A stretch of 64,000 nucleotides of DNA. Source: a virus. Its lineage: Duplodnaviria; Caudoviricetes. The stretch is taken from positions 1 to 64,000 of IMG/VR virus record IMGVR_UViG_3300050151_000071; one strand, 5' to 3'. Positions 1 to 64,000 of this stretch are shown piece after piece (positions within the stretch are counted from its first letter, which is position 1; every line of letters begins with the position of its first letter). Position numbers and translations under genes: made by a program. The notes under the pieces were generated by a model, which ran no database searches, was not told where the DNA came from, and saw only the letters and a list, made by a program, of their open reading frames with translations.

Positions 1-155
1 TTCCTCTTGGTTCGCAACTTCGAACAGAACAAGATTAGAAACAGGAGTGCCCGGTGTGAGCTTTCCGATCTCTTGCGTGGCGTGAGCTAACTGAATCGCT
101 CTCACGACAGAAGGAAGATCCTTCCTTAGAAAACAATACGTGTATGTTTCAGCCA

Positions 156-428
156 TTACGCCGCTCCTTCCAGAATCTTAGCCTTTTCGGTAGCTGCCTT
201 TTCCTTGGCATCCTTGCGGAGTTCAAGCATAGAGGTAGCTTCGGCTTGTTCGCTCCGCAGATAGTTTTGCAGAGAGCCAACATAAGTTCCGGCCCGAGCT
301 TCGTTCTTGATCTGTATCTTAGTTTGCAGAATGTCTGTGGCGAGATCTTTGTAGATACTCTTCCACTTGGTCCGCCAAGCAATGTACTGCTCGCGGCTGA
401 TGAGTTGGTCGATGTTGTAGATAGACAT
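156..428 (-). CDS. hypothetical protein (90 aa, helical/basic)
   Basis: ORF on the coding strand with AAAGGA RBS; no motif recognised. Confidence 0.7.
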   Translation of the reverse strand: MSIYNIDQLISREQYIAWRTKWKSIYKDLATDILQTKIQIKNEARAGTYVGSLQNYLRSEQAEATSMLELRKDAKEKAATEKAKILEGAA

Positions 429-471
429 GTTCGTAATTTCCTTTTGATTAGTTGAATGTTAGTTCGCGTTA

Positions 472-714
472 TCAAAAGAACCTTACGGAGGTTTCATGTC
501 AATCTAAGCGGTAAAATTACTCATATCGTTCTCCATCTGAATGCCATTGACCATTTCTATTCTCGGTCGATCAAGGACTTAGACCTCACTGCCTCTCGCA
601 TTAACACCAAATATTAGGCCTCTACCTTTGCAGAAAGTAGCAACCACACCCTCCATTAAGCTTTGTTGGTCGAGGGTCCGTCCCAACATAAGCACAGCCT
701 TTTATTGACTGATT
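472..714 (-). ncRNA. candidate ~240-nt structured ncRNA
   Basis: No long ORF; begins at a predicted TSS; terminal helix TCAGTCAAT(712-704)/ATTGACATGA(503-494); internal hairpins; AACCT-CCGTA-AGGTT-CTTTT terminator. Confidence 0.45.
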
Positions 715-718
715 CTGT

Positions 719-747
719 ATAATCTACAATATTGATCCGAAAATCAA
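719..747 (-). promoter_or_regulatory. sigma70-type early promoter
   Basis: TTGATT-N17-GATTAT; the same motif recurs throughout the window. Confidence 0.55.
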
Positions 748-1082
748 CGGTGTAAATTCAAAACTTTTACAGTTTGTTGTTGCATGACACCTTGAGGAGA
801 AATCGTATGGAAATTTCCTTTACCATCATGGTAAACAACTTGGAGCTTACTCACTCCACCATTATTTATATCTGTTAGATGTCTTTGTGCATCGTTCCAG
901 TGTCGGAACTCACCATGTCTAACAGCCACACGGTTAATAACCGTATTGTAAATGTGATAACCTTTGCCTAGTGTCTTAGGCGGCTTTGGTGTAGCATAAC
1001 CAACGAATGGATTAGTGTCCAACCCAACAAAGTTCGACTTAACTCTTAACTCCGTTAGGAACTGCTTGAATGACTTGATCAT
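744..1082 (-). CDS. putative internal head protein with CTS-like leader
   Basis: N-terminus MIKSFKQFLTE resembles the T4 capsid-targeting sequence MKTYQEFIAE; coupled to the upstream gene by TAATG. Confidence 0.65.
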   Translation of the reverse strand: MIKSFKQFLTELRVKSNFVGLDTNPFVGYATPKPPKTLGKGYHIYNTVINRVAVRHGEFRHWNDAQRHLTDINNGGVSKLQVVYHDGKGNFHTISPQGVMQQQTVKVLNLHR

Positions 1083-1519
1083 TAGCTGCTCTTTGGCTCG
1101 TAGCTGATATCGTATCCATCTCTACGATTACCACCATTACTAGAGAAACCGTGTTTCCCATACCAAGACTTTAACTGGCTGCTGTCGGCAATCTTACCAG
1201 AACGGTTATCCATATAAGCTTTAGCAACACCACTAATTGATACGCCGTGCTTATCAGCTAAAGAAGTAAGGTGCTTTAAGGCAGCTGTACCAGCGCCACT
1301 TTTAGGTTCGAATGAGTGAATATCGTGGAGGTGAATTCCGTCTCCATGTGGTGATACATGCACTGATGCATTACCAATCAACTTCTCATTGTGGTTAAAT
1401 GGATGTTGGTGAGATGTCTTACCGAGCTCATCCATGAACCCAGCAACACCTGGATGCGTTAACCTGGAGCCCAACTTAATTACAGTGTTTTCTTTGATGA
1501 ATCGTTTGAATGTTTTCAT
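1082..1519 (-). CDS. GNAT-fold acetyltransferase-like protein with CTS-like leader
   Basis: MKTFKRFIKE leader; acetyl-CoA-binding-like motif PKSGAGTAALKHL..LADKHG and C-terminal LKSWYGKHGF. Confidence 0.6.
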   Translation of the reverse strand: MKTFKRFIKENTVIKLGSRLTHPGVAGFMDELGKTSHQHPFNHNEKLIGNASVHVSPHGDGIHLHDIHSFEPKSGAGTAALKHLTSLADKHGVSISGVAKAYMDNRSGKIADSSQLKSWYGKHGFSSNGGNRRDGYDISYEPKSS

Positions 1520-1523
1520 ACGC

Positions 1524-1832
1524 CTATTTAGGCGTTTTCATTCTCAGGAATACAGTATGGGCAGGGAAGTAAAGTGACTTGACCCGGTATTCCATTTGAG
1601 GTAGCAAATATTCTAACTCTACGATCTTCCCGTGATCGATGCAATGCTGAATTGCATCGTTAGTGACAGCTAAGGTATCGTTGGCTGTGATTGCGTAATC
1701 CCCATGAATACCTTGATGAATCTCACCTGAGATCTCAGTATAGATTTTCATTGCTGTAACCGGACCTTGAGTATTAACTTTCTCAACGATCAGTTCGATC
1801 AGCTTTTGCAGCAGGTCTTCGCGAGTTTGCAT
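1524..1832 (-). CDS. hypothetical protein
   Basis: 102-aa ORF coupled to the upstream gene by TAATG; ends in TAG. Confidence 0.7.
   Translation of the reverse strand: MQTREDLLQKLIELIVEKVNTQGPVTAMKIYTEISGEIHQGIHGDYAITANDTLAVTNDAIQHCIDHGKIVELEYLLPQMEYRVKSLYFPAHTVFLRMKTPK
1525..1531 (-). promoter_or_regulatory. late promoter CTAAATA
   Basis: CTAAATA 5 nt before the ATG at 1519; T4-like late element recurring before late-type genes. Confidence 0.6.
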
Positions 1833-2377
1833 TATCGGTTTCTCAAATGTTGACGAGTTGCAGTCAGAACTTGACCAAGCCAGTTCTTACCTTTCCAATT
1901 CTCACGATCTTCAATAGCTGGATCATCGTAAGCAAGCTTTACGCCCCACACAGAATCGTATGAAGCACCTTCTACCAGAATTCGATCGTCGGTCTCTAAA
2001 AGGTATTGTTTGAGATCTTCATTCTGACCAAACTTGGCGACGTTTCCACGGAACACCAATTCTCGAGCACAAAGGTCCCAAAGAGCTTCATCAAAGTTGC
2101 GAACTTGACGACCCAGTGCTTTGTGCTCTTTAGGGTTAGTTTCACGGAGGATTGCAGTGTACACATCCACGTCATGAAAAAGCAGAGCTTTACTCGCCAT
2201 CATGAACTGTTCACAACACGAGAACTTTCCAGCTTCGTAGCCTGGGAAAGGTGATGCGATGAATTCAGACGTGTACCATTGGCTGAATGGCCCACCAACG
2301 AAATAGACGTGAGTATCGGTTCTACGCTCTTTATATGACGGACCGTTTACATAATCGTATTTCATCGTATGTTCCAT
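1832..2377 (-). CDS. NADAR family protein (YbiA/T4 gp30.3-like)
   Basis: FSQWY, EQFMMASKA, K.LGRQV, KFGQN..LK..LL.T, LVE.ASYD..WG and NWLGQVL motifs. Confidence 0.9.
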   Translation of the reverse strand: MEHTMKYDYVNGPSYKERRTDTHVYFVGGPFSQWYTSEFIASPFPGYEAGKFSCCEQFMMASKALLFHDVDVYTAILRETNPKEHKALGRQVRNFDEALWDLCARELVFRGNVAKFGQNEDLKQYLLETDDRILVEGASYDSVWGVKLAYDDPAIEDRENWKGKNWLGQVLTATRQHLRNR

Positions 2378-2384
2378 TCTAAGT

Positions 2385-2460
2385 TGGCTGTCCTACCTGG
2401 ACTCGAACCAGGATCCCGACGCTTTAGAGACGAGTGCAATAACCATTATACCATAGGACA
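2385..2460 (-). tRNA. tRNA with CUA anticodon (putative amber suppressor; Trp/Gln-like body, U1-A72, G73)
   Basis: TGTCCTA/TAGGACA acceptor, G+CCA end, T-arm CCTGG-TTCGAGT-CCAGG, loop CT-CTA-AA; anticodon stem has only 3 of 5 pairs. Confidence 0.7.
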
Positions 2461-2589
2461 TAAAATATGCGCTGCTCTTCACCTTGACGTATTAGAGCAC
2501 TCCACTCCGCTAAGAGCGTCTTCCGATCAGTGTTCCAACCAACTGGAATCAAGGACAGTCGGTGCTTGTTTCACTTCTACGCATATATT

Positions 2590-2706
2590 TGGTGGACCCA
2601 GGTGGATTTTTACCACCAATCCCCTTTAGCAACCCGAAGGGTGTTTTGTCGCCTAACTAAGCCCTCACGATCGCAAGGAGTTAGCAGAAGTTGAAACTAT
2701 GGGTCC
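2590..2706 (-). ncRNA. tRNA-like RNA with ~45-nt hairpin inserted in the D-loop
   Basis: GGACCCA/TGGGTCC+ACCA acceptor, GTTT/AAAC D-stem, CCCTT/AAGGG arm with 10-nt loop, T-arm GGTGG-TAAAAAT-CCACC. Confidence 0.7.
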
Positions 2707-2711
2707 GTCTT

Positions 2712-2789
2712 TGGTGCGCCGTGCGGGACTCGAACCCGCAACCAAATCTTTTAGAGGGATCTGCTCTAACCAAATTGAGCTAACAGCGC
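2712..2789 (-). tRNA. second tRNA with CUA anticodon (putative amber suppressor, A73)
   Basis: GCGCTGT/ACGGCGC acceptor, GCTC/GAGC D-stem, GATCC-CTCTAAA-AGATT arm, canonical T-arm, encoded CCA. Confidence 0.8.
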
Positions 2790-2798
2790 ATTATTTCG

Positions 2799-2961
2799 TG
2801 GAACCGAGAAAAGGACTCTGATCCTAGTCTCACAGGCTTTACGATCGATTACCTTCTATTGATTCTCGGGCACAGTAGGGCTCATACAATAAACAGGGCA
2901 TATGACCTCCCTGCCGCCTCTAACTAGATCCGCTAAACCAGTTAATCCCTATCTCAGTTCC
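2799..2961 (-). ncRNA. candidate ~163-nt structured ncRNA
   Basis: 10-bp closing helix GGAACTGAGA/TCTCGGTTCC; internal hairpins TAACTGG/CTAGTTA, CAGGG/CCCTG, AGGA/TCCT; no ORF; lies in the tRNA array. Confidence 0.55.
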
Positions 2962-3007
2962 TAAGGATGAATATAGAGGATTCGGAATTTTGGATCAACA
3001 GAAAAAT

Positions 3008-3247
3008 TCAGTAACTTTTGAGGATTCTACCATCAGGTCCAACACACATCTTGCTGATGTTGGAGTGGCTCATATCAATCACTTGTCCATTTGCTTTGAC
3101 ACAGTCGATCACAAACTGTTTACGGAAAGCTTGAACTTCTGCAACTTGCTTAGGCCCACCAGTAGCGATGAAAAAGATATGGAATGCTACTACTGCAATC
3201 AAGATTATGAGAAGGAACGGTAAACGTTCCCTCATTTCTTGACCCAC
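3008..3247 (-). CDS. small membrane-anchored hypothetical protein
   Basis: N-terminal hydrophobic helix, two Cys. Confidence 0.65.
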   Translation of the reverse strand: MGQEMRERLPFLLIILIAVVAFHIFFIATGGPKQVAEVQAFRKQFVIDCVKANGQVIDMSHSNISKMCVGPDGRILKSY

Positions 3248-3801
3248 TTACCGTCGATCTGCACCTCAAGGATTTCTCCGGTATCTTTATCGTGTATCTG
3301 AGCTTGAGCTTTACCGTCAACATCCGCAATTACGTAGTTATGAGGAAGATCTCGGACCGCTTGTGCTACTCGTTCACCAGCTTCATTAGCTAGTTGTTGA
3401 GCCTGACGATACACGATCTTATCATCATTTGACATATCAGCTTCTTCAATCCACTGGAAGGAAGAGACTGTGGTGCCCCTAGCAAATTGCTCTTGATGAT
3501 CAGATCCGAAGTCTTCGATCAGCTTGCGATCTAATCCTTCGTATAGTTCGTCCGTAGCGTCGGCCGAACGGAAGAATTGACCGAATGCTTTCTTCAAGCA
3601 GTGTTGGCATACGTCAAGTTGGTGACGATCCATATCACCAAACACAGAACCGTATCCACCTACGAAGTCGATGTAAACGAACTCTTGGAGTTCCAAAACA
3701 TCGTTAGGATCTTGTTGTTTGTTGTAAGAAGTCTTGCACACGTCACACGTGGCTCCGACAACTTCTTGCTTTTCGTAACAAACAAGTTCTGAGATTCTCA
3801 T
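3232..3801 (-). CDS. hypothetical protein with CxxC...CxxC
   Basis: CDVC and CQHC motifs; overlaps its neighbours. Confidence 0.7.
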   Translation of the reverse strand: MRISELVCYEKQEVVGATCDVCKTSYNKQQDPNDVLELQEFVYIDFVGGYGSVFGDMDRHQLDVCQHCLKKAFGQFFRSADATDELYEGLDRKLIEDFGSDHQEQFARGTTVSSFQWIEEADMSNDDKIVYRQAQQLANEAGERVAQAVRDLPHNYVIADVDGKAQAQIHDKDTGEILEVQIDGKWVKK

Positions 3802-4283
3802 ATGATTCCCAATGCTTTCAGTTCTGCAATGGATTGCTTAGCAGACGTATGGAGAATCCAGTGTCCGCTATTGCTCGTCCATGCGTCAATGTGTTTGGGC
3901 CAGTCATCTACGATAACATCGCCAGGCCTGCAATATATCGACTTCTCTTTCGAAAGACAAGTGATCAAATGCAGTTTAGGGAAATATTTGTCACGCCATT
4001 CTAATTTCTGTCGAGTGGCCCATCCACCACGAGGGCATCCGGTGAGGATGATGGGGTTGAGGTGTTCAACAGCTTCTACGAGCTCATATGCATCCGGCAT
4101 TGGCTCAAGATCGGTGAAGAAATTTGGTGTGGAGTAAAGCTTATTCCAGAAAGCTTCTGAACCATGTAGTTCTTCATACTCTCTTGAAAACATACCGAAG
4201 ATTTCATGAGCCCGTTTATCAAAATCCGCCAACACCCCGTCGCAGTCCAAGAAAATAGTTCTGTTTCTAGCCGTCAAAGTCAT
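3798..4283 (-). CDS. HAD-family 5'(3')-deoxyribonucleotidase (NT5C-like)
   Basis: IFLDCDGVLADF motif I, ILTG, KEK and IVDD motifs. Confidence 0.85.
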   Translation of the reverse strand: MTLTARNRTIFLDCDGVLADFDKRAHEIFGMFSREYEELHGSEAFWNKLYSTPNFFTDLEPMPDAYELVEAVEHLNPIILTGCPRGGWATRQKLEWRDKYFPKLHLITCLSKEKSIYCRPGDVIVDDWPKHIDAWTSNSGHWILHTSAKQSIAELKALGII

Positions 4284-4292
4284 TGAATACTC

Positions 4293-4320
4293 CTAAATAG
4301 CTCATACAATTTTGGAGCTA
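4293..4320 (+). promoter_or_regulatory. late promoter plus RBS-sequestering hairpin
   Basis: CTAAATA at 4293-4299; TAGCTC/GAGCTA hairpin overlaps the GGAG RBS of the endonuclease gene. Confidence 0.6.
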
Positions 4321-4322
4321 TT

Positions 4323-5252
4323 ATGTCAACAAATAAATTTTATGTTTATATCTACTACCATCCCACGACAATGGTTCCATTCTATGTGGGAAAAGGTTAC
4401 TCTGATCGTAGCTTAGTTCACTTGAAGGAAGCTAAAAACTGGAATGGTAAAATGCGCAAGGGTAAAAATGCTCATAAGCTTAATACTATTAAGTCAATCA
4501 TCGATCAAGGGTTAGAACCGTTGATTGTTAGAACATTTCATACAAATGATGAAACGCAAGCGTTCGCTGAAGAAGTACGTTTGATCAAACTATTCGGTAG
4601 AGCTGATTTGTTTCAAGGATCACTAACCAACTTAACAGATGGAGGAGAAGGTTTAGCGGGATATAAACACTCAAAGGAACAAAAGGATCGTATGAGTGCT
4701 TCTCGTACAGGTCCAGCTAACGGTATGTTTGGTAAAACCCATACTCCTGAAGTTAGAGAACGCATGTCTAAACTTCGGAAGGGTAAACCAGGAACTCCTC
4801 ACACAGAAGAACTTAAACAATCGCGTATTGGTAACGACAACAACGCTAAGAGGCGCAAGACTATCTATAAGATGGACTTGGATGGAACCATCGTTGAAAG
4901 CTATCCATCATTCTTAAACGCTGTAAAGATGACTTCGATACCTAAAGCAACTCTACATAAAAATGTGAAATATGGTGGATTACCTATAGATGGCTTTTTC
5001 TATCAATATGAACCCGTTATACACGACAGACAGGAACTTATTGCTCGTCGAACGTTGAGTAATAGTAACCAAACTAATGTTCGTAAAGTCGAACAAGTAC
5101 TAAATGGTGAAATTATTACCACCTTCGACTCAATCAAACAAGCTGCTATTACAGTTGGAAAGTTAGGTGGAAATTATGCTAACCTATGGTATAAGATTAG
5201 AGATGAAAAACCATACGTAGGATACGTTTGGAGGTATTCAAATCCTATCTAA
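4323..5252 (+). CDS. free-standing GIY-YIG homing endonuclease with NUMOD3/NUMOD1-like repeats
   Basis: YVYIY..P...PFYVGKG..R...H; HSKEQKDRMS and HTPEVRERMS repeats; FDSIKQAA; antisense to its neighbours. Confidence 0.85.
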   Translation: MSTNKFYVYIYYHPTTMVPFYVGKGYSDRSLVHLKEAKNWNGKMRKGKNAHKLNTIKSIIDQGLEPLIVRTFHTNDETQAFAEEVRLIKLFGRADLFQGSLTNLTDGGEGLAGYKHSKEQKDRMSASRTGPANGMFGKTHTPEVRERMSKLRKGKPGTPHTEELKQSRIGNDNNAKRRKTIYKMDLDGTIVESYPSFLNAVKMTSIPKATLHKNVKYGGLPIDGFFYQYEPVIHDRQELIARRTLSNSNQTNVRKVEQVLNGEIITTFDSIKQAAITVGKLGGNYANLWYKIRDEKPYVGYVWRYSNPI

Positions 5253-5444
5253 CGGACAAGCAGAACGAGGAACAACTTTAATGTATTTGTTACCATACTC
5301 GTTCATTGTTGGAATTTCATATGTGGCATCAGGATCTCCACAAACTAAATCGTGAACACTAATGCACCGTGCTTCACAGTGAGTACAAACCCACTGAGGA
5401 CGCTTGAATAAGCTCGTAAACCATTTAAACATGAATTGGAACAT
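5238..5444 (-). CDS. hypothetical protein (Cys-containing)
   Basis: 68-aa ORF; its start overlaps the 3' end of the tRNA-Glu gene. Confidence 0.5.
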   Translation of the reverse strand: MFQFMFKWFTSLFKRPQWVCTHCEARCISVHDLVCGDPDATYEIPTMNEYGNKYIKVVPRSACPLDRI

Positions 5445-5512
5445 CCAACGGGATTCGAACCCGCATCACCTGATTGAAAGTCAAGTATCCTAGACCGTTA
5501 GACGATGGATGC
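5437..5512 (-). tRNA. trnE: tRNA-Glu(UUC)
   Basis: Cloverleaf with CTTGA-CT TTC AA-TCAGG arm and encoded CCA. Confidence 0.95.
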
Positions 5513-5524
5513 ACATATTGTGAT

Positions 5525-5600
5525 TGGTACACCCAAGGGAACTCGAATCCCTATTTCCGCAGTGAAAGTGCGACGACTTAACCAGTTAGTCGATGGATGC
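5525..5600 (-). tRNA. trnE: tRNA-Glu(UUC), second copy
   Basis: Cloverleaf with TCGCA-CT TTC AC-TGCGG arm and encoded CCA. Confidence 0.95.
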
Positions 5601-5691
5601 ATAACGATACGATCGCCTGAACCCATTAACTGAATTCAGGCGGTGGTCTCTGACATCTCTCGAACTGTGGTAGTCATGGTCTTAGTCCTTG

Positions 5692-5961
5692 TTAAATTAC
5701 ATGGTCGTATGTTTGACCATCGATCCTATTTGTATAGAGATCAACATTTATTTTCTTAGTAGCAGCGAGTTCTTTAGCTCTCCAGACCATTTGTTCTTGG
5801 TCTTTTAAGCCTTCAAACGTTCGCCTTGTTTCTTCTACTTCTCTATCGAAGAGATCAAACAGTCGCTGCTTAGCGCCTTGTTTGTTCTGTGCCGCAACTT
5901 GGTAATATTCGTAATGATGAAGCCTGGGCTCCACGATAGCATAAAACATTACCATCTGCAT
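5692..5961 (-). CDS. hypothetical protein
   Basis: 89-aa ORF between tRNA genes. Confidence 0.65.
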   Translation of the reverse strand: MQMVMFYAIVEPRLHHYEYYQVAAQNKQGAKQRLFDLFDREVEETRRTFEGLKDQEQMVWRAKELAATKKINVDLYTNRIDGQTYDHVI

Positions 5962-6031
5962 ACTCTAAATTGTAGTTAGAGTCTGAGAGAAGCTCCCGCC
6001 GGTCTCAGACTCTGCCATTGCGGCAAATATT

Positions 6032-6106
6032 TGGCACCACCAACGGAATTCGAATCCGTGCTACAACCGTGACAGGGTTGCGTGCTGGCCACTACACTAT
6101 GGTGGT
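6032..6106 (-). tRNA. trnD: tRNA-Asp(GUC)
   Basis: ACCACCA/TGGTGGT acceptor, CAACC-CT GTC AC-GGTTG arm, GCCA end. Confidence 0.93.
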
Positions 6107-6523
6107 ATTGTTTGTTATCTCAAACCTTCCGGCATGAAACTTCTTATGACAGTTCGAGCAAAGACAAACACATTTGCTTATCTCTAGCATAAGCTTATCC
6201 CACTTTAATTGAACCATACTAGCAATACCATACTCCTTTTGAGATGGATCTAAGTGGTGGAACTCTAAGCAAGCTGGATCAGCTTCATTGCATTTTAAAC
6301 ACTTCAAAGAACTTTTCAACGCAGAAAGTTTTGCTGCGCATTCTTTTCTGCGTTTATTGTGCTGTTCTTTATATCGATCTCCGTAGGTCTCTTTCCACTT
6401 TGATCTATGGTCTTCTTTAGCGCACTGCTTACAATATGATTGTAATCCGTCCGCCCTACTTTTATCTTTCCTGAAATCTGACGTATTCTTATCTACGTCA
6501 CACCTACAGCATTTCTTAATCAT
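6092..6523 (-). CDS. free-standing HNH endonuclease
   Basis: N-terminal CCRC..CKQC zinc finger; CLKC...LEFHHLDP...KCVCLCSNCHKKFH; 3' end overlaps tRNA-Asp. Confidence 0.85.
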   Translation of the reverse strand: MIKKCCRCDVDKNTSDFRKDKSRADGLQSYCKQCAKEDHRSKWKETYGDRYKEQHNKRRKECAAKLSALKSSLKCLKCNEADPACLEFHHLDPSQKEYGIASMVQLKWDKLMLEISKCVCLCSNCHKKFHAGRFEITNNTTIV

Positions 6524-6551
6524 AATACCTCCACTCTTTGAAGGTATTTAG
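6524..6551 (-). promoter_or_regulatory. late promoter plus RBS-sequestering hairpin
   Basis: CTAAATA at 6551-6545; AATACCT/AGGTATT stem overlaps the GGAGG RBS. Confidence 0.7.
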
Positions 6552-6601
6552 GGTTCAACCATGAACAGTTTTGAACCCAATATGGTCATTCGACCGAAAC
6601 T

Positions 6602-6678
6602 TGGTACCCGAGGAGGGATTCGAACCCCCGCATGCCAGGATGTAAACCTGGAGCCTTAAACCACTTGGCGACTCGGGC
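6602..6678 (-). tRNA. trnV: tRNA-Val(UAC)
   Basis: Cloverleaf with CCAGG-TT TAC AT-CCTGG arm and ACCA end. Confidence 0.95.
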
Positions 6679-6806
6679 AGAAACTCCTCTGGTGCGCATC
6701 GTAGAGAGGCGTGAGGAGTGTTGTTACATTTGTAGAAGAATAAGCCAAGGTAACTAGTGTTGTCTTGCGCCCTTATTCTTAATCACTGTTTCCAGCAATT
6801 GGTAGT

Positions 6807-6835
6807 ATTATATATGATCTAAAATGAAAGATCAA
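6807..6835 (-). promoter_or_regulatory. early promoter driving the tRNA cluster
   Basis: TTGATC-N17-TATAAT. Confidence 0.7.
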
Positions 6836-6847
6836 CGATAATTTTGC

Positions 6848-7288
6848 TTAGATTTTATCGTTAGTCCAATGTGGTGTTCTGATGTCGTCTGGATGCTCCA
6901 TAACATGAGCATTGCCACGGAATGATGACATTATAGTGTGACGTTGGTATCCACCAATTTGGTCAGTCTTTTTATTCACTCGAATATGAACATCACCGTC
7001 ACTGTAGTGATCTGCACCTCGACCTTCAGTATGCGTTAATCCAGCATCAAGCAAGTTCTTTTTAACTTGGTCTTTATCGTTGTAATGGACCTCTAAGACA
7101 TGTCGGTGAGTCTTGTGGAGTATATCTTGACCATCGGAAGGCTTAACGTTCAGGCCTTCGGTAGCTTTAGTAACAACACCTACAGCACGAGCAAATGCTT
7201 CATGCTTTTCAGGCAATGACAATGACTCAGTTAGAGTCTTATTGATTGCCGCAAAGAGACCTTTGTTGTTACCGATGTTATCAACCAT
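6848..7288 (-). CDS. leader-family protein 7 (putative internal protein)
   Basis: MVDNIGNNKGLFAAINKTLTE leader; His-rich body. Confidence 0.8.
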   Translation of the reverse strand: MVDNIGNNKGLFAAINKTLTESLSLPEKHEAFARAVGVVTKATEGLNVKPSDGQDILHKTHRHVLEVHYNDKDQVKKNLLDAGLTHTEGRGADHYSDGDVHIRVNKKTDQIGGYQRHTIMSSFRGNAHVMEHPDDIRTPHWTNDKI

Positions 7289-7291
7289 TGA

Positions 7292-7759
7292 TTAATCTCT
7301 ACCATACACGTGACTATTGTCGGTATCGTCTTGAGATTCATCATCCACAGCTTGCTCGTGACGCTTCACAGACGCAGCTTTATGCTTAGCAAAGTCTTTA
7401 CCATGATCATAGAGTGAATCTGTTTCAGATACCTTTCTGCTTAGCTTCATAGCTTCGTTGTGGTGCTCTGTAGCTCTTGCGTAGCTCTCATCGGCTCCAT
7501 CATAGTGTTTGTTATTTTCTTGGTTATGGCCCACATCATTATGATAGTGATACTGATCAAGGTGATATCGAATTTCACTATGTTCTGGAGATTCGTTACG
7601 ACGGCGGGCAGCGGCTTCGCTTCTGTCAGCTGGGGGCGCGTTGGGGCCTTCTGCTGAGTAATGCTTTTCACCGAATGCTTCACCAGAATTGTATGTTTCG
7701 CTGATTGTTTTACCAATAGCTGCAAACAAGCCTTTGTTATTGCCGATGTTATTAATCAT
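7292..7759 (-). CDS. leader-family protein 6
   Basis: MINNIGNNKGLFAAIGKTISE leader. Confidence 0.8.
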   Translation of the reverse strand: MINNIGNNKGLFAAIGKTISETYNSGEAFGEKHYSAEGPNAPPADRSEAAARRRNESPEHSEIRYHLDQYHYHNDVGHNQENNKHYDGADESYARATEHHNEAMKLSRKVSETDSLYDHGKDFAKHKAASVKRHEQAVDDESQDDTDNSHVYGRD

Positions 7760-8130
7760 TAGTAACTCTTCGCTTGGTTAATATACTCTTGAATATGAGC
7801 GTGAATCTGCTCTCTGGATGACTTCACCATTCCCTTAAAATCGCGGTCGTGGTTATACGTTGGATTTGCAGCTTCATGAGCTTTACTATGTTCTTGAGCT
7901 TTTCTCAAGTGGTGTAAGGCTGTGTCATTTGCTAGATCAGCGGCGACTTCGTTTTTAGCTGCTTGATGGCCAACCATGTCCATTGTATGAATGTGGTAGT
8001 TGTGCAATGCGGTATTCATTAGCTCATGGGCTAATCCCAAGCTTTCAGATACTACTTCAATTGTCTCGGTAACTAAAGTTTTACCAATAGCTGCAAACAA
8101 GCCTTTGTTATTGCCGATGTTATTAATCAT
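7759..8130 (-). CDS. leader-family protein 5
   Basis: MINNIGNNKGLFAAIGKTLVTE leader; TAATG coupling. Confidence 0.8.
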   Translation of the reverse strand: MINNIGNNKGLFAAIGKTLVTETIEVVSESLGLAHELMNTALHNYHIHTMDMVGHQAAKNEVAADLANDTALHHLRKAQEHSKAHEAANPTYNHDRDFKGMVKSSREQIHAHIQEYINQAKSY

Positions 8131-8735
8131 TACCAGCGCTCCTGCTTCATGTGATCTTCTAGTTCCGACTTAAAGACACTATGTGAATGCTCATCAAATG
8201 CTTTACGGTCGGCAAATTCGTGATCCGGATTTTGCTTCGCGAAGGTAGCATGTGCTGTGTCTAAATGTGAGCTCAATTTAGCTACATGGTCCTTCATTTG
8301 CTTACCCAAGCTATACGAATGTAGTGGTGCAGCATCATTGATTGCACTAGCATGCTTCCATTGGTGAACACTGTGCGCTAAGTCCAACAGAGAATCTGTT
8401 GTGGGGTGAGCTACTGTATCTTTATGAGGATTACGGTTATAATGATCAGCAGCAGCTAGAGCAGCTCCACCACTAACAGCAACGTTACGTGCAACTACAC
8501 GACCACTTTCACGATGCTTAACGTTGTAATAACCATGCTCAGAATCATAGTCAGCATGATAAGGAGCAGCAGACCTTGCAGCAGCTTCGCTCTTATCTGC
8601 CGGAGGCGGAATACCAGCCGCTGAATCATCATGGCTGTAGTGTGAGCCGAATGCTTCGCCAGATTTATAGGTTTCGGTTAGAGTCTTACCAATGGCTCCG
8701 AAGAGACCTTTGTTATTGCCGATGTTATCGATCAT
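8130..8735 (-). CDS. leader-family protein 4
   Basis: MIDNIGNNKGLFGAIGKTLTE leader. Confidence 0.8.
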   Translation of the reverse strand: MIDNIGNNKGLFGAIGKTLTETYKSGEAFGSHYSHDDSAAGIPPPADKSEAAARSAAPYHADYDSEHGYYNVKHRESGRVVARNVAVSGGAALAAADHYNRNPHKDTVAHPTTDSLLDLAHSVHQWKHASAINDAAPLHSYSLGKQMKDHVAKLSSHLDTAHATFAKQNPDHEFADRKAFDEHSHSVFKSELEDHMKQERW

Positions 8736-9543
8736 TGTAATGTTCCTTAGGATCTACGTGGCTAATCTTCCAGCCGTCTACAGCATGATCTTCAAGCTTA
8801 CCTTCATGGGGACTTCTCCAACCATGACCTGCAACTGTGCCTGCTAGTTGAGTCTTACCATCTCTTTTGAATTCATGTACAGACGCTGTACAGCAAGGGG
8901 AAATAGCAATACGTCCCGTAGCTTCATGAGCTTCGAACGGTGCTTCTTTTGTCCGATAGAAGTGAGGATCGTTTACACTAGTCTTCAGATCGTTACCACG
9001 ATCTATACGTTGACCATTGTTATATTGATGTGCATCTTGCAAAGCACCCCAACGTTCTCGGGTTCCCATTGACATGACGCGACCAGAAGAATGAACAACG
9101 TGATGATAGCCAGATTTGTGATCTGTCTGAACGTCATAGTGTTTGCCACCATTTTGAGCAGGGTCAAATGGTTTTGGTTCAAACTGTTCTACAATAGGGG
9201 AGATTGTCTTATTAATTGCAGTAAATAACCCTCTATCACGCTTAGATTCATTTACTGGTTTTTTAACCCTTAGACCTGGACCATTCTCAGTATATGCCTT
9301 CGCAGTATCGTGAGCATCTTCTGCATCATCGGTATGGTAATCAGCTTTTGTTTGATGCTCACCTTTTTCGTTGTAGAACTTCACACGATGTTCGCCCCAT
9401 TCGGTGTCTTTGTAGACCTTTGCTGAGCGACCACTTTCGTGGGTATGCGTTTTTAAGAGACGCAGAGAAGAACGTTCTTCGGTGAGTGTTTTTGTAATAG
9501 CAGCCAACAGGCTCGCATCGAATTCAGGAATGTTGCTTTTCAT
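8725..9543 (-). CDS. leader-family protein with two leader-like segments
   Basis: Start reassigned to 9543 (TAATG overlap); SLLAAITKTLTEE at the N-terminus and internal RGLFTAINKTISPIVE. Confidence 0.75.
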   Translation of the reverse strand: MKSNIPEFDASLLAAITKTLTEERSSLRLLKTHTHESGRSAKVYKDTEWGEHRVKFYNEKGEHQTKADYHTDDAEDAHDTAKAYTENGPGLRVKKPVNESKRDRGLFTAINKTISPIVEQFEPKPFDPAQNGGKHYDVQTDHKSGYHHVVHSSGRVMSMGTRERWGALQDAHQYNNGQRIDRGNDLKTSVNDPHFYRTKEAPFEAHEATGRIAISPCCTASVHEFKRDGKTQLAGTVAGHGWRSPHEGKLEDHAVDGWKISHVDPKEHYNDR

Positions 9544-9956
9544 TAGTTGAAGCTCTTTGTCTGATAACGCTTGTGCCAATCTTCAAGATCATTGTGGTGG
9601 CCATCATCAGCAATATCAGCATGCGATTCGAGGCCGTAGTTACACTTTCCACTAGCTACGATTTCGGCAGCTTGTTTCATGTGGTGTTCTTTTGCTTTGG
9701 TCAATGCATCAACTATAGCACTATGGTGTTCATCAGCTGTTCCTGTATTGTCAATAAGCGACAAAGCGGCATGATACCCCTTAGCACTATGTAAATGTCC
9801 AACGACATTCATATCATGATCATTTGGATCAAGGTCTTCTGGGTGTGAGGTTGCATCTGATTCAGATACTACCTTCACCTCAAGCTTTGCCGTAGGAGTT
9901 AGAGTCTTATTGATGGCCCCAAAGAGACCTTTATTATTACCAATGCTGTCGATCAT
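9543..9956 (-). CDS. leader-family protein 1
   Basis: MIDSIGNNKGLFGAINKTLT leader; first gene after the ATAAATA late-like element at 9995-9989. Confidence 0.8.
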   Translation of the reverse strand: MIDSIGNNKGLFGAINKTLTPTAKLEVKVVSESDATSHPEDLDPNDHDMNVVGHLHSAKGYHAALSLIDNTGTADEHHSAIVDALTKAKEHHMKQAAEIVASGKCNYGLESHADIADDGHHNDLEDWHKRYQTKSFN

Positions 9957-10007
9957 GTTAGTCCCTTATCGAAGGTTGCTTTATACCTTATTTATCAATA
10001 AGGAAGT

Positions 10008-10082
10008 TGGTAGTCCCTAGTGGGCTCGAACCACTGTCCTCTTCCGTGTCGAGGAAGCGCTCTACCGCTGAGCTAAGGGACT
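10008..10082 (-). tRNA. trnV: tRNA-Val(GAC)
   Basis: AGTCCCT/AGGGACT acceptor, CTTCC-TC GAC AC-GGAAG arm (C33), ACCA end. Confidence 0.9.
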
Positions 10083-10166
10083 CTGTTGTATTATGTATCC
10101 GGAAACAGCAAAACTGCGAGAACGAATCCTCGCAGTTTTCCTTTATTCTTATCCGAAGATCAACGG

Positions 10167-10718
10167 TTAGATGATATCTTCAACACGAATCGAGATCGGT
10201 TGATACACAACCTTCTTCGGGCCCAGAATCAAGAAGGCATTGGTAGGAGACTTACGAGCCAGCTCGGTTGCGTGAGCTTCTGCGTCAGCCAGAGTTTCCT
10301 TAGCTCCAACAAAACTACCATGAGTCTTGTTCCAAACGACGAAGATGTTCTTATCTTTTAGATCGGACATTTTAATAGTTCCTTGTTCATAATCTGCGAG
10401 GTTACCAGGATCTTGCCCAGCGGCTAATAAGCCAACGATAGTGTTGTATTGTACGCCCGTTAACAAGTGTACCTCAAGGTTCTTGTAGTATTGAGTGTAC
10501 TGATATTCGCTTTTAAAATCCTTCTTGCGGAACTCAACGTTGTCCGGAGAAGGTTCATTGTTGCTGAAACGAACAGCAACAAATTGTCGAGCCTTAACAT
10601 CAGAAGTATGACGTCGATAGGCATCAACATAACTTTGACCAGTAATCAGAAAGGCAACTTTATAGGTTGTAGTTTTTAGCGTATTCACAGTACGCCAGAT
10701 ACCTTCACGGTACTTCAT
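10167..10718 (-). CDS. hypothetical protein
   Basis: 183-aa ORF with AAAGGA RBS. Confidence 0.75.
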   Translation of the reverse strand: MKYREGIWRTVNTLKTTTYKVAFLITGQSYVDAYRRHTSDVKARQFVAVRFSNNEPSPDNVEFRKKDFKSEYQYTQYYKNLEVHLLTGVQYNTIVGLLAAGQDPGNLADYEQGTIKMSDLKDKNIFVVWNKTHGSFVGAKETLADAEAHATELARKSPTNAFLILGPKKVVYQPISIRVEDII

Positions 10719-10735
10719 AATATATCCTTTAAGAT

Positions 10736-10800
10736 TGGTAGGGGTTCCTGACTTGAACAGGATCTAGTGTCGACTAACTAGATGTATTCCATTACCCCCA
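10736..10800 (-). ncRNA. 65-nt D-armless tRNA-like RNA
   Basis: TGGGGGT/ACCCCTA+CCA, T-arm TCCTG-TTCAAGT-CAGGA, one TCTAGT/ACTAGA hairpin with an 8-nt loop, no D-stem. Confidence 0.6.
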
Positions 10801-10812
10801 TCAGGGAAAGAA

Positions 10813-10897
10813 TGGTGAGCGCCGTCGGATTCGAACCGACTCACCCGCAGGATCAGATTTACAGTCTGACGTGCCTCTCCAACTGCACCGCGCGCTC
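10813..10897 (-). tRNA. trnY: tRNA-Tyr(GUA)
   Basis: TCAGA-CT GTA AA-TCTGA arm, long variable arm, ACCA end. Confidence 0.93.
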
Positions 10898-10912
10898 ATT
10901 TGTAGAATATAT

Positions 10913-11128
10913 TTATGGTATGATAATAGATTTATTACCCACCAAGCGCGGTATTCCATCCGCACATTCAGATAATTGTTTTCTCAATTGTTCACGGTCT
11001 TGGCGTTGTTCAGAAGTAACAAAACCACCAGCTCTTGCGATATCCTGATTGAGGATCTGCAATTGTAGATTTGCATCTTCCAGACTTCTTAGAGAGTCTG
11101 TCAACGAGAATTTTGCTTCTTCTGTCAT
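10913..11128 (-). CDS. hypothetical coiled-coil protein
   Basis: 71-aa ORF with ATGA overlap. Confidence 0.65.
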   Translation of the reverse strand: MTEEAKFSLTDSLRSLEDANLQLQILNQDIARAGGFVTSEQRQDREQLRKQLSECADGIPRLVGNKSIIIP

Positions 11129-11310
11129 TTAAGTATGCTTAGGTGATCGATAAAGAAACAATCGTGTATTGGTGGTACTACTCTAGAGTAAGTACCTTTG
11201 AGAGGAGGAAGCTGAGTTGCCGTATGAACAACGATGTTGTACTTCATTGCAATACGTCGTAGTTCTTTAACAACTTCCGAAAGTTCGGAATACTTAGTCT
11301 CCGCCGCCAC
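11125..11310 (-). CDS. short ORF resembling a DnaB/gp41 helicase fragment (start uncertain)
   Basis: VVKELRRIAMKYNIVVHTATQL followed by FFIDHLSIL. Confidence 0.4.
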   Translation of the reverse strand: MAAETKYSELSEVVKELRRIAMKYNIVVHTATQLPPLKGTYSRVVPPIHDCFFIDHLSILK

Positions 11311-11752
11311 AGCTTCCACCGCCAGAATCTGAAGAAGAGCTGCTGGAATCCGACGAGCAACTGCTAGAGTAGCTTGAAGTCGAACTAGAGTCGTTGCTGC
11401 TATAGTCATAAGCAGGAGTGTAATCATACACTGGAGATGAAGAACGACTTGAGTATGAGTCGGATGAATCAGTAGTGCGCTTAGCTGGAGTCGAACGAGC
11501 GGGAGACTTCTTTGCTGTAGACACTGTTGAAGCTTTCCTAGTCGCAGGCTTAGCCTCTTGTACGGTTGAAGTTGCTACTCGCGGTGTTTGACGTACCGGA
11601 ACTTCTTTAATGGAAAATCCAGTCGGGATTTCACCAGATGTGAATTGTAACGGCTTCTGGTCGAGTTTAGCATTTTCACCATCTCGAGCAACTACAAATG
11701 CGATGGCTATGATAATAACGGCAACAATGCCGACAAATGTCCAAAAGAACAA
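11294..11752 (-). CDS. membrane-anchored Ser-rich low-complexity protein
   Basis: N-terminal TM helix; C-terminal SSSSDSGGGSCGGGD. Confidence 0.75.
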   Translation of the reverse strand: MFFWTFVGIVAVIIIAIAFVVARDGENAKLDQKPLQFTSGEIPTGFSIKEVPVRQTPRVATSTVQEAKPATRKASTVSTAKKSPARSTPAKRTTDSSDSYSSRSSSPVYDYTPAYDYSSNDSSSTSSYSSSCSSDSSSSSSDSGGGSCGGGD

Positions 11753-11786
11753 AATGTTTTCCTATTGATTAAAACGTAGGATTAAT

Positions 11787-11871
11787 TGGTGCGGGTGAGA
11801 GGACTCGAACCTCCACGCCTCTCGGCGCTAGAACCTAAATCTAGTGCGTCTACCAGTTCCGCCACACCCGC
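11787..11871 (-). tRNA. trnL: tRNA-Leu(UAG)
   Basis: GCGGGTG acceptor, CTAGA-TT TAG GT-TCTAG arm, long variable arm, ACCA end. Confidence 0.96.
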
Positions 11872-11893
11872 ACGGTGTGTCCATTATATATGT

Positions 11894-12265
11894 CTATCGA
11901 CGCGAAGAACTGGACGAGCGATAGCTGCTCGAAGATCTAAACGAAGAAGATGAACTCGGCTTGTAAGTCGAGGGCTTGTAGCTGGACGTAGAAGGCTTCG
12001 ACAGATTGAACGAAGACGTCTGACGAGGAGCTGGTTTCGGTGCAGCCTGAACGATCACCGTACGCTTGTGAATCACAGTCGTCGGTTGAACCTGGGGTTG
12101 CACATAGTTCGGACTACCATAACCATATGGAGAGTACGGATAGGGAGGACCAAGACCAACTGGACGAGGCGCCGGAGCGGTATAAACCACCGTCTGAGGC
12201 CTGGGTTGTTCGCAGCCGGCGAGCATCACTGCAACAGCAACGGCTCCTAGAGCAATATACTTCAT
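11894..12265 (-). CDS. putative lipoprotein with Ser/Arg-rich tail
   Basis: Start reassigned to MKYIALGAVAVAVMLAGC (lipobox LAGC); AAAGGA RBS. Confidence 0.75.
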   Translation of the reverse strand: MKYIALGAVAVAVMLAGCEQPRPQTVVYTAPAPRPVGLGPPYPYSPYGYGSPNYVQPQVQPTTVIHKRTVIVQAAPKPAPRQTSSFNLSKPSTSSYKPSTYKPSSSSSFRSSSSYRSSSSSRR

Positions 12266-12288
12266 GGTATTTCCTTTGTAAACCATTT

Positions 12289-12365
12289 TGGTGCCTCCAG
12301 TAGGACTTTCACCTACATCTCCCTCTGTCGCTAGGGCAGTACTACTTCCCATGTGTCCGAGGTTT
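12289..12365 (-). ncRNA. degenerate tRNA-like element
   Basis: T-arm GTAGG-TGAAAGT-CCTAC, TGGAGGC+ACCA 3' end, CCCT/AGGG arm with an 8-nt loop, imperfect acceptor. Confidence 0.45.
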
Positions 12366-12419
12366 TTATATTAACCCCGCTAAGGGCTTTTTAAACTACA
12401 GAGGCAAACATATATTAGA

Positions 12420-12824
12420 TCAAGTCGAAGAAAAGATCAACGATCTTTTTTGTGGAATGTTGAACTTAAAGGCAGGATGGTTGTACATTCCACCGTATCC
12501 TCGGCTACCCTGAAGGTCATTCATGTTACTCCACACTCGACTATAAGCACTCTTCCGGTCCCTCTCGGACACTTCATCCTTAAAGTTACCGTATTGAATG
12601 CTCTCAGCTTGTCCAGCAATTGCTTTGACAACAACGTTGCGAGGAATCAGCGCCCTGAAAGCGTAATCTCTTTGGGGCGTAAAGGAGACTGAGGCATCCG
12701 GAAACACCTTCTCAATATCTCCTTTTACACGGCCCCGGACCATCAACAGGTCATCTTTAGCGGCCGATGTATTGGGAGTTGGTGCTACAATACTCAGGAA
12801 CGAGTTGGGTAGAAAGATCCACAT
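12420..12824 (-). CDS. hypothetical protein
   Basis: 134-aa ORF, packed with neighbours. Confidence 0.75.
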   Translation of the reverse strand: MWIFLPNSFLSIVAPTPNTSAAKDDLLMVRGRVKGDIEKVFPDASVSFTPQRDYAFRALIPRNVVVKAIAGQAESIQYGNFKDEVSERDRKSAYSRVWSNMNDLQGSRGYGGMYNHPAFKFNIPQKRSLIFSST

Positions 12825-13085
12825 TTACTCTATAAGCCTCTCTACTTCTTTACGTCGTTCTTGGTCTTGTATGAACAACTCTCCGACTGCTGTAGCAGCC
12901 TTCTTTGTTGGGTGGTTGCTTCGTGCTGTGAAACCCTGAACTCGCCAGGGCTTCTTATCATTGAAGGGATCTTTCCACACTTCTCCCAGCTTTCTGGGAG
13001 TTGCGTCATCTTCCTCTCGCCAACGACGTTCGAAGCTATTCAACGTCGTTGATTGATATCTTGGTAGCGATACCACTCCATCCAC
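12825..13085 (-). CDS. hypothetical protein (true start probably near 13040)
   Basis: ORF abuts the downstream gene. Confidence 0.55.
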   Translation of the reverse strand: MDGVVSLPRYQSTTLNSFERRWREEDDATPRKLGEVWKDPFNDKKPWRVQGFTARSNHPTKKAATAVGELFIQDQERRKEVERLIE

Positions 13086-13281
13086 CTGGATTGGATTCGC
13101 ATTGGCTAGCCAAATCAGGATCCCAGAGATTTACGTAAGCAATATAGTTGTTGCCAAACGCAACAATTCTGGCCCGGAGCATACCCTTGTATGTTACAGT
13201 TTCGCCAATCGAATAGCCATAAGCTGATTCGACGCCATCGTAGTCTTGGGACTCATCGTCATCGTCAATTTGACTCATCAT
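13036..13281 (-). CDS. hypothetical protein
   Basis: GGAG RBS; follows an early promoter; ends in TAG. Confidence 0.7.
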   Translation of the reverse strand: MMSQIDDDDESQDYDGVESAYGYSIGETVTYKGMLRARIVAFGNNYIAYVNLWDPDLASQCESNPGGWSGIATKISINDVE

Positions 13282-13305
13282 ACTCTTACTCCATTCACAA
13301 AGTGT

Positions 13306-13334
13306 ATAATAGAAGAATTTTAGATGGAAATCAA
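13306..13334 (-). promoter_or_regulatory. early promoter
   Basis: TTGATT-N17-TATTAT. Confidence 0.6.
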
Positions 13335-13341
13335 CAGTTTT

Positions 13342-14217
13342 TTACGAGACGAACATTCCACACGAGGCTTTAACATCGAAGCCTACTCGGGGTACAATTC
13401 GGCTATTTGGGTTCTGAAAGGCTTTGTTCAAGTAGTCAAACGCTTCTTGAAGTACTTCTTCAGATGGTTCACAACCTTGAGCTGGAGAATATGGATTATA
13501 CCGTACTAGATTGAACTTAACGTTAAGTCCTCGACTAGTAACAGCATCCACGATTTCATCGAGTGTACCAAAATCATCATTCTGGTCTTCTATGAACGAC
13601 CAGTGTAGTGCAATCTCATTACCAGTTATTACTTGATATTCAGCTAGCTTATCCAAAGCTTTTGCAGGATCCATTGCCTTAGGTAGCCAACGCTTTCTGA
13701 ACTCTGGATCCAGACTGTACAAGCTGTAATACAGTTGTGTGTCTTTTTCGTGCCCAATGATTTTATGAAGCTTTCTGTGCTCCATCTCGTGTGGCATAAT
13801 AGTGCTGATATTGAACTTCTGCTCATGCACACCATATATTATGGCTATGTTACGGAGATAACTCTTTAGAGAGAACCAAGGGCGAGTCTTGTATATCACT
13901 TCGTTCGCTAGCGGTTCGCCGCGAGCCATGAAGTTAAAGTTAACTCGTTTAGCAGGGTTACCCAGCTGATGGTAATGTTTAAACACCAGATTAGCTTGTT
14001 CAGCGTATTCATCGATGGATGCTGGCTTCATGGTTGTTTGCTTGGTCTGTGTTAAGTGACAGAATCTACAAGCCTTATTACAACCGGTGTGACTACTCAG
14101 ATAGCAAATGAAGTAGTCTTCTTCCCTGCGAACGTATCTCGATTCAAATGCACCACCATCTGGTGTACGTTTGACAAAGTTTACGCTCGCGTCTTCTTTA
14201 GAATATAATGTTTCCAT
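13342..14217 (-). CDS. RlmN/Cfr-like radical SAM RNA methyltransferase
   Basis: SSHTGCNKACRFC (CxxxCxxC), FMARGEPLAN, SLYS and C-terminal ASCG. Confidence 0.85.
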   Translation of the reverse strand: METLYSKEDASVNFVKRTPDGGAFESRYVRREEDYFICYLSSHTGCNKACRFCHLTQTKQTTMKPASIDEYAEQANLVFKHYHQLGNPAKRVNFNFMARGEPLANEVIYKTRPWFSLKSYLRNIAIIYGVHEQKFNISTIMPHEMEHRKLHKIIGHEKDTQLYYSLYSLDPEFRKRWLPKAMDPAKALDKLAEYQVITGNEIALHWSFIEDQNDDFGTLDEIVDAVTSRGLNVKFNLVRYNPYSPAQGCEPSEEVLQEAFDYLNKAFQNPNSRIVPRVGFDVKASCGMFVS

Positions 14218-14227
14218 AACGAAACCT

Positions 14228-14264
14228 AAAAAGAAAAAGAGGGTTAGGTAAACCTAAACCCTCT
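14228..14264 (-). terminator. intrinsic terminator
   Basis: AGAGGGTT(T)AGGT/ACCT-AACCCTCT stem followed by TTTTCTTTTT. Confidence 0.75.
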
Positions 14265-14267
14265 TAA

Positions 14268-14336
14268 TTAAGCACGCTGCGGAATTAGCGTGCAGAACAA
14301 AGCTGCGAAATACGCAACCACTGCTGCAATAAGCAT
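14268..14336 (-). CDS. 22-aa hydrophobic peptide MLIAAVVAYFAALFCTLIPQRA
   Basis: AAGGAGG RBS, own promoter and terminator; below the ORF-track cutoff. Confidence 0.7.
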   Translation of the reverse strand: MLIAAVVAYFAALFCTLIPQRA

Positions 14337-14370
14337 TAATAGCCTCCTTTGCTTGATTAACAATGACGCT

Positions 14371-14399
14371 ATTATCTATCTTAATGGGCGTTAGATCAA
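14371..14399 (-). promoter_or_regulatory. early promoter overlapping a GGGCGTT/AACGCCC hairpin
   Basis: TTGATC-N17-GATAAT. Confidence 0.6.
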
Positions 14400-14444
14400 C
14401 GCCCCTACGGCAGAAAAATGCCGTGGCACGGCAGAAATTTCTTA

Positions 14445-14804
14445 TTACTTACTTGTAAACTTCTTCAAACCTTCATACAGAGCAGAGAGATTGAGTTGTC
14501 TCTTCTGGTACTCTGTATAGTTCCCGTAATATTCCCAACAACTATCGGTGCTGTAGCTGTACAAACCTTCACGTTGAAGTTTACGATATTCCATAAAGGT
14601 ACAATCAGGGTGTACAATTTCTAGGATTTGATCTAACGAGTCGTCTTCAGGTTCAGGTTCCGCTGAAACAGGTTGGTCAGCATTATTGCCCCAGCAATCT
14701 CCGCCTTCCATTCCACCTATACGCCAAGTGCGCTCAAGGTACACATCAAGCTTATTCACTAAATCTTCAAACTCTTCGTATGTATCAGGCAACTTCATTT
14801 GCAA
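14445..14804 (-). CDS. hypothetical acidic protein
   Basis: 119-aa ORF. Confidence 0.7.
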   Translation of the reverse strand: MQMKLPDTYEEFEDLVNKLDVYLERTWRIGGMEGGDCWGNNADQPVSAEPEPEDDSLDQILEIVHPDCTFMEYRKLQREGLYSYSTDSCWEYYGNYTEYQKRQLNLSALYEGLKKFTSK

Positions 14805-15021
14805 TATCCTGCAATAGTGCTGGGTTTAAATCATTGACTATAATGAGACGACTTGGGTATACTAATGGGACTTTAGATGTGCCCAAGTATACAGCACCAT
14901 TCTTAATTTCCCGTACCGCAATTAACTCAACAAAGCAAGACATGCCTGACTTGTAAGCTCTTGCTACAACTTGGCCAGGTTCAAGCTCACGCTGGTATTT
15001 GTCTACGGGAATCGTCGTCAT
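14785..15021 (-). CDS. hypothetical protein
   Basis: Start reassigned to MTTIPVDK, 1 nt after the upstream stop. Confidence 0.65.
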   Translation of the reverse strand: MTTIPVDKYQRELEPGQVVARAYKSGMSCFVELIAVREIKNGAVYLGTSKVPLVYPSRLIIVNDLNPALLQDIANEVA

Positions 15022-15022
15022 G

Positions 15023-15181
15023 TTAGCTAATGTATTGTGTAAAGATATATGCTGCAGCAACTACGATAGCTAGTACTTGGATCAAACGCTTTGGTACTTC
15101 AGGGAATGGTAGTAGATCACAAGCCCAGACGATCAGGGCGAGAACTACAAGGATTAAAACGACGGCAAAAATGGTAGTCAT
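15023..15181 (-). CDS. 52-aa two-TM membrane protein
   Basis: AAGGAG RBS; MTTIFAVVLILVVLALIVWACDLLPFPEVPKRLIQVLAIVVAAAYIFTQYIS; missing from the ORF track. Confidence 0.75.
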   Translation of the reverse strand: MTTIFAVVLILVVLALIVWACDLLPFPEVPKRLIQVLAIVVAAAYIFTQYIS

Positions 15182-15214
15182 TGACTACTCCTTAAAAATT
15201 GCATTTTATAATAA

Positions 15215-24144: not shown

Positions 24145-24536
24145 GAATTAAACAAATCATCAAGAGAGGGGGAAGTAGTAGCTTCCCCCTTTTCTAATTC
24201 CCGAACTTCCACTAACCCCGACTCATTGAGCCATTGAGCTACCAACTGTCTGTGACAGAAATCTGTTGGCTTCTCATAGCACAACAAAACATCTCCATCT
24301 TTTAGATCAGCTACAACTTTAGCAGAATCCAACGTAGATAGATGCTCTTTGAAGATCTTCGTATATCCTTGAACATCCACATCTCCAGCTTTATAAGCCT
24401 TAACTAAATCCCACGTGGGAGCTAGTGGAGGATAATGACCAATGTTGGGATAGAATCTGGGACGTTGGACACTAATAGAAACGGCTTGCACATGCTTGCC
24501 GTTTCTTCCGTAGTATGATGTGTAGAGCTTCTTCAT
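24141..24536 (-). CDS. DUF488-like protein
   Basis: LYTSYY, LAPTWDLV and LLCYEKP.DFCHR.LVA.WL. Confidence 0.8.
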   Translation of the reverse strand: MKKLYTSYYGRNGKHVQAVSISVQRPRFYPNIGHYPPLAPTWDLVKAYKAGDVDVQGYTKIFKEHLSTLDSAKVVADLKDGDVLLCYEKPTDFCHRQLVAQWLNESGLVEVRELEKGEATTSPSLDDLFNS

Positions 24537-24697
24537 TTGAGCTCCTCAGCCAACTCTTCCAGGATACTCAATTCGTGCTTCAACTTGGAAATCCGTTGCT
24601 TTATGTCTCTGCGAGCTGAAAACTTGTATTCTTCTGGGCGTTTAGCGTAGTGAAAGGCCAAAGAATCCCAATATCGGGCTCGTACCTCATTCTTCAT
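24533..24697 (-). CDS. 54-aa hypothetical protein
   Basis: MKNEVRARYW...; overlaps both neighbours (ATGA); not in the ORF track. Confidence 0.6.
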   Translation of the reverse strand: MKNEVRARYWDSLAFHYAKRPEEYKFSARRDIKQRISKLKHELSILEELAEELK

Positions 24698-24899
24698 CGC
24701 TATAAAGTTCTTCCACGTCTAAAACCTCAAAAGAGGCCCCAATAGCTTTAGCTGTTCTTTCGAAGACTGAAGCTGCAGCTTCCATTCCGGAGGAAGCATG
24801 TTCGTCGTAGTTGGTCGAACCAACATCTACGCCATTAACAAAATAGCGTTCGCCATTTTCACGGTCGAACGCTCGTTTAATTAGAAATACGTGTGTCAT
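24687..24899 (-). CDS. hypothetical protein
   Basis: AAAGGA RBS, 70 aa. Confidence 0.7.
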   Translation of the reverse strand: MTHVFLIKRAFDRENGERYFVNGVDVGSTNYDEHASSGMEAAASVFERTAKAIGASFEVLDVEELYSDEE

Positions 24900-24919
24900 T
24901 GTATTATCCTTTAATTAAC

Positions 24920-25021
24920 CTCAGCAGTGAGACTTACACTCACATCGCGTCTTCGTAGGAACGCATCTTAAATCTACTCGCGTTTGCAATCATGAAGCAG
25001 ATCTAATTAGAAGATACTGAG
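24920..25021 (-). ncRNA. tRNA-shaped RNA motif, copy B
   Basis: CTCAGTA/TGCTGAG stem, TGC-9nt-GCA hairpin, CGCG..GTAG/CTAC..CGCG arm, GTGAG-TGTAAGT-CTCAC arm. Confidence 0.6.
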
Positions 25022-25055
25022 TTAAAACAGAGCCTAGGAACCTCTGCTTCGAAAT

Positions 25056-25171
25056 TGGAGCCGGCTCTGGGACTCGAACCCAGATCTGTTCCACCAAAGG
25101 AACCGTTTTGCGTTCATCCGAAGTGGTGCACCACTTTAATGGACTAGGCTTTCGTCTTAAACTAAACCGAC
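25056..25171 (-). ncRNA. tRNA-like RNA with ~50-nt D-loop insertion and 6-nt anticodon loop
   Basis: GTCGGTT/AGCCGGC+T+CCA, GTTT/AAAC D-stem, GTTCC-TTTGGT-GGAAC arm, canonical T-arm CTGGG-TTCGAGT-CCCAG. Confidence 0.7.
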
Positions 25172-25176
25172 ATAGT

Positions 25177-25274
25177 ACCAGCGGTGAGACTTTACTCACA
25201 TTCCCGATCAAGGATCTTATCTAACACTTGAGGGGTTGCGAAACCAAAGCATCAGATTATTAGAAGACACTAGT
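25177..25274 (-). ncRNA. tRNA-shaped RNA motif, copy A
   Basis: ACTAGTG/CGCTGGT stem, TGC-9nt-GCA hairpin, CCC..TCAAG/CTTGA..GGG arm, GTGAG-TAAAGT-CTCAC arm. Confidence 0.6.
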
Positions 25275-25278
25275 AGAT

Positions 25279-25354
25279 TGGAGTCAAGGGTAGGATTTGA
25301 ACCTACGTTTCCCGATGGGGGCAAAGGGTGTCCTAAACACTAGACGACCTCGAC
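25279..25354 (-). tRNA. Gly-like tRNA (U73) with aberrant C-rich anticodon arm
   Basis: GTCGAGG/CCTTGAC acceptor, canonical D and T arms, CCC-TTTGCCCCCATC-GGG arm. Confidence 0.6.
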
Positions 25355-25403
25355 AAACTGTTGATTCTTTATCCTATGTTCAGGATTTTTAATCAACAAG
25401 AAT

Positions 25404-27653
25404 TTACGGGTGGAATCCGATTTTATTTCGCTCAATCCCAGCAAGCTTATCTGTAGCTTCATCTTCGAGTTGTTGGAGCCATTCATCTGGGGTCAACTTC
25501 TTGTCTAAGATGTTGGCTTGACGCTTGACTGTAGCAAAGTCCCCAGGAGCGAGATACTTAATTTTTTCCAGTTTGTTCCGGATACGATCAAGTTCTTCTT
25601 GAGGAAGACCTTCACCCTCAAGCATTTGGCTTTCGTTGCACAGCATTTCCCAGCGTTGATCATCTTTGAGAGCTAGGAATTCAAGCTTGAAGGTGAACCG
25701 CCGAAGGGCAGCAGCATCAATATCTCTGAACAAGTTGGTTGCGCAGATAAAGATACCGTTGAACGATTCGATCTGTTGAAGCAACTCGTTAACTTGAGTC
25801 ACGTTCCATTCAGCTCGAGCCATCTGACGATCTCGTAGGAATGAATCAGCTTCATCGAGGAACAGAATAGCTCCCTCAGCTTTGGCTTCTTGGAACATCG
25901 CAGCGATGTTCTTTTCATTCTCACCAACGTACTTACCAAGAATATCCGATGCACGCTTCTTTAGCAGAGGCATGTCCAGTTCTTTGGCCATGTATTCGAC
26001 GAGCTGGGTTTTACCAGCTCCCGGAATACCATACAAGCACATTGTACCAGCTGGGCGCTTCTTGAGAGCTTTGATGATCTCGTCAGGCGTTAGAGCTCCA
26101 CGAACGTTAACGTAATCCAGAGAATACTTTGTGACACTATCACGAAGTTCTTCCATCGCTTCACGACCAAGGACACGTTGACTTTGAAGAACGACGTGTT
26201 TGAGGACATCCTGGGATTCAACTCGATCGTCTGTGATCAATGCTGTAATCGCTACACCCGACTTAACCTGACGTTCAGTTAACAGATGATACTTAGAGAG
26301 ATGCTCTTCTACGTCAGGATCCAAGTCGAGAGTAGACAAGACGTTCTTGACTTGCTCCAAGCGAGTCGCTCTCGATGCTGGCTTTACTTCCGCATGAAAG
26401 AGGAACCGACCAACGGTATCTTCTTTGATATATCTCGGATTGTTGGTGATCCAGAATGTTGGAACACCGTTCTCAGACAGCAGAATTTCATCTGCCTCAA
26501 TATCATCGCCAGTATTTTCATTTGCCTCAGCAAATCCGAACATGCTGGCAAACGATCTAGCCACACTAGAAAGCACATCGTCAGCCTGCTCAACAATCAG
26601 AATTGGAGACTTGGTATCTGTCTGATTGTACACTTCTTGAAGGAACCGTTGAGCAAGGAATGCTCGAGGGCCGAGATCACTGCGATTGACGCGCTTCGTC
26701 CTCAAGACGAAGATGTTCGCTTCATCTTTGAACGAAGAATAAATCGTACCCTTCTTGTCAACCGCTGAGTCGCCGTAGAACAGAACATTGACACCTGTTA
26801 TAGTGTCTTCGTCTTCTTGATTTTTGACATCAACAGCTGCCATAAGCCGCTTAATGATCGACAAATCTGTGGTAGCAATTGTACCAATTGAACCAGAACC
26901 ACTCATCTTCGGCTTCATTGGCTTTACGATCTGTGGGAACATAGACTGTTCGCCTTGAGGTACAGCAAAGAACAACGATGCAATATCCCTTGACATCGGT
27001 GGGAAAATACCGTGGTTGTAGTTGATCTTGACTAGACCAGACTTAACCAGAACCGAATCACTCGAAAGCTCGTCACCGTTGAAGAGAATGGTGAGAATAC
27101 GTTTCGTGGTTTCTTTCCACATCGCTACTCGAGCGAACAAACGATCATAGAAGATTTGGAAATCGGGACAGGCTGAGCGAAGGACTTGGAACTCAAGAAC
27201 GTCGATTTCAACTTCCGTCAGTCCTAGTAGAGCTGATACACTATCGATGTTATATTCGATAGTGTTCATACCCTTAGTATATTCATCCAGGGCATCTTTT
27301 TCTACTGTGCTCAGGAACTTCTTCCATTCATCCCAACCTTTTGCAGCATAATCAGCGTGCATTGAAGTTCCGGTATGGATGTTCATGATCAGTTGGGCAG
27401 TGACTTTGTCTTCGCCGTACAATCTCGTTAAGTTCTTTTGAACCTCACGGAGCTCTGTGCGCAACTCATGACTAGATGGAATATCCTTAGTTGGGATTTG
27501 CTCCCGGAAGAAAGGAGCTAACGCTGCGTAAGCCATCCCAAACAAGACTTCATCAGTTGTAACGACTGATCCGATTACATTATCTTGAAGAAGCCTTATA
27601 GTGTGCTTCGCAAGCTTCGCTCCTGGGTTTACTTGTTCCAGTGCCGGGTTCAT
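25404..27653 (-). CDS. AAA+ ATPase (one degenerate and one intact module)
   Basis: LYGIPGAGKT, LFLDEADSFL, ICATN and AALRRF; N-terminal module has a degenerate Walker A (YGDSAVDK). Confidence 0.88.
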   Translation of the reverse strand: MNPALEQVNPGAKLAKHTIRLLQDNVIGSVVTTDEVLFGMAYAALAPFFREQIPTKDIPSSHELRTELREVQKNLTRLYGEDKVTAQLIMNIHTGTSMHADYAAKGWDEWKKFLSTVEKDALDEYTKGMNTIEYNIDSVSALLGLTEVEIDVLEFQVLRSACPDFQIFYDRLFARVAMWKETTKRILTILFNGDELSSDSVLVKSGLVKINYNHGIFPPMSRDIASLFFAVPQGEQSMFPQIVKPMKPKMSGSGSIGTIATTDLSIIKRLMAAVDVKNQEDEDTITGVNVLFYGDSAVDKKGTIYSSFKDEANIFVLRTKRVNRSDLGPRAFLAQRFLQEVYNQTDTKSPILIVEQADDVLSSVARSFASMFGFAEANENTGDDIEADEILLSENGVPTFWITNNPRYIKEDTVGRFLFHAEVKPASRATRLEQVKNVLSTLDLDPDVEEHLSKYHLLTERQVKSGVAITALITDDRVESQDVLKHVVLQSQRVLGREAMEELRDSVTKYSLDYVNVRGALTPDEIIKALKKRPAGTMCLYGIPGAGKTQLVEYMAKELDMPLLKKRASDILGKYVGENEKNIAAMFQEAKAEGAILFLDEADSFLRDRQMARAEWNVTQVNELLQQIESFNGIFICATNLFRDIDAAALRRFTFKLEFLALKDDQRWEMLCNESQMLEGEGLPQEELDRIRNKLEKIKYLAPGDFATVKRQANILDKKLTPDEWLQQLEDEATDKLAGIERNKIGFHP

Positions 27654-27676
27654 GAAGGTCCTATCATAATGAAAAT

Positions 27677-27754
27677 TGGAAGTGGGAGAGGGAGTCGAAC
27701 CCGTCAGTCTCGCAGTTATGAGCCGCGCGCTTTCACCAATTAAGCTATCCCACC
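27677..27754 (-). tRNA. tRNA(CAU): elongator Met or Ile2
   Basis: GGTGGGA/TCCCACT acceptor, CGCGG-CT CAT AA-CTGCG arm, U73, CCA. Confidence 0.85.
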
Positions 27755-27835
27755 ACTAAGTGTGCTGATTTTGTATTTAGCCACATCTGGCCGCAACAAA
27801 CGAATTATCCGCATTAATGGAAAAGAAAGCAACAG

Positions 27836-28282
27836 TTAAAAATGGTGAAGATCAACTTTTCCATCAGGCCAAAACGTGTAAATCTTTTTGTGCTTCTTTC
27901 TCGCATAACGAGTAGCAGCCCAGGTTCCGCTTCTTAGTTCTTCGTGCATCTCTTTAGGACACGAGAACAAAATTGGAGCAGCGTCGACTAAATGACGGTT
28001 TCTTGTTAGATAGTCGTATTCGGCGTGAATTATGTCTGCATCTTTACATAACGCCCTGTATTTATTGAGGATTGGAGGATGAATTTCGACATGCCATCCA
28101 AGCTCTTTTGCGATATCATGCATCTCTGCATCGGCTCCAATACAATCACCGTGGTGTAAAGACATCCGACTGTTGGGACAGAGCTTGGTGATAGCTACGG
28201 AAGCGCGGAAAAGGCTGCCTCTCTGAGGAGAGGTCAGCCCTTCTTTAGTTCCGGTTACTGCTATTGGTTGCAAAAGTAACAT
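27836..28282 (-). CDS. SLOG/DprA-like family protein
   Basis: AVTGT, LHHGDCIGAD, RNRHLVD and SGTWAATRYAR; start reassigned to just after tRNA-His. Confidence 0.7.
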   Translation of the reverse strand: MLLLQPIAVTGTKEGLTSPQRGSLFRASVAITKLCPNSRMSLHHGDCIGADAEMHDIAKELGWHVEIHPPILNKYRALCKDADIIHAEYDYLTRNRHLVDAAPILFSCPKEMHEELRSGTWAATRYARKKHKKIYTFWPDGKVDLHHF

Positions 28283-28287
28283 GTATT

Positions 28288-28363
28288 TGGTCCTAATTCT
28301 TGGACTCGAACCAAGCCTAGCTGCTCCACAAACAGCCGTGCTAACCGCTAACACTAAATTAGG
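28288..28363 (-). tRNA. trnH: tRNA-His(GUG) with A73 and no G-1
   Basis: CCTAATT/AATTAGG acceptor, GCTGT-TT GTG GA-GCAGC arm, A+CCA; the -1 base is A. Confidence 0.9.
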
Positions 28364-28419
28364 TTATAGGGGCCGTATTGCCCCTTAATTCGCGACCCTA
28401 CATTAGACTAGTATATAGG

Positions 28420-28665
28420 TCAACCATTATTTATTTGACGCAAGATTGTGTCCATTGGAGTCGTTGTTCTAATCCTTTCAATGAAGGGGTTGTATCCGTC
28501 ACTACCTTCTAAAGTAACTTCAGATATCCTGGCTTTGAAGCTGGTACCATCAGCAGCAGTTACAACAGCAAAGTCTTCCGTCTCTGCAATGTTACGGAGG
28601 CTATAAGCTGGAACAGCAGTGCGTGTTCCATTTTCTTTTAGTAGTGATATAAATCGTTCAGCCAT
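28420..28665 (-). CDS. hypothetical protein
   Basis: Tightly packed ORF. Confidence 0.7.
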   Translation of the reverse strand: MAERFISLLKENGTRTAVPAYSLRNIAETEDFAVVTAADGTSFKARISEVTLEGSDGYNPFIERIRTTTPMDTILRQINNG

Positions 28666-28666
28666 A

Positions 28667-28969
28667 TTAGGTTCCTTGAAATTGTTCGTTAGTATAATCT
28701 ACGCTGTCTGCTAAAATAATCCAGTCAGCTAACGTGGTTTTAAATTTATCGTCCCACGATAAAATAAGGGGACCGGTTTGATATACAGAGGATACGTAGT
28801 CTAGTTGATATAAGTCGTCTGTTGGTGTGTGGTGGAACAACCAATATGTTCCACCTTCTTCGTAAGAAGACCACCCTTGAACATCAACTAAATCCCAATC
28901 GGTAAAATCCACTTCTGGTAACTCCTTTCGGAGTTCTTCCATCTCGCGGAACTTGGTTAGTGAGTTCAT
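28667..28969 (-). CDS. hypothetical protein
   Basis: TAATG coupling. Confidence 0.7.
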   Translation of the reverse strand: MNSLTKFREMEELRKELPEVDFTDWDLVDVQGWSSYEEGGTYWLFHHTPTDDLYQLDYVSSVYQTGPLILSWDDKFKTTLADWIILADSVDYTNEQFQGT

Positions 28970-29166
28970 TATGAGGGATATACTTTGACAGCATATTCAA
29001 CACCATCGTCATGATGAATCATTCCCTTTGCTACGTCTGCGTTTATTGTAGCTTCACAGAAGATTTCAATACCTTCACATTGTTCACCTTGACCCTCAAA
29101 CCAATCCAAGAAATTTTCAGCCATTTCTTTGGTAGGAAAACCTGATAGAATTGCTTTATACGTCAT
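28969..29166 (-). CDS. hypothetical protein
   Basis: 65-aa ORF, packed with neighbours. Confidence 0.7.
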   Translation of the reverse strand: MTYKAILSGFPTKEMAENFLDWFEGQGEQCEGIEIFCEATINADVAKGMIHHDDGVEYAVKVYPS

Positions 29167-29187
29167 TTTGTTCCAGTGGGTTAAAAC

Positions 29188-29592
29188 TTAATATAAACTA
29201 GTATTGGTGGGTAAAGACTTCTGGACAGCATCTTGAAGCTCTTTTAGATATACAAGCTGCTCTTGTTGATCTGCTGACGGATGGCCGCCCAAACCTTCAA
29301 TATTTTTGATTCGATTTTCTAGGTTTACGATATCCTCACACGCTCTTGTAAGGGCAGCTCGCTTATCGTTTTCACGATGCGTCACATACTCATGAAGAGC
29401 CCACAAAATATCTTTTTTATCAACATCTTGCTTGTTGTGAAGCTTGAAGATGATACTACCCATACGACACTTATCAGCAGCTAACTGGTTAGCTCGCTCT
29501 TTAAAGTTTACAGGTCTAGCAATGGGCGACTCAGTGGGTGATGGAAAACGACCGTATTGACGGCCATCATCATCGTAATCTCGACAAGGCAT
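29188..29592 (-). CDS. hypothetical protein
   Basis: Start at MPCRDYDD; coiled-coil C-terminus. Confidence 0.7.
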   Translation of the reverse strand: MPCRDYDDDGRQYGRFPSPTESPIARPVNFKERANQLAADKCRMGSIIFKLHNKQDVDKKDILWALHEYVTHRENDKRAALTRACEDIVNLENRIKNIEGLGGHPSADQQEQLVYLKELQDAVQKSLPTNTSLY

Positions 29593-30733
29593 GGTGGGCT
29601 CTTCCAATCAAATCAATTTTAGTTAAAGTGTAACGGCTTTCTTTCCACTGCTGGCGCAGATCAGCCAAAGCTTGGCCCACAATAGGACCAGCCATAATTT
29701 TATATTCATCCATGATGTCCTGACCCCGAATAGGGAAGACAGGAACATAATAGCCTTCTACAAACACCGCGATGTCGGGACGCAGAGTCATAGCGCACAG
29801 ACTGATGATATATTCAGTTGAAACACCATCAACCAACCAATCCATAACTCGATCCAGAGTCAGGTTGACGTAGTACTTGTCGGCCAGCCAAACGATTTTG
29901 TTCGTTTCAGCTCGAGACATCTTCCAGCTGTTACAGAACTCGCGAGCTTCTACAGGACGGCCAGTGAAGAACTGAGCGACCACTGAACAAGCATCATCAC
30001 TCCGATTCAACTCTTTGGCTAAGCCATCCAGCGGTAGGCCAATAGCTTTAGCCACGCCGTAATTATCCATCAAATGATACACGGATGCACGATCAGGATA
30101 AATAAAGAGCTTTTGCATCTCTAGCCAAACACGCTCACGGCTGATTTGTTTCAGTCCTTCAAGTGAGGCGTGTTGAGATATGATGTCACAATCGTTCCAA
30201 TCCATATCAGCGGAGAAACGTGCAGCAAAACGGAAGTAGCGCAGAATCCGCAGATAGTCTTCTTGGATTCGAGTTTTGGTGTCACCCACGAACCGAACGA
30301 TGTTATTCTTCAGATCATCGATGCCACCAAAGTAGTCATAGACTGTACCATCAAAGTCCATGCTCATTGCGTTCATTGTCAGATCCCGACGTGCAGCATC
30401 TTGTTCAAACGACGTGGTGTATTCGACTTCTGCGTGCCGACCATCAGTATCATTATCGATACGCAGGGTGGTGATTTCGAACGGCTCGTGATCTACAACG
30501 AACGTCACAGTGCCATGCTGCAGACCAGTCGGAACTACTGTGAAACCAGCTTCCTTACCGATCTCAACCAGTTTCTCGGGCAGAGCATCCGTACACATAT
30601 CGCAATCTTTAGGCTTCTCGCCTAAGATCAAATCTCGGACAAAGCCACCGACAGGGCGTAGTGAAAATCCACGAGACGTAATAGCGTCGTGGATTTTCAG
30701 CATCTGAGGATTTGTGATCGGATCTAGTTTCAT
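29570..30733 (-). CDS. cca: tRNA nucleotidyltransferase (CCA-adding / poly(A) polymerase class II)
   Basis: VGGFVRDLILG..KDCD, HGTV, EITTLR, DAARRDLTMNAM and EDYLRILRYFRF; no HD domain. Confidence 0.9.
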   Translation of the reverse strand: MKLDPITNPQMLKIHDAITSRGFSLRPVGGFVRDLILGEKPKDCDMCTDALPEKLVEIGKEAGFTVVPTGLQHGTVTFVVDHEPFEITTLRIDNDTDGRHAEVEYTTSFEQDAARRDLTMNAMSMDFDGTVYDYFGGIDDLKNNIVRFVGDTKTRIQEDYLRILRYFRFAARFSADMDWNDCDIISQHASLEGLKQISRERVWLEMQKLFIYPDRASVYHLMDNYGVAKAIGLPLDGLAKELNRSDDACSVVAQFFTGRPVEAREFCNSWKMSRAETNKIVWLADKYYVNLTLDRVMDWLVDGVSTEYIISLCAMTLRPDIAVFVEGYYVPVFPIRGQDIMDEYKIMAGPIVGQALADLRQQWKESRYTLTKIDLIGRAHHALSRLR

Positions 30734-30769
30734 AGATCCTTTATAGAGCATTCGATCTTAAATGTCAAC

Positions 30770-31036
30770 TCAAAATCCCATCTTTTGTCTGCCACGAGGC
30801 GGTGCCCCAATCTTAGCTTGTTGCCAGATGGTCAAACAAGAACCATAATCGAGAGGTGGAAAGAACACTCTACCTTGACAAGACATCGCTACTCTTGGCG
30901 ACATCTCATTTTCTGATTCTCTATCGTGATAAATCGCTCCTACTTCCAAAAGGTCAACGACGTAAACCGAATCATCATCTTCTTTCCAAGACAAGAACGA
31001 ATCTTCAATCTTGTACGAATCGATGGTCAATCCCAT
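30770..31036 (-). CDS. hypothetical protein
   Basis: AAGGG RBS; early promoter TTGATC-N17-TAATCT at 31076-31104. Confidence 0.7.
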   Translation of the reverse strand: MGLTIDSYKIEDSFLSWKEDDDSVYVVDLLEVGAIYHDRESENEMSPRVAMSCQGRVFFPPLDYGSCLTIWQQAKIGAPPRGRQKMGF

Positions 31037-31139
31037 TTGAATACCCTTATTCTCGAGGTTGTTTCTTATGAGATAAGATTAGTCAAAATTGAATTTGAGA
31101 TCAACAGAAAATTTTCACGAAAGGGTCTACTCGGGCACT

Positions 31140-31607
31140 TTAGTCCTTTAGATCGGTTACGAACTCATCTGCCAGGACTATAGGGAAAGTAGGGAGTGGA
31201 TACTTCGACACATCAGGAGCCTCGGGTAGAATTCCCGTTAAGGTGATGTGCGGAAGATAGTCATCAAAGTCGTACGTTGCACCCAGCTTTTGGGATTCTG
31301 CAAAGCGTTTATGGAGCTCAGGGCTTTCAACGCGCAGTACCAGGAGGCAACTTTTGCTTTTTTGTGTGTTGAACACTTGATATGAAACAGGCTCAACAAC
31401 GATGTTACGACCCACGTCCGGCGTATAATCAACCGGTGCTCTTGAATACATTGTAGTAATGTGGTAGTCGTTCGGCAGAACTGGATTAGGAATACCAAGT
31501 TCTTTAACAAAAGTCATTAGTTGTTGTGCACTATGGTCTGTTAAATGGTATGCTGAATACGTGCCATTTGTATTAGCTTCTTCTATGAATGTTTTAAACG
31601 GTGTCAT
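31140..31607 (-). CDS. Acb1 / T4 gp57B-like 2H phosphoesterase
   Basis: YHITTMYSR and GATYDFDDYLPHITL (two HxT motifs); probable start MTPFKTFIEE. Confidence 0.82.
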   Translation of the reverse strand: MTPFKTFIEEANTNGTYSAYHLTDHSAQQLMTFVKELGIPNPVLPNDYHITTMYSRAPVDYTPDVGRNIVVEPVSYQVFNTQKSKSCLLVLRVESPELHKRFAESQKLGATYDFDDYLPHITLTGILPEAPDVSKYPLPTFPIVLADEFVTDLKD

Positions 31608-32139
31608 CTTCCGGCTTTTGTTCTTCCTCCGGTTGTAGTTCTTGTTGTAAAAACTCACCGATTAAATTGGCTAATTGAATTCGTTGCATTCCGGTAAGAG
31701 GGAGACATTCTTGAAGTGCATCAACCAGCTCATCTTCTTCTGGAACGTCTTCGAAATATCCACACATATCCATAATAAGTTCGAACATCTGTTCGTCGTC
31801 AATCGTGTTCCATTGTAAGATATCTTTTACATCGAACCGACCCTGGTGTTCACCCATATCAGGATGCGTACCCACGATCACATCAAGTTCTTCGTTTTCG
31901 GGTTGATACACCAAGAACATATCAGAAATTTCAGGATGCTGAAATGCTAGGTCGTGCGGTAGAGTGTTATTGTCCACAATGTATTGAACAGCCTCTTCAG
32001 CATCACCTCGAATGATGAAGTTCTTGTTGGCTAAAATTCCAACAATAGCTGCTTGGTTATGGAGCTTTAAGCTAAACTCTTCAGCATTTATAAGTCCAAT
32101 CGGTTCCAGCAAACATGCTGGATCGTACGCATATATCAC
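31594..32139 (-). CDS. hypothetical acidic protein
   Basis: 181-aa ORF. Confidence 0.7.
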   Translation of the reverse strand: MIYAYDPACLLEPIGLINAEEFSLKLHNQAAIVGILANKNFIIRGDAEEAVQYIVDNNTLPHDLAFQHPEISDMFLVYQPENEELDVIVGTHPDMGEHQGRFDVKDILQWNTIDDEQMFELIMDMCGYFEDVPEEDELVDALQECLPLTGMQRIQLANLIGEFLQQELQPEEEQKPEDDTV

Positions 32140-32158
32140 TAATTACTCTTTTCAACTC

Positions 32159-32476
32159 TTACTTGTTTAGATGACTATCATACCAGTCGTGAATCGTATC
32201 TTGTGTATCGATAAGCAACAACGCAAACATCACGACTAGAAAAATGAAATTGAATATGTTGTGAGGTCCAATCATAGCGACCACAAATAACATTGGGCCT
32301 ACTATGATTGGACTCAGCAGAAATAACAGCGTGGTTCCTAAACTGGGGCGCTTAAGTCTACAATTTTCCATGATACGTCTCTGTTCTCGCCGGGATAGCC
32401 CATTGGATTGCAAAACAACTTTGTTCCACAAGGATGAGGTTTGTTGTACTGTGAATGGGTGTGTCCAAAGAACCAC
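32159..32476 (-). CDS. hypothetical membrane protein (start uncertain)
   Basis: Two C-terminal hydrophobic helices. Confidence 0.55.
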   Translation of the reverse strand: MVLWTHPFTVQQTSSLWNKVVLQSNGLSRREQRRIMENCRLKRPSLGTTLLFLLSPIIVGPMLFVVAMIGPHNIFNFIFLVVMFALLLIDTQDTIHDWYDSHLNK

Positions 32477-33132
32477 GCTTCAACGTTATAATCCATCATC
32501 AGATCATCCATATCAACCGTGAAGTAGGGGTTGAGGGGACTGTTATGATAAATTGGATCAATCGCAAGTTGTGTAGGAACGAAGTGAGTCATCACAACGC
32601 ACCGGCGATCAGCGTGAGCTTCAAGTTGCTTCTGAATAAAAGTGCGTTCGAGAAGGTGCATTTTGATATGATCTTGAACTGACCAATATCCCTCTAAACC
32701 GTTATCGAAATTGACTCGAATCACCCCAAAGTCGGCAATACTACCTGCAAAGTATGCATCAGTGATGCGGGGATCCGTATAGCCACGAAGAGTCAAGGAG
32801 GACCATAAGGTAGCTCCTATCAAAACAAACTCACCCAGATCCACTGATCCTGGGTTCAGGATCGTTAGACGGTCAGCGTGGTCTTCTGCGAATTGCTCAA
32901 AGTCTGTTTGCAGAAGTGAGTAATTTTGCCTGTAATACTCGTGGTTGCCTGGCAACGTATAGACGTGCTTATCTTCAGGGAAGGTCTTGAGTATCCATTC
33001 GAGGCCAGCCATGCCGAGACCAATGTCTCCAGGCAGGAAAACAACATCGTACGTATCAGGGTTCGGAAGCGCAGGAATACGTTCCAATCGCTTGAACTCT
33101 GTGTGAATATCACTTGCGTACAAGATTCTCAT
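32338..33132 (-). CDS. calcineurin-like metallophosphoesterase
   Basis: SDIHTE, PGDI, PGNHEYY, THF.P and FGHTH; start MRILYAS with GAGGT RBS. Confidence 0.88.
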   Translation of the reverse strand: MRILYASDIHTEFKRLERIPALPNPDTYDVVFLPGDIGLGMAGLEWILKTFPEDKHVYTLPGNHEYYRQNYSLLQTDFEQFAEDHADRLTILNPGSVDLGEFVLIGATLWSSLTLRGYTDPRITDAYFAGSIADFGVIRVNFDNGLEGYWSVQDHIKMHLLERTFIQKQLEAHADRRCVVMTHFVPTQLAIDPIYHNSPLNPYFTVDMDDLMMDYNVEAWFFGHTHSQYNKPHPCGTKLFCNPMGYPGENRDVSWKIVDLSAPV

Positions 33133-33248
33133 AATGACCTCATGTGGTTTGAATATTGCCCCCGCCTCGGCAATAGACGCTCTGGTCTCGCACAACCAGC
33201 TTCCCTATTCATCACGACTTATCGGGAACACCGCGCGCAATTGACCTT

Positions 33249-33277
33249 ATTATAGATTATCTTTGAGAAAAGATCAA
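33249..33277 (-). promoter_or_regulatory. early promoter
   Basis: TTGATC-N17-TATAAT. Confidence 0.7.
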
Positions 33278-33546
33278 CTTTTCTTTTTCTCGGGTCTAAG
33301 TTGGTCGTCAACTTTACCCTTTATCGCGTCCAACATTCTTTCATCTTCTTTGACAAAATTGTTGTAACGTTCTAGTATCTTCGTTTGAGCACGCTTGACA
33401 TCTTTTTCTTCATGGACACCCTGAATGAAATCTTTCAACTCAGTCAGCATGTCCAATCTTCGGACTGCCAGGACAATCATAGGACTAGTCACCTCTATCG
33501 TTGTTAAACGGAGATTGTGAAAGTATTCGTCCCAAGTCATATCCAT
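33274..33546 (-). CDS. hypothetical protein
   Basis: 90-aa ORF. Confidence 0.7.
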   Translation of the reverse strand: MDMTWDEYFHNLRLTTIEVTSPMIVLAVRRLDMLTELKDFIQGVHEEKDVKRAQTKILERYNNFVKEDERMLDAIKGKVDDQLRPEKKKS

Positions 33547-33566
33547 ATGCGTACTCTTACTTAAAA

Positions 33567-33658
33567 TGGCGGCTAGACAGGGATTCGAACCCTGGGGACC
33601 CCTTTCGGGGTCCGGGCGTTTAGCAAACGCCTGCCATAGACCTCTCGGCCACCTAGCC
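33567..33658 (-). tRNA. trnS: tRNA-Ser(GCU)
   Basis: GGCGT-TT GCT AA-ACGCC arm, long variable arm GGACCCC-GAAA-GGGGTCC, GCCA end. Confidence 0.96.
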
Positions 33659-34222
33659 TTATTGTACTTCCGGCATGAACGAGTATTTCAACACAAGGAA
33701 CTTGTCCTCGCCTTGCTCTACTAGCTCACCAATATATAGCGGACGCTCTGTTGCATAACGTCCAAACTCTGCAGCTTCATCTAAATCAGAGAAGCTCTTT
33801 AACACGTCATTTAATTTTCTGCCGTGTTCGGTTAGCTGAGAATCTAAATCAGATTGACGGACAGCAACAAACTTCCCGGTGAATCTGATTGGCTCAACTT
33901 GTTCTTCGATTGAAGAGATATCTTCATCTAAAATTAGATCAGAATCAATGGTTGTTTCTTCAGAAACTTCAGTTTCTTCTGGGTAGCTATCGCCTTGATG
34001 TCCTATTTCAAATTCATGATTAGGAACATTTGAGTGGCTCAACATTCCAACAAGTTCGAGAGTGCGTAGAAGCACGTGGCTCCCATCTTCACCCTCGATC
34101 AAGTTGTTTAGATACTTCTTAGCTAGTTGAAGTAGCTCCGCCGCATAAACCATTGTTTCTTGCGGAGTCAATGGTTCATGTGTTTTGATTTCGTCTAAGA
34201 TTCCATCAACAGAAGTTGACAT
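33659..34222 (-). CDS. hypothetical acidic late protein
   Basis: GGAG RBS before MSTSVDG; CTAAATA late promoter at 34254-34248 with an 8-bp RBS hairpin. Confidence 0.7.
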   Translation of the reverse strand: MSTSVDGILDEIKTHEPLTPQETMVYAAELLQLAKKYLNNLIEGEDGSHVLLRTLELVGMLSHSNVPNHEFEIGHQGDSYPEETEVSEETTIDSDLILDEDISSIEEQVEPIRFTGKFVAVRQSDLDSQLTEHGRKLNDVLKSFSDLDEAAEFGRYATERPLYIGELVEQGEDKFLVLKYSFMPEVQ

Positions 34223-34250
34223 AACATACTCCAAGTGTCTTTTGAAGTAT

Positions 34251-34500
34251 TTAGGACTTCGACATGTATTCTTGGGCTAGATTTTGCATTTCTAATCCAA
34301 CATCCACTTTAGTGGTAGAAGTTTTCATTAATCTAACAGGCTCTGAAAGAACCATATTGGTCGGAACACTTGGACCCAATGTACGACCGTTAATCGAAAC
34401 GGTAATATATTGCCGGCCAGCAACGTAGTTGATTTGTTCCGGCGACATGTTGAAATTAGTTTTCTTGGTGTAATCCATCTCAATCATACTTTGCTGCGTC
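34251..34500 (-). CDS. hypothetical protein (start probably MTQQSMIE or MIEMDY)
   Basis: 3' part of tracked ORF 34251-34634. Confidence 0.55.
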
Positions 34501-34806
34501 ATACGTCTTGGAACAATGCTCATTAACGATGTCGTTAGTTGCAGCAGGACAACCTTGAACACCATAGGTACTAAGTGTTCTAATAGCTGTAGCAGCAACT
34601 TGAACGATTTCGGATAAAGCTGACTGTCTACCAACCCGAGGGCCTTTAGTCCAACCTTCTTCAGCTTCCGCTAGCTCGTTCTTCATTACGAGAATCATAC
34701 CTGGGAGAGACTGTTCTTTGTCTACTCCCCACTTACGATTTTGATATTCCATTTCAGTTTCAATCGCATCGATTACAAACTGCGGAATAATGCTTATTGT
34801 GTTCAT
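34480..34806 (-). CDS. hypothetical protein, possibly MazG-like all-alpha
   Basis: ELAEA...SEIVQVAATAIR. Confidence 0.6.
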   Translation of the reverse strand: MNTISIIPQFVIDAIETEMEYQNRKWGVDKEQSLPGMILVMKNELAEAEEGWTKGPRVGRQSALSEIVQVAATAIRTLSTYGVQGCPAATNDIVNEHCSKTYDAAKYD

Positions 34807-35054
34807 GGAATATCCCCAATAGCTGCAAGATACAGATCAACAATAGCTTGCTCTTGTTCGATCTCTGCCTTGTTCTTCTTGCGTAGTTTGATGATCTTAC
34901 GCACGGCCTTGGAATCGAAGCCTTCACCCTTTAGTTCTGAGTAGATTTCTTTCTTGTCGGTGCGTAGATCTTCTTCGTCTTGTTCAACCTTTTCGATGCG
35001 CTCAATGAAACCTTTTAGGCGTTCACGTGTTGCTTTGTTAATCGAATCGGGCAC
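34803..35054 (-). CDS. gapR: GapR / DUF2312 nucleoid-associated protein
   Basis: RLKGFIERIEKVE....D.KEIYSELKGEGFDSKAVRKIIKLRK. Confidence 0.9.
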   Translation of the reverse strand: MPDSINKATRERLKGFIERIEKVEQDEEDLRTDKKEIYSELKGEGFDSKAVRKIIKLRKKNKAEIEQEQAIVDLYLAAIGDIP

Positions 35055-35058
35055 TTCG

Positions 35059-35466
35059 TCAGTCTTTGGTATTCCTATAAATGTAATCGTTTAAATTTGG
35101 TGCCCACGTTATAAGGATTTGCTTATCGAGGAAAAAACGACCCTCGAACAAGTAATAGCCATATCCGTGATCTAATAGAACTTCTAAAACGTGATGGAGT
35201 TGAGAGTTAGCTCTTTGATCAAAGAAGTCACAAACGGCCACTTCTCCAACTATAGATTTTAAACCTATTTGTTTAGAATTATAATGTTCTGATACTTCTG
35301 CTGTACAAGCGTCTGTTATTAGCTTAACTGTATCAGGAACACTAAGTCTTTTAAGATCTTCTGCAAGAACACATAAATCCTTAGCTGTTATCACTCGCGG
35401 TTCCATCCCAAATGTTCCATACTGGTAAGCTGTCATTGAAGATGCCTTTACGGCACAGCTTGTCAA
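35059..35466 (-). CDS. hypothetical protein (start uncertain)
   Basis: ORF overlapping the 3' end of the RNA ligase gene. Confidence 0.55.
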   Translation of the reverse strand: MTSCAVKASSMTAYQYGTFGMEPRVITAKDLCVLAEDLKRLSVPDTVKLITDACTAEVSEHYNSKQIGLKSIVGEVAVCDFFDQRANSQLHHVLEVLLDHGYGYYLFEGRFFLDKQILITWAPNLNDYIYRNTKD

Positions 35467-36625
35467 AATCTGTGTCTGACTTATCGCACATCTTCAAGAT
35501 GATCTCTTTGAAAGAGTCAGCAATCATTAGGTGCGGATGGAACGGATAATCGTTCCGTCTGTCAAACAGTTTAAAGCCAATTGTCCGAGTAATGTGATCA
35601 GAATCAATTGTGCTGATCGCGAAGTCCTTCTTCGTCTCAAAAGTACGAAGAGCCTCGTATAGAGACAACGCAATACCTTCTAAACGTTCTTCATACTGCA
35701 TAACGAATTGCTTAGCGTAAGCCTCAAGCTTCGGACGTACGTGGTCTGGAACCAGACCCAAAGCATCATCGATCCGTTCGTTGAGGATAAGACCCACAAC
35801 GTACTTCTCTTTGGCGATAGCTTCACGGTTCTTGTGGAGGTCCATGTACCAAAGGCTTTTTACCTTCAGACGATCTCCGTTACGCAGTTCTACAACTACA
35901 CCTTCGGTTCCCTCAAGCTCTCGTACTTGATCGACCAATGAAGCATTATCCGATACTTCCCAGCGTTTTACAACAGGGATATTGAAGCAAGATGCGAGGC
36001 TAGCCATCTTATCATACGACATGTATTCACCAGTATTGATGTCACGAACCGCAAGAAGAGACATTGTTTCTTCAGGGTGGTTTACAACGATCCGATGCTT
36101 CGGCGCCATGTATTCAAAGATGGGAGTCATGTTCCGCTGAGAGATGAGAATACCAGCAAAGTCGTGATATTTCTTCATCATTTTACCGGAGGTCAGGGTG
36201 CTTTCCATAGTGGAACGCTGAACGAAGGATCGCAAGTCGTCAGTCATATGGGTGAGGCCCATCTTGGTACCCCAAACCAGATCACCGTTCAGAAAGAACG
36301 GAGCAACCATAGACCCATCAAGCTTGTCATACACAGCCACGATCTCGTTGAGATCGATGTCGCGAGACTCCATGCGCTCTCCGAAGTTGAAGAACTTATG
36401 CAGGGGACGTCGTAGAATCTTACCAGTCTTCGCACAGAAAATCATACCGCGACATTCACGAAGAATGGCAGCTTCATGTCCCACTGATAGGTCCGGGAAC
36501 ACTGACATGATCGATCGATAGTTGACTACAAGATAGTCACCTTTATCAGCAATGTAGAATGCTTCATCAGGTTGCGCCTCAACATAGAGACGCACATCAT
36601 CGATGTGTTCAATTTTAGGAAACAT
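35381..36625 (-). CDS. rnlA: RNA ligase 1 (T4 Rnl1-like)
   Basis: ECRGMIF, RPLHKFFN, KLDGS, FEY, EGVVV and KVKSLWY..H. Confidence 0.9.
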   Translation of the reverse strand: MFPKIEHIDDVRLYVEAQPDEAFYIADKGDYLVVNYRSIMSVFPDLSVGHEAAILRECRGMIFCAKTGKILRRPLHKFFNFGERMESRDIDLNEIVAVYDKLDGSMVAPFFLNGDLVWGTKMGLTHMTDDLRSFVQRSTMESTLTSGKMMKKYHDFAGILISQRNMTPIFEYMAPKHRIVVNHPEETMSLLAVRDINTGEYMSYDKMASLASCFNIPVVKRWEVSDNASLVDQVRELEGTEGVVVELRNGDRLKVKSLWYMDLHKNREAIAKEKYVVGLILNERIDDALGLVPDHVRPKLEAYAKQFVMQYEERLEGIALSLYEALRTFETKKDFAISTIDSDHITRTIGFKLFDRRNDYPFHPHLMIADSFKEIILKMCDKSDTDFDKLCRKGIFNDSLPVWNIWDGTASDNS

Positions 36626-36652
36626 AGATCACCTCTTTTGCATCTTTATGCT

Positions 36653-36681
36653 AAGATACAAGATCTTGCATAAAATGTCAA
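36653..36681 (-). promoter_or_regulatory. early promoter for the RNA ligase operon
   Basis: TTGACA-N17-TATCTT. Confidence 0.65.
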
Positions 36682-36682
36682 G

Positions 36683-36847
36683 CTAATTCCAGTGGTGAAT
36701 TGCGTTTGCGATAATAAAACCGCAAGTGATTAAGTTTATGATTATCCACAAACTTCTAAAGATCGCAGCACAATCTGCCTCACAATCACTATCAGATATT
36801 TTATATCCTATAGTCTTGGCCCATATACGCCAATACTTTTTAATCAT
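36683..36847 (-). CDS. 54-aa small membrane protein
   Basis: MIKKYWRIWAKTIG...EAD...IITCGFIIANAIHHWN; not in the ORF track. Confidence 0.65.
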   Translation of the reverse strand: MIKKYWRIWAKTIGYKISDSDCEADCAAIFRSLWIIINLITCGFIIANAIHHWN

Positions 36848-36850
36848 TGA

Positions 36851-37150
36851 TTACATATTACGTTCGTAATTATCCCAATCAAAGTCATCTCTTTGATCGT
36901 CGTCTTCATCTTCCTCATCATCTTCACCAATAGCTTCTGCTATAGCGTCATCCGTTGGTGGAGTCCAGTTAAGGATTTGTCCAGTGTCGAGATCGATTTC
37001 CATCTCGATGTCATCGCCCCCACCAATGCCTAAACCGCAAGGAGGATAGCCTTCAATTTCGTATTGTTTGCCATCAATGTTTAACGTGGCACTGAACAAG
37101 TCAGAGCACTTCGCATAGAACGAAATAGTTCTTATCATAATATATCTCAA
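36851..37150 (-). CDS. hypothetical acidic protein
   Basis: 99-aa ORF. Confidence 0.7.
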   Translation of the reverse strand: MRYIMIRTISFYAKCSDLFSATLNIDGKQYEIEGYPPCGLGIGGGDDIEMEIDLDTGQILNWTPPTDDAIAEAIGEDDEEDEDDDQRDDFDWDNYERNM

Positions 37151-37200
37151 AGTGGAAGAGAGAAGGTTTGTTTAAAGGTTGCGTGTACCTAAATAGATGT

Positions 37201-37665
37201 ATGAAACATAGATACACAGAAGAACAACTGAGAGCTGTAATTGAAACGTCGTATTCTGTACGACATGTGTTACAACAACTAGGAATTGCTGCTCAAGGCG
37301 GCAACTATAAAGTGATCTACAAATTTGCTAAAGAATACAACATAAGTTTGGATCACTTCACTGGTAAAGTGTGGAGTAAAGGAAAAACTCTTACTCCACG
37401 TAGAGACATTCAAGATTACCTCTCGAACAAATTTCCATGCAACTCCGGTAGACTCAAAAAACGATTAATATCTGAAGGGTTCTTTACTGATCAATGTAGT
37501 AGCTGTCAGTTGAGTAAATGGCTCGGGAATCCAATTCCATTAGAGTTGGATCATGTTGATGGGAACAGTGATGATAACAGTTTGAGTAACCTGAGATTAC
37601 TATGTCCCAATTGTCACGCTCTAACTCCAACCTATAGAGGTAAGAATCAGAAGCGTTGTAAATAA
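37201..37665 (+). CDS. free-standing HNH endonuclease
   Basis: CSSC...LELDHVDG....N.LSNLRLLCPNCH; CTAAATA 5 nt before ATG 37201; stop abuts the tRNA-Leu CCA. Confidence 0.88.
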   Translation: MKHRYTEEQLRAVIETSYSVRHVLQQLGIAAQGGNYKVIYKFAKEYNISLDHFTGKVWSKGKTLTPRRDIQDYLSNKFPCNSGRLKKRLISEGFFTDQCSSCQLSKWLGNPIPLELDHVDGNSDDNSLSNLRLLCPNCHALTPTYRGKNQKRCK

Positions 37666-37955
37666 TGGTATCCCCGGCCGGAATCGAACCGGCACCCTTT
37701 CGGAACGGATTTTCGTACCACTACAACTTTCGTTGCCGCTCGTCGAGCGTTTGTAGTCTGGACTATACCTTGACCATTGCCGAAGCTTTAGGCCCTGCCC
37801 GTCTAGTCTCTACACCTTCCTCTTTTCGAGGCTTGGTTCGGGATTGCCATGTGAAAGGTTTCCCCGAATTTGAGCAGTTCTACTCCAAGAGTTTCCTCAA
37901 GGGCACTCAGTTTCCTATCAAAGTCCGTCGCGTCTACCAATTCCGCCACGGGGAC
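37666..37955 (-). tRNA. trnL: tRNA-Leu(UAA) interrupted by a group I intron (exons 37955-37921 and 37713-37666)
   Basis: GTCCCCG/CGGGGAT acceptor; the spliced arm reads ACGGA-CT T|AA AA-TCCGT. Confidence 0.92.
37714..37920 (-). mobile_element. ORF-less group I intron (207 nt, IC3-like)
   Basis: P AAATTCGGGGAA, Q AATCCCGAAC, R GTAGAGACTAGA, S AAGGTATAGTCC; P1 ACTT/GAGT with U-G; terminal G. Confidence 0.92.
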
Positions 37956-37987
37956 ACATAATTCAAATCTTTCGATCTGATTTGTCT

Positions 37988-38016
37988 AATATATATTCTA
38001 TTGATCAATAATTCAA
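37988..38016 (-). promoter_or_regulatory. early promoter for the intron-containing tRNA
   Basis: TTGAAT-N17-TATATT. Confidence 0.55.
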
Positions 38017-38024
38017 CAGAGAAA

Positions 38025-38687
38025 TCAAAGGTTCTTATAAAACTCCGCCACTACATCTTTCAGAGGTTGAACCCAAGGTTTAACGTTCTCAACGAAAACT
38101 GTAGCACCTTCGTTCTCAACTGTCATTAGAATGACTATTTGTCGTGGACACGTTTCTTCATCTTGTGTACGTTCGTACCACATGTATGCATAACCAGCAC
38201 ACTGCATGAAGTAGTTTGAAATCATGTCTTTAGTTCTAGGACGTCTAGCGTTCTTAAAGTCAATGATTGCTGGACGGCCTTTGTATTCAGCAATCAAGTC
38301 AGCTCGTCCAGCTAACTTCAAAGTATCTGAATATAACGCAGTTTCTAATCCGAAGACTCTTCCAACATCTTTATCGATGATTGGTTTCAAATCATTAAAT
38401 CGATCGAGCGCAAGGTAACCGGTCTTTGGATAAGGGATACCTCTAATGTGTGCTTCTGCAATTTCGTGCATCTCTGTTCCGAGAGCAGCAGAGCGGTCAC
38501 GAATCTTTTCAGCTTCCTTCTCGCCTACTTTAGCGATCCATTTGAGAAGCTGCTCGGGTTTCTCTTGAGCACTTAGTACAGTAGTCATTGAGGGATAAGT
38601 TGCCCCCTCGGGAGTCACGTAATGTCGTTTACCGTTTACCTCTGTAGTGTTGAGTTGGACGTCGTATCGTAGGTCTAGTATTGCCAC
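38025..38687 (-). CDS. PD-(D/E)xK exonuclease (Cas4/YqaJ-like)
   Basis: YPSMTTVL, GTEMH, GRADL, IIDFKN and YFMQ..GYA. Confidence 0.85.
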   Translation of the reverse strand: MAILDLRYDVQLNTTEVNGKRHYVTPEGATYPSMTTVLSAQEKPEQLLKWIAKVGEKEAEKIRDRSAALGTEMHEIAEAHIRGIPYPKTGYLALDRFNDLKPIIDKDVGRVFGLETALYSDTLKLAGRADLIAEYKGRPAIIDFKNARRPRTKDMISNYFMQCAGYAYMWYERTQDEETCPRQIVILMTVENEGATVFVENVKPWVQPLKDVVAEFYKNL

Positions 38688-39034
38688 TGTTGCATGGTTG
38701 TGCGCATCTTCTTACGGATTGATCGCACAGTCCCTTCTTGTTCTAAATGCGATAGTATGTTTAGCGTACGTTGTGTTTCTATATTTGGACCGCCATCGAC
38801 GTCATAATCACCGGACGATGAAAGAGGGAGTTCGCTGTAGTGCCAAATTTCACTATTGTCTTCCAAGATTATTAGAGTTTCAAACTCAACAAAATAATCT
38901 ACGTTCGGATTTGGTGGTAGGGGAAGATCGAACCCGGGCTTTTCATACCCGGGTTCATTGAGTGGAGATCTTCCCTCCGTATCATTTTCTCTTAGCAGTG
39001 GTCGTGGGTTTCGCATTCCGCAGCTCATATTCAT
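38675..39034 (-). CDS. hypothetical protein (start uncertain)
   Basis: ORF between phoH and the exonuclease gene. Confidence 0.5.
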   Translation of the reverse strand: MNMSCGMRNPRPLLRENDTEGRSPLNEPGYEKPGFDLPLPPNPNVDYFVEFETLIILEDNSEIWHYSELPLSSSGDYDVDGGPNIETQRTLNILSHLEQEGTVRSIRKKMRTTMQQWQY

Positions 39035-39767
39035 AGGTTACAAATTCTTTCACGAAGCCACTACGAACAATATCTGCAGGTAGAAACTCAACGAATTCAA
39101 CACGATCTTCCATCTTGCGAAGGATTTCCAAGGTCTTCCATAGACCTTCCTTATCCTCGGCGTCCGACAAATCTGACTGGTCGTAGTCACCGGATAAGAT
39201 TACTTGGCAGTTTTCACCAAAGCGAGTTAGGATACTCTTCTGTTCGTGGTACGACATGTTCTGTACTTCATCTAGGATAACAATGCTGTTATCCAGAGTG
39301 ATACCACGAACATATGATGTCGATACAAACTTAACAATCTCTAGACCCTTTAGGATCTTATATGCGTCATTACGACCGAACAACTCAGCACAAATCAGTT
39401 GATATGGCTCCTCATAAACAGCCATCTTATCTTCTAACTTACCAGGCAAGTGTCCAACTTCTCTTGAAGGAACAGCTGAACGATAGATGATAATTTGTTT
39501 GTACTTTTTGTGATACAACACGGCTTCTAAAGCCATATACATCGCAACGAATGTTTTACCTGTACCAGGGCAGCCGTGCAGCACTACACTCTTATTAGCA
39601 CGGAAAGCTTTAAGAGTCTTTCCTTGTGCGTGTGTTTTTGCTTTTACAGATCCAAGTGATAGTTGCTGTGAAGGAGCTGGTCTACTACTTCGTCCCTCAT
39701 ACCGATTATCACCTCGAGATTGCGCCGTATCTCGTTCACGTTGTTCTTGGCGCTTGTTTTTACGCAT
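38982..39767 (-). CDS. phoH: PhoH family ATPase
   Basis: GCPGTGKT, RSAV, G.LPG.L.DK, RG.TLD, ILDEVQN and GDYDQSD. Confidence 0.93.
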   Translation of the reverse strand: MRKNKRQEQRERDTAQSRGDNRYEGRSSRPAPSQQLSLGSVKAKTHAQGKTLKAFRANKSVVLHGCPGTGKTFVAMYMALEAVLYHKKYKQIIIYRSAVPSREVGHLPGKLEDKMAVYEEPYQLICAELFGRNDAYKILKGLEIVKFVSTSYVRGITLDNSIVILDEVQNMSYHEQKSILTRFGENCQVILSGDYDQSDLSDAEDKEGLWKTLEILRKMEDRVEFVEFLPADIVRSGFVKEFVTYEYELRNAKPTTTAKRK

Positions 39768-39798
39768 ATGTACTCCTTGTGGTTAGCCCACAATTATA

Positions 39799-40056
39799 TT
39801 ATCGGATATTCATATTGTTCCGTGGTGATCCTTTTGCAACTTTGTTGAGGACATCACGGAAGCCGTTATCAATTTTACCCATACCTAACATTGTTACAAG
39901 CGCAGGCGCTTGACCATTTGTGGTAGGCAGAGAGGTGCATATTAAAGTAGGGTTGTCTTTTAGATAAGCTTCCAATGCATCTGTTGATAATAGTTGCTTA
40001 GTTACTTCTTTGGTTTCTTCGTTCAAGAACTCGAAGAACTTATAGGTGGTCTTCAT
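39799..40056 (-). CDS. conserved T4-like-phage hypothetical protein
   Basis: TY.F.N.ET.EV...S....YLK.NP...D.GFRDVL.K. Confidence 0.7.
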   Translation of the reverse strand: MKTTYKFFEFLNEETKEVTKQLLSTDALEAYLKDNPTLICTSLPTTNGQAPALVTMLGMGKIDNGFRDVLNKVAKGSPRNNMNIR

Positions 40057-40223
40057 TAGTGTCTCGGTTTGTTGGGACGTGGTGTAGAATCGTTGTCGTC
40101 CTTACCTTCGAAGGAAGAGGAGCGGCCTTTTTCTTTCTTACGACGAGCATTACGTTCACGCTGTAGTCGTTGAGCCTTGTAGTATTCCGCGTCGTCACTA
40201 TTGTTGCGGAAAGTCTTACCCAT
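40056..40223 (-). CDS. 55-aa basic protein
   Basis: MGKTFRNNSDD...; overlaps both neighbours; not in the ORF track. Confidence 0.65.
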   Translation of the reverse strand: MGKTFRNNSDDAEYYKAQRLQRERNARRKKEKGRSSSFEGKDDNDSTPRPNKPRH

Positions 40224-40665
40224 GGATTCTGTTTCCGTTAGGAAGAACCTTCATGTTAAGCAGACCAGGGAAAACCTTCTCAACAAACTCAGCGCTGATG
40301 TTATCATAAGGCCACTTGCGGTCTTTCATCAGTAACACAATCTCAGCATCTTTTGGGTGAATAAATTCAAGAACCATGATGAATTGTGTTTGCATTTTTG
40401 CGTCGTTCAGATTTGGACCACCCTCTACAAAGAGATACATTCGACGTACTTCACCCCAGAAAAATCCATGGGTAGTTACATCTTCCGCTGCCTTGTAAGG
40501 AGGATTACCGGGTGGTAATCTAAACGTAACGTTGGGTGATATTCCATAATACAGAACATCAAACACTCGTTGATTTTGAGCAGCTTGTCCTAAAGCGTGT
40601 GCTCTTTGTTCTTCGTCCTCGATGGCGTTGATACGGTCGAGGAATTCGAATACAGACTCTTTCAT
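40216..40665 (-). CDS. conserved T4-like-phage hypothetical protein
   Basis: F.LPPGNPPY, EVRRMYLF..GG and FI..LE.IHP.DAE. Confidence 0.75.
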   Translation of the reverse strand: MKESVFEFLDRINAIEDEEQRAHALGQAAQNQRVFDVLYYGISPNVTFRLPPGNPPYKAAEDVTTHGFFWGEVRRMYLFVEGGPNLNDAKMQTQFIMVLEFIHPKDAEIVLLMKDRKWPYDNISAEFVEKVFPGLLNMKVLPNGNRIHG

Positions 40666-40666
40666 G

Positions 40667-41518
40667 TTAGAATTGGTCTACTACGTCTAGGAGCGTTGAT
40701 AGTCTGTACTTCACAAAGTAGTCAAACAATCGATGTCCTTTACGGCCTTTCTGATCTTCATATTGGGTTAAAATTTGAGTAGTGATTTCTTCTGGTATCG
40801 AGCGCAGGTCAATCATAGTCCTGTTCCTAAACCAGTTCCTTCTATGTATTTCATTCGGCCATGTTTCAACAGAGGTTGAGAGGAAAGCTTTTAGTCTTTC
40901 TTCAGTCATTTTTGACTGACGCTTTTCCTTAACCGTCAACACATCATCGTCTGAAAGTATGTTTGGAACACCATCATTACGGTCGCCCCTGATGATATGT
41001 TCCTCCAAATAAGCTACAGGATCTGAAGGAGTTAGCATACGCTCTTCGATGTGATCGTACTGAACTACGTCCCCATATGCTTGAAGCTGTTGGAAGTCTC
41101 TATCTCGGCTAACAATAGCATGAGGGCCTTCAGTATTCAATACCATCGTTGCAATGATGTCATCACCTTCAGCTCCCTTAATTTCAAGAACTGGGTAGTG
41201 AGTATATTCAACCAACTCTTTTTTGATGGAGTCGAACAGGTCATATACCTTTGGCCACTCAATGTGAGTCAGCTTTTCTCTATCGGTCTTTCGATGAGAC
41301 TTATAGTATTCAAAAGCGTCCTTACGCCACGTTCTCGGGGAGTCGGCACAGATAATAACTCGACCATACCTAGACCCAAACTTAACGTTGATCATCCTAA
41401 TGTAGTTGATAACGAGAAGACGAACCTTATTTGGGTTGAAGTCATCTACCTTTGGTTTCTTCGGGAAGGAAGCATGTAGGCTCGTCATCAATATGTTATT
41501 GAAGTCTATAAGTATCAT
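40667..41518 (-). CDS. rnh: RNase H / 5'-3' exonuclease (T4 Rnh)
   Basis: LIDFN, WRK..F..YK..RK, EGDDII, SRDRDFQQL and GDRNDGVPN. Confidence 0.93.
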   Translation of the reverse strand: MILIDFNNILMTSLHASFPKKPKVDDFNPNKVRLLVINYIRMINVKFGSRYGRVIICADSPRTWRKDAFEYYKSHRKTDREKLTHIEWPKVYDLFDSIKKELVEYTHYPVLEIKGAEGDDIIATMVLNTEGPHAIVSRDRDFQQLQAYGDVVQYDHIEERMLTPSDPVAYLEEHIIRGDRNDGVPNILSDDDVLTVKEKRQSKMTEERLKAFLSTSVETWPNEIHRRNWFRNRTMIDLRSIPEEITTQILTQYEDQKGRKGHRLFDYFVKYRLSTLLDVVDQF

Positions 41519-41541
41519 AATATCTCAAATGGTTTAGAGAA

Positions 41542-41955
41542 CTATTCAAAGTCCTCAGAGCTCTCTAGTAGCTCATCAATATCAATTAGTTGTAATTGGG
41601 AAGCAAGTATCTTATCAATCTCTTCACCGTTCTCATGCACAAAACTCACGAGAGGGTGTTGTAGTCCTAAGTTTCTATACATTGCAGCTCTAACGCTAGC
41701 AACAATCAAAAAACTCAATCGATCAGAGGGAATCTTAAACCCTGCTGTGTACAAATCTCTGAAGAAGGTATCCATCACAAAAGCCAATGCTTGTTCAGCA
41801 GAAGCTACCTTCATTTCTAATAGGTTCGATACAATCTCAACTGGATCAGCTTCAGGCTCATCGTGAGGTTTGTACTCTTTTGGAAACTGAATTATTTGCG
41901 CCGAATATTGTTCTTTTGGGTGGTCTTCTTGTTGAGGCGCAGTGTTTGCTGTCAT
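41542..41955 (-). CDS. hypothetical protein
   Basis: 137-aa ORF; ends in TAG. Confidence 0.7.
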   Translation of the reverse strand: MTANTAPQQEDHPKEQYSAQIIQFPKEYKPHDEPEADPVEIVSNLLEMKVASAEQALAFVMDTFFRDLYTAGFKIPSDRLSFLIVASVRAAMYRNLGLQHPLVSFVHENGEEIDKILASQLQLIDIDELLESSEDFE

Positions 41956-43061
41956 TTAATAACTCTTACTATGACCACATCGTCCGAAGTTCTTGTACGC
42001 ACGTCGATGGGGGTACTCTTGATGGATTGGAAAAGTTTGGTAATCTTAGTCTTCGGTGCAGATACCATTTCTTTAATGATGCTGAGGTGACGTCCGGCCC
42101 GCTTGGCTTCAGACGTTTCTTCATCAACGTTGAGAATGGTAGTGCCTTTCACTGATAGGCCCTCTGGTTTGGAGGCTCGAAGAATCGCCAACTGACTATA
42201 TTTAGCGTTGTACAGTACAACAATTTGCGCTCCCAAGATATGTTTTGGGTCCACAGATGTCAGTTTTGTTTCTTCGTCAGTCTTCTTGTACTTGAGGCTT
42301 CGTGCAGTTGCTGCAGGGCGAGCCACCTTAGGCTTGCGACCCCTCTTAACAGCTCCTTTGACCTTTACTTTCTCGTCAGCAACAGTACCGCTCCAAGCAA
42401 CGAGCGATTCAACTAAGCTCTTAACGAAAGCAAGAAGACGTTGGTGCACAGCACGCTTTCCATGATCGATCGTCTTGTCGTTCATGTCATCAAGTTGCAT
42501 CTTGTAGTGATTGGTAATGATTCCAGCCTGCGAAGGCTTCATACCTAAAGTCTTGAAGAACTCAAAGAACTTCACGTCTTCTAGCTTAGTTTGGTTCAAC
42601 CAAACTTGGTCCATCAACTCATCGATATCTCCGATGAAGTTCAACGCCTTGCGTCTGTTGTGGACAGCTGGCGACGCTCGATCAGGACTCGAAACGATTT
42701 CCTCGCGGCGAATCTTACCGATGATCAGATATTCTTTGATGCGAGCTTCCCAACGCTTAACGGTACGCTCAGGAAGCGTACAATCTCTGCTAAGCATACG
42801 CGCGATGTAGAAGTCCGAAGGCATCAACCTCCCGCATCTCATAACGGCGGAAATATCCTTGGGGGAATACTTGCGGTTCTTCAGTTCATCGGCGAGCCAA
42901 TCAGAGTGGCTCCGTTGGTCGAAGAACACATTGTACCAGTTGAAGGCTGCATGCAACCTCCAATCTTCTGGAACGTATGATGTTTCAATGTCCGGCTCAG
43001 CGCCATAGAAGCGCAGCTCGAGTAATTCTTGGACACCAGTTTTTTGAGCTTTGTAAGCCAT
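41952..43061 (-). CDS. conserved hypothetical protein
   Basis: 369 aa; AFNWYN motif; AGGAG RBS; early promoter TTGATT-N17-GATTAT at 43085-43113. Confidence 0.75.
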   Translation of the reverse strand: MAYKAQKTGVQELLELRFYGAEPDIETSYVPEDWRLHAAFNWYNVFFDQRSHSDWLADELKNRKYSPKDISAVMRCGRLMPSDFYIARMLSRDCTLPERTVKRWEARIKEYLIIGKIRREEIVSSPDRASPAVHNRRKALNFIGDIDELMDQVWLNQTKLEDVKFFEFFKTLGMKPSQAGIITNHYKMQLDDMNDKTIDHGKRAVHQRLLAFVKSLVESLVAWSGTVADEKVKVKGAVKRGRKPKVARPAATARSLKYKKTDEETKLTSVDPKHILGAQIVVLYNAKYSQLAILRASKPEGLSVKGTTILNVDEETSEAKRAGRHLSIIKEMVSAPKTKITKLFQSIKSTPIDVRTRTSDDVVIVRVIK

Positions 43062-43105
43062 GAGTGCTCCTACTTAATAATAGGATAATCGCATATTATG
43101 CCAAG

Positions 43106-44101
43106 TTAATCAACAGTGTTTTTGATCGAATCTAATAATTTAATCCATTGATTTATAAAGGATTCTTCACTGTGTATTTCATTAGTGCGATCAAGATTTA
43201 GTGCAATGCGCGTAGGATCAAAACGATCGTTTGCAATCTGTTCTGTAACTTCTTTCAGCTTGTAGTAAAACAGTGTGGCGTGTTCATCTTTATAAGCTAT
43301 CGTAGAATAGGAATCAGTTAACCCACCTGAAGTCTCAGGCAAGGCTCCATAGTTGGAGTGAACCACTCGACAACCAGCAGACATTGCTTCTATCATTGCA
43401 ATGCATGATGTCTCGGGCCAAATAGAAGGATAAGCAAACACGTGAGCGTTGATCAGCGCTTCTCTAACTGTATCGTTATCTACAGCACCGTGATAGTTAA
43501 TACCTGGATGTTCTCTGCATTGTTCAAACAAGGCCTCATAAGGAGCATCTCGTTCGCTCCACCCGTAGATACTGAAACTACTGTACACGTCAAGGATGAT
43601 ATGTACACCCTCTTCTTTCATATCGTTATACAATTCAATGAAAGCAGGGACAAGTATTTCTAGTCCCCGATGTGGTGTAGTATGATAAATGAATCGAATT
43701 GGTTCTGATTGATCACCACTTCCTATCTTGTACCACTTTATGAATGCTTCATTTCTTGGTAGTGGTTCAATGGCGTTAGCGATAACGATTGAATTCTCGC
43801 CCGTCAACCCATAGTGAGCGTTGTATTGCTGCTGTTGCCAATTAGAAACAAACACAAGATGGTCAAAGCGAACTCCCTTATCATCCATAAGATGATTTGA
43901 GGCTGGATCGCCTGGCAAGTCGTGAAGGTAATAAATGCTTTGACGGTTAGGATCAAACCCTTGAACGCGCGACGGATAAATGTCGAAGTGTTCTAATAAG
44001 TCTTCTCGGCCGCGCTCTGTTAGCCCTCTAACAAGTCGCTCACACATCATCTCGGTTCCGCCCTTAGCTTTAGAGGCGAAGTCCACATTCTTAATTGGCA
44101 T
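43106..44101 (-). CDS. GT-B glycosyltransferase (GT4-like)
   Basis: GGTE, TTPHRGL and YPSIWPETSCIAMIEAM.AG. Confidence 0.88.
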   Translation of the reverse strand: MPIKNVDFASKAKGGTEMMCERLVRGLTERGREDLLEHFDIYPSRVQGFDPNRQSIYYLHDLPGDPASNHLMDDKGVRFDHLVFVSNWQQQQYNAHYGLTGENSIVIANAIEPLPRNEAFIKWYKIGSGDQSEPIRFIYHTTPHRGLEILVPAFIELYNDMKEEGVHIILDVYSSFSIYGWSERDAPYEALFEQCREHPGINYHGAVDNDTVREALINAHVFAYPSIWPETSCIAMIEAMSAGCRVVHSNYGALPETSGGLTDSYSTIAYKDEHATLFYYKLKEVTEQIANDRFDPTRIALNLDRTNEIHSEESFINQWIKLLDSIKNTVD

Positions 44102-44110
44102 TACTGTTCT

Positions 44111-44332
44111 TTACGAAAGACGGTCGATGAGTTGGTCGGCGCCACCAATGTGTACGCCATCAATTACAACTACTGGGAATGTTCTAGCTGTTGGAAATTG
44201 TTCTATTAGTTCTTCACGCGTGAAGTTTACGTTCAGTTTTAATGCTGTGTAATCAATCTTCTTGGCAGTGAGGAAGTTTGCTGCCCGAACACAATGTGAG
44301 CATTCGGGCTTAGAATATACTATAATGTTCAT
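44111..44332 (-). CDS. nrdC: glutaredoxin
   Basis: CSHC, TFPVV and HIGGAD. Confidence 0.93.
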   Translation of the reverse strand: MNIIVYSKPECSHCVRAANFLTAKKIDYTALKLNVNFTREELIEQFPTARTFPVVVIDGVHIGGADQLIDRLS

Positions 44333-44721
44333 GAATACTTAATGTTGCCGTGTTCAATAATCTTGTGAACTCGCCCAGTACGATCAATGACTGTAAACGA
44401 TACTTCACTTGGTGAAAATTCTTTGACCATCTCAAGGAAGTCTTCCACTTGGAAGTCCTTGCAAGAGTATAGGTCAAATTTTGCGTATGGTTCTGGTACT
44501 TCGCTCCAGACGTGAACTGAAGCATGTGATGTAGTGATTACAACTGTACCTGTGACTCCTGCATTGAGAGGATCATCACAGTACTTTGCTTGTGGCTCCA
44601 TGAAGATTTCCATGTCCACATTCTTTACCAAGCGACGGAGCCAGTCTTCAACTACAGCAGCGTCGCGCGGTGGGTTCTTCAATATAGCATCAACCAGAAG
44701 ATGCTTGTGCAAGTCGGGCAT
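44329..44721 (-). CDS. speD: S-adenosylmethionine decarboxylase proenzyme
   Basis: GVTG.V.ITTSH.S.H.W.E and FDLYSC. Confidence 0.85.
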   Translation of the reverse strand: MPDLHKHLLVDAILKNPPRDAAVVEDWLRRLVKNVDMEIFMEPQAKYCDDPLNAGVTGTVVITTSHASVHVWSEVPEPYAKFDLYSCKDFQVEDFLEMVKEFSPSEVSFTVIDRTGRVHKIIEHGNIKYS

Positions 44722-44806
44722 TGTAGCTCCTAACGTATCATTAAAGGTGGGTCTTGTCTCGCCCTTAATGTTGATTAGGGACCCGGTTACAAAAAGATGT
44801 TTTGAT

Positions 44807-45040
44807 TTAGTCCTTTAGATGCGCGTTTGCATCTTTGTTTAGTTGCTCAATGTCTTCTGGATCAAACCCATTCGGACGTCTATCCGATTTGTGGTGGATC
44901 GTTGCAAAAAGAGCAGGAAGTTGTGCAACGTCTGTATCGGTTGCAGGGATTTCTGGATTACCAGCATCAACGTCTGTGGCGTTACCTGGATCGCCTTCTT
45001 CTTCTTTAACGAAGGCGGTAAAAGGTTTGATCTTGGTCAT
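44807..45040 (-). CDS. small late protein with CTS-like leader
   Basis: MTKIKPFTAFVKEE; CTAAATA at 45071-45065. Confidence 0.65.
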   Translation of the reverse strand: MTKIKPFTAFVKEEEGDPGNATDVDAGNPEIPATDTDVAQLPALFATIHHKSDRRPNGFDPEDIEQLNKDANAHLKD

Positions 45041-45119
45041 GTGTTAATCCTTATTCTAATACTTTATTTAGTCGTATCAGATTCTTAATGATATCTGATC
45101 TCGGGCCAAAATGCAACAG

Positions 45120-45521
45120 TTATTTTAGATGCTTTTTGTTTATTCGAACCTGAATGATACCATTTAGATACGAATCATCTAATAGAACACCTAAGTCAAA
45201 TTGCATTTTAGCTTCCATGTAAGAAAGCATACCTTTGGAATAACAAATTTCAAGGATTTCTCGTTTGAACTTATCGACACCCTTATCAGCAATTTGTTTC
45301 TTTACTTCTTCAGAAGAAGAAACATACGCCTGCCAATCAGATTGGACCTTCTCTCTGCGTTTACGCTTCTGTCCTTTGAGTGGTGGACGAACGATAACAC
45401 GATAGAAGTTTTTCTTACCGATGTATTTCTTACCCTCGGGGTTAGTTATACAATACACAAATCCAATAGCATCTTCTGGAACATTATCAGAGGTGAACTC
45501 GTCACCCTTATACAGCCACAT
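45120..45521 (-). CDS. GIY-YIG nuclease (endonuclease II/DenA-like)
   Basis: GFVYCITN...KKYIGKK, W..Y.SSS and FKREIL..C. Confidence 0.8.
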   Translation of the reverse strand: MWLYKGDEFTSDNVPEDAIGFVYCITNPEGKKYIGKKNFYRVIVRPPLKGQKRKRREKVQSDWQAYVSSSEEVKKQIADKGVDKFKREILEICYSKGMLSYMEAKMQFDLGVLLDDSYLNGIIQVRINKKHLK

Positions 45522-45685
45522 TATTCTTCAAACAACCCCAACGTTTCTTCATCACTATCGTTCTGAAGATTATCAGAACCACAGTACGGACAGAACTTAG
45601 CTTCGTTAACAGTTGTGTCAATACCAGTTAGGTAAAAACTTGAACTACAGTCATCACATTCGTGTAGTTGTCTAAGTTGAGCCAT
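45521..45685 (-). CDS. 54-aa zinc-ribbon protein
   Basis: CDDC...CPYCG; AGGAG RBS within a 9-bp hairpin; CTAAATA at 45719-45713; not in the ORF track. Confidence 0.7.
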   Translation of the reverse strand: MAQLRQLHECDDCSSSFYLTGIDTTVNEAKFCPYCGSDNLQNDSDEETLGLFEE

Positions 45686-45729
45686 ATGAAAATACTCCTT
45701 TGTTACTAGGAGTATTTAGAGATATCCAT

Positions 45730-48657
45730 CTAGATCGTGTCGTCTGAGTGTTTTAGTTTTTCAAGAGCATTTGTGTGGTTTGCTTTTCTTACTAAAGTAT
45801 CTGAGTGTGCTCTTAACTTATCTCGGTTAGATGGTACGTGTGGCTCTACGCTCCAGATATGAACTTTACTTTTAATGTTGTTTGTTCTAATACTACCATC
45901 TTCATCGCGCAAAACGTGATGGTCACTTCTAGTTACAACCTTATGTCCAGTCATCTTCCAATGTTGACCTTTATCCATTAGGTATTCGTGTTCACCATCA
46001 CACTTAGAGATGTTGTCAACGTATGTGCCCTTATCGTATCCCTTTGGTAGATGGAAATGCAACACATGATGTTCTGTAATATGTTGTGGACGGCCAGCAG
46101 TTGTTGCAGTTCTTTGTTCTTTTTCTTCTCTAGCGAATACCGCACCTTGTCTTGGGTTTAAACTAGTAGACGTAAAGGCTGGCATGTGAATAACGCCACC
46201 GTTCTTTTTAAAATGTTCTCCTGGGTGGAAGCCACCAATACCACTATACACGTGTGCTTCGTGGTCTAACGGTTTTGCAAAATGAGCTATGGCTTCAGAT
46301 AATGCGTTAACCTTTTCATGATCAAATTTGTTGGGCGAACCATGAATTAAAGCGGTGTTTATTCTACCAGACATCTCTCCAGTATATTGTTTTAATGCAT
46401 GGGCGTGATCGTGTGTTTTAGGAGATGTGGGATCAACCCACAAGTGTTCTTTAGATGGTCCAAACGCAGACATCTTTTGATGATGATCATTTGAGTGGTC
46501 AACATTAAACTCATTTTTAGTAGCGTTTAGATGTTCAACTTTACTACTTCTAGCGTGTGGTAGGTCTACAGTTCTAAGACTTGTATCATTAAACCCACGG
46601 ACCTTATAGCTTGAATCTCTAAACATCTTTGGATCGTGGAAGTACGCTTCGGTTAGTTTTTGATACGGTCGCATAGACCATATGTGTCTATTTCCAATTT
46701 TCTGATGTCCAACGTGTTCAAATGTTTGGTTCTTATCAATAACCATTTCATGCTCGTGCTCAATGTGCGAAGCTGGAGCGATGTATCTACATTTGTTGTA
46801 TCCCTTAGGTAGTTCAAAGTGTAGGATATGAGTCTCTTTGTGAGCGTTGCTTGCACCAGGGTTAGCGTGCATACCAGCAACTTCAGGATTAAGAGATGCA
46901 CAGATATACGTTGCTGTTTTGAAATGATTCTTGTGGTGTATTAACGACCCAGGACTTACTTCTCCGAAGCTCGAATAAACGTGGTGCGTATGCTCAAGTG
47001 GCTTTGCTGTACTCATCAAATGATCCATATGATTTGTTACAGCTTGAAAGTCAGGATGCATTGGAAGGTTGTTAATCAAATGGTGAGTTATTGTTGCGCT
47101 TGATTCACTCCATGTTCCAATGTGAGTATGATGATCCGGATGATCACAGTGATGCAAAGCTGCCAAATGGTTATGCTCAGCTTCATGGTGCTCGGATGAA
47201 TCAGGGGCATCCCAATCTAGACCTAACGGATCTTTCTCTGTATTAAAGTGGGGGTTATTAGGATCGTGAGAGTGTGCCATTTCTTTTAATGTATCTTCAT
47301 GAGGTACTACAGACCAAATATGCACATGGTGCTCAACGTTTGTACCATCAGTTTTCTTTTGATTCTCTTTAACAACTGTATGTTGCTTCAACTTCCAAGA
47401 TTGTCCTCTGTCGAGCAAATATTCTTTCTCATATCCAACATGACTTGCTCCATGCACATACGCTCCCTTGTTGAAACCTTCTGGGAGATGAAAATGAAGT
47501 ACATGTCGATGAGTTTGCTTGTTATCACCAGGAGTAAAGTGGTGTTGTGAAAACCCTTTAGCTATACTAGGATCTATAGAAGTGGATGTAAAAGCTGGTA
47601 AATGAATTTTACCACCTTCTCGTTTGAAGTGATCCGTAGGATCAAAGTGTCCTAAGCCACTGTAAACATGCGCCTCATGATCAAGTGGTTTTGAGTAATG
47701 TTGAATCGCTCTGGAAATTCTATCAGTTTGTTTAGTAACGAATGATGAATCATGGCTTCCGTTATGGCCACTAATCAAAACCATATTAATAGGGTACGAT
47801 TCGTCTGTATATTCATTTAAAGTTTTAGCATGATGGTGGTGTTGTGAGTTTATATTTCTGAAATCATTACCAACTTCTTTAAACGCTGCATGCATACGGT
47901 CGTGGTGTGATTCTGCTCGTATAGCTGTTGATGCAGCAGATACGGATGTCAAGTCCTCTACATCATGGTTGAATAACTCGTTCAACTTAGCATCGTGTGG
48001 CTTAACATGCCATATCGTACGCTTAGTTGTAGGAGTCATTTGGTGTTCTGTTTTACCAGTCACCTTCCACTTACTGTTTGGACGCAATAAGAACTCACGT
48101 TCTTCAGGGAACTTTGAGGTTCCTCCGATGTACAAACCGTGTTGTGATCCTGCTGGAAGCTCAAAGTGGATTATGTGGTGGTCGTGTTTAGCAGAATCAG
48201 ACGTAGCGTTTGCGTGCATAGCAGCGATACCTGGATGTAAGCTAGCACTTGTGTGAGCTGGAGTATGGAACACACCATGCTCACCAACTGCAGAACTAGG
48301 ATCAAAATGACCTGTTGATGAATAAACATGGTGAGTCTTTTGTAAAGGTGCAGCCGAATCATACATCGTATGCAGATTCTTATGCAAGGACTGTTGCATA
48401 ATCGTAGGAGATTCACCTCTAACTAGACGACTGTTTAAATCTCCCGACTCAACTCCAGTGTATCTTAGAATTGATAGTGGATGCTTTCCAACAGCATCTT
48501 TGTGTAGCTGTCTTAGTTCTCCATGCTCTTGAGCAATTTCGTGAGGTTGTTTCACGTGTTGAAAGAATGCAGTCTCTGTATCTTGCAGATGATCCTTCAT
48601 AGCGGCATTATGCTGATAAGCTTCGTGCAAATGGTCTAAGAAGGGTTTGATTGGCAT
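45730..48657 (-). CDS. Alt-like ADP-ribosyltransferase with four tandem VIP2-type domains
   Basis: Four repeats of YT..S..IN..L / HVYS / (F)TSTS / HFxLP.G / ExE; late promoter at 48690-48684; His-rich. Confidence 0.85.
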   Translation of the reverse strand: MPIKPFLDHLHEAYQHNAAMKDHLQDTETAFFQHVKQPHEIAQEHGELRQLHKDAVGKHPLSILRYTGVESGDLNSRLVRGESPTIMQQSLHKNLHTMYDSAAPLQKTHHVYSSTGHFDPSSAVGEHGVFHTPAHTSASLHPGIAAMHANATSDSAKHDHHIIHFELPAGSQHGLYIGGTSKFPEEREFLLRPNSKWKVTGKTEHQMTPTTKRTIWHVKPHDAKLNELFNHDVEDLTSVSAASTAIRAESHHDRMHAAFKEVGNDFRNINSQHHHHAKTLNEYTDESYPINMVLISGHNGSHDSSFVTKQTDRISRAIQHYSKPLDHEAHVYSGLGHFDPTDHFKREGGKIHLPAFTSTSIDPSIAKGFSQHHFTPGDNKQTHRHVLHFHLPEGFNKGAYVHGASHVGYEKEYLLDRGQSWKLKQHTVVKENQKKTDGTNVEHHVHIWSVVPHEDTLKEMAHSHDPNNPHFNTEKDPLGLDWDAPDSSEHHEAEHNHLAALHHCDHPDHHTHIGTWSESSATITHHLINNLPMHPDFQAVTNHMDHLMSTAKPLEHTHHVYSSFGEVSPGSLIHHKNHFKTATYICASLNPEVAGMHANPGASNAHKETHILHFELPKGYNKCRYIAPASHIEHEHEMVIDKNQTFEHVGHQKIGNRHIWSMRPYQKLTEAYFHDPKMFRDSSYKVRGFNDTSLRTVDLPHARSSKVEHLNATKNEFNVDHSNDHHQKMSAFGPSKEHLWVDPTSPKTHDHAHALKQYTGEMSGRINTALIHGSPNKFDHEKVNALSEAIAHFAKPLDHEAHVYSGIGGFHPGEHFKKNGGVIHMPAFTSTSLNPRQGAVFAREEKEQRTATTAGRPQHITEHHVLHFHLPKGYDKGTYVDNISKCDGEHEYLMDKGQHWKMTGHKVVTRSDHHVLRDEDGSIRTNNIKSKVHIWSVEPHVPSNRDKLRAHSDTLVRKANHTNALEKLKHSDDTI

Positions 48658-48698
48658 GATACACTCACAGTTTTGTTATCAGGTATTTAGATATGAAA

Positions 48699-48735
48699 AC
48701 AGGCCCGTACACTCTTTACGAGTGCAGAGGGGCCT
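48699..48735 (-). terminator. intrinsic terminator after nrdB
   Basis: CAGGCCC..TGCACTC/GAGTGTA..GGGCCTG followed by TTTT. Confidence 0.7.
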
Positions 48736-48757
48736 GCCGTGTTGATTTTATTTAGAC

Positions 48758-49867
48758 CTAGAGAGATAAACCCCTCATGGAGTCCATACTCAAGTCTCTC
48801 TTAATATCCTGTGAGGTATACATCGTTAGCTCTTGCTCTTGAGGAGCCACTTGAACATCACCACCAGCAATCCACTTCTCTGTCCATGGTAATGGATTTG
48901 AAGCCACCTTATACGGACTTTCATACTTTAGAGTACTCATACGTTTTGAAGTAATCCAATGGACGTATTGCGTGAGTAGATGTTCATTGAGTCCAAGCAT
49001 CGATCCATCTTTGAACAAATACTTGGCCCAAGATACTTCTTGCTCCGCAGCTTCGATGAAGATTTGTCGTGTTTCTTCAAGGCATTCTTCTCTAATAGAG
49101 ATGTAGTCTGGATCATCCTTAGGCAACATCTTAATCGTTTGTTGAACAAAGCCTAAGTGCAAGTTCTCATCACGACAGATCAACTTAATGATCTTAGCAT
49201 TGCCCTTCATTCGTTCAGTTTCCGCGAACGCCCATGAGCATGCAAATGAAACATAGAAGCGAATACCTTCAAGAGCATTCAAAGCATGTAAGGCCAGCCA
49301 CAAAGCCTTTTTATGTTCGTAAGCATCGTAGCTTAGATCATACGTCTCGTGTACAGCCTTTAGGTTATTCAGATGAATAAGCTTATCGTAGTATGAACTA
49401 ATAGACTTAGCACAATCCACAATTGGCTCAATTTCTAACAGCGTATCGAAGATCTTTGATGGATCAGGAACACCATTACGAACTATGTGTGTATAGCTTT
49501 CGTTGTGAATTTGTTCAATAGCACCTTGCCAAATCCACCATGCTTCAAGTTCTGGTAGAGTTGTAATAGCTCCGAACGCTAGCATTGGAGCTCGGCCTTG
49601 TACAGAGTCCAGTAACGACTGTCTAAGCAAGTTAGACACAAAAATATGTTGCTCGTGCTTGTTTAGTTCTTTGTACTCTTTGGAGTCTACAGTTAGATCA
49701 ATCTCTTCAGGAGCCCACATGAAGCCTTTTTGCTTCTTGAGGAATCCTGTTAAGGCTGGATACTTTACCTTTTCATAGCGGGCGACGTTCACGCCACCCG
49801 CTTCGTCCAAGAACATCTTTGCTTTTAAATGGTTCTGCTCATGCAGAGGGAATACTGAATAACTCAT
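48758..49867 (-). CDS. nrdB: ribonucleotide reductase class Ia beta subunit
   Basis: W.PEEIDL..D, E.IH.ESY, LEGIRFYVSF and DENLH. Confidence 0.97.
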   Translation of the reverse strand: MSYSVFPLHEQNHLKAKMFLDEAGGVNVARYEKVKYPALTGFLKKQKGFMWAPEEIDLTVDSKEYKELNKHEQHIFVSNLLRQSLLDSVQGRAPMLAFGAITTLPELEAWWIWQGAIEQIHNESYTHIVRNGVPDPSKIFDTLLEIEPIVDCAKSISSYYDKLIHLNNLKAVHETYDLSYDAYEHKKALWLALHALNALEGIRFYVSFACSWAFAETERMKGNAKIIKLICRDENLHLGFVQQTIKMLPKDDPDYISIREECLEETRQIFIEAAEQEVSWAKYLFKDGSMLGLNEHLLTQYVHWITSKRMSTLKYESPYKVASNPLPWTEKWIAGGDVQVAPQEQELTMYTSQDIKRDLSMDSMRGLSL

Positions 49868-52158
49868 TAAATCTTACAGGTATCGCAATCTGCGTCTTCA
49901 AACTCACCTTCTGGTAACTCAACATCTTCATGTTTAGTTTCACCAGCACCATCATATGTATTGAAATAATACAGAGTAGGCAGACCATACTTGTAACAGA
50001 AGATGAGATGGGTAATCAATTCCGACATTGGAATCTGGTGACGACCTTCTTCATCCTTAGGATAGTTTTCTGGATTGTAAGATGTGTTTGTACTGATTGC
50101 TTGGTCAATAAATTTGGTGATGACAGCCATGATCTTCAAGTAGCCGATAGGCGACTTTTGGTTCCATAGCAAATCGTACTTGTTCTTTAGACGACGGATC
50201 TCTGGAACAACTTGTCTGGAAACGCCCTTGATTGTTACGAGAGCACGAACAGGCTCAATGCCATTCGTTGAGTTAGAGATTTGTGAACTCGTTTCTGATG
50301 GCATTAGAGCCATCAGAGTCGAGTGCCGGATACCATCTCTCCTTAGATCGACCCGCAATTCATCCCAAGGCATATAATAGATCGGAGGCGTAAGTTGGTC
50401 AACATCTTTCTTATAGGTGTCGATTGGCAAGATGCCCTTACTATACTTCGTATCTTCGACAGCACTACAAGGACCACGCTCTCTAGCCAGATCACAAGAA
50501 GCTCTGATCAACCAATATGACCATGCTTCTGTCCAACGGTGAATCTCAGCTAGAGCTTCTGGTGTAACGTCATCGTATGTGAAACCATGCTTTGCCATCC
50601 AGTATGCGAAGTTGATAACACCAACACCCAACTGTCTACGCTTCTTCGTTGTAAGCTCGGCAGCAAGCACCGGATAGTCTTGATACGTTAGAAGATTGTC
50701 TAACGCTCTTGTAATAACGTATGCCGGCTTCTTGAACTCATCTGTACTTTTCAACTCACCCCAGTTGTTGGCAGCAAGTGTACAAGTTCCAATTTCACCA
50801 TCTTCATCGAACAGATGCTTCATTGGCTTTGTGGGGTGTAGAATTTCTGTACAGAGGTTGCTCATATAGATCGTTGCACGATCCTTAATATAAGCTCCGT
50901 GATCGTTTGCGTGGTCCACATTCATGATGTAGACTCGACCAGTGTCCTTACGTTCCTGCATCAAGCTAGAGAACAGCTCGTTAGCAGAGATTCTCTTTTG
51001 CTGAAGCATAGGGTTCTTTTCAGCAGCTTCATATAGCTCACGGAACTTGTCCACGTCACTGAAGTAGGCTTCATACAAACCAGGAACAGCGTTAGGAGAG
51101 AACAATGAAATGTCTCCACCCTGTAGTAGGCGTTCGTACATCACTTTGTTGAGCTGGACACAATAGTCTACTTGACGAGCACGAGTTTCTTCAGTTCCCT
51201 TATTGTTCTTTAGAACAAGTAGGTTTTCAATTTCGTGGTGCCAGAATATGTAATAAAGTGTAGCGGATCCTTTTCGGATGCCTCCCTGCGAACATGTAGC
51301 ATTATCAGCTTGGAAGCCTTTGATGTAGGGAATGAGGCCGGTGTGACGAGTGCGTCCTCCACGAACAGGTCTATCTAGACCTCTATTGCGACCAACGTTT
51401 AGTCCAATACCAGCACGATTACTAACGTAGAGTTTAATAGCACCTGATGCTGCAATGATTGAATGGAGGTCATCTTCAGCGTCAATTAGAACGCATGAAG
51501 AAAATTGCTTATCAGGAGAACGGACGCCCGCCATAATAGGCGTTGGTAAAGAGATTACAAACTTGGACGATAGGTCATAGAAGTCTTTGATCCACTTAAA
51601 GCGATCAACTTCTTTATGGAATAGCACTGCACCAATTAGTGCAAAGGCTACTTGAGGAGTTTCTTGGAATGCTCCAGTCACTCGATTCTTGATGAGATAC
51701 TTTTCACGCCACTGCTGCATTGCAGCATATGTAAAGTCATCATCTCGACCGTAATCGATTAGCGACTCAATACGGTCGATTTCTTCTTCCGTGTACCAAT
51801 CGAGAAGCTCTGGTGTATACCAACCTTGCTCAACGTTGGTCTTGATTAGATTATAAAGTCTAACGGGTTCGTACTGATTATAGACTTGCTTACGTAAATG
51901 ATAGTTAATAAACCTACCAGCAACATACTGGTACCCAGGATTTTCTTCACTGATTAAGTCCGCTGTTGCTTTGATGAGGGTTTCTTGAATATCACTCGTC
52001 TTCATTCCATCTTGGAATTGAATTTGTGACTTTAGTTCGATTTCAGAAGGTGATACGCCAGCGATATCTTCACATGCCCACTGAACTACTTTGTGAATTT
52101 TGTCGAGGTCTAATTCCTCTTTACGTCCGTCTCGCTTAGTTACGTAGATCTTCTGCAT
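49867..52158 (-). CDS. nrdA: ribonucleotide reductase class Ia alpha subunit
   Basis: ATP cone VTKRDG, FSSC, SNLCTEI, MPSETSSQ and C-terminal CDTC; start MQKIY. Confidence 0.97.
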   Translation of the reverse strand: MQKIYVTKRDGRKEELDLDKIHKVVQWACEDIAGVSPSEIELKSQIQFQDGMKTSDIQETLIKATADLISEENPGYQYVAGRFINYHLRKQVYNQYEPVRLYNLIKTNVEQGWYTPELLDWYTEEEIDRIESLIDYGRDDDFTYAAMQQWREKYLIKNRVTGAFQETPQVAFALIGAVLFHKEVDRFKWIKDFYDLSSKFVISLPTPIMAGVRSPDKQFSSCVLIDAEDDLHSIIAASGAIKLYVSNRAGIGLNVGRNRGLDRPVRGGRTRHTGLIPYIKGFQADNATCSQGGIRKGSATLYYIFWHHEIENLLVLKNNKGTEETRARQVDYCVQLNKVMYERLLQGGDISLFSPNAVPGLYEAYFSDVDKFRELYEAAEKNPMLQQKRISANELFSSLMQERKDTGRVYIMNVDHANDHGAYIKDRATIYMSNLCTEILHPTKPMKHLFDEDGEIGTCTLAANNWGELKSTDEFKKPAYVITRALDNLLTYQDYPVLAAELTTKKRRQLGVGVINFAYWMAKHGFTYDDVTPEALAEIHRWTEAWSYWLIRASCDLARERGPCSAVEDTKYSKGILPIDTYKKDVDQLTPPIYYMPWDELRVDLRRDGIRHSTLMALMPSETSSQISNSTNGIEPVRALVTIKGVSRQVVPEIRRLKNKYDLLWNQKSPIGYLKIMAVITKFIDQAISTNTSYNPENYPKDEEGRHQIPMSELITHLIFCYKYGLPTLYYFNTYDGAGETKHEDVELPEGEFEDADCDTCKI

Positions 52159-52684
52159 TAATGTTCTTTTTCTTATAGTGTTTAATGGTAACACGATTAG
52201 GATCAAATAGAACTTCTGTATCCCAGGTGGTTATCAGAGTCTCTATGTCCCAATCTTGTTCGTTGAATGTAGGAAAGTATGTATCACCGTCAAATGTGGC
52301 ATGGATGTCAGTCAAGTACATTTCATCAGCAATATCTATTAGCATATCATAGATCTGTCCACCGCCGATTACAAATACAGTTTTGCTGTTTGTTTCTTCA
52401 GCAGTGTTGAATGCATCATCTAGAACATCACCCATTGATGAATATCCTACACCACCTTCATAACCCACCGTCTTGGGGTCAGAAGTTAATACAATGCATT
52501 TGCGTTTGGGTAGTGGCTTACGCGGTAAACTATCCCACGTCTTTCTTCCCATGATCACTACTGATTCTTTTGTAGTCATTCGGAAGTGTTGCATGTCTGC
52601 TTCAATATGATCCCACGGCATCTTACCGTCAAGACCTATTACGTTGTTAGCAGACATTGCTGCTATTAGACACAGTGAAACCAT
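52136..52684 (-). CDS. frd: dihydrofolate reductase
   Basis: IAAMSAN.VIG..GKMPW, MGRKTW.SL, IGG.QIY and GDTYFP. Confidence 0.95.
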   Translation of the reverse strand: MVSLCLIAAMSANNVIGLDGKMPWDHIEADMQHFRMTTKESVVIMGRKTWDSLPRKPLPKRKCIVLTSDPKTVGYEGGVGYSSMGDVLDDAFNTAEETNSKTVFVIGGGQIYDMLIDIADEMYLTDIHATFDGDTYFPTFNEQDWDIETLITTWDTEVLFDPNRVTIKHYKKKNINAEDLRN

Positions 52685-53550
52685 TATACAGCAACAGCCA
52701 TCGGAATATGTGGATGAGATTGATAACCTTCAATCTTCATATCAACAATTTTAAAATCTTCTAGGTTCTTAATATCGGGGTTTAGTATAAGCTTAGGTGG
52801 ATCAAAAGATTGTCTCATGATCTGCATAGCAATCGCATCTCTATGATTATCATAGACGTGAGCGTCACCAGATGTGTGGATAAATTCACCGACTTCATAT
52901 CCGCATACTTGTGCGATCAAATGAGTCAAGAGAGCATAACTGGCTATATTAAACGGCAATCCAAGTCCAATGTCAACAGACCTCTGGTATAGTTGACAAG
53001 ATAATTTCTTGTCACTAGACACAAACATTTGGAACATCATATGACACGGTGGTAGAGCCATCTCATCAATTTCTCCTGGGTTCCAAGCTGTAACAATATG
53101 TCGACGGCTATATGGATTGTTCTTTAACCCATCAATTAACTTTGCAATCTGATCGATTGGACGATTAACAAAACCTCTGTCATTGGAATAAGCATCTTCC
53201 CACCAGTCCATCTTTTCCCAACGGCGCCACTGCTTACCATAGACGGGACCAAGTTCTCCCTTATCATCAGCCCATTCGTCCCAAATGGTGACCCCACGAT
53301 CTTGCAGCCACTTAACGTTTGTACTACCAGCTAGGAACCACAAAAGCTCAATGAAGATAGACTTAGTATGAAGCTTCTTTGTTGTTAGGAGAGGAAAACC
53401 TTCTTGTAGATTGAATCTCATCTGGTGTCCAAATATAGCACTGGCCCCCGTACCAGTCCTTTCCATCCTATGGTCACCACAATCAAGAACTAATCCAGCA
53501 AGCTTAGCATATTCATTATCAAAGGTATTCATTACGATGTGTGTATCCAA
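52684..53550 (-). CDS. td: thymidylate synthase ThyA
   Basis: RTGTG, ELLWFL.G, LPPCH, YQRS.D..LGLPFN and DAHVY.NH; uninterrupted. Confidence 0.97.
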   Translation of the reverse strand: MDTHIVMNTFDNEYAKLAGLVLDCGDHRMERTGTGASAIFGHQMRFNLQEGFPLLTTKKLHTKSIFIELLWFLAGSTNVKWLQDRGVTIWDEWADDKGELGPVYGKQWRRWEKMDWWEDAYSNDRGFVNRPIDQIAKLIDGLKNNPYSRRHIVTAWNPGEIDEMALPPCHMMFQMFVSSDKKLSCQLYQRSVDIGLGLPFNIASYALLTHLIAQVCGYEVGEFIHTSGDAHVYDNHRDAIAMQIMRQSFDPPKLILNPDIKNLEDFKIVDMKIEGYQSHPHIPMAVAV

Positions 53551-54569
53551 CTGGCTAATTGTAACTGGCCTGCTATGCCTGTAAATGTATTGTTATCGAT
53601 GGTGAGTGCAATGTCAGCAGCAGAAGCCCCATTAAGGACCATCTGGTTAACATCTTTACCGTCTGTCTTCTTTGGCCATATACAAACGTTATAGCCATCT
53701 TTCATCAGACGCTCCATTCGATCAGTGATATGCTTACCTCTTCGTTCATTATCGAAGACGTACACTAACCGATCTTTTGTTGTGCCTGTGTATTCTAAAA
53801 TCAGATCTGGTGAACAATCCGCTCCAGCTAGAGCAATTGCATTGGGTATGAATAAAGAATCGATCGGACCCTCCAGGATATAAATCTTCCTGTTCGGGTC
53901 TACTTTATCTAGTCCAAAGAGCTTGGGAGTTGAATCGGATTCATCGAACCGAATCGTAATATATCTTTGGGTTTGCTTTGATGTTAGAGCTCGACCTTGA
54001 ACGCCGAATAAACGTCCCTTTCGATCGATTAATGGAATGACGAGCCTTGGATCGATTTCAGGAGTAAACTCTATTTTATCAGGGATTAACTCATTGATCC
54101 ACTTGATGAAATTTAGATGGAAGTATAATCTCGAATGGACATTTGGCGGAATTAAACGAGACTCAACGTACGTCTTAGCTTTATGTGTGTGGGGTAGTTG
54201 GGAGATACGTTTGACGTTCTTCAGTATTCCTGATGTTTCATACTTGGGTTTTGTGTACTCCAAGATAGGATCTGATTGGCGCTCAAGTTTCTTTTCACCA
54301 AACTCATCCATGCAGTAGTCATTGTATAGATCGGGGTGATGGTCTTTAAGAAAGAAGAAAAGCTTCCCTCCCTTGCCACACTTATGACACTTGTACTTTA
54401 ACGACCCTTTATCTTCGTAGATGTAGAACCTAGTCTTGCGTTTGTTAGTTGCAGAGTCACCACACAGAGGACATCTACTTTTGAAGAGGTTTCTTTTAAC
54501 CGTCTTGAATCTCTCCAGACGGAACGCCAGCATGTTAGCATATTTGATATCGAGCTGTAAATTACTCAT
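53532..54569 (-). CDS. gp61: DNA primase (T4 gp61-like)
   Basis: RCPLCGDS, CHKC, QGRAL, EGPIDSLF and DNE.R. Confidence 0.95.
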   Translation of the reverse strand: MSNLQLDIKYANMLAFRLERFKTVKRNLFKSRCPLCGDSATNKRKTRFYIYEDKGSLKYKCHKCGKGGKLFFFLKDHHPDLYNDYCMDEFGEKKLERQSDPILEYTKPKYETSGILKNVKRISQLPHTHKAKTYVESRLIPPNVHSRLYFHLNFIKWINELIPDKIEFTPEIDPRLVIPLIDRKGRLFGVQGRALTSKQTQRYITIRFDESDSTPKLFGLDKVDPNRKIYILEGPIDSLFIPNAIALAGADCSPDLILEYTGTTKDRLVYVFDNERRGKHITDRMERLMKDGYNVCIWPKKTDGKDVNQMVLNGASAADIALTIDNNTFTGIAGQLQLASWIHTS

Positions 54570-54633
54570 TATTAATCAATGGCGCGGGTGAAGCGCCTCA
54601 CTTAAGTTACAATGTCATGGAATCAACAGACGA

Positions 54634-54662
54634 ATTATCCGACAAAGCGAATAAAAGGTCAA
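54634..54662 (-). promoter_or_regulatory. early promoter upstream of primase
   Basis: TTGACC-N17-GATAAT. Confidence 0.6.
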
Positions 54663-54668
54663 CAAATT

Positions 54669-55031
54669 TTAGAAAATCTTTTCTAAACCAACACTTAGCA
54701 GAATTGATGCAATAGCCCAAATGCCACCGATGATCCAAGTAGCGCCCTGACGGAAGCCTTTTTGCTCTCCCAACTCTACTTTTAGATCTTCTAAGTTATC
54801 AGATAGCTCTTCGACATCTGTTTCTACAGATTCAATTTTCTTCTCAACACGACTGATCTCTTTGTCAACGTCGATAGTTTCGAGTGCAGTGACTCGACCC
54901 ATTAAGTCGAAGAACTTTTGGTATATTTCCATCGTGCGGTCGTCTAATCTCTTTAGAGTATCGACGACGAGTTTGCGGTATGAACTCCAATCTTCTGAGT
55001 AAGAAGAGGCGTCAACTGGTGTGTTGGTCAT
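54669..55031 (-). CDS. coiled-coil protein with a C-terminal TM helix
   Basis: Heptad region followed by WIIGGIWAIASILLSVG. Confidence 0.7.
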   Translation of the reverse strand: MTNTPVDASSYSEDWSSYRKLVVDTLKRLDDRTMEIYQKFFDLMGRVTALETIDVDKEISRVEKKIESVETDVEELSDNLEDLKVELGEQKGFRQGATWIIGGIWAIASILLSVGLEKIF

Positions 55032-55197
55032 CTGTTAGCGTCTTTCGTTTCTGGAGTCTATCTTCAATCGGACTTTGAACTTTCCAAAACACAAAACATT
55101 CACTAACAGTCGGAGCATCCAAATCATTTGGTATATTTAGCGATTTGGAGAGTTGCTCAATCTCTGATATAGCGCGGGATATAGATGGTGAGCGCAT
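55012..55197 (-). CDS. hypothetical protein
   Basis: Start directly follows the upstream stop. Confidence 0.5.
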   Translation of the reverse strand: MRSPSISRAISEIEQLSKSLNIPNDLDAPTVSECFVFWKVQSPIEDRLQKRKTLTDDQHTS

Positions 55198-55362
55198 TTA
55201 TTTCACCATCTTCTTACGAGTTAAGACGTCAGCCATAACAACAGCTAACTTATTCTTTTTGTTTACGCCGGGTTCGCCGTTAGGACCAACGCCAATTCCT
55301 GCAACAGCGCCGGAGCCAGCCGTGCACATGTCTTCTTTTAGATCTTGTTTTTTCTCAGCCAT
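55198..55362 (-). CDS. 54-aa Gly-rich protein
   Basis: MAEKKQDLKED...AGIG.GPNGEPGVNKK; not in the ORF track. Confidence 0.6.
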   Translation of the reverse strand: MAEKKQDLKEDMCTAGSGAVAGIGVGPNGEPGVNKKNKLAVVMADVLTRKKMVK

Positions 55363-55709
55363 AGCACAACATCCGAGTCCAAAGTTATTGTTGAAGTGAA
55401 CACAGTGTTCACTCTTTCAGGTAATCTATTCAACGCAATTAAGAAAGGGGCCAACTGAGGCAAGTACTCTCTCAACTCATGGAACAACAACGCGGGAGCC
55501 ACGGAACCAAACATGTTGTATATTACTATGATGTGGTTGAAGATTAAACGCTCTTTCAACTCACCGGTACGCAAATAAGAATTAAAGAGTCTCTTTATCA
55601 GTGAGAACCGACGAAGATCATCTTGGAACTCTTGGTCGGTAGCAGCAATATCATCATAATACTTTGCTGCTACCAACGTAAAATTTTCACTCGTTACAAT
55701 ACTAACCAT
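55338..55709 (-). CDS. conserved T4-like-phage hypothetical protein
   Basis: NF.L.A.KYYD, F.DDLRRF..IKRL and GELKERLI.NH. Confidence 0.8.
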   Translation of the reverse strand: MVSIVTSENFTLVAAKYYDDIAATDQEFQDDLRRFSLIKRLFNSYLRTGELKERLIFNHIIVIYNMFGSVAPALLFHELREYLPQLAPFLIALNRLPERVNTVFTSTITLDSDVVLWLRKNKI

Positions 55710-55730
55710 TATATAAAGCTTATTTTAACC

Positions 55731-56357
55731 TTACTGTTTTGTATGTAGATTAGCATTGGTCAAATGTGTTGTAGCTTCTCCCAATGTCTTAGAAACTTCA
55801 CATAAGGCTCCATGAGCTTTTGCAATGTGTGCTTTATAAACTGGGTCATCCGATGAACTGTGTAGGTGCTCTAAAACTGAACGAGCATGTTCTACACTGT
55901 CGTGGGAATGTTGAATTGATTTATTTGCAAACGTATGATGCAATTCAACAGAAGGTGTTATTAAACCTTTAACAAAAGCACCGATTGTAGATTCTTCCGT
56001 AATCGGTGCTAATTCATCAACTACAACCGGCGCCGTAGGAACTGGTGCAACTGGAACCGGACTTGCGCTCTCAAGAACGGACACGACTTTGGCCCCATTC
56101 TCTGCAGCAATTCGCTGTAGCATAGAACCAAACCCGTTTGTCTTAACTGGGCCAGCCGTACTAGCTGGGATTCGAGTTGAGATTGCTGCGTTTGTTCTTG
56201 ATTCGTTAATAGCATTAGTAACCTGTACAGGATCGCTAGATTGTGCTGAAGCTATAGCACTTAGAAATCCTGGGGCCATAGACGCACCGGAAGGTGCAGC
56301 TTGTGTTGGCTGCACCTTCGCTAAGATATCTTTAAAAGATGAGACTGTGTTTGACAT
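55731..56357 (-). CDS. hypothetical late protein (Ala/Pro-rich, His-rich tail)
   Basis: 208-aa ORF in a late operon. Confidence 0.7.
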   Translation of the reverse strand: MSNTVSSFKDILAKVQPTQAAPSGASMAPGFLSAIASAQSSDPVQVTNAINESRTNAAISTRIPASTAGPVKTNGFGSMLQRIAAENGAKVVSVLESASPVPVAPVPTAPVVVDELAPITEESTIGAFVKGLITPSVELHHTFANKSIQHSHDSVEHARSVLEHLHSSSDDPVYKAHIAKAHGALCEVSKTLGEATTHLTNANLHTKQ

Positions 56358-56371
56358 TATGAAACTATCGC

Positions 56372-56914
56372 TTAGGCTACAGCAACGTTAGCTGATGCAC
56401 CTGGTGCATCTCGTACGCCCGTCACCACAGCTGTCGTAAAGCTTAGAGTTGCTGCAACGGTTTCAGCATCAACGATACTACCACCAGCTAATGCAACTGA
56501 TTGGTTACCAATTGAAAGCGTTTGTGTTACGGAAGGAACAGTGAACTTGAAGTTCAACTTGTTGGTACCTGAACCAGAGTTGTACGTTGCAACAGCGTTA
56601 CCGCTAGCACCGTTACCTGTTACAGCAAGAGTAGGACTTCCTGTTACGGTAACCTTTTCGTTAAATGCTACTGTAACGAAAGCGTTCGCATTTGCTTGCA
56701 CATAAGATGCAGCTGTGTTAGCAAAGAAGACAGCTGTAATATTTGAGTTTGCAAGAGCAGCAGCTAAACCACCAATTGATACAAGCAATTCTTCTGTACC
56801 ATCGTCTCTCTTTTGAACCCAACCTAAAGATGTAGCAAACGTATTGGTCTTTTCAGGCCCGCTTAGATACTTTGGCTTAGATTCATCTGAAGTAGTTGTA
56901 CCCCAAAGTGGCAT
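56372..56914 (-). CDS. putative virion/head decoration protein (MPLWG N-domain + Ig-like)
   Basis: MPLWG..DESKPKYL, GWV and EELLVSIGGL; CTAAATA at 56957-56951. Confidence 0.75.
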   Translation of the reverse strand: MPLWGTTTSDESKPKYLSGPEKTNTFATSLGWVQKRDDGTEELLVSIGGLAAALANSNITAVFFANTAASYVQANANAFVTVAFNEKVTVTGSPTLAVTGNGASGNAVATYNSGSGTNKLNFKFTVPSVTQTLSIGNQSVALAGGSIVDAETVAATLSFTTAVVTGVRDAPGASANVAVA

Positions 56915-56974
56915 ATATTGATCTCCCAGATAGGATTGTTTTTCTAATCCTATTTAGTGTCAAAGTGATTGCCA

Positions 56975-57391
56975 TTACGTCTCAGTATGATTTTTATATG
57001 CTTGAACAGCGTCAGCATGTCTTTTAGAGATTTGAAGCAACCCATGTTGAGAGGTATGATCGTTCATTCGAGGATCTTTAGCTGCTTGCTGTATAGCGTG
57101 AGTTACCGCTTGTAGTGCCGCGCCAACTCCATGCATCGGATGAGGGGGTGGAGTGTCCTTATGTCGCTCGTGAGTTTCAATTGAATGATGAGCGGCAGCC
57201 TTGACTGTTTTAAACGGCTCAGGACTAACTCCAACTTGATTTTTCACATGGTAGTCGGTTCTGTACTTAACACCAAGCAAACTTCGAATTGGTTTAGAGA
57301 TTGGTTCAATTACAGCTACAACAACTTTTGTAGGCTTGTGAATAACATGAAAGTTATCGAACTGAGTTTTTTCTACTCTATAATTAGACAT
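56975..57391 (-). CDS. hypothetical His-rich protein
   Basis: 138-aa ORF. Confidence 0.7.
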   Translation of the reverse strand: MSNYRVEKTQFDNFHVIHKPTKVVVAVIEPISKPIRSLLGVKYRTDYHVKNQVGVSPEPFKTVKAAAHHSIETHERHKDTPPPHPMHGVGAALQAVTHAIQQAAKDPRMNDHTSQHGLLQISKRHADAVQAYKNHTET

Positions 57392-58250
57392 TACGGTTAC
57401 GATACTCTACAATACTTTGTAATACTTTGGTTTCGATAGTAGTTGATTCTGATACAAGAAGATTTTGCAAGGTCATGCTGTAGCGCAATTGCTCAAACAC
57501 TTCTTGTGCTGGTAGGTTAGCTGGTAAGCCTTCTTTGAATGATTCAAAATTACCGTCTTGTGCATACTCACGCATCTTGGTAGCTGAGATGTTTTCAGAT
57601 AGAACTTCCGATTTAGCGTTGCGTTCTAAGACTACAACCTCTGCATCTTCAAATACAAACTCTGAACCATTATACACTGAAAGCATTCTCAGGTAATCAG
57701 CTTCGTGCTCTTCACCTGTTACGACAACAATGTTATCATAGTGTTCTGCAATGTGAGCAAACAGACTGATCGGATCTTTGATTGAAGCTTCATCGATCGT
57801 GTAGATCTTATCACCAAAAGCTTCTTCAACTAAAACCATACGTTCAGAAAGAGTTAATGGATTCTTTGCGTTCACCGTGTTTGATAAGCATAGTAGAGGT
57901 ACGCCACCAACTTCTTCGGCAATTGATGCTACTGCATCAACAAGAGCTTCGTGTCCAACTGTAGGGGGATTCATACGTCCCCATGCGACAACAGCCGTCT
58001 TAAGCTCTTCGTGTATGCCCTTCAAGCGTGGACGTACAACAATAAGAGCTGCCTTCTGTCCAGAGTGCGTCTTGCCCTTCTTTGGGCGTACAGCTTCTGG
58101 TGGAGTATTCAGAGTACTAGCGGGAGCCTTCGACTTCCGTTTAATGGGAGGCTTAGTGCCTGGCTTCTTAGGAGCAGCGTTTGTGGTACGCTGCTTAAGC
58201 GGATCCTTTTTCTTAGGCGCTTTGTTGACGATAGACTTTGCTGCAGGCAT
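57384..58250 (-). CDS. cytidylyltransferase-like HIGH-family nucleotidyltransferase
   Basis: WGRMNPPTVGH, NPL, SATKMR; CTAAATA at 58277-58271. Confidence 0.8.
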   Translation of the reverse strand: MPAAKSIVNKAPKKKDPLKQRTTNAAPKKPGTKPPIKRKSKAPASTLNTPPEAVRPKKGKTHSGQKAALIVVRPRLKGIHEELKTAVVAWGRMNPPTVGHEALVDAVASIAEEVGGVPLLCLSNTVNAKNPLTLSERMVLVEEAFGDKIYTIDEASIKDPISLFAHIAEHYDNIVVVTGEEHEADYLRMLSVYNGSEFVFEDAEVVVLERNAKSEVLSENISATKMREYAQDGNFESFKEGLPANLPAQEVFEQLRYSMTLQNLLVSESTTIETKVLQSIVEYRNRNV

Positions 58251-58269
58251 GAGTGTTTCCCTTTTACAC

Positions 58270-59064
58270 TTATTTAGGAATTGTCCAGCCGCGTTTTACG
58301 TTTGGATCTTTATTTGCTTTGGTGAAGTGGTCTTTATCTACTAGTTTGACAAACAGAGGTCCACTCTGGATTACAAATCCTTCGTGCCCCGGAACCACCG
58401 TTCTGCTAGTGAACTCTGTTGCCTCGTAAGTGATAAAAGCTGAAACCCGATCCATTGCGATCTCGTTAAGAGCTTTGATCATATCAGCTTTCCACGCCAT
58501 TACATCGTCCAATGATGCATTGTGTGTACCTCGAAGAAGGGGTAGAACTTTCTCTTCAATGTCCACGTTAGGTTGCCAAATCATAGAACAGGTATATGGA
58601 GCCGTTCCTTGAAGTTGCGTGTGGACAGCTAAGCCCATTACGAATGGAGTGTTGTGTCTTCTGTAGAAGTCCTTCAAGATATAAGATACGATGTTTGGTT
58701 GGAACGGTTTTGTTGCTGCCATCACCCCATCGAACATAACATCTGCAAAATAGATGTTTCCGTGCTCAGGTGGGAAATATGAGATGACATTAAACAGCTT
58801 AACCATAATGTCAATCAATTGTTGATTGCGACCAGCTAAGGTTGTTTGGATATCTTCAACGCTGTAGAACAACTGAGGAGTCTTGTTGAAGTATCCCTTA
58901 GTAGCAACAAAGATACCATTATCGTTATGGCCGAAGACAACAGCAGGGGATCCATCATATTTGATAGAGATCTTTGCTGTCCCTGACAGAATGTCTTCCA
59001 TCAAAATTTGAATAGGTCGAATGCCATGTTTGTGGTACAGGTCTTCTATGTGAACAATGCCCAT
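58270..59064 (-). CDS. conserved protein with ligase-like KxDG and EG motifs
   Basis: KYDGSPAVVFG, FVATKG.FNK, HEGFV and KLVDK..F. Confidence 0.7.
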   Translation of the reverse strand: MGIVHIEDLYHKHGIRPIQILMEDILSGTAKISIKYDGSPAVVFGHNDNGIFVATKGYFNKTPQLFYSVEDIQTTLAGRNQQLIDIMVKLFNVISYFPPEHGNIYFADVMFDGVMAATKPFQPNIVSYILKDFYRRHNTPFVMGLAVHTQLQGTAPYTCSMIWQPNVDIEEKVLPLLRGTHNASLDDVMAWKADMIKALNEIAMDRVSAFITYEATEFTSRTVVPGHEGFVIQSGPLFVKLVDKDHFTKANKDPNVKRGWTIPK

Positions 59065-59717
59065 TAGATTTTCACCTTCATTCTAGGATTGGCTCTAGCG
59101 TCCGCTACCATTTCAGACTTATGTGGATCGTTGTGTAAGTAGTCCAGAATAGCTGGAACCGTTTTAATGTCCATAGGACGAGCATCAGGACCTAATAGAG
59201 CTTTAGCCACACCAGCGGTATCAATAGCAACGACTGACAAATCTTCCCTGTCGATGAGCTTACCAGCAAATGGATCAAACTTCAACCCCTTATACTTCGC
59301 AATGGATGCGTACAGTATAAAGAGATCGGAACTAGAAAAAGAAGGATCGTTGTATGCATTCCCATGTTGATGAAACTGCGCCACCCTGTTAGCATCTTCT
59401 AATACAAAGATGTCGACTTGGACCCACTCAGAACCATTAGGCATTAGTGCGTGGACTATCCGTCCGCTCTGTTTGCATTCTATTAGCTGATGTTCCAAAA
59501 GCTTTCTGATATATTGTCTTGCTAACTGTTCGTTATCGAACCGGTTAGCGTTTACAAAAACATCGATATCGTTTGCTGTAGCTTTATAATGGGAACTTCC
59601 AATTCCTGTTATAAGACGTATCCCCTCACTCGCTAAGATCTCTGCAAGTCGTTTCTCAACATCCATAACGTCCCTTATTTTAATGGGAGACGCTTGAGGA
59701 AACATATTACCGCTCAT
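59064..59717 (-). CDS. Pol-beta-type nucleotidyltransferase-like protein
   Basis: GIGS......DIDV and WVQVDI. Confidence 0.6.
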   Translation of the reverse strand: MSGNMFPQASPIKIRDVMDVEKRLAEILASEGIRLITGIGSSHYKATANDIDVFVNANRFDNEQLARQYIRKLLEHQLIECKQSGRIVHALMPNGSEWVQVDIFVLEDANRVAQFHQHGNAYNDPSFSSSDLFILYASIAKYKGLKFDPFAGKLIDREDLSVVAIDTAGVAKALLGPDARPMDIKTVPAILDYLHNDPHKSEMVADARANPRMKVKI

Positions 59718-59735
59718 AGCAGCACCTTAAAAAAT

Positions 59736-59765
59736 CACCCGGATGCCCGTTAAGACATCCGGGTG
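59736..59765 (-). terminator. GC-rich hairpin terminator
   Basis: CACCCGGATG/CATCCGGGTG 10-bp stem followed by ATTTTTT. Confidence 0.65.
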
Positions 59766-59800
59766 AGGGCATAGCCTAAGTTTAATGGAGACAGCTGAAA

Positions 59801-60052
59801 TCAGCCGACTTTAATAGTATCTTCGATATCGTCCCTAAAATCAACAAGTTTCTTAAAGTGGTCAAGATTAGAAACAAAGAAGGACGGCATAAGGGTATTG
59901 AAGCCTCGTCCGTTATTAAGTCCATGCGCAATTGATTGAGCTCGGACGAATTCACTATAGCTCTTAACTATAGTATTGCTGGGTTCTTCTACTATGTTAT
60001 ACACAAGTTTATTGCCAGAGTCATAATCGCGTTTAACATTATACTTGACCAT
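59801..60052 (-). CDS. hypothetical protein
   Basis: 83-aa ORF after gp41. Confidence 0.7.
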   Translation of the reverse strand: MVKYNVKRDYDSGNKLVYNIVEEPSNTIVKSYSEFVRAQSIAHGLNNGRGFNTLMPSFFVSNLDHFKKLVDFRDDIEDTIKVG

Positions 60053-60054
60053 TA

Positions 60055-61434
60055 CTAACTAAAATCTCCAAACATATCAGCTTTTGCTGAGGTACTAGAC
60101 ACATTACGCTTACCAGGAACAGTTACCTCTTCCTTCGACTGTTGCGGTGGCTGGGCAGAGTCTTCCAGATCATACCAACGCATCTTTGGTTTATCGCAAC
60201 CAATTAAGAAGCTCTTTCTATAGTTTAAGTCTCTATAGCGATTCTTCTGTTGCTTTACCTTCAGTTGACCCATCCGATCCAAGTCATCCGATCCAATGAT
60301 TATGATGGCCAAGTCAGCAGTCATGGGAACACCAAAACTGTCTGACACGTCACCCATATCAGGATCAGAGTCTTTGAAACCTTCACGGTTAAGTTGTGTT
60401 GCAGTCCATAGACCTGCGTCAGTTTCTTTTGCGAAACCACGCAGCTCTTCTGCAATCGCTTTGTTATATGTGTATAAGCTGTCAGCGTTCTTGAATCGAT
60501 CGCTGGCGCAGATGTTCAAGTAATCGACGAAGATTATATCTGGAACAAAATTCTCCTTGATCTTTAATTCATTGACAAGGAACCTAAAGTTTGCAACACT
60601 TGCACCCGAAGTTGGATATTCCTTAATGCGGAGTTTACCAACTGTTCGAGAACGAATATGTTCTACTTTGTTCAGATAAGCAGTTTTGGACATCTTTGGA
60701 ATTTGATCCAAAGACTGTCCCATCAAGTTGCCGTCGATACGGAGGCGGATTTTCTCTTCCGCTTCTTCCATCGTGATGTAGAGTACGTTATACCCCATTG
60801 TCATATAGCCAGCAGCTAAGTGACACATACCCAAAGTCTTACCGGAGTGTGTACCTCCGATGATTAGGTTTAGAGTCTTTCTAGTGATACCACCACTTGT
60901 GATGTCATTTAGTACATCAATATCGAATGGTATCTTGGTTTGAGGACTTGTGTAGTAGTCGTACTGATGTTCAGCATCCATGAAGTAGTCGTGACCCAAT
61001 CGAGTGTCAAAACTAACTGATAGAGCCTCACGCATTATTTCAGGAATCGATGTCTTGGTTAGGTGTTTTTCATTACCTTTCATGATCTCGATCGACTTCA
61101 TCATACTGTTGTGCAATGCACGTTCTTGACAGAACTGTTCAGTTTGATCTACAAGCCATTGGAGGTCCCCTCCAACTTCTACGTTGGAGAGGCCTTTTAC
61201 TTCTTCGACAATCGATTCGTATAGTTTCTCATTAATGTTCTGGAGTTTAGAAGATTCTATCTCCAGAACATCTAACGTGGCACACTTATTGTATTTTCTA
61301 AAGTATTCGTCTGCAATCAGATAGATGGCTTGCTGAGCCTTATCTGCAAAATATTCCTTCCTTAGAAACGGTACTACTTTACGAGCGTATTCTTCGTTGC
61401 TCGTAATACTTTTCAATACTAGATTGTCTAACAT
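60055..61434 (-). CDS. gp41: replicative DNA helicase (T4 gp41-like)
   Basis: GGTHSGKT, YITMEE, KEYPT, IFVDYLNI, ELRGFA and TATQLNR.G. Confidence 0.95.
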   Translation of the reverse strand: MLDNLVLKSITSNEEYARKVVPFLRKEYFADKAQQAIYLIADEYFRKYNKCATLDVLEIESSKLQNINEKLYESIVEEVKGLSNVEVGGDLQWLVDQTEQFCQERALHNSMMKSIEIMKGNEKHLTKTSIPEIMREALSVSFDTRLGHDYFMDAEHQYDYYTSPQTKIPFDIDVLNDITSGGITRKTLNLIIGGTHSGKTLGMCHLAAGYMTMGYNVLYITMEEAEEKIRLRIDGNLMGQSLDQIPKMSKTAYLNKVEHIRSRTVGKLRIKEYPTSGASVANFRFLVNELKIKENFVPDIIFVDYLNICASDRFKNADSLYTYNKAIAEELRGFAKETDAGLWTATQLNREGFKDSDPDMGDVSDSFGVPMTADLAIIIIGSDDLDRMGQLKVKQQKNRYRDLNYRKSFLIGCDKPKMRWYDLEDSAQPPQQSKEEVTVPGKRNVSSTSAKADMFGDFS

Positions 61435-61440
61435 CTATTA

Positions 61441-62511
61441 CTATTCGTCGTCTTCAACCTCTGTATCAAGTGACAGAGATGTGGGTGATAACTTAAACTT
61501 CTTCTCAACGAATGCTTTGAATCCTGGGCGCTTCAAAATTACTCCCAAGAAGTCTTCGTTTTCCGTTCCTGATTCCTTCACTGGCTTATCGATTAGAATC
61601 TCACCGGTATCTGGATCTACTAGATCGTAGTAACCCTTCTTTGGATTCGTTGCATCTCCTGATTCGAGGGCAAGATCTAAGATTGATGACCACTTGTTCA
61701 CGCCCGTCTCGAACGATACGTTGAAGGACAACTTTTCCTTTTCACGGACGAAGCGAGACTTCTCGATGTTGATCGTGAAGTTGAATCCGTGTAGGACCTT
61801 TGTAGCACCTTGTCCAGTCGCATCCTGAGCCTTCGTGATAATGAAGATCTGGTTTGCAAAGTACACAGGAGCACTACCACCACCAACAACATTCTTAGAG
61901 AACATTTCCATGGTCTTGTAGATGTGGTTGATTGCAATACACGGAATATTCTTCGTGGTTAATTGTGGAGTTATAATACGCAAGAAGCTACGAAGAGCTT
62001 TTGCGCGAGTCATATCAGCAACAGACTTTTCGTCTAGTGCATCTTCCACTTCCTTCTTGGAACCAAGGCCCAATGAGTCAATCATGATGAATACTTTGTC
62101 ACCACGCTCGATATCATTCAAACGTTGGACCATATCAAACTTCAATTGTTCAATGTGTTCGATTGGAATGTGCAGTACACGTGAAGTATCAATATTGTAA
62201 GCCATTAGATACTCAGGAGTGATACCAAACTCCGAGTCATATACGATAGCAATAGCTTCTGGATATTTGTTGAGATAAGCTCTCATACAATAAAGACCAA
62301 GCAATGTCTTGAACGACTTCGATTCCCCAGCAAATAGTGTTAGTCCAGGGACTAAACCACCATCTAGTGATCCGGAGAATGCGAGGTTAAGAATTGGAAG
62401 GTCTGTTTGAATTACGTCTTTGTTATTAAAGAATGCTGATTCGGACAGCACAGACGCGAAGGCCGAAGATGCTCCACTCTTGAGCATCTTAGCCATTAGG
62501 CTACTAGTCAT
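61441..62511 (-). CDS. uvsX: RecA-like recombinase UvsX
   Basis: LNLAFSG...GG, GESKSFKT, YDSEFG, IDSLG and DMTRAK. Confidence 0.95.
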   Translation of the reverse strand: MTSSLMAKMLKSGASSAFASVLSESAFFNNKDVIQTDLPILNLAFSGSLDGGLVPGLTLFAGESKSFKTLLGLYCMRAYLNKYPEAIAIVYDSEFGITPEYLMAYNIDTSRVLHIPIEHIEQLKFDMVQRLNDIERGDKVFIMIDSLGLGSKKEVEDALDEKSVADMTRAKALRSFLRIITPQLTTKNIPCIAINHIYKTMEMFSKNVVGGGSAPVYFANQIFIITKAQDATGQGATKVLHGFNFTINIEKSRFVREKEKLSFNVSFETGVNKWSSILDLALESGDATNPKKGYYDLVDPDTGEILIDKPVKESGTENEDFLGVILKRPGFKAFVEKKFKLSPTSLSLDTEVEDDE

Positions 62512-62573
62512 ATGTTTTCTTTCTATATCTGGATTGATTGTTTTAAAGTGGGGAATTACCCCACTGCACATAT

Positions 62574-63518
62574 TTATTCGTCAGAGGTGCTTGCTAACTC
62601 AATCAAGCTGACATTATTTGCATCAGGTTGAGCTTTACGAATAGCTCTTACGTTAGAGAGCCATTGTGCTTCTGTCTCCTCTGGAATTACTTCCTCCGGA
62701 ACGTCAGCCACTTCTTCCGCTATGTTTTCTTCTAAAATAGGTTCTGGTATAATAGGTTGAATATCTGGTAAAGGAGCCAGCTTAGCTGGTCTCTTTCGTT
62801 CTATTTCAAATCCCGATTGTGCTGCAATTAGCAGCGAGATTGCTAGTGGATCAAATACAACCACTAGCAAAATTATCATCCAGCGAACAGCTTTATCATA
62901 CGATGCAGCGTCAGCTTGGGTTCCATATATTAGTTCTGCAACATACTTGATAGGCCCGATTTCAGCTTCAGCGCCTGCCACGTTTGTTCGTAGTTTGTCT
63001 CGGGCAGCCGCTGCTGTATCACGCTCACTATACAGTCCAGCTCGACGCTCACTGATCTGAGCTCTTTCATTGCGCTGTCTGTTTCTGACAGCGGAAGCTC
63101 GTTCCGGATCTGCTCCAGTAACGAGAACATCAAGAGAAGTTGTTTGTGCATCGAGTCTGCTAAGTTCTGATTCGATGCGTTTAATAGTTTCATCATACTG
63201 CTTTACTTGTTGAATGGCAACAGTTGTTCCGCTTGTGTTTTGCAAATGAGCTTTGGATAAGAAACCAAACGTTCCCATTGAGGTAATTGCCATTAACAAA
63301 ACTACCGCTGTACACAGGTACACTTTAAGTGCTTTGTTAGCAAGATGCCAATATTTGTGTAACCAAGCTGCTGCTGCAACCTTACCAGCTTCTAACACAG
63401 CTCCCATAATAATGACAGCTATTGTGGCTCCAGTAAAAATAGCAGCAAGACCAGTTACCGAATAGAATGCAGCAACAACCGATATCAAAAGCGCTACAGC
63501 CAGAATTACCCTGTTCAT
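62574..63518 (-). CDS. membrane protein with a coiled coil
   Basis: Three N-terminal TM helices; GFLSKAH, E.GPIKY.AE and VFDPLA. Confidence 0.75.
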   Translation of the reverse strand: MNRVILAVALLISVVAAFYSVTGLAAIFTGATIAVIIMGAVLEAGKVAAAAWLHKYWHLANKALKVYLCTAVVLLMAITSMGTFGFLSKAHLQNTSGTTVAIQQVKQYDETIKRIESELSRLDAQTTSLDVLVTGADPERASAVRNRQRNERAQISERRAGLYSERDTAAAARDKLRTNVAGAEAEIGPIKYVAELIYGTQADAASYDKAVRWMIILLVVVFDPLAISLLIAAQSGFEIERKRPAKLAPLPDIQPIIPEPILEENIAEEVADVPEEVIPEETEAQWLSNVRAIRKAQPDANNVSLIELASTSDE

Positions 63519-63799
63519 TACACTAAATCATCTTCTGATGGTGTCAGGTCAATCACTTCAAACATTTTCGTTATGAACTTGTTAATTGCTTCGCCGCGAT
63601 TTGGCCACTTAATATATTCGCGCTCCGGATCCTTTGCTAGATTATGCAACAACGGAAGGATCATGTCCTTTAGTTTCATTGCACGTTCTAACCACTCAAC
63701 AGTGTTTTGGTCACCAATTAAAGCAATCTCTTTAGTGATATCATCTTCCGAATGGAAGCTGAACCCAAAGTCTCCGTATTCTGTTTGTACTTTAGTCAA
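63518..63799 (-). CDS. hypothetical protein
   Basis: 93-aa ORF, TAATG coupling. Confidence 0.7.
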   Translation of the reverse strand: MTKVQTEYGDFGFSFHSEDDITKEIALIGDQNTVEWLERAMKLKDMILPLLHNLAKDPEREYIKWPNRGEAINKFITKMFEVIDLTPSEDDLV

Positions 63800-64000
63800 A
63801 GAACAAGTCCTCCAAGGTTGGTACTTTCTCTACAGCCCATCCGATAGCAGTTGCAATTGCCTTAATAGGTTCAACTACTGCCTTGTCAAATTGCAAGCGA
63901 TAGTTGATGAATCGTTGTAGATCCAACTCCTTAGGAATCTCTCCTGTAGTTGAGACTATGTTTTCGTGTACAGGATTAGGCACAATCAAGTGACAGAACT
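63792..64000 (-). CDS. gp43: family B DNA polymerase, C-terminal end (truncated by the window)
   Basis: FCHLIVPNPVHENIVS, INY..QFDKA.VEP and the LEDLFF clamp-binding tail; frame open to the window edge. Confidence 0.9.
   Translation of the reverse strand, partial: FCHLIVPNPVHENIVSTTGEIPKELDLQRFINYRLQFDKAVVEPIKAIATAIGWAVEKVPTLEDLFFD

What the first reader, a model, noticed from the sequence alone, without database searches (positions are those of the whole stretch)
2385..2789. Two different tRNAs with CUA (amber-reading) anticodons
Seen: both have the loop CU-CUA-AA but different bodies. 2460-2385 has U1-A72 and G73 (Trp/Gln-like) with a weak anticodon stem; 2789-2712 has G1-C72 and A73 with a near-complete cloverleaf. 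Long genes here contain no internal TAG, so the genome is not wholesale recoded. Inference: conditional amber read-through, possibly inserting two different amino acids, rather than genetic code 15.
Basis: partly seen in the sequence, partly recalled or inferred. Interest (0 to 1): 0.88.

Follow-up and report, generated by a model that had tools for sequence, protein, structure and literature searches.

The report
Paired phage amber-suppressor tRNAs, gated gene
A soil phage that otherwise uses the normal genetic code carries two different tRNAs that read the UAG stop codon. Their likely job is to read one deliberate UAG at the third codon of a tRNA-repair-type gene, a switch that many other phages also carry and that I did not find described in papers.

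Summary
Both tRNA(CUA) genes are real. ARAGORN and Rfam call them, and the DNA is identical in independent assemblies. The record is a 76-kb fragment, about 42% complete, of a distant T4-like leaf-litter phage. It covers only early and replication genes and reads in the standard code.

The only convincing in-frame TAG is codon 3 of an HD phosphohydrolase gene (18622-19224, minus strand), 16 kb away on the same strand. Across 58 clusters of this HD family in phage contigs:
- 45 have ATG, 1-8 codons, then TAG in frame (background 5%).
- A tRNA(CUA) lies within 10 kb on the same strand in 32 of the 57 clusters other than the window's.

Cultured phages XacN1, pT24 and RsoM2USA show the same layout. 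So does a complete 448-kb standard-code phage, where two amber-gated genes (HD and Pth2-like) sit beside two CUA tRNAs. Where two suppressors occur, they are usually one Y1-R72/G73 type plus one G1-C72/A73 type, as here.

Best reading: a gene-specific amber gate, not code 15. Three things remain unproven: charging, the residue inserted, and the purpose of the gate. Late genes of this phage are unseen. The scan met this theme before on other DNA. The paired identities and the HD-only target are what this window adds.

The parts
2385..2460 (-). tRNA(CUA) no. 1, 'class A': U1-A72, G73, encoded CCA, weak anticodon stem
   Evidence: ARAGORN. Rfam tRNA 48.2 bits with CUA at 34-36. Same acceptor type as one member of the suppressor pairs in other phages. 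RNAfold z = -0.01.
2712..2789 (-). tRNA(CUA) no. 2, 'class B': G1-C72, A73, encoded CCA, C31.A39 mismatch under the loop CUCUAAA
   Evidence: ARAGORN. Rfam tRNA 62.4 bits. RNAfold z = -2.4. Class B is the commonest type of suppressor near HD genes: 20 of 47 distinct sequences.
2970..2998 (-). Promoter-like site (TTGATC-17-TATATT) upstream of the tRNA pair; weak
   Evidence: Consensus scan, 9 of 12 matches, no more frequent than in shuffles. Suggestive only.
18622..19224 (-). HD-domain phosphohydrolase gene read from the upstream ATG (200 codons), with an amber at codon 3. The inner conserved Met is at 19185-19183.
   Evidence: Sequence and translation. Pfam HD, weak. More than 300 homologues. 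AlphaFold pLDDT 95, with the leader residues inside helix 7-16. Best solved match is the C-terminal half of a class II tRNA nucleotidyltransferase, Z 13.3.
19216..19218 (-). In-frame TAG (codon 3), followed by A: the proposed target of the two tRNAs
   Evidence: ATG ACG TAG ATC. The same TAG is present in six other assemblies and in two contig pieces of other runs with 0 differences. It is conserved in the closest relative L111, where codon 2 differs, and in 45 of 58 family clusters.
19234..19279 (-). Expression signals of the gated gene: TTGACT (19279-19274), 17 nt, TATACT (19256-19251), then AGGAG (19238-19234) 9 nt before the ATG
   Evidence: Read from the sequence. The inner ATG at 19185 has no such purine-rich site before it.

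Best explanation
The two genes encode working amber-suppressor tRNAs of a standard-code, T4-like phage. Their dedicated target in the sequence we can see is the UAG at codon 3 of an HD phosphohydrolase gene 16 kb upstream on the same strand.

Without a charged tRNA(CUA), ribosomes that start at the well-placed ATG stop after two residues. With it, they read through and make the full protein, whose first 13 residues form part of its first helix. This is a gene-specific translational gate operated by the phage's own tRNAs. It is not a change of genetic code.

The gated protein resembles the HD region of class II CCA-adding enzymes. In other phages it is fused to, or sits beside, a Pth2-type peptidyl-tRNA hydrolase that is gated in the same way. 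So the gate controls enzymes that probably act on tRNA 3' ends.

The two tRNAs have different acceptor-end identity marks. They are therefore probably charged by two different host synthetases. Going by E. coli identity rules, recalled from memory, these would be Gln-type and Lys-type.

Shown:
- The tRNAs, the amber codon and its expression signals.
- Family-wide conservation of the amber codon, and its linkage to tRNA(CUA).
- Standard code in the contig and in relatives.

Inferred:
- Charging and actual read-through.
- The residue inserted.
- The enzyme's substrate.
- The purpose of the gate (timing, dosage or feedback).
For: In this window:
- A promoter-like site, AGGAG and ATG ACG TAG ATC lie in frame with the HD ORF. 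The inner ATG has no ribosome-binding site.
- The closest relative (69% identical) has ATG TCG TAG ATC AGA AAT. It keeps the leader I-R-N...L...P-M through synonymous changes (CGC>AGA, CTC>CTT).

Across the HD family:
- In 58 HD clusters the nearest upstream in-frame stop is TAG in 49 (background 24%, p = 4e-22).
- An ATG lies 1-8 codons before that TAG in 45 (background 5%). The next base is A in 34 of 46 and never T.
- Differences within the leader fall on codon positions 1/2/3 as 19/9/27 (p = 0.012), as expected for coding sequence.
- A tRNA(CUA) lies within 10 kb in 32 of the 57 clusters other than the window's, always on the gene's strand. That is 32 of the 39 loci that have any tRNA. Control T4-like loci had 0 CUA among 17 tRNAs.
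- Stand-alone Pth2-like genes carry the same M-x-TAG start.

In cultured and complete genomes:
- XacN1's HD gene starts ATG AAG TAG. Its authors reported two CUA suppressors with no identifiable target (PMC5852040).
- pT24 has only 4 tRNAs. One is CUA, 2.6 kb upstream of a Pth2-HD fusion that starts M-K-TAG.
- RsoM2USA has both features.
- The complete 448-kb genome G006 is 91.6% coding in code 11 and 91.4% with TAG as sense. Its only convincing early-TAG genes are HD and Pth2-like, directly followed by two CUA tRNAs.

The pair:
- 8 of 10 distinct pairs combine Y1-R72/G73 with G1-C72/A73.
- XacN1's two suppressors are identical except for the acceptor stem and A73 versus G73.
Against: - No expression, charging or proteomic data exist. 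No RNA run holds the stretch.
- The tRNAs lie 16.4 kb from the gated gene, whereas most relatives have them within 3 kb.
- tRNA 1 has a poor anticodon stem and folds no better than shuffled sequence.
- The inner Met is invariant in the family, so a shorter protein might be made without read-through.
- Seven HD clusters have a nearby tRNA(CUA) but no amber leader (also phage ME3). The link between the tRNA and this gene is therefore not only the gate.
- Family clusters are related, so the p-values overstate independence.
- 58% of this genome is unseen.
Confidence: 0.6

Rival explanations
1. The suppressors have a broader job, and the amber in the HD/Pth2 leaders is only a sensor or feedback on that activity. 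Possible broader jobs are read-through of host or phage UAG terminators, countering a host defence that attacks tRNAs or translation, or acting as decoys.
For: - Seven HD clusters and phage ME3 keep a tRNA(CUA) beside an ungated HD gene. The physical link therefore outlasts the gate.
- Two suppressors with different identity marks seem excessive for one codon.
- The contig is rich in RNA-repair genes: RNA ligase and a CCA-adding enzyme.
Against: - No second target class was found. In the complete genome G006, early TAGs are not enriched outside the module: 22 TAG against 61 TAA and 31 TGA.
- TAG-ended genes here show no special protection against read-through (p = 0.27).
- XacN1's authors found nothing beyond its TAG terminators.
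Confidence: 0.2
2. The phage is partly recoded. Its unseen late genes (structural and lysis) contain in-frame TAG, as in crAss-like, Lak and related gut phages, and the suppressors exist to translate them.
For: - The record is a linear fragment, about 42% complete. It holds only early and replication genes.
- Published recoded phages keep replication genes in the standard code and recode late genes.
- TAA is the dominant terminator.
Against: - TAG still ends 12% of coding-strand genes, including nrdB, uvsX, the helicase and a 975-residue protein.
- Phages that carry the same module are standard-code throughout: G006, complete, and the published genome of XacN1.
- A Gp23-like capsid gene and terminase genes in module-bearing relatives have no TAG inside.
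- Flanks of 80 related loci gain no more coding density from TAG as sense than from the TGA control.
Confidence: 0.08
3. The ATG-NNN-TAG is a two-codon upstream mini-ORF. It controls the HD gene by termination and re-initiation, or by peptidyl-tRNA drop-off as in the lambda bar minigenes. The CUA tRNAs are unrelated to it.
For: - The inner Met is invariant.
- The codon after TAG is often ATT, ATC or ATA.
- Two-codon minigenes and Pth are linked in classical lambda genetics (from memory).
Against: - A mini-ORF could end in any stop codon, yet 49 of 58 use TAG.
- tRNA(CUA) is strongly co-located on the same strand.
- The stretch between the TAG and the Met evolves as coding sequence. It is modelled as part of a helix at pLDDT above 90.
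- There is no ribosome-binding site before the inner ATG.
Confidence: 0.06
4. One or both tRNA genes are decaying relics with no function.
For: The anticodon stem of tRNA 1 has two mismatches. Its fold is no better than that of shuffled sequences.
Against: - Both have perfect 7-bp acceptor stems, G18G19, a GGTTCGA T-loop and encoded CCA.
- Both score well above Rfam's threshold.
- The same unlike pairing recurs in distant phages.
- The sequence is invariant across samples.
Confidence: 0.06

Closest known systems
Suppressor tRNAs of stop-codon-recoded phages (TAG read as Gln, 'code 15': crAss-like, Lak, Garnet and other clades; bioRxiv 10.1101/2021.08.26.457843)
   Same: A phage-encoded tRNA(CUA), made in a standard-code host, allows translation of phage genes that contain in-frame TAG. 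Expression becomes conditional on the phage's own tRNA.
   Different: - In those phages, tens of late genes carry many TAGs and coding density collapses in code 11.
- Here and in relatives the genome is standard-code, and only one gene family (HD and Pth2-like) carries a single TAG, at codons 2-9.
- Here the tRNAs come as an unlike pair.
The two 'orphan' suppressor tRNA(CUA) genes of Xanthomonas jumbo phage XacN1 (PMC5852040)
   Same: - A standard-code phage with two CUA suppressors.
- I find that its HD-family gene (ORF364) starts ATG AAG TAG, the same design as in this window.
   Different: - The authors looked beyond annotated TAG terminators and reported no target.
- XacN1's two tRNAs share one body and differ only in acceptor stem and discriminator. 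The window's two differ throughout.
- XacN1 is a 385-kb jumbo phage, not T4-like.
Classical bacterial and T4 amber suppressors (supE, supF, supD; T4 psu mutants). Recalled from memory.
   Same: Canonical elongator tRNAs with the loop CUCUAAA that insert an amino acid at UAG. A purine after UAG favours suppression.
   Different: Those are laboratory or spontaneous anticodon mutants of normal tRNAs with no dedicated target. These are conserved wild-type genes with a conserved target codon.
Programmed stop-codon read-through in viruses (Q-beta A1 protein at UGA, MuLV gag-pol at UAG). Recalled from memory.
   Same: A single stop codon in one gene is decoded as sense to make a functional longer protein.
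   Different: - Those use host near-cognate tRNAs at low efficiency and extend the C-terminus.
- Here the virus supplies cognate suppressors, and the stop lies at the very start of the gene. It therefore acts as an on/off gate, not as a way to make two isoforms.
Synthetic suppressor-tRNA gates (for example NAR 2021, PMC7969014)
   Same: An early amber codon plus a separately expressed suppressor tRNA forms an AND-type gate on one gene.
   Different: Those are engineered. This one is natural and conserved, and its output is a tRNA-end enzyme.

Membership tests
Amber-suppressor tRNA (canonical elongator tRNA with anticodon CUA) | Cloverleaf recognised by independent tRNA detectors | tested here: met
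   ARAGORN. Rfam RF00005 at 48.2 and 62.4 bits against a gathering score of 29.
Amber-suppressor tRNA (canonical elongator tRNA with anticodon CUA) | 7-nt anticodon loop with U33, CUA at 34-36 and a purine at 37 | tested here: met
   The loop is CUCUAAA in both. ARAGORN and Infernal give the same register.
Amber-suppressor tRNA (canonical elongator tRNA with anticodon CUA) | Aminoacylation and decoding of UAG in vivo | not testable with these tools
   No RNA run holds the stretch. This needs a reporter assay, an acid-gel northern or tRNA sequencing.
tRNA-Pyl (ARAGORN's label) | Pyl-type body: small D-loop without G18G19, 3-nt variable loop, 6-bp anticodon stem, no standard T-loop (hallmarks recalled from memory) | tested here: not met
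   Both have G18G19, 5-nt variable loops, 5-position anticodon stems and a GGTTCGA T-loop.
Stop-codon-recoded phage (code 15) | Many genes with in-frame TAG; coding density rises when TAG is read as sense | tested here: not met
   Density is 0.885 in code 11 and 0.878 with TAG as sense over the 75.9-kb record. Only one convincing in-frame TAG was found.
Stop-codon-recoded phage (code 15) | TAG abandoned as a terminator | tested here: not met
   12 of 100 coding-strand genes end in TAG, including nrdB, uvsX and the helicase.
Stop-codon-recoded phage (code 15) | Late (structural, lysis) genes carry in-frame TAG | not testable with these tools
   The record is about 42% complete and has no late genes. 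Attempts to extend it gained only about 1.2 kb.
Amber-gated HD/Pth2 plus tRNA(CUA) module (defined by this and earlier scan work; not found in papers) | A member of the HD family whose reading frame starts ATG, 1-8 codons, TAG behind a ribosome-binding site | tested here: met
   AGGAG, 9 nt, ATG ACG TAG ATC. Family membership at E down to 4e-79.
Amber-gated HD/Pth2 plus tRNA(CUA) module (defined by this and earlier scan work; not found in papers) | tRNA(CUA) on the same strand of the same genome, usually within 10 kb | tested here: met
   Same strand and same contig, but 16.4 kb away. Relatives range from 0.1 to 6.7 kb.
Amber-gated HD/Pth2 plus tRNA(CUA) module (defined by this and earlier scan work; not found in papers) | A Pth2-like partner, fused or adjacent, gated in the same way | tested here: inconclusive
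   No PF01981 match and no tblastn match in the 75.9-kb record. But 58% of the genome is unseen, and many relatives have HD alone near the tRNA.

The most novel reading that the evidence does not exclude
The unlike suppressor pair and the amber-gated HD and Pth2 genes form a self-contained phage circuit that reads the state of the host's translation system.
- Two sentinel tRNAs are charged by two different host synthetases and compete with release factor 1.
- Together they set the output of enzymes that repair or recycle tRNA 3' ends.
- This could be a feedback or feed-forward loop that holds read-through or tRNA damage within bounds during infection.

That would be a natural tRNA-operated regulatory device, not a step toward code change.
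Probability: 0.2. Interest if true: 0.9.

Novelty: new variant of a known kind. Interest (0 to 1): 0.78.

Why it matters
- **An answer to an open question.** Suppressor tRNAs turn up in many phages that use the standard code, and their purpose has been unclear. The XacN1 authors said explicitly that they could find no target. A conserved amber at the very start of HD and Pth2-type genes, sitting beside these tRNAs, gives a concrete answer that can be tested.
- **Testable in culture.** It can be checked directly in XacN1, pT24 and RsoM2USA.
- **Consequences for annotation.** The N-termini of these genes are called wrongly. Some pipelines also switch short contigs to code 15 because of this one codon.
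- **The pair itself.** Recurring pairs with different acceptor-end marks suggest that phages deliberately use two charging routes for one codon.
- **Possible tools.** Natural pairs of a suppressor and a gated leader could also be useful parts for genetic-code engineering.

Tried and rejected
1. **Back-up stops after TAG.** Extension lengths after TAG do not differ from those after TAA or TGA (p = 0.27; long genes p = 0.07). This is not evidence.
2. **'TAG aligns with Gln' in ungated homologues (P0043, P0024).** Withdrawn. These products match their DNA only with TAG read as Q, so the Q comes from the gene caller. The inserted residue is unknown.
3. **A second in-frame TAG at 11577.** The read-through frame gives junk. 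The overlapping standard-code ORF is a plausible membrane and Ser-rich protein.
4. **Amino-acid identity from sequence similarity.**
   - Phage BLAST gives Asn, Gln and Lys for tRNA 1, and Lys and Arg for tRNA 2, at 76-80%.
   - E. coli gives no match for tRNA 1, and Arg, Ile and Met for tRNA 2.
   - The nearest neighbours among 332 phage tRNAs are Gln (0.68) and Lys (0.75), barely above other types.
   - All of this is inconclusive.
5. **Close relatives of the locus.** An exact pattern from tRNA 2 found nothing in viral contigs. The only relative of the NADAR neighbour had no tRNA.
6. **Expression.** No RNA holder is listed for the stretch.
7. **Extending the contig toward late genes.** One end protein is not on record. 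The other end gained about 1.2 kb.
8. **A phage-encoded synthetase or Pth2 in the contig.** No match to PF00587, PF00749, PF00152 or PF01981.
9. **A third 'gated' gene in G006 (213475).** Rejected. The TAG lies in the tail of the preceding ORF, and an ATG follows 3 codons later.
10. **Foldseek alone.** It gave only weak E-values. VIA-align and a profile search were needed to single out the tRNA nucleotidyltransferase match.

Full report
**Observation.** ARAGORN finds 13 tRNA genes in the window, all on the minus strand. Two carry the anticodon CTA, at 2385-2460 and 2712-2789.
- Rfam's tRNA model scores them 48.2 and 62.4 bits, against a threshold of 29. Its alignment puts CUA at positions 34-36 of a seven-base loop CUCUAAA in both.
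tRNA 1 has U1-A72, G73 and only three pairs in its anticodon stem. tRNA 2 has G1-C72, A73 and a single C31.A39 mismatch. Both encode CCA and have G18G19 and a GGTTCGA T-loop.
- On energy alone tRNA 1 folds no better than shuffled sequence (z = -0.01). tRNA 2 does (z = -2.4).
- The 453-bp stretch is identical in two further assemblies from other samples.
- Contig pieces from other leaf-litter runs cover each tRNA and the TAG discussed below without a difference (table 8).
- ARAGORN's label 'Pyl' reflects the anticodon only. The bodies are ordinary.

**What the DNA is.** The record is an IMG/VR virus contig of 75,922 bases, linear, with a CheckV completeness estimate of 42%. It comes from leaf-litter metagenomes.
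- Its genes are the early and replication set of a distant T4-like phage: NrdA/B, UvsX, a DnaB-like helicase, a Dda-like helicase, RnlA-like RNA ligase, a CCA-adding enzyme and an Alt-like ADP-ribosyltransferase.
- UvsX is at most 51-52% identical to any cultured phage's protein, and the best matches span several host groups. No structural or lysis genes are present.
- In the standard code the record is about 89-91% coding. Terminators on the coding strand are TAA 64, TGA 24 and TAG 12.
- Reading TAG as sense does not raise coding density (0.885 against 0.878).
- The part we can see is therefore not recoded. The late genes cannot be judged.

**A target in the contig.** I scanned every in-frame TAG that is followed by a long open frame and preceded by a start codon.
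It is the HD gene at 18622-19224.
- A promoter-like TTGACT-17-TATACT and an AGGAG lie nine bases before ATG ACG TAG ATC. This start is in frame for ten more codons with the Met that gene callers use, and that Met has no ribosome-binding site.
- The same TAG is present in six other assemblies.
- A second candidate at 11577 was rejected.

**Comparative test.** The HD protein has hundreds of homologues, and some are fused to a Pth2 peptidyl-tRNA hydrolase domain. I fetched 80 loci of the family from viral contigs. With the closest relative and the window added, they reduce to 58 clusters at 80% identity.
- The nearest in-frame stop upstream of the conserved Met is TAG in 49 of 58. Among the stops that open long frames in the same loci, the figure is 24%.
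- An ATG lies 1-8 codons before that TAG in 45 of 58, against 5% background.
- The base after TAG is A in 34 of 46 and never T.
- The Pth2-HD fusions carry the amber at the start of the Pth2 part. Stand-alone Pth2-like genes next to HD genes carry their own.
- The closest relative (69% identical) has ATG TCG TAG ATC AGA AAT. It keeps the leader peptide through synonymous changes.
- Over 12 independent pairs, leader differences fall on codon positions 1/2/3 as 19/9/27. The stretch behind the TAG is therefore under coding constraint.
- AlphaFold places leader residues 7-13 in the first helix at pLDDT above 90.

**Link to the tRNAs.**
- In 32 of the 57 clusters other than the window's, a tRNA(CUA) lies within 10 kb of the HD gene. 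It is always on the same strand and mostly within 3 kb.
- That is 32 of the 39 loci that contain any tRNA. Overall, 57 of 467 tRNAs in these loci are CUA. Control T4-like loci had none among 17.
- These loci are standard-code. Removing TAG as a stop raises density no more than removing TGA does.

**Cultured phages** show the same layout.
- XacN1's HD gene starts ATG AAG TAG. The XacN1 paper reports two CUA suppressors per terminal repeat and states that no target could be identified.
- Tenacibaculum phage pT24 has just four tRNAs. One is CUA, 2.6 kb upstream of a Pth2-HD fusion that starts M-K-TAG.
- RsoM2USA has both features.
- Acinetobacter phage ME3 has the tRNA beside an ungated HD gene.

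**A complete relative.** I read the whole of one genome, G006: 447,763 bases, CheckV 100%.
- It is 91.6% coding in code 11 and 91.4% with TAG as sense.
- It uses TAG for 34 of 700 terminators.
- Its only convincing early-TAG genes are HD and Pth2-like, each behind a ribosome-binding site, directly followed by two CUA tRNAs.
- A Gp23-like capsid gene and terminase genes in other module-bearing records have no TAG inside.

**The pair.**
- Ten distinct loci hold two CUA tRNAs. In eight of them, including the window, one has a pyrimidine-purine 1-72 pair with G73 and the other has G1-C72 with A73.
- Where there is a single suppressor, it is mostly of the A73 type.
- XacN1's two suppressors are identical in the D, anticodon, variable and T arms. 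They differ in all seven acceptor pairs and in the discriminator, A against G.
- With the anticodon fixed as CUA, the acceptor end is where synthetases can still tell tRNAs apart. This pattern therefore argues that two different charging identities are selected.
- Which amino acids these are remains open. By E. coli identity rules as I recall them, U1-A72 with G73 and U35 points to GlnRS, and A73 with U35 points to LysRS. Similarity searches were inconclusive.
- An apparent Gln at the TAG position in two 'ungated' homologues turned out to be an artefact of gene calling with TAG read as Q. I withdrew that argument.

**What is gated.**
- The model of the HD protein is confident (pLDDT 95).
- Its best solved match, set apart from generic HD domains (Z up to 9.8), is residues 227-448 of PDB 3WFO-3WFS. 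The match has Z 13.3, 161 aligned residues and 20% identity. The entries are titled 'tRNA processing enzyme', with the molecule deposited as 'Poly A polymerase'.
- A profile search hits the same chains around the HDxGKP motif (E = 8e-4). I read these as a class II tRNA nucleotidyltransferase.
- In E. coli's CCA-adding enzyme the HD domain has 2',3'-cyclic phosphodiesterase and phosphatase activity (from memory).
- The phage's own CCA-adding enzyme (29570-30751) shows no HD hit in Pfam. The gated protein may supply that activity in trans. This is inference.
- Together with the Pth2 association, it points to enzymes that work on tRNA 3' ends.

**Mechanism and its limits.** The best-supported reading is a gene-specific amber gate.
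- Ribosomes that start at the upstream ATG stop after a dipeptide unless a charged tRNA(CUA) outcompetes release factor 1.
- The A after UAG is a context reported to favour suppression (from memory). The very early position makes failed attempts cheap.
- The purpose of gating tRNA-end enzymes in this way is not shown. It could be timing, dosage, or feedback on the suppressors themselves.
- Cases with a tRNA beside an ungated HD gene suggest a functional tie beyond the gate.
- Rival readings are scored in the Rival explanations section: a broader role for the suppressors, recoded late genes in the unseen 58%, a mini-ORF unrelated to the tRNAs, and decay of tRNA 1.
- The idea that TAG-ended core genes carry protective back-up stops did not survive a comparison with TAA- and TGA-ended genes.

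**Novelty.**
- Four full-text searches found papers on recoded phages and on orphan suppressors, but none describing an amber-gated HD or Pth2 gene (passages read).
- Earlier follow-ups in this scan reached the same theme on other genomes, with Pth2 or other small genes gated at codon 3-5 beside a suppressor tRNA. The theme is therefore not new to the scan.
- This window adds three things: an HD-only target far from its tRNAs in a T4-like phage, the recurrent unlike pair of suppressors, and XacN1's acceptor-swapped duplicates as evidence for two identities.

Noticed in passing
window 15219-15355 (-): Rfam match to skipping-rope RNA (RF02924) at 45.3 bits, above its gathering score of 36.7, inside the phage's early region.
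   Followed up: no
window 6683-6718 (-): Rfam match to abiF RNA (RF03085) at 38.9 bits against a gathering score of 37, directly upstream of tRNA-Val 6602-6678.
   Followed up: no
window 25282-25354 (-): An extra tRNA that Rfam sees at 44.4 bits but ARAGORN misses at default settings. At a lower threshold ARAGORN reads it as Gly(CCC), with two mismatches in the anticodon stem.
   Followed up: partly
window 2461-2711 and 2790-2969 (-): About 250 nt between the two suppressor tRNAs, and about 180 nt of leader before them, are non-coding and GC-rich in places. No Rfam family matches. Another reader flagged a tRNA-like shape at 2590-2706.
   Followed up: partly
window 29570-30751 (-): A phage CCA-adding enzyme with PolyA_pol head and RNA-binding domains but no HD hit in Pfam. 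The separately encoded, amber-gated HD protein may be its missing phosphoesterase part. The closest relative L111 has the same two genes about 6 kb apart.
   Followed up: partly
L111:1-70 (NCBI MAG contig, closest relative): The closest relative encodes a class II aminoacyl-tRNA synthetase-like gene (PF00587) about 10 kb upstream of its gated HD gene. No such gene is present in the window's contig.
   Followed up: partly
L154-L157 (ENA and Logan contigs): Public gene calls on short contigs of this family were made with TAG read as Q, apparently triggered by the single leader amber. The resulting database proteins falsely show Gln at the gate.
   Followed up: yes
window 1832-2377 (-) and 3798-4283 (-): The genes flanking the suppressor pair are a NADAR-domain protein and an NT5C-type 5'-nucleotidase. 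A GIY-YIG/NUMOD3 homing endonuclease lies on the other strand at 4323-5252.
   Followed up: no
window 6630 / 10058 and 5443 / 10076: Contigs from three other runs join tRNA-Val(UAC) at about 6630 to tRNA-Val(GAC) at about 10058, with about 21 other letters between (table 5c). This may reflect variants lacking the 3.4-kb His-rich gene array, or mis-joins at similar tRNAs.
   Followed up: no

Follow-up and report, generated by a model that had tools for sequence, protein, structure and literature searches.

[quoted passage not shown] Alt is packaged in the head and cut by gp21, the prohead protease, which cleaves after L/I-x-E, and the propeptides of T4 are 7-65 residues long (PMC9026906). The ip1 locus of T-even phages has been described as polymorphic (Repoila et al., 1994, as cited in PMC3012670). 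In the giant phages phiKZ, 201phi2-1 and SPN3US many head-internal proteins are cleaved after Glu by a gp21-type protease, and their propeptides can hold several cut sites (PMC9026906, PMC5694885); there the cut motif is S/A/G-x-E and the cargo genes do not form a tandem array under one shared leader.

The array described here is like the T4 internal proteins in that small, mutually unrelated proteins have in common a putative propeptide ending in aliphatic-x-Glu, and in that it lies away from head genes, in a tRNA region, with mosaic recombination at the locus. Its leader of 21 residues compares with one of 19 residues, ending I-T-E, in IPI. As for the ip1 locus and its IPI* (a GmrSD inhibitor), the cargo is diverse, only the leader is conserved and recombination appears to drive the variation, with the array known from one phage. 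Unlike the T4 tag M-K-T-(Y/F)-(Q/K)-E-F, however, the array leader has an unrelated sequence without aromatic residues at positions 4 and 7 and so departs from the canonical form, the six genes form one coupled operon with seven leaders, two of them in a fusion of two modules, the bodies are rich in histidine and near-neutral instead of basic, and the phage has the canonical capsid-targeting sequence as well, on other genes.

The window, 64,000 nucleotides long, covers positions 1 to 64,000 of the IMG/VR record IMGVR_UViG_3300050151_000071, which comes from an uncultured soil phage, a distant relative of T4, and is 75.9 kb long and roughly 42% complete. Membership of the T4 superfamily is indicated by UvsX-, Dda-, RnlA-, NrdAB-, Alt- and Acb1/57B-like genes in the window, the best identity of UvsX to any viral contig being 58%. 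Genes for prohead protease (PF03420/Peptidase_S77), scaffold and capsid are absent from this roughly 42%-complete record, and the presence and specificity of a gp21-type protease are assumed here because of the kinship with the T4 superfamily. In a region of dispersed tRNA and homing-endonuclease genes, six co-oriented, translationally coupled genes occupy positions 6848-9956 of the minus strand and are sandwiched by two tRNA-Val genes (Table 1); in the T4 record, ipI adjoins the tRNA cluster and 57B.

Table 1. Positions of the array genes, their leaders and related features in the window (strand in brackets).
Feature	Position	Description
tRNA-Val (GAC)	10008..10082 (-)	upstream flank of array
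ATAAATA	9989..9995 (-)	T4-late-promoter-like heptamer, 32 nt 5' of gene A ATG
Gene A	9543..9956 (-)	137 aa, His 9.5%, leader 9894-9956
Gene A, candidate cut motif		V-S-E, residues 30-32, first aliphatic-x-Glu beyond leader core
Gene B	8725..9543 (-)	272 aa, two-module protein with N-terminal degenerate leader and internal leader copy
Gene B, degenerate N-terminal leader	9478..9543 (-)	ends L-T-E; leader profile 38 bits
Gene B, body of module B1	9289..9462 (-)	small beta-sheet-plus-helix domain, phrog_7884
Gene B, internal leader copy	9187..9258 (-)	core G-L-F-T-A-I-N-K-T, ends I-V-E, V-N-E before; 41 bits
Gene C	8130..8735 (-)	201 aa, His 9.5%, leader 8673-8735 ending L-T-E
Gene D	7759..8130 (-)	123 aa, His 9.8%, leader 8068-8130, then V-T-E and V-S-E
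Gene E	7292..7759 (-)	155 aa, His 8.4%, leader 7697-7759 ending I-S-E
Gene F	6848..7288 (-)	146 aa, His 8.2%, leader 7226-7288 ending L-T-E
tRNA-Val (TAC)	6602..6678 (-)	downstream flank of array
Pair of neighbouring small His-rich genes	1519..1082 and 1082..744 (-)	start with canonical tag F-x-x-F-(I/L)-x-E
Acb1 (anti-CBASS) homologue	31140..31607 (-)	first 10 residues are a canonical T4-type capsid-targeting sequence
Alt-like ADP-ribosyltransferase	45730..48657 (-)	975 aa, L-H-E at residues 10-12

An earlier note, made from the sequence alone, had described the common leader, and its description is borne out: genes A, C, D, E and F start M-(I/V)-(D/N)-(N/S)-I-G-N-N-K-G-L-F-(A/G)-A-I-(G/N)-K-T, and two degenerate copies in gene B bring the total to seven copies on six genes, with the core G-L-F-x-A-I-x-K-T-(L/I)-(T/S)-E within the 21 residues. 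The continuation to a Glu also holds: five of the seven copies end in (L/I)-(T/S)-E, always at the same position, and there match the L/I-x-E consensus of gp21; in the remaining two V-S-E or I-V-E follows within 5-11 residues. No copy of the motif occurs in the 75.9-kb record outside the array. Gene B most likely starts at the ATG 9543-9541 within the TAATG junction shared with gene A, in agreement with a public collection in which the gene is also called with 272 aa, and the first of its degenerate copies is therefore N-terminal too. Its internal copy has kept the core and the Glu motif and lost the extreme N-terminal part, which fits a processing or targeting element.

The leader is conserved as a peptide (mean pS 0.67 versus mean pN 0.09), and judging from this comparison selection on it is purifying and acts on the peptide, not on the DNA. 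The near-exact DNA repeat that the note had reported is real for one pair of leaders (7707-7762 and 8078-8133, 56 identical nucleotides) but for no other, and in the remaining copies synonymous sites are near saturation. Gene E is mosaic in structure: over those 56 nt it has exactly the leader DNA of gene D, and the next 41 residues resemble gene C, which bears signs of recombination within the leader. To this extent, with leader DNA from one neighbour and the following segment from another, the idea of a recombination-shuffled set is indirectly supported. TAATG or overlapping junctions, likewise claimed, were found three times and once, respectively (the last 11 nt of gene B being the first of gene C); the remaining junction is a 3-nt spacer. 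The late-like ATAAATA is present ahead of gene A and could be the promoter of the array, although the heptamer is no commoner in the window than expected (8 copies against 12) and the recurrent promoter-like motif of the phage is CTAAATA, a copy of which lies 26 nt upstream of the Alt-like gene.

With the leaders removed, the bodies are largely unrelated, as had been claimed, only genes C and E being significantly alike (first 41 residues, E 3e-7). They are also histidine-rich: the array proteins contain 7.4-9.8% His, whereas the median for 97 other ORFs is 2.3% (Mann-Whitney p 3e-5), and all six rank within the top ten of 107 ORFs, together with the Alt homologue, which has the highest value in the record (12.6%), and one member of the small gene pair with the canonical tag. 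No paper on internal proteins of phages that are rich in histidine came up in a literature search. The isoelectric points of the array proteins are near-neutral to acidic (5.6-7.1). For five of the six proteins Pfam and PHROGs gave no match. The AlphaFold model of the gene C protein (201 aa) is of low confidence (pLDDT 56) with a C-terminal helical bundle; Foldseek with this model returned nothing below E 0.001, and a search of the ESM Atlas gave no TM-score of at least 0.5 normalised to the query, scores above 0.5 arising only when normalised to viral clusters of 73-83 aa, with 53-76 residues aligned. The designation of the set as anti-defence proteins was not supported: no body matches any known anti-defence family, and that label is thus a guess.

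Relatives of the array were sought widely. Five of the six proteins recur in identical form in 1-3 other contigs. Neither array proteins nor leader found a match in 50,697 deposited phages (megablast, tblastn), a word-indexed search through 5.8 billion proteins yielded nothing but the query, and a profile of all seven modules run against 1.84 billion protein representatives returned only its own six proteins. A scan for the leader-peptide pattern gave 47 pattern matches in viral contigs, none of which was confirmed, and five hits in metagenome contigs, all by chance; the leader HMM found no leader relative in about 100 fetched loci. The neighbouring gene at 10167-10718 has no relative among viral contigs.

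The exception among the bodies is B1, which matches phrog_7884 with an E value of 1.6e-18 over 58 of 66 profile positions, shows 19 invariant columns when aligned with seven homologues and is well folded in its AlphaFold model (pLDDT about 90). In four diverse T4-like contigs the phrog_7884 domain adjoins the gene for gp21, and in one of the four it is fused to a gp22-type scaffold protein. An aliphatic-x-Glu stands one to two residues ahead of the first phrog_7884 strand in five proteins, and in B1 of the array L-T-E stands five residues ahead of it. Since the domain also occurs elsewhere as a stand-alone, leaderless protein, the leader is an add-on module. Several likenesses were considered and set aside. 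That all bodies are diverged phrog_7884 copies was not supported by hhalign for the three of the other five bodies that were compared. The best Foldseek match of B1, AcrF1 (E 0.23), is below the level for claiming a common fold, as is a VIA match to the AP2 DNA-binding domain (Z 6.9, rmsd 2.9 over 60 residues). No body resembles IPI*, and Foldseek and VIA searches with the B1 model brought up nothing beyond weak and non-specific matches.

From these sequence features we consider it probable that the leader is a propeptide which directs cargo to the prohead core, and that a Glu-specific head protease of the T4 type takes it off. The array would then be a set of small histidine-rich head cargo proteins, whose common 21-residue N-terminus, a predicted amphipathic helix, would bind the prohead core during assembly and thereby bring the proteins inside the capsid shell. 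The prohead protease would cut the leader off at its closing aliphatic-x-Glu, the gene B protein being cut into two mature proteins, and the mature bodies would remain with the packaged DNA and probably exit with it at infection. That the array proteins are targeted, cleaved, kept in the virion, injected and in any way active in the host is what we infer. The earlier note had already proposed a capsid-targeting signal different from that of T4, and this proposal is indirectly favoured by the motif of the T4 prohead protease at the end of the shared leader, by the T4-superfamily kinship, by a tRNA region like that of ipI, and by the occurrence of the B1 domain beside gp21 in other T4-like phages with Glu-cut motifs flanking it. 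Further points in favour are the histidine-rich composition common to the array, the Alt-like protein and the canonical-tag genes, and the conservation of the leader peptide while the bodies diverged beyond recognition. On the other hand, aliphatic-x-Glu is a short motif that is not depleted within the bodies (3 found versus 4.4 expected), ATAAATA has no statistical support as a late promoter, and the near-neutral or acidic pI differs from that of the basic IPII and IPIII.

Moreover, the canonical tag M-K-T-F-K-x-F-I-x-E, which matches T4 IPI, IPII and IPIII, is present on three genes of the phage (starts 1519, 1082 and 31607). Its occurrence on the two small genes and on the Acb1 homologue would make the array leader a second, different tag; it also means that the leader could have another purpose. 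The six genes might be diverged tandem paralogues whose N-terminal amphipathic helix has its role inside infected cells, perhaps in docking the proteins to a single shared partner of host or phage origin or to the membrane, with no capsid loading and a coincidental Glu motif. The leader core is indeed predicted as an amphipathic helix (hydrophobic moment about 0.4), and in the AlphaFold model of the gene C protein the leader is helical over residues 9-24; the B1 model likewise predicts a helix there. This explanation also accords with the lack of head genes on the record and of ATAAATA enrichment. However, a membrane span or a Sec signal would call for a longer and less polar sequence than the leader, and paralogy of this kind leaves unexplained the fixed aliphatic-x-Glu boundary, the retention of the core at the internal position in gene B, the composition common with the Alt-like protein and the head-module homology of B1. 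We therefore regard it as unlikely, though deserving some weight.

Another alternative is that the array proteins are accessories of the prohead core or of assembly and not injected effectors. Like gp67 and gp68 of T4, they would then be directed to the core and cleaved, with the fragments mostly expelled before DNA packaging; such proteins would shape or fill the core and be inert in the next host. The position of phrog_7884 in the gp67/gp68 slot (the portal-protease interval) of other T4-like phages, the fusion of one such domain to a scaffold protein and the acidic to neutral character of the array proteins all point this way. Yet six diverged and mostly unrelated bodies, in an array that sits in a tRNA region far from any head gene, are more reminiscent of the variable ip genes of T4 than of conserved core proteins, and the bodies have few internal cut motifs (after the leader region none in genes A and C and one in gene E), whereas the core proteins of T4 are cleaved into multiple fragments (PMC9026906). 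An accessory role of this kind seems to us quite improbable. It is very hard to credit that the leader is the recognition sequence of a modifying enzyme, in the manner of RiPPs, with the radical-SAM gene at 13342-14217, 3.4 kb upstream of the array, encoding the maturase, as the enzyme is RlmN/Cfr-like by NCBIfam and thus of an RNA methyltransferase family, no SPASM-type maturase lies beside the tagged genes, its homologues in jumbo phages are found without a match to the array proteins (tblastn, deposited phages), and the gene lies among tRNA genes, fitting tRNA methylation, and is separated from the array by three other genes and two tRNA genes.

The reading of the leader as a capsid-cargo propeptide can be joined with the canonical tags into a more speculative picture, which we hold to be possible but doubtful: the phage may have two independent capsid-addressing codes with different core partners. 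The ancestral T4-type tag of 10 residues would serve Acb1 and the two small proteins, and the 21-residue tag would be reserved for the histidine-rich cargo of a recombining operon. By binding different core components, the tags might govern how many copies are packaged, where they lie or in what order they are ejected, and the histidine-rich bodies might form a pH- or metal-responsive class travelling with the DNA.

The T4-type tag on the Acb1 homologue is complete. From this tag it is suggested that some phages may deliver an anti-CBASS nuclease ready-made with their DNA.

What is new, as far as the sequence of this phage tells, is a leader that differs from the canonical T4-type tag, coexists with it and is confined to one operon. 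If this leader is a second packaging tag, the addressing of head cargo in T4-like phages would not be tied to one conserved peptide, and new tags could arise and coexist with the old one. This would broaden the search for proteins that phages inject, the first actors in infection, with anti-defence factors among them, and histidine richness and phrog_7884 beside gp21 may be marks of head-internal cargo for which metagenomes could be screened.

The array genes A to F lie almost without spacing between neighbours and, to judge from their junctions, look like one translationally coupled operon. TAATG joins A to B, C to D and D to E, while B and C overlap by 11 nt and a 3-nt spacer separates E from F, in agreement with the earlier note, which had described TAATG or overlapping junctions for most of the genes and seven leader copies on six ORFs. 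The copies comprise five full N-terminal ones of an identical 21-residue type (genes A, C, D, E and F) and two degenerate ones in gene B, at its start and at residues 96-119; with the ATG of the A/B TAATG junction as its start, gene B is 272 aa long, equal to the gene call in the public collection. The two gene B copies lack the first ~nine residues and retain the core and the following Glu motif, the core L-x-x-A-I-x-K-T being invariant in all seven. [quoted passage not shown] A leader profile scores 38-52 bits at all seven array sites, and it gave no further hit in the rest of the 75.9-kb record or among ~100 other phage loci.

Features of the array, its flanks and other genes and motifs of the window
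Feature	Position	Strand	Remarks
Canonical-tag gene	1519..1082	minus	starts M-K-T-F-K-R-F-I-K-E; 145 aa, His 8.3%
Canonical-tag gene	1082..744	minus	starts M-I-K-S-F-K-Q-F-L-T-E; 112 aa, His 6.2%
tRNA-Val(TAC)	6602-6678		one flank of array
Gene F	7288..6848	minus	
Gene E	7759..7292	minus	
Gene D	8130..7759	minus	
Gene C	8735..8130	minus	
Gene B	9543..8725	minus	
Gene A	9956..9543	minus	
tRNA-Val(GAC)	10008-10082		other flank of array
RlmN/Cfr-like radical-SAM RNA methyltransferase	13342-14217	minus	within tRNA region
Possible fourth canonical-tag gene	starts at 28665	minus	
Acb1 homologue	31607..31140	minus	starts M-T-P-F-K-T-F-I-E-E; PF23474, E 7e-32
Alt-like ADP-ribosyltransferase	45730-48657	minus	975 aa
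CTAAATA (examples)	6545-6551, 15796-15802, 27774-27780, 48684-48690, 56951-56957, 58271-58277	minus	

Since synonymous differences among the five full copies are near saturation (pS 0.54-1.1, except for the D/E pair) and non-synonymous differences are few (means pS 0.67, pN 0.09), the leader is, on its substitution pattern, selected as a peptide. The near-exact DNA repeat reported earlier holds for D and E, identical over 56 nt, and not for the other copies. Gene E is a mosaic, its leader DNA matching gene D and the next 41 residues sharing 55% identity with gene C, a pattern suggestive of recombination or conversion inside the leader.

Once the leaders are removed, significant similarity is found only between the bodies of C and E (B2 against C is marginal, E 0.025), and histidine makes up 7.4-9.8% of the six proteins against a median of 2.3% (90th percentile 4.4%) in 97 other ORFs (p 3e-5), so that the bodies are, as had been claimed, largely unrelated and His-rich. 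The record's highest histidine content, 12.6%, belongs to the Alt-like enzyme, which has about four ART-type repeats, L-H-E at residues 10-12 and CTAAATA 26 nt upstream. A Pfam search of the array proteins gave no match, and the sole PHROGs match was phrog_7884 in B1, the first module of gene B.

Viral contigs contain at least 116 relatives of this domain, of which 80 loci were kept. In 66 of them the domain makes up the C-terminal portion of a protein of 400-720 aa rich in Gly, Lys and His, which in L038 lies two genes past the major head protein; the remaining 65 loci have either the head protein or the neighbouring gene in common with L038. This widespread low-complexity family (L038:4561-6366 and 65 similar loci, L035-L113) starts M-G-Q-F-K-P-M-V-K-M, its L038-type head-gene neighbour belongs to non-T4 phages, and its members may function inside the head or as ejection proteins. 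Four loci are T4-like head modules, and they are diverse, as their proteases share only 40-46% identity with the L108 enzyme. The order in L108 is ART, ART, tail tube, portal, 253-aa protein, 579-aa domain protein, 82-aa protein, prohead protease, scaffold and major head protein; L102 and L107 have the gene for the domain protein immediately ahead of the protease gene, and in L110 the scaffold protein carries the domain as its N-terminal part. In the four T4-like proteins and that of L109, the first strand of the domain is preceded, at a distance of one or two residues, by an aliphatic-x-Glu motif (V-D-E, L-D-E, V-S-E, I-N-E, L-E-E), and four of these five have another after the domain. In gene B the leader's L-T-E lies five residues before the same strand, with V-N-E after the domain, which also exists by itself, as a leaderless protein of 57-67 aa. 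Taken together, the head-module gene positions, the flanking motifs and the leaderless free form identify the B1 body, by sequence comparison, as a module that T4-like phages put in the prohead core flanked by cut sites, with the array leader added in front. Separately, the multi-module proteins beside the prohead protease in T4-like phages (L108:5506-7245, L102:425-1993, L110:5770-7326) have modules linked by repeated (V/I)-D-E-G-type linkers and look like cleavable head-core polyproteins.

Most likely, the array proteins are loaded into the head via the leader and then cut: the leader helix would dock the nascent protein onto the prohead core, the shell would close round the core, a Glu-specific protease would cut off the leader and split the gene B product, and the mature bodies would stay with the DNA. 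The bodies may be effectors injected into the host, for which the anti-defence role suggested in the earlier note is a conjecture, or core fillers that would be expelled. The head-core position of its homologues favours a core role for B1, and the variable, tRNA-region, ip-like layout favours cargo for the array proteins. It is possible that the leader instead works as a docking helix in the cytoplasm, on proteins of a diverged paralogue family; however, this would leave unexplained the fixed Glu boundary, the internal leader copy in gene B, the His-rich composition that the array proteins have in common with the Alt-like protein and the head-module homology through phrog_7884. A secretion or membrane signal is unlikely, as the apolar stretch of the leader is only ~seven residues long and a basic N-region is lacking. 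A RiPP-type reading fails because the nearby radical-SAM gene is RlmN/Cfr-like; the closest homologues of its product (43-57% identity) are in jumbo phages of Caulobacter, Brevundimonas and Pseudomonas (phiKZ-like).

As regards transcription, the phage's recurrent promoter-like motif is CTAAATA, with 16 occurrences in the window (9.6 expected), nearly all of them on the coding strand; most lie 20-36 nt ahead of gene starts or 19-35 nt ahead of tRNA genes. In its place the array has G-ATAAATA, a 7/8 match to the T4 late consensus TATAAATA. The late-like ATAAATA of the earlier note is present 32 nt before the first ATG, although the heptamer is not enriched in the window, and late transcription of the array is possible.

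The window belongs to a 75,922-base viral record, ~42% complete (CheckV), that encodes UvsX-, Dda-, RnlA-, NrdA/B- and DnaB-like proteins, the Alt-like enzyme, an Acb1/57B homologue, 13 tRNA genes and homing endonucleases; neither head genes nor Peptidase_S77 were found on this fragment. UvsX shares ~50% identity with its counterparts in distant T4-superfamily phages and at most 58% with any viral contig, and the lineage is therefore isolated. The array's location in the tRNA region recalls T4, where 57B, ipI, the tRNA cluster, a homing endonuclease, rnaC/rnaD and, further on, ipIII and ipII form one co-oriented stretch.

In the T4 record, the N-terminus of IPII and IPIII reads M-K-T-Y-Q-E-F-I-A-E and that of IPI M-K-T-F-K-E-F, with the IPI cut falling behind I-T-E at residue 19. 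Within the tag, targeting information resides at positions 4 and 7 and processing information at positions 8 and 10 (PMC9026906), and three genes of the phage agree with the tag at all four, one shifted by one residue; a T4-type loading system therefore very probably works in this phage. The two adjacent small orphans at 744-1519 are likely its true internal-protein homologues. The homologue of the anti-CBASS nuclease Acb1 has a complete T4-type tag (F4, F7, I8 and E10). Relative to T4 57B, whose N-terminus resembles the IPI start, it has a five-residue insert, I-E-E-A-N, right after the common F-K-x-F, which creates an I-x-E cut site, so that in this phage Acb1 may be packaged in the head and travel to the host along with the DNA.

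For T-even phages it is textbook knowledge that varied cargo proteins have nothing in common but a targeting leader, which the prohead protease gp21 cuts (PMC3012670, PMC9026906). In contrast to T-even internal proteins, the array leader is found only in a single operon of six genes, where it occurs seven times and one gene is a natural fusion; its cargo class is rich in histidine, and it coexists with the canonical tag in the same phage. The suggestion that this putative capsid-targeting leader differs from T4's is borne out, since it is unlike the tag carried on the three other genes: its sequence is new, without relative in public data, and it is a second leader, distinct from the canonical T4 tag.

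Follow-up and report, generated by a model that had tools for sequence, protein, structure and literature searches.

The locus examined here raises the question of what two RNA-like elements of about 100 nucleotides (nt), standing in a row of tRNA-like genes of an uncultured, large soil phage, may be: tRNA mimics with a function, cutting signals, remnants of tRNA genes or RNAs of another kind. The window, i.e., the whole stretch of DNA that was analysed, is 64,000 nt long and belongs to a 75.9-kb IMG/VR fragment with an estimated completeness of 42%. The phage has a T4-type clamp loader and a family B polymerase, and the same genome encodes an Rnl1-type RNA ligase, a ribonucleotide reductase, a double ADP-ribosyltransferase and a class II nucleotidyltransferase. 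The phage stands apart from others; the top match of its polymerase is 45% identical. The sequencing runs carrying the locus are all DNA and come from leaf litter, apart from one freshwater run; in four further runs the phage contigs are identical, and they thus provide no population variants.

All genes of the region are found on the minus strand (Table 1). Two paralogous, tRNA-shaped RNAs of ~100 nt had been proposed in an earlier note, and this was borne out by two elements of 99 and 103 nt on that strand, here called X1 and X2. As that note also had it, each element follows a tRNA-like gene and encodes no CCA: X1 begins 4 nt after the CCA of tRNA-like A, and X2 begins 34 nt after that of tRNA-like B. 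The row A, X1, B, X2 probably arose by duplication of a two-gene unit. ARAGORN called 13 tRNAs in the window, and two CUA-anticodon tRNAs are among those called in the phage, while A, B, X1 and X2 were all left uncalled. Downstream of X2, 19 nt including an AAAGGA Shine-Dalgarno sequence lead to a 70-amino acid (aa) open reading frame (ATG at 24899), followed by a 54-aa frame and a DUF488 gene (24536-24141). A further frame (24990-25211, 73 aa, TTG start) overlapping B as well as portions of X was discounted, being an open frame of the kind that arises incidentally over RNA genes. The neighbouring genes have few relatives: the AAA+ ATPase has a single one, 37% identical, in a 395-kb phage without the RNA gap, the homologue search with the 70-aa frame was empty, and the nucleotidyltransferase had no match in viral contigs. 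In distant phages the DUF488 genes are not adjacent to tRNAs, and a DUF488-tRNA linkage is therefore not general.

Table 1 Positions of X1, X2 and their parts, of neighbouring genes and of related elements (window coordinates unless stated; all lengths in nt or base pairs, bp)
Feature	Position	Strand	Remarks
Class II nucleotidyltransferase gene	29570..30751	(-)	PF01743 110.9 bits, PF12627 26 bits
AAA+ ATPase gene	27653-25404	(-)	Stop upstream of tRNA-like A
tRNA-like A	25279..25354 (body 25354-25282, CCA 25281-25279)	(-)	Rfam tRNA 44.4 bits
X1, 99 nt	25176..25274	(-)	4-nt spacers on both sides (A upstream, B downstream)
X1 acceptor-like stem	25274-25268 with 25183-25177	(-)	ACUAGUG/CGCUGGU, 7 bp
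X1 UCUUCUAAU	25267-25259	(-)	Directly 3' of first stem strand
X1 long hairpin	about 25257-25219	(-)	
X1 short hairpin	about 25214-25202	(-)	
X1 T-like arm	25199-25184	(-)	GUGAG-UAAAGU-CUCAC
X1 3' end	25176	(-)	Unpaired A, without CCA (...GGU-A-CUAU)
tRNA-like B	25056..25171 (body 25171-25059, CCA 25058-25056)	(-)	Rfam tRNA 37.1 bits
Spacer B/X2, 34 nt	25022..25055	(-)	9-bp hairpin GAAGCAGAG...CUCUGUUUU
X2, 103 nt	24919..25021	(-)	Paralogue of X1
X2 acceptor-like stem	25021-25015 with 24926-24920	(-)	CUCAGUA/UGCUGAG, 7 bp
X2 UCUUCUAAU	25014-25006	(-)	Directly 3' of first stem strand
X2 long hairpin	about 25006-24968	(-)	
X2 short hairpin	24964-24947	(-)	GCGUU-8 nt-GACGC
X2 T-like arm	24943-24927	(-)	GUGAG-UGUAAGU-CUCAC
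X2 3' end	24919	(-)	Unpaired G, without CCA (...GAG-G-UUAA)
tRNA-like, D-loop-expanded	12289..12405	(-)	R1 19.0 bits, R3 20.4 bits; 8-nt anticodon-like loop; CCA encoded
tRNA-like, D-loop-expanded	2590..2706	(-)	D-stem GUUU/AAAC, ~45-nt hairpin, 10-nt anticodon-like loop, T-loop UAAAAAU, CCA
TROVE-like gene	L122 7445-8911 (genome 71445-72911)		DUF2828+DUF7788; ~45 kb from X

X1 and X2 are real, paralogous and structured elements. The pattern TCTTCTAAT-N5-9-TGC-N9-GCA matches at two places in the window but in none of 100 shuffles, and the minus-strand folds of the two elements beat shuffled sequences (z -2.8 and -2.2), compared with z -0.2 and -1.0 on the plus strand. The layout is tRNA-like, and several of its parts had been recognised in the earlier note: a 7-bp terminal stem kept despite sequence change, UCUUCUAAU directly after the first strand of this stem, and a GUGAG-loop-CUCAC arm abutting its 3' strand are indeed present in both copies. 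The acceptor-like stems differ at four of the seven pairs (three changed on both sides, one on one side), and 14 of 14 cells pair. The stem GUGAG/CUCAC of the T-like arm is the same in X1 and X2, the loop of X1 being one base shorter; terminal stem and T arm are thus conserved, with compensatory changes. Over the whole structure, 96-98% of cells pair between the two copies, versus 30-48% in slid controls. A single-sequence covariance model of X2 found X1 at 33.5 bits (model R1, E 1e-8) or 38.6 bits (R3), scores that differ by the structure supplied, R1 holding the minimum free energy fold S2 discussed below and R3 being a third model. Searching with one copy by nhmmer did not detect the other, and since the covariance model does, the likeness between X1 and X2 is structural.

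After X1 and X2 themselves, the best match of the models in the 76-kb genome was a phage tRNA-Glu (24.1 bits, E 1.6e-5), and the X2 models further matched other tRNAs and the tRNA-like genes at 12292-12405 and 25059-25171. None of the Rfam families matched X at E<=10 in an 801-nt search. The proposal of a new RNA motif and tRNA mimic agrees with these results, given the mutual covariance matches of 33.5-38.6 bits and phage tRNAs as the next-best matches.

Compared with canonical tRNA (RF00005; the nearest being phage tRNA-Glu 5437-5512), X shares a 7-bp acceptor stem stacked on a 5-bp T stem in both copies, with 0 nt separating the T stem from the 3' acceptor strand. It also shares U8, a possible D-stem of positions 11-13 with 22-24, a short variable region (GAU or AAU) and a place in a row of tRNA genes. 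In alignments, UCUUCUAA falls on U8-C9, the 5' strand of the D-stem and A14-A15 of phage tRNA-Glu (UCGUCUAA), while the short hairpin falls on the anticodon arm and GAU on the variable region. However, with an Rfam gathering score of 29 bits or an ARAGORN call as the threshold for tRNA membership, X stays outside: X1 and X2 were without a match to RF00005 even at E<=10 in the 801-nt search, and both ARAGORN and the Rfam tRNA model rejected the X cores even with the hairpin deleted and CCA appended. Several canonical features are missing. Unlike in tRNA, the D-loop is replaced by a hairpin module of ~40 nt, and G18-G19 are absent, as the hairpin occupies the D-loop position. In place of a 5-bp anticodon arm with a 7-nt loop, X2 has 5 bp and an 8-nt loop and X1 has 4 bp and a 5-nt loop. 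The T-loops read UGUAAGU (X2) and UAAAGU (X1) instead of U54-U55-C56-R57-A58; both keep U54 and X2 also keeps A at position 58, but U55-C56 are lost, which fits the loss of their D-loop partners G18-G19. A tmRNA, whose marks are a tRNA-like domain with the alanine identity pair G3-U70 and a reading frame for the tag, was also considered and rejected, as ARAGORN reported none and G3-U70 is absent (U3-G70 in X1, C3-G70 in X2). In a global alignment of the X cores with the 13 phage tRNAs and tRNA-like A, z did not exceed 2, so that none of them stands out as the parent, and similarity to the phage tRNA-Glu genes gave z of 0.9 or less. An ancestry of the tRNA-Glu type is a weak lead, suggested by U8-C9, the letters of the D-stem and the Glu-like body of the neighbouring A.

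The interior of X can be drawn in two ways. S1 is the interior proposed in the earlier note, with a 3-bp TGC-9-GCA hairpin and an interrupted 8-bp arm, while S2 is the minimum free energy fold of each copy, consisting of UCUUCUAA, an 11-12-bp hairpin with a 15-17-nt loop, a 4-5-bp hairpin and the T-like arm. On a near-colinear, almost gapless alignment, S1 has 95.7% of cells paired and nine double-sided pair changes, the slid controls reaching 30-48% and 0-1, respectively, and RNAalifold predicts S1 from this alignment at -20.05 kcal/mol. On a model-fitted alignment, S2 has 98.2% of cells paired, 11 both-side changes and an alifold energy of -28.58 kcal/mol. Both alignments were fitted to the structure under test and hold two sequences each, and part of the compensatory count hinges on the alignment register, so that differences can also be read as paired insertions or deletions; the covariation in S2 is partly readable as conserved blocks (AUCUG:UAGAU, CUU:RAG) with paired insertions. 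The two folds are mutually exclusive and pass the comparative test equally, and the 38.6 bits of the third model for X1 versus the 33.5 bits of the S2 model do not separate them. Folding energies differ more clearly. S2 is more stable than S1 by 3.4 kcal/mol in X1 and 8.8 kcal/mol in X2, and its share of the ensemble is 65-96%, whereas the S1 helices reach less than 10%. Taken alone, the S1 arms are equalled by 41-89% of shuffles, while the long hairpins of S2 are equalled by no more than 1-2% of shuffles in either copy. Thus, the earlier hairpin and long arm can be drawn with their pairing kept, but they are weaker than S2. Because S2 is more stable and its plan is common to three other phage genes, we consider it quite likely to be the better description of X. 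In S2, the conserved AAGAU 3' of the long hairpin can pair with UCU of UCUUCU into a 3-bp D-stem at a cost below 1 kcal/mol. The preferred fold would then have a 3-bp D-stem (UCU/AGA) enclosing the 11-12-bp hairpin at the D-loop position, followed by a 4-5-bp hairpin with a 5- or 8-nt loop at the position of the anticodon arm.

This plan recurs in other tRNA-like genes of the phage. In the elements at 2590-2706 and 12289-12405 and in B, a D-stem GUUU/AAAC or GUUU/AAGU encloses a hairpin, and two of these three CCA-encoding genes continue with an anticodon-like arm whose loop has 8 or 10 nt. The element at 12289..12405 is a more distant family member of X, its T arm GAU-GUAGG-UGAAAGU-CCUAC being close to GAU-GUGAG-UGUAAGU-CUCAC of X2. 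Across four of the five RNAs, the T-loops UGUAAGU, UAAAGU, UGAAAGU and UAAAAAU keep U54 and lose U55-C56, and A58 is kept in those of 7 nt. B has its D-stem GUUU/AAAC around an insertion of ~48 nt, the anticodon loop UUUGGUG and a canonical T-loop; the Rfam tRNA model accepts it only by skipping the 48-nt D-loop insert, and a mascRNA model scores 15.6 bits on B and nothing on X. Finally, A has a tRNA-Glu-like body (UC-GUCU-AG...GGAC) in which the D and T arms are canonical; it encodes CCA, and its anticodon arm has shrunk to 3 bp around a 12-nt loop.

Small stable RNAs of unknown function have been known in phage tRNA clusters for 50 years, among them RNAC and RNAD of T4. These species 1 and species 2 RNAs (AF158101 70908-71046 and 71053-71171) are the nearest described analogue of X. 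Like X, they are small (119 and 139 nt) and are encoded directly behind a tRNA gene in a phage tRNA cluster, and like T4, the phage carrying X has T4-type replication genes. In T4, rnaD and rnaC stand behind tRNA-Arg, 1-6 nt from their neighbours, which compares with the 4-nt spacers of X1. RNAC and RNAD are annotated as small and stable, and RNAC has been seen by Northern blot, their roles being still unknown (PMC9697503, PMC3014915). By analogy, excision by the tRNA-processing machinery is likely to be common to RNAC, RNAD and X. There is, however, no sequence or covariance similarity between the T4 RNAs and X (R1 reached 6.5 bits, E 1.2, on rnaC and had no match on rnaD). RNAC also has a canonical T arm (CCGGGUUCGAAUCCCGG), whereas the T-loop of X is non-canonical, and unlike X1 and X2, RNAC and RNAD are not paralogues of each other. 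The MHV68 vtRNAs and mascRNA are non-aminoacylated tRNA look-alikes as well, which become stable small RNAs through RNase P and RNase Z cleavage and CCA addition. Yet, they differ from X in being eukaryotic, unrelated in sequence and without a D-loop hairpin.

The 3' end sets X apart from its neighbours, as all 17 other listed genes (13 tRNAs and four tRNA-likes) encode CCA. Some T4 tRNA precursors lack CCA and require the host RNase BN and a CCA-adding enzyme. In view of this precedent and of the candidate gene of the CCA-adding enzyme or poly(A) polymerase family 4.3 kb upstream, it is plausible that the phage nucleotidyltransferase adds CCA to X, and the 7+5-bp acceptor/T stack also speaks for such tailing. 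Alternatively, X could lack CCA amid CCA-encoding tRNA genes for the reason that it does not go through tRNA-like maturation in the first place.

On balance, X1 and X2 are probably a pair of functional, non-decoding tRNA mimics that are processed like tRNAs. We infer the expression, processing, CCA addition and function of X along the following lines. With a 7-bp acceptor-like stem on a 5-bp T-like arm and with U8, X keeps the features read by tRNA processing, while it has lost what decoding needs, i.e., the 7-nt anticodon loop, U55-C56 of the T-loop, G18-G19 of the D-loop and an encoded CCA. X would be co-transcribed with the flanking tRNA-like genes as a polycistronic transcript, RNase P would release its 5' end and RNase Z/BN or exonucleases its 3' end, and the phage nucleotidyltransferase may then add CCA. 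It could be speculated that X works away from the ribosome. In the conflict between phage and host over tRNAs, it could be a decoy or sponge for some tRNA-binding factor, or its scaffold; a role as decoy or protein-binding scaffold is a guess. A context of tRNA conflict or repair is visible in the genome, with the Rnl1-type RNA ligase, the nucleotidyltransferase, the TROVE-like gene with a YrlA-like match and the two CUA tRNAs.

A different view of the same gene order is that X acts in cis, as punctuation. X1 and X2 would be minimal RNase P/Z substrates that cut the polycistron without acting in trans, and X2 would set or stabilise the 5' end of the downstream mRNA. An acceptor stem stacked on a T arm is a minimal RNase P substrate, which is what X offers. 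The position of X2 is also suitable, as it ends 19 nt before the start codon at 24899 and just upstream of the Shine-Dalgarno sequence. No promoter or terminator was detected around the A-X1-B-X2 locus, which makes long co-transcripts likely, and the absence of CCA would suit an element that does not need tRNA maturation. The terminator scan did not flag the 9-bp hairpin in the spacer before X2; this hairpin could mark a site of processing or attenuate transcription weakly. Yet, X1 is followed by a tRNA-like gene and not by an mRNA, and RNase P sites are already supplied by the neighbouring tRNA-like genes. Furthermore, a cutting signal alone would need neither a conserved interior (UCUUCUAAU, UAGAU/AAGAU) nor an 11-12-bp hairpin, so that we regard this explanation as unlikely.

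Homologues of X were also sought. Models R1 and R2 were searched over 63 DUF488 loci, 49 whole related phage records, 60 kb of the tRNA-rich G002 and the Logan contigs L329, L330 and L333, and no intact homologue was found; the searches yielded ordinary tRNAs and one coding-sequence coincidence. Using nhmmer and blastn-short over 1.8 Mb of fetched loci gave nothing significant, and a megablast-type search of a phage collection gave no match. In viral contigs, TCTTCTAAT-N5-9-TGC-N9-GCA had at least 119 matches, none of them with the T-like arm. Three stricter patterns gave 7 and 40 matches in viral contigs and one in metagenome contigs, all of which were rejected as chance, judged by model or stem pairing. 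A T-arm consensus pattern had eight matches, the structured ones being tRNA-Gly genes only. The structure of X thus rests on two sequences, and X1 and X2 appear to be undescribed, the collections searched containing no close relatives. In the closest relative found (L329-L332, with a DUF488 protein 65% identical), a likeness to the 3' half of X was noticed ~460 nt upstream of DUF488, in a stretch that reads UUAGAG...UGAUCGGG-UAU-AAGAGUCUCACCACUGAGG. Of the T and acceptor stems, this stretch lacks the 5' strands, and it overlaps an Acb1-family gene at that gene's end. As standard E-values give it no support, it is reported as a possible truncated relic of X. Around the DUF488 gene of another relative, L333, other aberrant tRNA-likes are densely clustered, and one of them is CCA-less and has the same GUGAG/CUCAC T stem.

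Such a relic would agree with X1 and X2 being decaying, functionless duplicates of tRNA genes. The locus is indeed rich in aberrant tRNA-likes, with the anticodon arm of A wrecked and an insertion in the D-loop of B, and tRNA detectors reject X. However, the pairing is intact although the two copies have diverged past detection by nhmmer, their T stems are identical and their acceptor stems are fully paired in spite of the changed pairs. In addition, ~200 nt of dead sequence would rarely be retained in phage genomes. Decay is therefore improbable, and slightly more so than a role as punctuation.

The earlier note had also likened X to Y RNAs, which would make X1 and X2 partners of the phage TROVE/vWA (Ro60-like) protein. 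Bacterial Y RNAs reportedly mimic tRNA, and YrlA (RF02553) resembles X as a non-coding RNA with a tRNA-mimicking module that occurs in bacteria and phages with a gene for Ro60/TROVE, as in this phage. The same genome encodes the DUF2828+DUF7788 protein, followed by a sub-threshold YrlA match (34 bits) and tRNA-like elements. However, the YrlA comparison that the note had called for gave no match at E<=10 on the X locus, and the topology of YrlA is permuted relative to X, since the ends of YrlA form the Ro-binding stem whereas those of X form an acceptor-like stem. YrlA genes are also found beside the Ro60/TROVE gene, while X is not adjacent to the TROVE-like gene of the phage, which lies ~45 kb away with an RNA array of its own. 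The likeness to Y RNAs was thus not upheld, and the partnership is very improbable.

A further idea, that X is charged (e.g., with glutamate) and used by a transferase as a non-ribosomal amino-acid carrier, draws on the staphylococcal non-proteogenic tRNA-Gly. In these tRNAs, TGT or TGC replaces TTC in the T-loop, and they bind EF-Tu and the ribosome poorly (PMC7826273). The T-loop of X2 likewise begins with UGU instead of UUC as in NP1-NP3, and the tRNA-Gly(UCC) of two provirus records (L282, L284) has the T-loop UGUAAGU identical to that of X2, with a similar stem. The non-proteogenic tRNA-Gly is, however, a complete 75-nt cloverleaf with a UCC anticodon that is aminoacylated and serves Fem transferases, whereas X has no anticodon loop and a large insertion, and its charging is only hypothetical. 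For E. coli tRNA-Glu, the identity set comprises U34, U35, C36 and A37, U11-A24, U13-G22:A46, the absence of residue 47, G1-C72 and U2-A71 (PMC9976931). In the inferred D-stem register, X has U11-A24, C12-G23, U13-A22 (not U13-G22) and a variable region of 2-3 nt, so that only U11-A24 and the short variable region would be retained as part of the E. coli GluRS set. There is no UUC in a 7-nt loop, and the first pair is A1-U72 in X1 and C1-G72 in X2, so that G1-C72 is missing in both, as is an encoded CCA. Overall similarity to tRNA-Glu is not significant, and a GluRS gene was not found in the 76 kb of this 42% complete phage record or in 25 related records. A carrier function is accordingly highly unlikely. 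Equally far from likely is an RNA switch alternating between the two states S1 and S2, the latter with the D-loop hairpin: each fold is kept in both copies, and one 3' segment (GGG or CGCG) has a choice of two pairing partners in both, one close by and one distant, but the S1 helices are scarce in the ensemble and no better than shuffles, and a second weak common fold is unsurprising given two sequences and a free choice of alignment.

Returning to non-decoding mimics processed like tRNAs, the X pair may have a wider meaning. tRNAs are a main battleground of phage defence, where anticodon nucleases, PARIS, retron effectors and Schlafen-type nucleases act. Tentatively, and with more doubt than for X alone, X1, X2 and the elements at 2590-2706, 12289-12405 and 25056-25171 could form an undescribed class of phage RNAs in which a tRNA body has been remodelled for tasks away from the ribosome. 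They would be decoys that draw off defence nucleases aimed at tRNAs, or sponges that soak up an enzyme binding tRNA. The hallmarks of this class would be an arm in the D-loop, a dead anticodon arm and the T-loop type of EF-Tu-avoiding tRNAs, and the CCA-less X would be a subtype with a 3' end set by the phage nucleotidyltransferase. The non-proteogenic tRNA-Gly offers a natural precedent of a tRNA-shaped RNA kept off EF-Tu and the ribosome. If S1 and S2 were both real, X would also be a conformational switch. The X genes escape standard tRNA and Rfam scans entirely, which marks a blind spot of these scans. With at least five rebuilt, non-decoding tRNA look-alikes and RNA-repair genes in one phage, tRNA mimicry could be a deliberate strategy, of which the X pair is a small, testable example.

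The gene directly upstream of X1, one of the two paralogous CCA-less tRNA-like RNAs X1 and X2, is itself aberrant. This gene, tRNA-like A, scores 44 bits with the Rfam tRNA model and is not called by ARAGORN. It probably cannot decode, because its anticodon arm consists of just 3 bp closing a 12-nt loop (CCC-UUUGCCCCCAUC-GGG). Three further tRNA-like genes of the window, one of them lying between X1 and X2, carry a hairpin module of 45-50 nt inside the D-stem, and two of these have anticodon-like loops of 8-10 nt and non-canonical T-loops (UAAAAAU and UGAAAGU).

Aberrant tRNA-like genes are also found in the related Logan contig L333, where four tRNA bodies share a conserved anticodon-loop insertion of ~65-70 nt with the core GACUCCGYGUUYCACRCGGUUGCGUAGAAUAGAGAUACUUCG. 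This insertion might represent either a small intron or a module in place of the anticodon. The CCA-less gene of the same contig begins 2 nt past the DUF488 stop codon and scores 37.3 bits with Rfam tRNA, and it is not called by ARAGORN. In the contigs of the closest relative found (L329-L332), the stretch resembling the 3' half of X1 and X2 runs across the stop codon of an Acb1-family (anti-CBASS nuclease) gene, with DUF488 ~460 nt downstream. This stretch is possibly the remnant of an X-type gene. The T arm of the provirus tRNA-Gly(UCC) reads GUAGG-UGUAAGU-CCUAC, a T-loop of the type described for the staphylococcal non-proteogenic tRNA-Gly (PMC7826273).

Features in the window (no prefix), the rest of the same phage genome (L122, genome positions 64001-75922), related contigs (L329-L333) and provirus records (L282, L284)
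Feature	Position	Strand	Details
tRNA-like A	25279-25354	-	tRNA-Glu-like body; D and T arms canonical; CCA encoded
tRNA-likes, D-stem hairpin	2590-2706; 12289-12405; 25056-25171	-	CCA encoded
tRNA bodies, anticodon-loop insertion	L333 6232-6375; 6620-6790; 6790-6915; 8587-8716	+	
CCA-less tRNA-like	L333 8383-8455	+	T stem GUGAG/CUCAC; anticodon arm irregular
Stretch like 3' half of X1/X2	L329 7484-7545; also L330-L332	+ (L329)	
tRNA-Gly(UCC)	L282 6395-6466; also L284	- (L282)	In nine-tRNA cluster
DUF2828+DUF7788 (TROVE/vWA-like) protein, then RNA array	L122 6870-8911	-	
abiF RNA motif	6683-6718	-	Rfam 38.9 bits (gathering score 37)
Skipping-rope RNA	15219-15355	-	Rfam 45.3 bits (gathering score 36.7)
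Group I intron match	37721-37930	-	Sub-threshold, 49.7 bits (gathering score 50)
tRNAs, CUA (amber-reading) anticodon	2385-2460; 2712-2789	-	ARAGORN label Pyl
Rnl1-type RNA ligase	35381-36625	-	PF09511, 93.9 bits
975-aa protein	45730-48657	-	Two ADP-ribosyltransferase domains

The RNA array following the TROVE/vWA-like gene shows canonical T-loops and contains a sub-threshold YrlA match (34 bits) as well as a tRNA-model match of 144 nt. Within the window, the abiF motif comes right after tRNA-Val (6602-6678) and might represent a phage-carried version of an RNA associated with an abortive-infection system. Finally, the RNA ligase, the double ADP-ribosyltransferase protein and the nucleotidyltransferase (29570-30751, - strand) together resemble a T4-like kit for tRNA repair and host takeover.

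Follow-up and report, generated by a model that had tools for sequence, protein, structure and literature searches.

The 116-nucleotide element at positions 25056–25171 on the minus strand, its encoded CCA included, is a real gene for a tRNA-like RNA, and its body carries no signs of decay. It was recognised both with the Rfam tRNA model (RF00005) and with a strict structural descriptor. In our preferred explanation, to which we give about an even chance, the gene specifies a five-armed, non-decoding mimic of tRNA that would be expressed, processed like a tRNA and employed as a decoy or a ligand.

The window analysed here covers the initial 64 kb of a viral contig from IMG/VR that is 75.9 kb long and whose completeness CheckV estimates at 42%. 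The phage is a distant and uncultured member of the T4-like group, and so presumably has a bacterial host. It encodes UvsX, Dda, a gp41/gp61-type helicase and primase, NrdAB, an Alt-like ADP-ribosyltransferase and an Rnl1-type RNA ligase; the identity of its UvsX to that of any phage in GenBank is at most approximately 52%. DNA of this phage is present in leaf-litter metagenomes and in one freshwater metagenome. Thirteen ordinary tRNA genes and nearly all of the genes in general are located on the minus strand.

Read on that strand, the candidate gene begins with the 5′ strand of an acceptor stem, GUCGGUU (25165–25171), which pairs with 25060–25066 at seven of seven positions, two of the pairs being G-U, and which is followed by U8 and A9. 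The 5′ strand of the D-stem, GUUU (25162–25159), and D-loop positions 14–19, AAGACG, together occupy 25153–25162 (model positions 10–15). They lead into an insertion of 48 nt, as delimited by the covariance model (25109–25156), with the predicted form of a three-helix rod capped by UGCA. Next come the 3′ strand of the D-stem, AAAC (25105–25108; alignment to the Rfam tRNA model), G26, and an anticodon-type arm (25088–25103; sequence and Rfam alignment) in which a 5-bp stem, GUUCC/GGAAC, encloses the 6-nt loop UUUGGU (25093–25098). A 4-nt variable loop, AGAU, precedes the T arm, CUGGG-UUCGAGU-CCCAG (25067–25083; Rfam alignment), which has a canonical T-loop, and the gene closes with the acceptor 3′ strand AGCCGGC, the discriminator U73 and the encoded CCA (25056–25066; sequence). 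A prior sequence-only reading had singled out the 6-nt TTTGGT anticodon loop, the canonical T-loop, U73 and a palindromic hairpin in the insert, and all of these are present in the minus-strand sequence.

The candidate scored 37.1 bits over model positions 1–71 of RF00005, for which the gathering score is 29 (E-value 2.9e-6 with the Rfam tRNA covariance model in a search of 521 nt); the alignment places a 48-nt insertion in the D-loop and leaves the anticodon loop one base short. The four stems contain no mismatch, 21 of 21 pairs being formed. The gene shares with canonical elongator tRNAs (RF00005) the acceptor stem, D-stem, anticodon stem, T arm, discriminator with CCA, and core tertiary positions. 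It differs from them in its D-loop, which measures 50 nt between the D-stem strands against an ordinary 7–11 nt and bears an extra arm at position 20, and in its anticodon loop of 6 rather than 7 nt. ARAGORN did not call the gene, and it was absent from a filtered Rfam run over the whole window at the gathering threshold.

On folding, the cloverleaf with the rod gave −32.2 to −33.6 kcal/mol, compared with −36.1 kcal/mol for the unconstrained minimum free energy structure. This gap of 2.5–4 kcal/mol is ordinary for tRNAs, because the energy model ignores their tertiary contacts. When the D-loop is numbered without gaps (A14 A15 G16 A17 C18 G19, then the insertion), the core contacts U8-A14, A15-U48, G26-A44 and U54-A58 and the elbow contact G19-C56 could all be made. 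An alternative cloverleaf can be drawn with a local D-arm (GUUU/AAGC), the rod as the anticodon arm and the hairpin with the 6-nt loop as a long variable arm; it was rejected because its 8-nt and 4-nt linkers misfit class II geometry and because the tertiary positions fit the model's reading only. The rod was also excluded as a second anticodon arm, its terminal loop having only 4 nt.

Since the gap-free numbering ends at G19, the insertion would lie at D-loop position 20 (canonical numbering), in the variable pocket at the outer corner of the L, where a rod-like hairpin of approximately 44 nt would begin directly after G19. Ordinary tRNAs tolerate extra nucleotides (20a, 20b) at this position. 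The predicted helices of the rod are GC/GC, GUCC/GGAU and AAGUGG/CCACUU, with UGCA as the cap, and the outermost of them is a perfect 16-nt palindrome, AAGTGGTGCACCACTT, at 25136–25121 on the minus strand. Folded alone, the insert gave −11.2 kcal/mol. A second copy was not found in the 75.9-kb genome, so the insert is not a repeated mobile hairpin. Neither the UGCA hairpin loop nor the UUUGGU loop showed a likeness to any known recognition element that could be tested here.

The strict descriptor (21 stem pairs, a D-loop of 25–75 nt, an anticodon loop of 4–12 nt and a variable loop of 4–5 nt) was applied to both strands of the 75.9-kb contig. On the tRNA-coding strand it found only the candidate and 2706–2594, each of them followed by N-CCA. 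The third match, at 40005–40122 on the plus strand, is without a T-loop or CCA and is probably a product of chance. Five shuffled genomes yielded 0, 0, 0, 1 and 0 matches, or approximately 0.2 expected per shuffled genome.

The second element (2590–2706, minus strand) is 117 nt long and possesses perfect stems, a 47-nt D-loop, a 10-nt anticodon loop, the T-loop UAAAAAU and A73-CCA. The claim that it follows the same TA-GTTT...AAAC D-stem plan as the candidate, at nearly the same length (117 and 116 nt) and with a different insert, was confirmed in the sequence: the UA-GUUU...AAAC frame is common to the two, and their hairpin inserts are unrelated. Where the candidate has G19-C56, the second element has U19 opposite A56 in its odd T-loop, which is suggestive of a compensating change at the elbow pair, although a comparison of two sequences is anecdotal. 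Beyond the D-stem no sequence homology between the two was detectable, and the Rfam tRNA model found no match in 2590–2706 even at E≤10. The argument that two independent instances amount to a class therefore retains the shared architecture in its favour and is weaker than was first assumed.

Relatives in architecture were sought in IMG/VR. A scan with the candidate's own GUUU/AAAC D-stem returned 78 loci, only one of which (L031) had a 7-bp acceptor together with a D-loop-type insertion; it contains two hairpins, and a 9-bp stem stands in the place of the anticodon arm. The commonest bacterial D-stem pattern (UAGCUCAR, 30–58 nt, AGAGCR, 23–31 nt, GGUUCRANUCC) returned at least 117 loci, and among the 115 matches listed 60 had a perfect 7-bp acceptor at the place expected for a tRNA. 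After the removal of tRNAs with long variable arms and of duplicated 5′ fragments there remained at least 45 viral genes, at least 43 of them with distinct D-loops. The 43 among the matches listed have six to seven acceptor pairs, most of them all seven. Their anticodon loops are of 7 nt in 19 genes, 6 nt in nine and 5 nt in eight, with other arrangements in the remaining seven, and several of the short loops listed are UUCG or GNRA tetraloop caps. The hairpin directly follows G18 G19 in many of the viral genes listed and directly precedes them in one sub-family. The members of one sub-family (L094/L140, L173, L178 and L197) share an identical tRNA body and carry quite different hairpins at the same site. 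ARAGORN called none of the 45 viral genes among the matches listed, so standard annotation would not list such genes; an ordinary tRNA was located within 1 kb of 17 of these 45.

The same pattern was applied to prokaryotes, with each of 185,579 species represented by a single genome. At least 25 true tRNAs with D-loop inserts were found, mostly archaeal among the matches listed with titles shown, and all 25 among the matches listed have a 7-nt anticodon loop. Loops of other lengths were thus present in 24 of 43 viral genes and in 0 of 25 prokaryote genes among the matches listed (Fisher p = 6.5e-7). Phage contigs thus repeatedly show an expanded D-loop together with an unusable anticodon loop, a combination distinct from the intron-bearing tRNAs of archaea. 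The suggestion of the sequence-only reading that a functional class, rather than decay, is represented here receives partial support, and this comes mainly from the other phage contigs, with their 24 of 43 listed genes having loops other than 7 nt, and not from 2590–2706.

The candidate displays the features by which this class can provisionally be described, namely an intact acceptor and T arm, a D-loop hairpin of 30–60 nt and an anticodon loop of other than 7 nt. Like it, the D-loop-expanded tRNA-like genes of uncultured phages often have the hairpin immediately after G18 G19, frequently have a shortened or capped anticodon loop, and receive no call from ARAGORN. They were collected with a GCUC/GAGC D-stem, whereas that of the candidate is GUUU/AAAC, and no sequence similarity was found between the candidate and the viral class members; its membership rests on architecture and not on homology, and the class is heterogeneous. 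The viral loci have no neighbouring protein in common, and the class may thus have had more than one origin. A literature search found no published description of it, which is weak evidence of absence.

D-loop insertions in archaeal tRNAs are known introns, and the prokaryote tRNAs with D-loop inserts (at least 25, mostly archaeal among those with titles shown) raise the question of whether the 48 nt of the candidate might be removed post-transcriptionally to give a normal D-loop. Archaeal genes with bulge-helix-bulge (BHB) introns resemble it in that 30–60 nt interrupt the D-loop of a tRNA gene which is normal in other respects. They are, however, spliced by the archaeal endonuclease at a defined motif that is absent from the candidate. 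With the BHB taken as 3-nt bulges on opposite strands, 4 bp apart, at the borders of the insertion, no such geometry surrounds the 4-bp helix of the rod: inspection of the predicted fold by eye places 3×4 and 4×1 internal loops on its two sides, with the unpaired bases facing each other and not staggered. Group I introns in tRNA genes have a conserved core and usually reside in the anticodon loop. The insert, at 48 nt, is far too short for one (approximately 200 nt or more being needed), sits in the D-loop, bears no group I signature and gave no match to an Rfam intron in a permissive scan. Excision would moreover leave the 6-nt anticodon loop unrepaired, the archaeal-type cases have 7-nt loops (25 of 25 among the matches listed), and a T4-like phage presumably infects a bacterium. 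An intron is accordingly regarded as very improbable.

To our knowledge, a 7-nt anticodon loop with U33 and a purine at position 37 is universal for decoding. The loop of the candidate departs from this arrangement, and no register yields 7 nt. Since a 6-nt loop cannot present a normal anticodon, the candidate is, judging from its sequence, most likely not a decoder. A decoding function could be rescued if the closing C-G pair opened to create an 8-nt loop or if a 6-nt loop were tolerated, with the charged RNA reading through a UUG- or UGG-type anticodon or promoting frameshifting, and with the elbow hairpin as a shield from nucleases that recognise the D-loop. The encoded CCA and the canonical core are in keeping with this, as are the 19 of 43 viral genes among the matches listed whose 7-nt loops carry plausible anticodons, from which decoders with an extra elbow arm appear to exist, and the reliance of the nuclease AriB on D-loop contacts (PMC12409363). 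Against it, the perfect 5-bp stem of the candidate leaves 6 nt in every register. No isotype was recognised, blastn of the 3′ half of the candidate against phage records giving generic T-arm matches only. Nor is there a recognisable identity set: U73 with G1-C72, U2-G71 and C3-G70 fits none of the rules for Gly, Cys, Pro or Gln, on what we take to be the identity elements of E. coli. We consider an armoured decoding tRNA of this kind quite improbable.

The tRNA body might instead serve as a scaffold that confers stability and processing on the rod, the latter being the active part in the guise of an aptamer, an operator-like palindrome or a small regulatory RNA. The sub-family of L094/L140, L173, L178 and L197, with one tRNA body and diverse hairpins, is in keeping with such a use, and the common frame and different inserts of the candidate and 2590–2706, like the perfect 16-nt palindrome of the insert, point the same way. 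The insert, on the other hand, has no match elsewhere in the genome as an antisense target, the terminal loop of the rod is only 4 nt, and no neighbouring protein recurs across loci. This possibility is rated as rather improbable.

The order of genes at the locus is tRNA-Met, an AAA ATPase, an odd Glu-like tRNA, a spacer element of approximately 105 nt, the candidate, a paralogous spacer, two small ORFs and a DUF488 protein. The odd tRNA (25282–25354, minus strand; 44.4 bits with the Rfam tRNA model, no ARAGORN call) has a Glu-like body, a 3-bp anticodon stem, a 12-nt loop and U73-CCA. Spacer element 1 (25172–25281, minus strand) lies directly between the two odd tRNAs. Its paralog, spacer element 2 (24915–25020, minus strand), stops immediately ahead of a 70-aa ORF (24687–24899), before its ribosome-binding site and ATG. 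Alignment of the two elements revealed conservation of a box on the 5′ side and of a hairpin on the 3′ side, GUGAGU..AAGUCUCAC. A 73-aa ORF (24990–25211) overlapping the candidate gave no family match. Scanning for promoters and terminators beside the candidate produced nothing convincing; by eye, a weak TTCGCA-N17-TAAGAT can be seen in the spacer upstream of it, and a 7-bp hairpin followed by U's is found 10 nt past its CCA.

This arrangement bears on the possibility that the candidate is a relic, a former tRNA which suffered the insertion of a hairpin and the loss of a loop base and which was retained for processing. Its acceptor/T minihelix would act as punctuation for RNase P and 3′-end maturation, releasing the spacer RNAs or defining the ends of transcripts. 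The locus does alternate between odd tRNA and paralogous element of approximately 105 nt, twice over, and both odd tRNAs retain the acceptor, T arm and CCA while their anticodon arms are defective. A precedent exists in the stable RNAs of T4, rnaC and rnaD, which are annotated as co-transcribed with tRNAs and are processed from that co-transcript. Punctuation needs the minihelix only, yet both the D-stem and the anticodon stem of the candidate are intact, as are five tertiary positions, with 0 of 21 pairs mismatched. In addition, the phage's 13 ordinary tRNAs include no recognisable parent, and the association of a D-loop hairpin with a shortened loop recurs in unrelated phage contigs. We therefore judge a processing relic to be unlikely.

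In the search for an origin, global alignment of the insert-free core with the 13 ordinary and four odd tRNAs of the phage identified no clear parent, and no ortholog of the candidate was found in any collection searched. The 2.5 kb surrounding the locus had no blastn match among GenBank phages, the exact 25-mer of the 3′ end of the candidate gave none either, and the neighbouring AAA ATPase and the CCA enzyme had no relatives in IMG/VR. Among 5.8 billion proteins the best homolog of the AAA protein is 37% identical and is encoded on a 396-kb contig without common gene order. A loop-anchored pattern matched twice in the JGI metagenomes, both times in ordinary tRNAs. Four metagenome runs with partial coverage offered short contigs of low depth that nowhere differ from the window, and the sequencing runs listed as containing this DNA included none of RNA. 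In two other phage records, long tRNA matches have the insert in their anticodon loop and so follow another design.

Close parallels among known phage RNAs are rnaC and rnaD of T4 (species 1 and 2 RNA), small non-coding genes of 119–139 nt within the tRNA row of a T4-type phage; rnaC has, in addition, a tRNA-like T arm and an acceptor-like end. Unlike the candidate, neither forms a full cloverleaf, their best Rfam match being to tRNA-Sec at 17.5 bits, far below the cut-off, and direct comparison with the candidate gave only chance or T-loop matches of 7–13 nt. YrlA (RF02553) is a tRNA-like Y RNA of bacteria and phages, a non-decoding mimic found in genomes which encode a Ro60-type protein. The present phage has a phrog_850 protein and a partial YrlA match approximately 46 kb from the candidate. 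In YrlA, however, the Ro-binding stem is built from the 5′ and 3′ ends, with the tRNA-like module inside, whereas the ends of the candidate are an acceptor stem and CCA, and the YrlA model had no match at E≤10 in 24900–25420. A tmRNA was rejected, none being reported in the window by ARAGORN or Rfam, and a mascRNA was ruled out with the results of the same two programs.

The same phage carries at least four further aberrant tRNA-like genes. Two of these are beyond the window. One has its anticodon region replaced by 85 nt and matches YrlA in part; the other is without a D arm, and both adjoin a match to phrog_850 ('RNA-binding protein'). A CCA-adding enzyme and a DUF488 protein are also encoded. 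The aberrant tRNA-like genes, the CCA-adding enzyme and the Rnl1-type ligase together indicate a phage with an unusual commitment to tRNA-shaped RNAs and to the repair of tRNA.

Because the parts that serve RNase P, the CCA end and proteins which read the tRNA body are intact and the decoding part is not, we read the product as a stable, tRNA-shaped RNA which imitates tRNA. The transcript would fold into the L-shape and enter the tRNA maturation machinery, where RNase P would cut at G1, the 3′ end being CCA already. The mature RNA could then act on a factor that binds the body of tRNA, and a role as decoy or inhibitor is our best guess as to mechanism. In view of the surrounding genes the likeliest partner would be a tRNA-targeting nuclease or toxin of the host, or the RNA-repair machinery of the phage itself. 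The fifth arm would be a functional addition, blocking or recruiting this partner at the elbow. The elbow of tRNA is the stacking site for RNase P, the ribosomal L1 stalk and T-box leaders. The PARIS nuclease AriB contacts U16-U17 of the D-loop, and its cleavage is impaired by one U16C substitution, such as occurs in a T5 tRNA (PMC12409363). When a hairpin was engineered into E. coli tRNA-Tyr, between positions 16 and 18 of its D-loop, stable expression was not obtained (PMC5397188); D-loop insertions can therefore destabilise a tRNA, which fits the location of natural inserts at position 20.

More tentatively, we propose that five-armed, non-decoding tRNA mimics form a class which is widespread in large phages and which annotation has missed, defined by a hairpin at position 20 beside G19-C56 and a capped anticodon stem. 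Its members, the candidate and 2590–2706 among them, may be decoys or inhibitors of host immune nucleases and toxins that read the tRNA body, or ligands of phage RNA-repair particles. Phage tRNA mimics as such are already known, and the interest of the candidate lies mostly in its membership of what appears to be an unannotated class. One crude pattern sufficed to recover dozens of these genes from viral contigs, more than half of them (among the matches listed) with unusable anticodon loops, a condition found in none of the cellular look-alikes listed. Such genes are likely missing from standard counts of phage tRNAs.

The tRNA is a main battleground between phages and bacteria. Host enzymes which cut it include PrrC, RloC, PARIS and retron effectors, and phages are known to answer with repair enzymes and with replacement tRNAs. 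Its elbow is touched by RNase P, by the ribosome and by at least one immune nuclease. If the explanation preferred here is true, a non-decoding, tRNA-shaped RNA with an additional arm at the elbow would constitute a third kind of phage answer.

The candidate, a five-armed tRNA-like gene of 116 nt on the minus strand (25171–25056), lies directly downstream of a second odd tRNA (25282–25354, minus strand) and a spacer. The body of this upstream tRNA is Glu-like (UC-GUCU...GGAC-A) and was recognized by Rfam with 44.4 bits; no call was obtained from ARAGORN. In its anticodon arm, a stem of just 3 base pairs closes a 12-nt loop; the 3' end of this tRNA reads U73-CCA. Each odd tRNA is followed on the same strand by one of two paralogous spacer elements of approximately 105 nt (25172–25281 and 24915–25020), which have in common the box AGURUCUUCUAAU on the 5' side and the hairpin GUGAGU..AAGUCUCAC on the 3' side and diverge in their middle part. 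The second of these extends as far as the ribosome-binding site preceding a 70-aa ORF. The elements may represent structured RNAs, or else T4-type cassettes in which a promoter is combined with a stem-loop. Ten nucleotides 3' of the candidate's CCA begins a 7-bp hairpin (AGCAGAG/CUCUGUU; 25015–25045, minus strand), which carries the palindrome CCUAGG within its loop and is followed by U's; it may act as a weak terminator.

Two further aberrant tRNA-like genes, both on the minus strand, were found on the same 75.9-kb contig beyond the window. The first, a 144-nt match to the tRNA model (contig positions 70974–71117, locus L003 6974–7117; 34.9 bits), has a Leu-like D arm, with 85 nt replacing the anticodon and variable region. 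It is overlapped by a partial YrlA match which, at 34 bits, is under the cut-off, and adjoins the gene for a phrog_850 RNA-binding protein (71445–72911). The second, of 81 nt (72943–73023, L003 8943–9023; 37.3 bits), is without a D arm. The loop of its anticodon-type arm reads CUUCGAA, and the T arm is preceded by 21 unpaired nucleotides. Within the window, the tRNA-rich region also contains two other minus-strand matches scoring above the Rfam cut-off, one to the abiF RNA motif (6683–6718), directly upstream of tRNA-Val, and one to the skipping-rope RNA motif (15219–15355).

The tRNA rows of two other phage records, L084 (G004 83900–86800) and L085 (G002 6700–8200), include several tRNA matches of 113–122 nt. 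Their inserts, of 48–58 nt, are located in the anticodon loop and not in the D-loop. Such genes represent a distinct type of long phage tRNA gene that is likewise common. When IMG/VR was scanned with the candidate's own D-stem, the sole match possessing both this stem and a D-loop insertion was L031 (6961–7091, minus strand), which is unreported by Rfam's tRNA model. Its D-loop contains two hairpins, the anticodon position is occupied by a hairpin with 9 bp in the stem and 9 nt in the loop, and its 3' end is A-CAA rather than CCA. Among the matches listed for the commonest bacterial D-stem, the IMG/VR contig loci L094/L140, L173, L178 and L197 constitute a sub-family whose tRNA bodies are nearly identical; all that is left of the anticodon arm is a 6-bp stem with a UCAC loop. 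The hairpin between the D-loop segments AGCAGCGCC and GGCCGGAUA differs in each member, as if this site were hypervariable.
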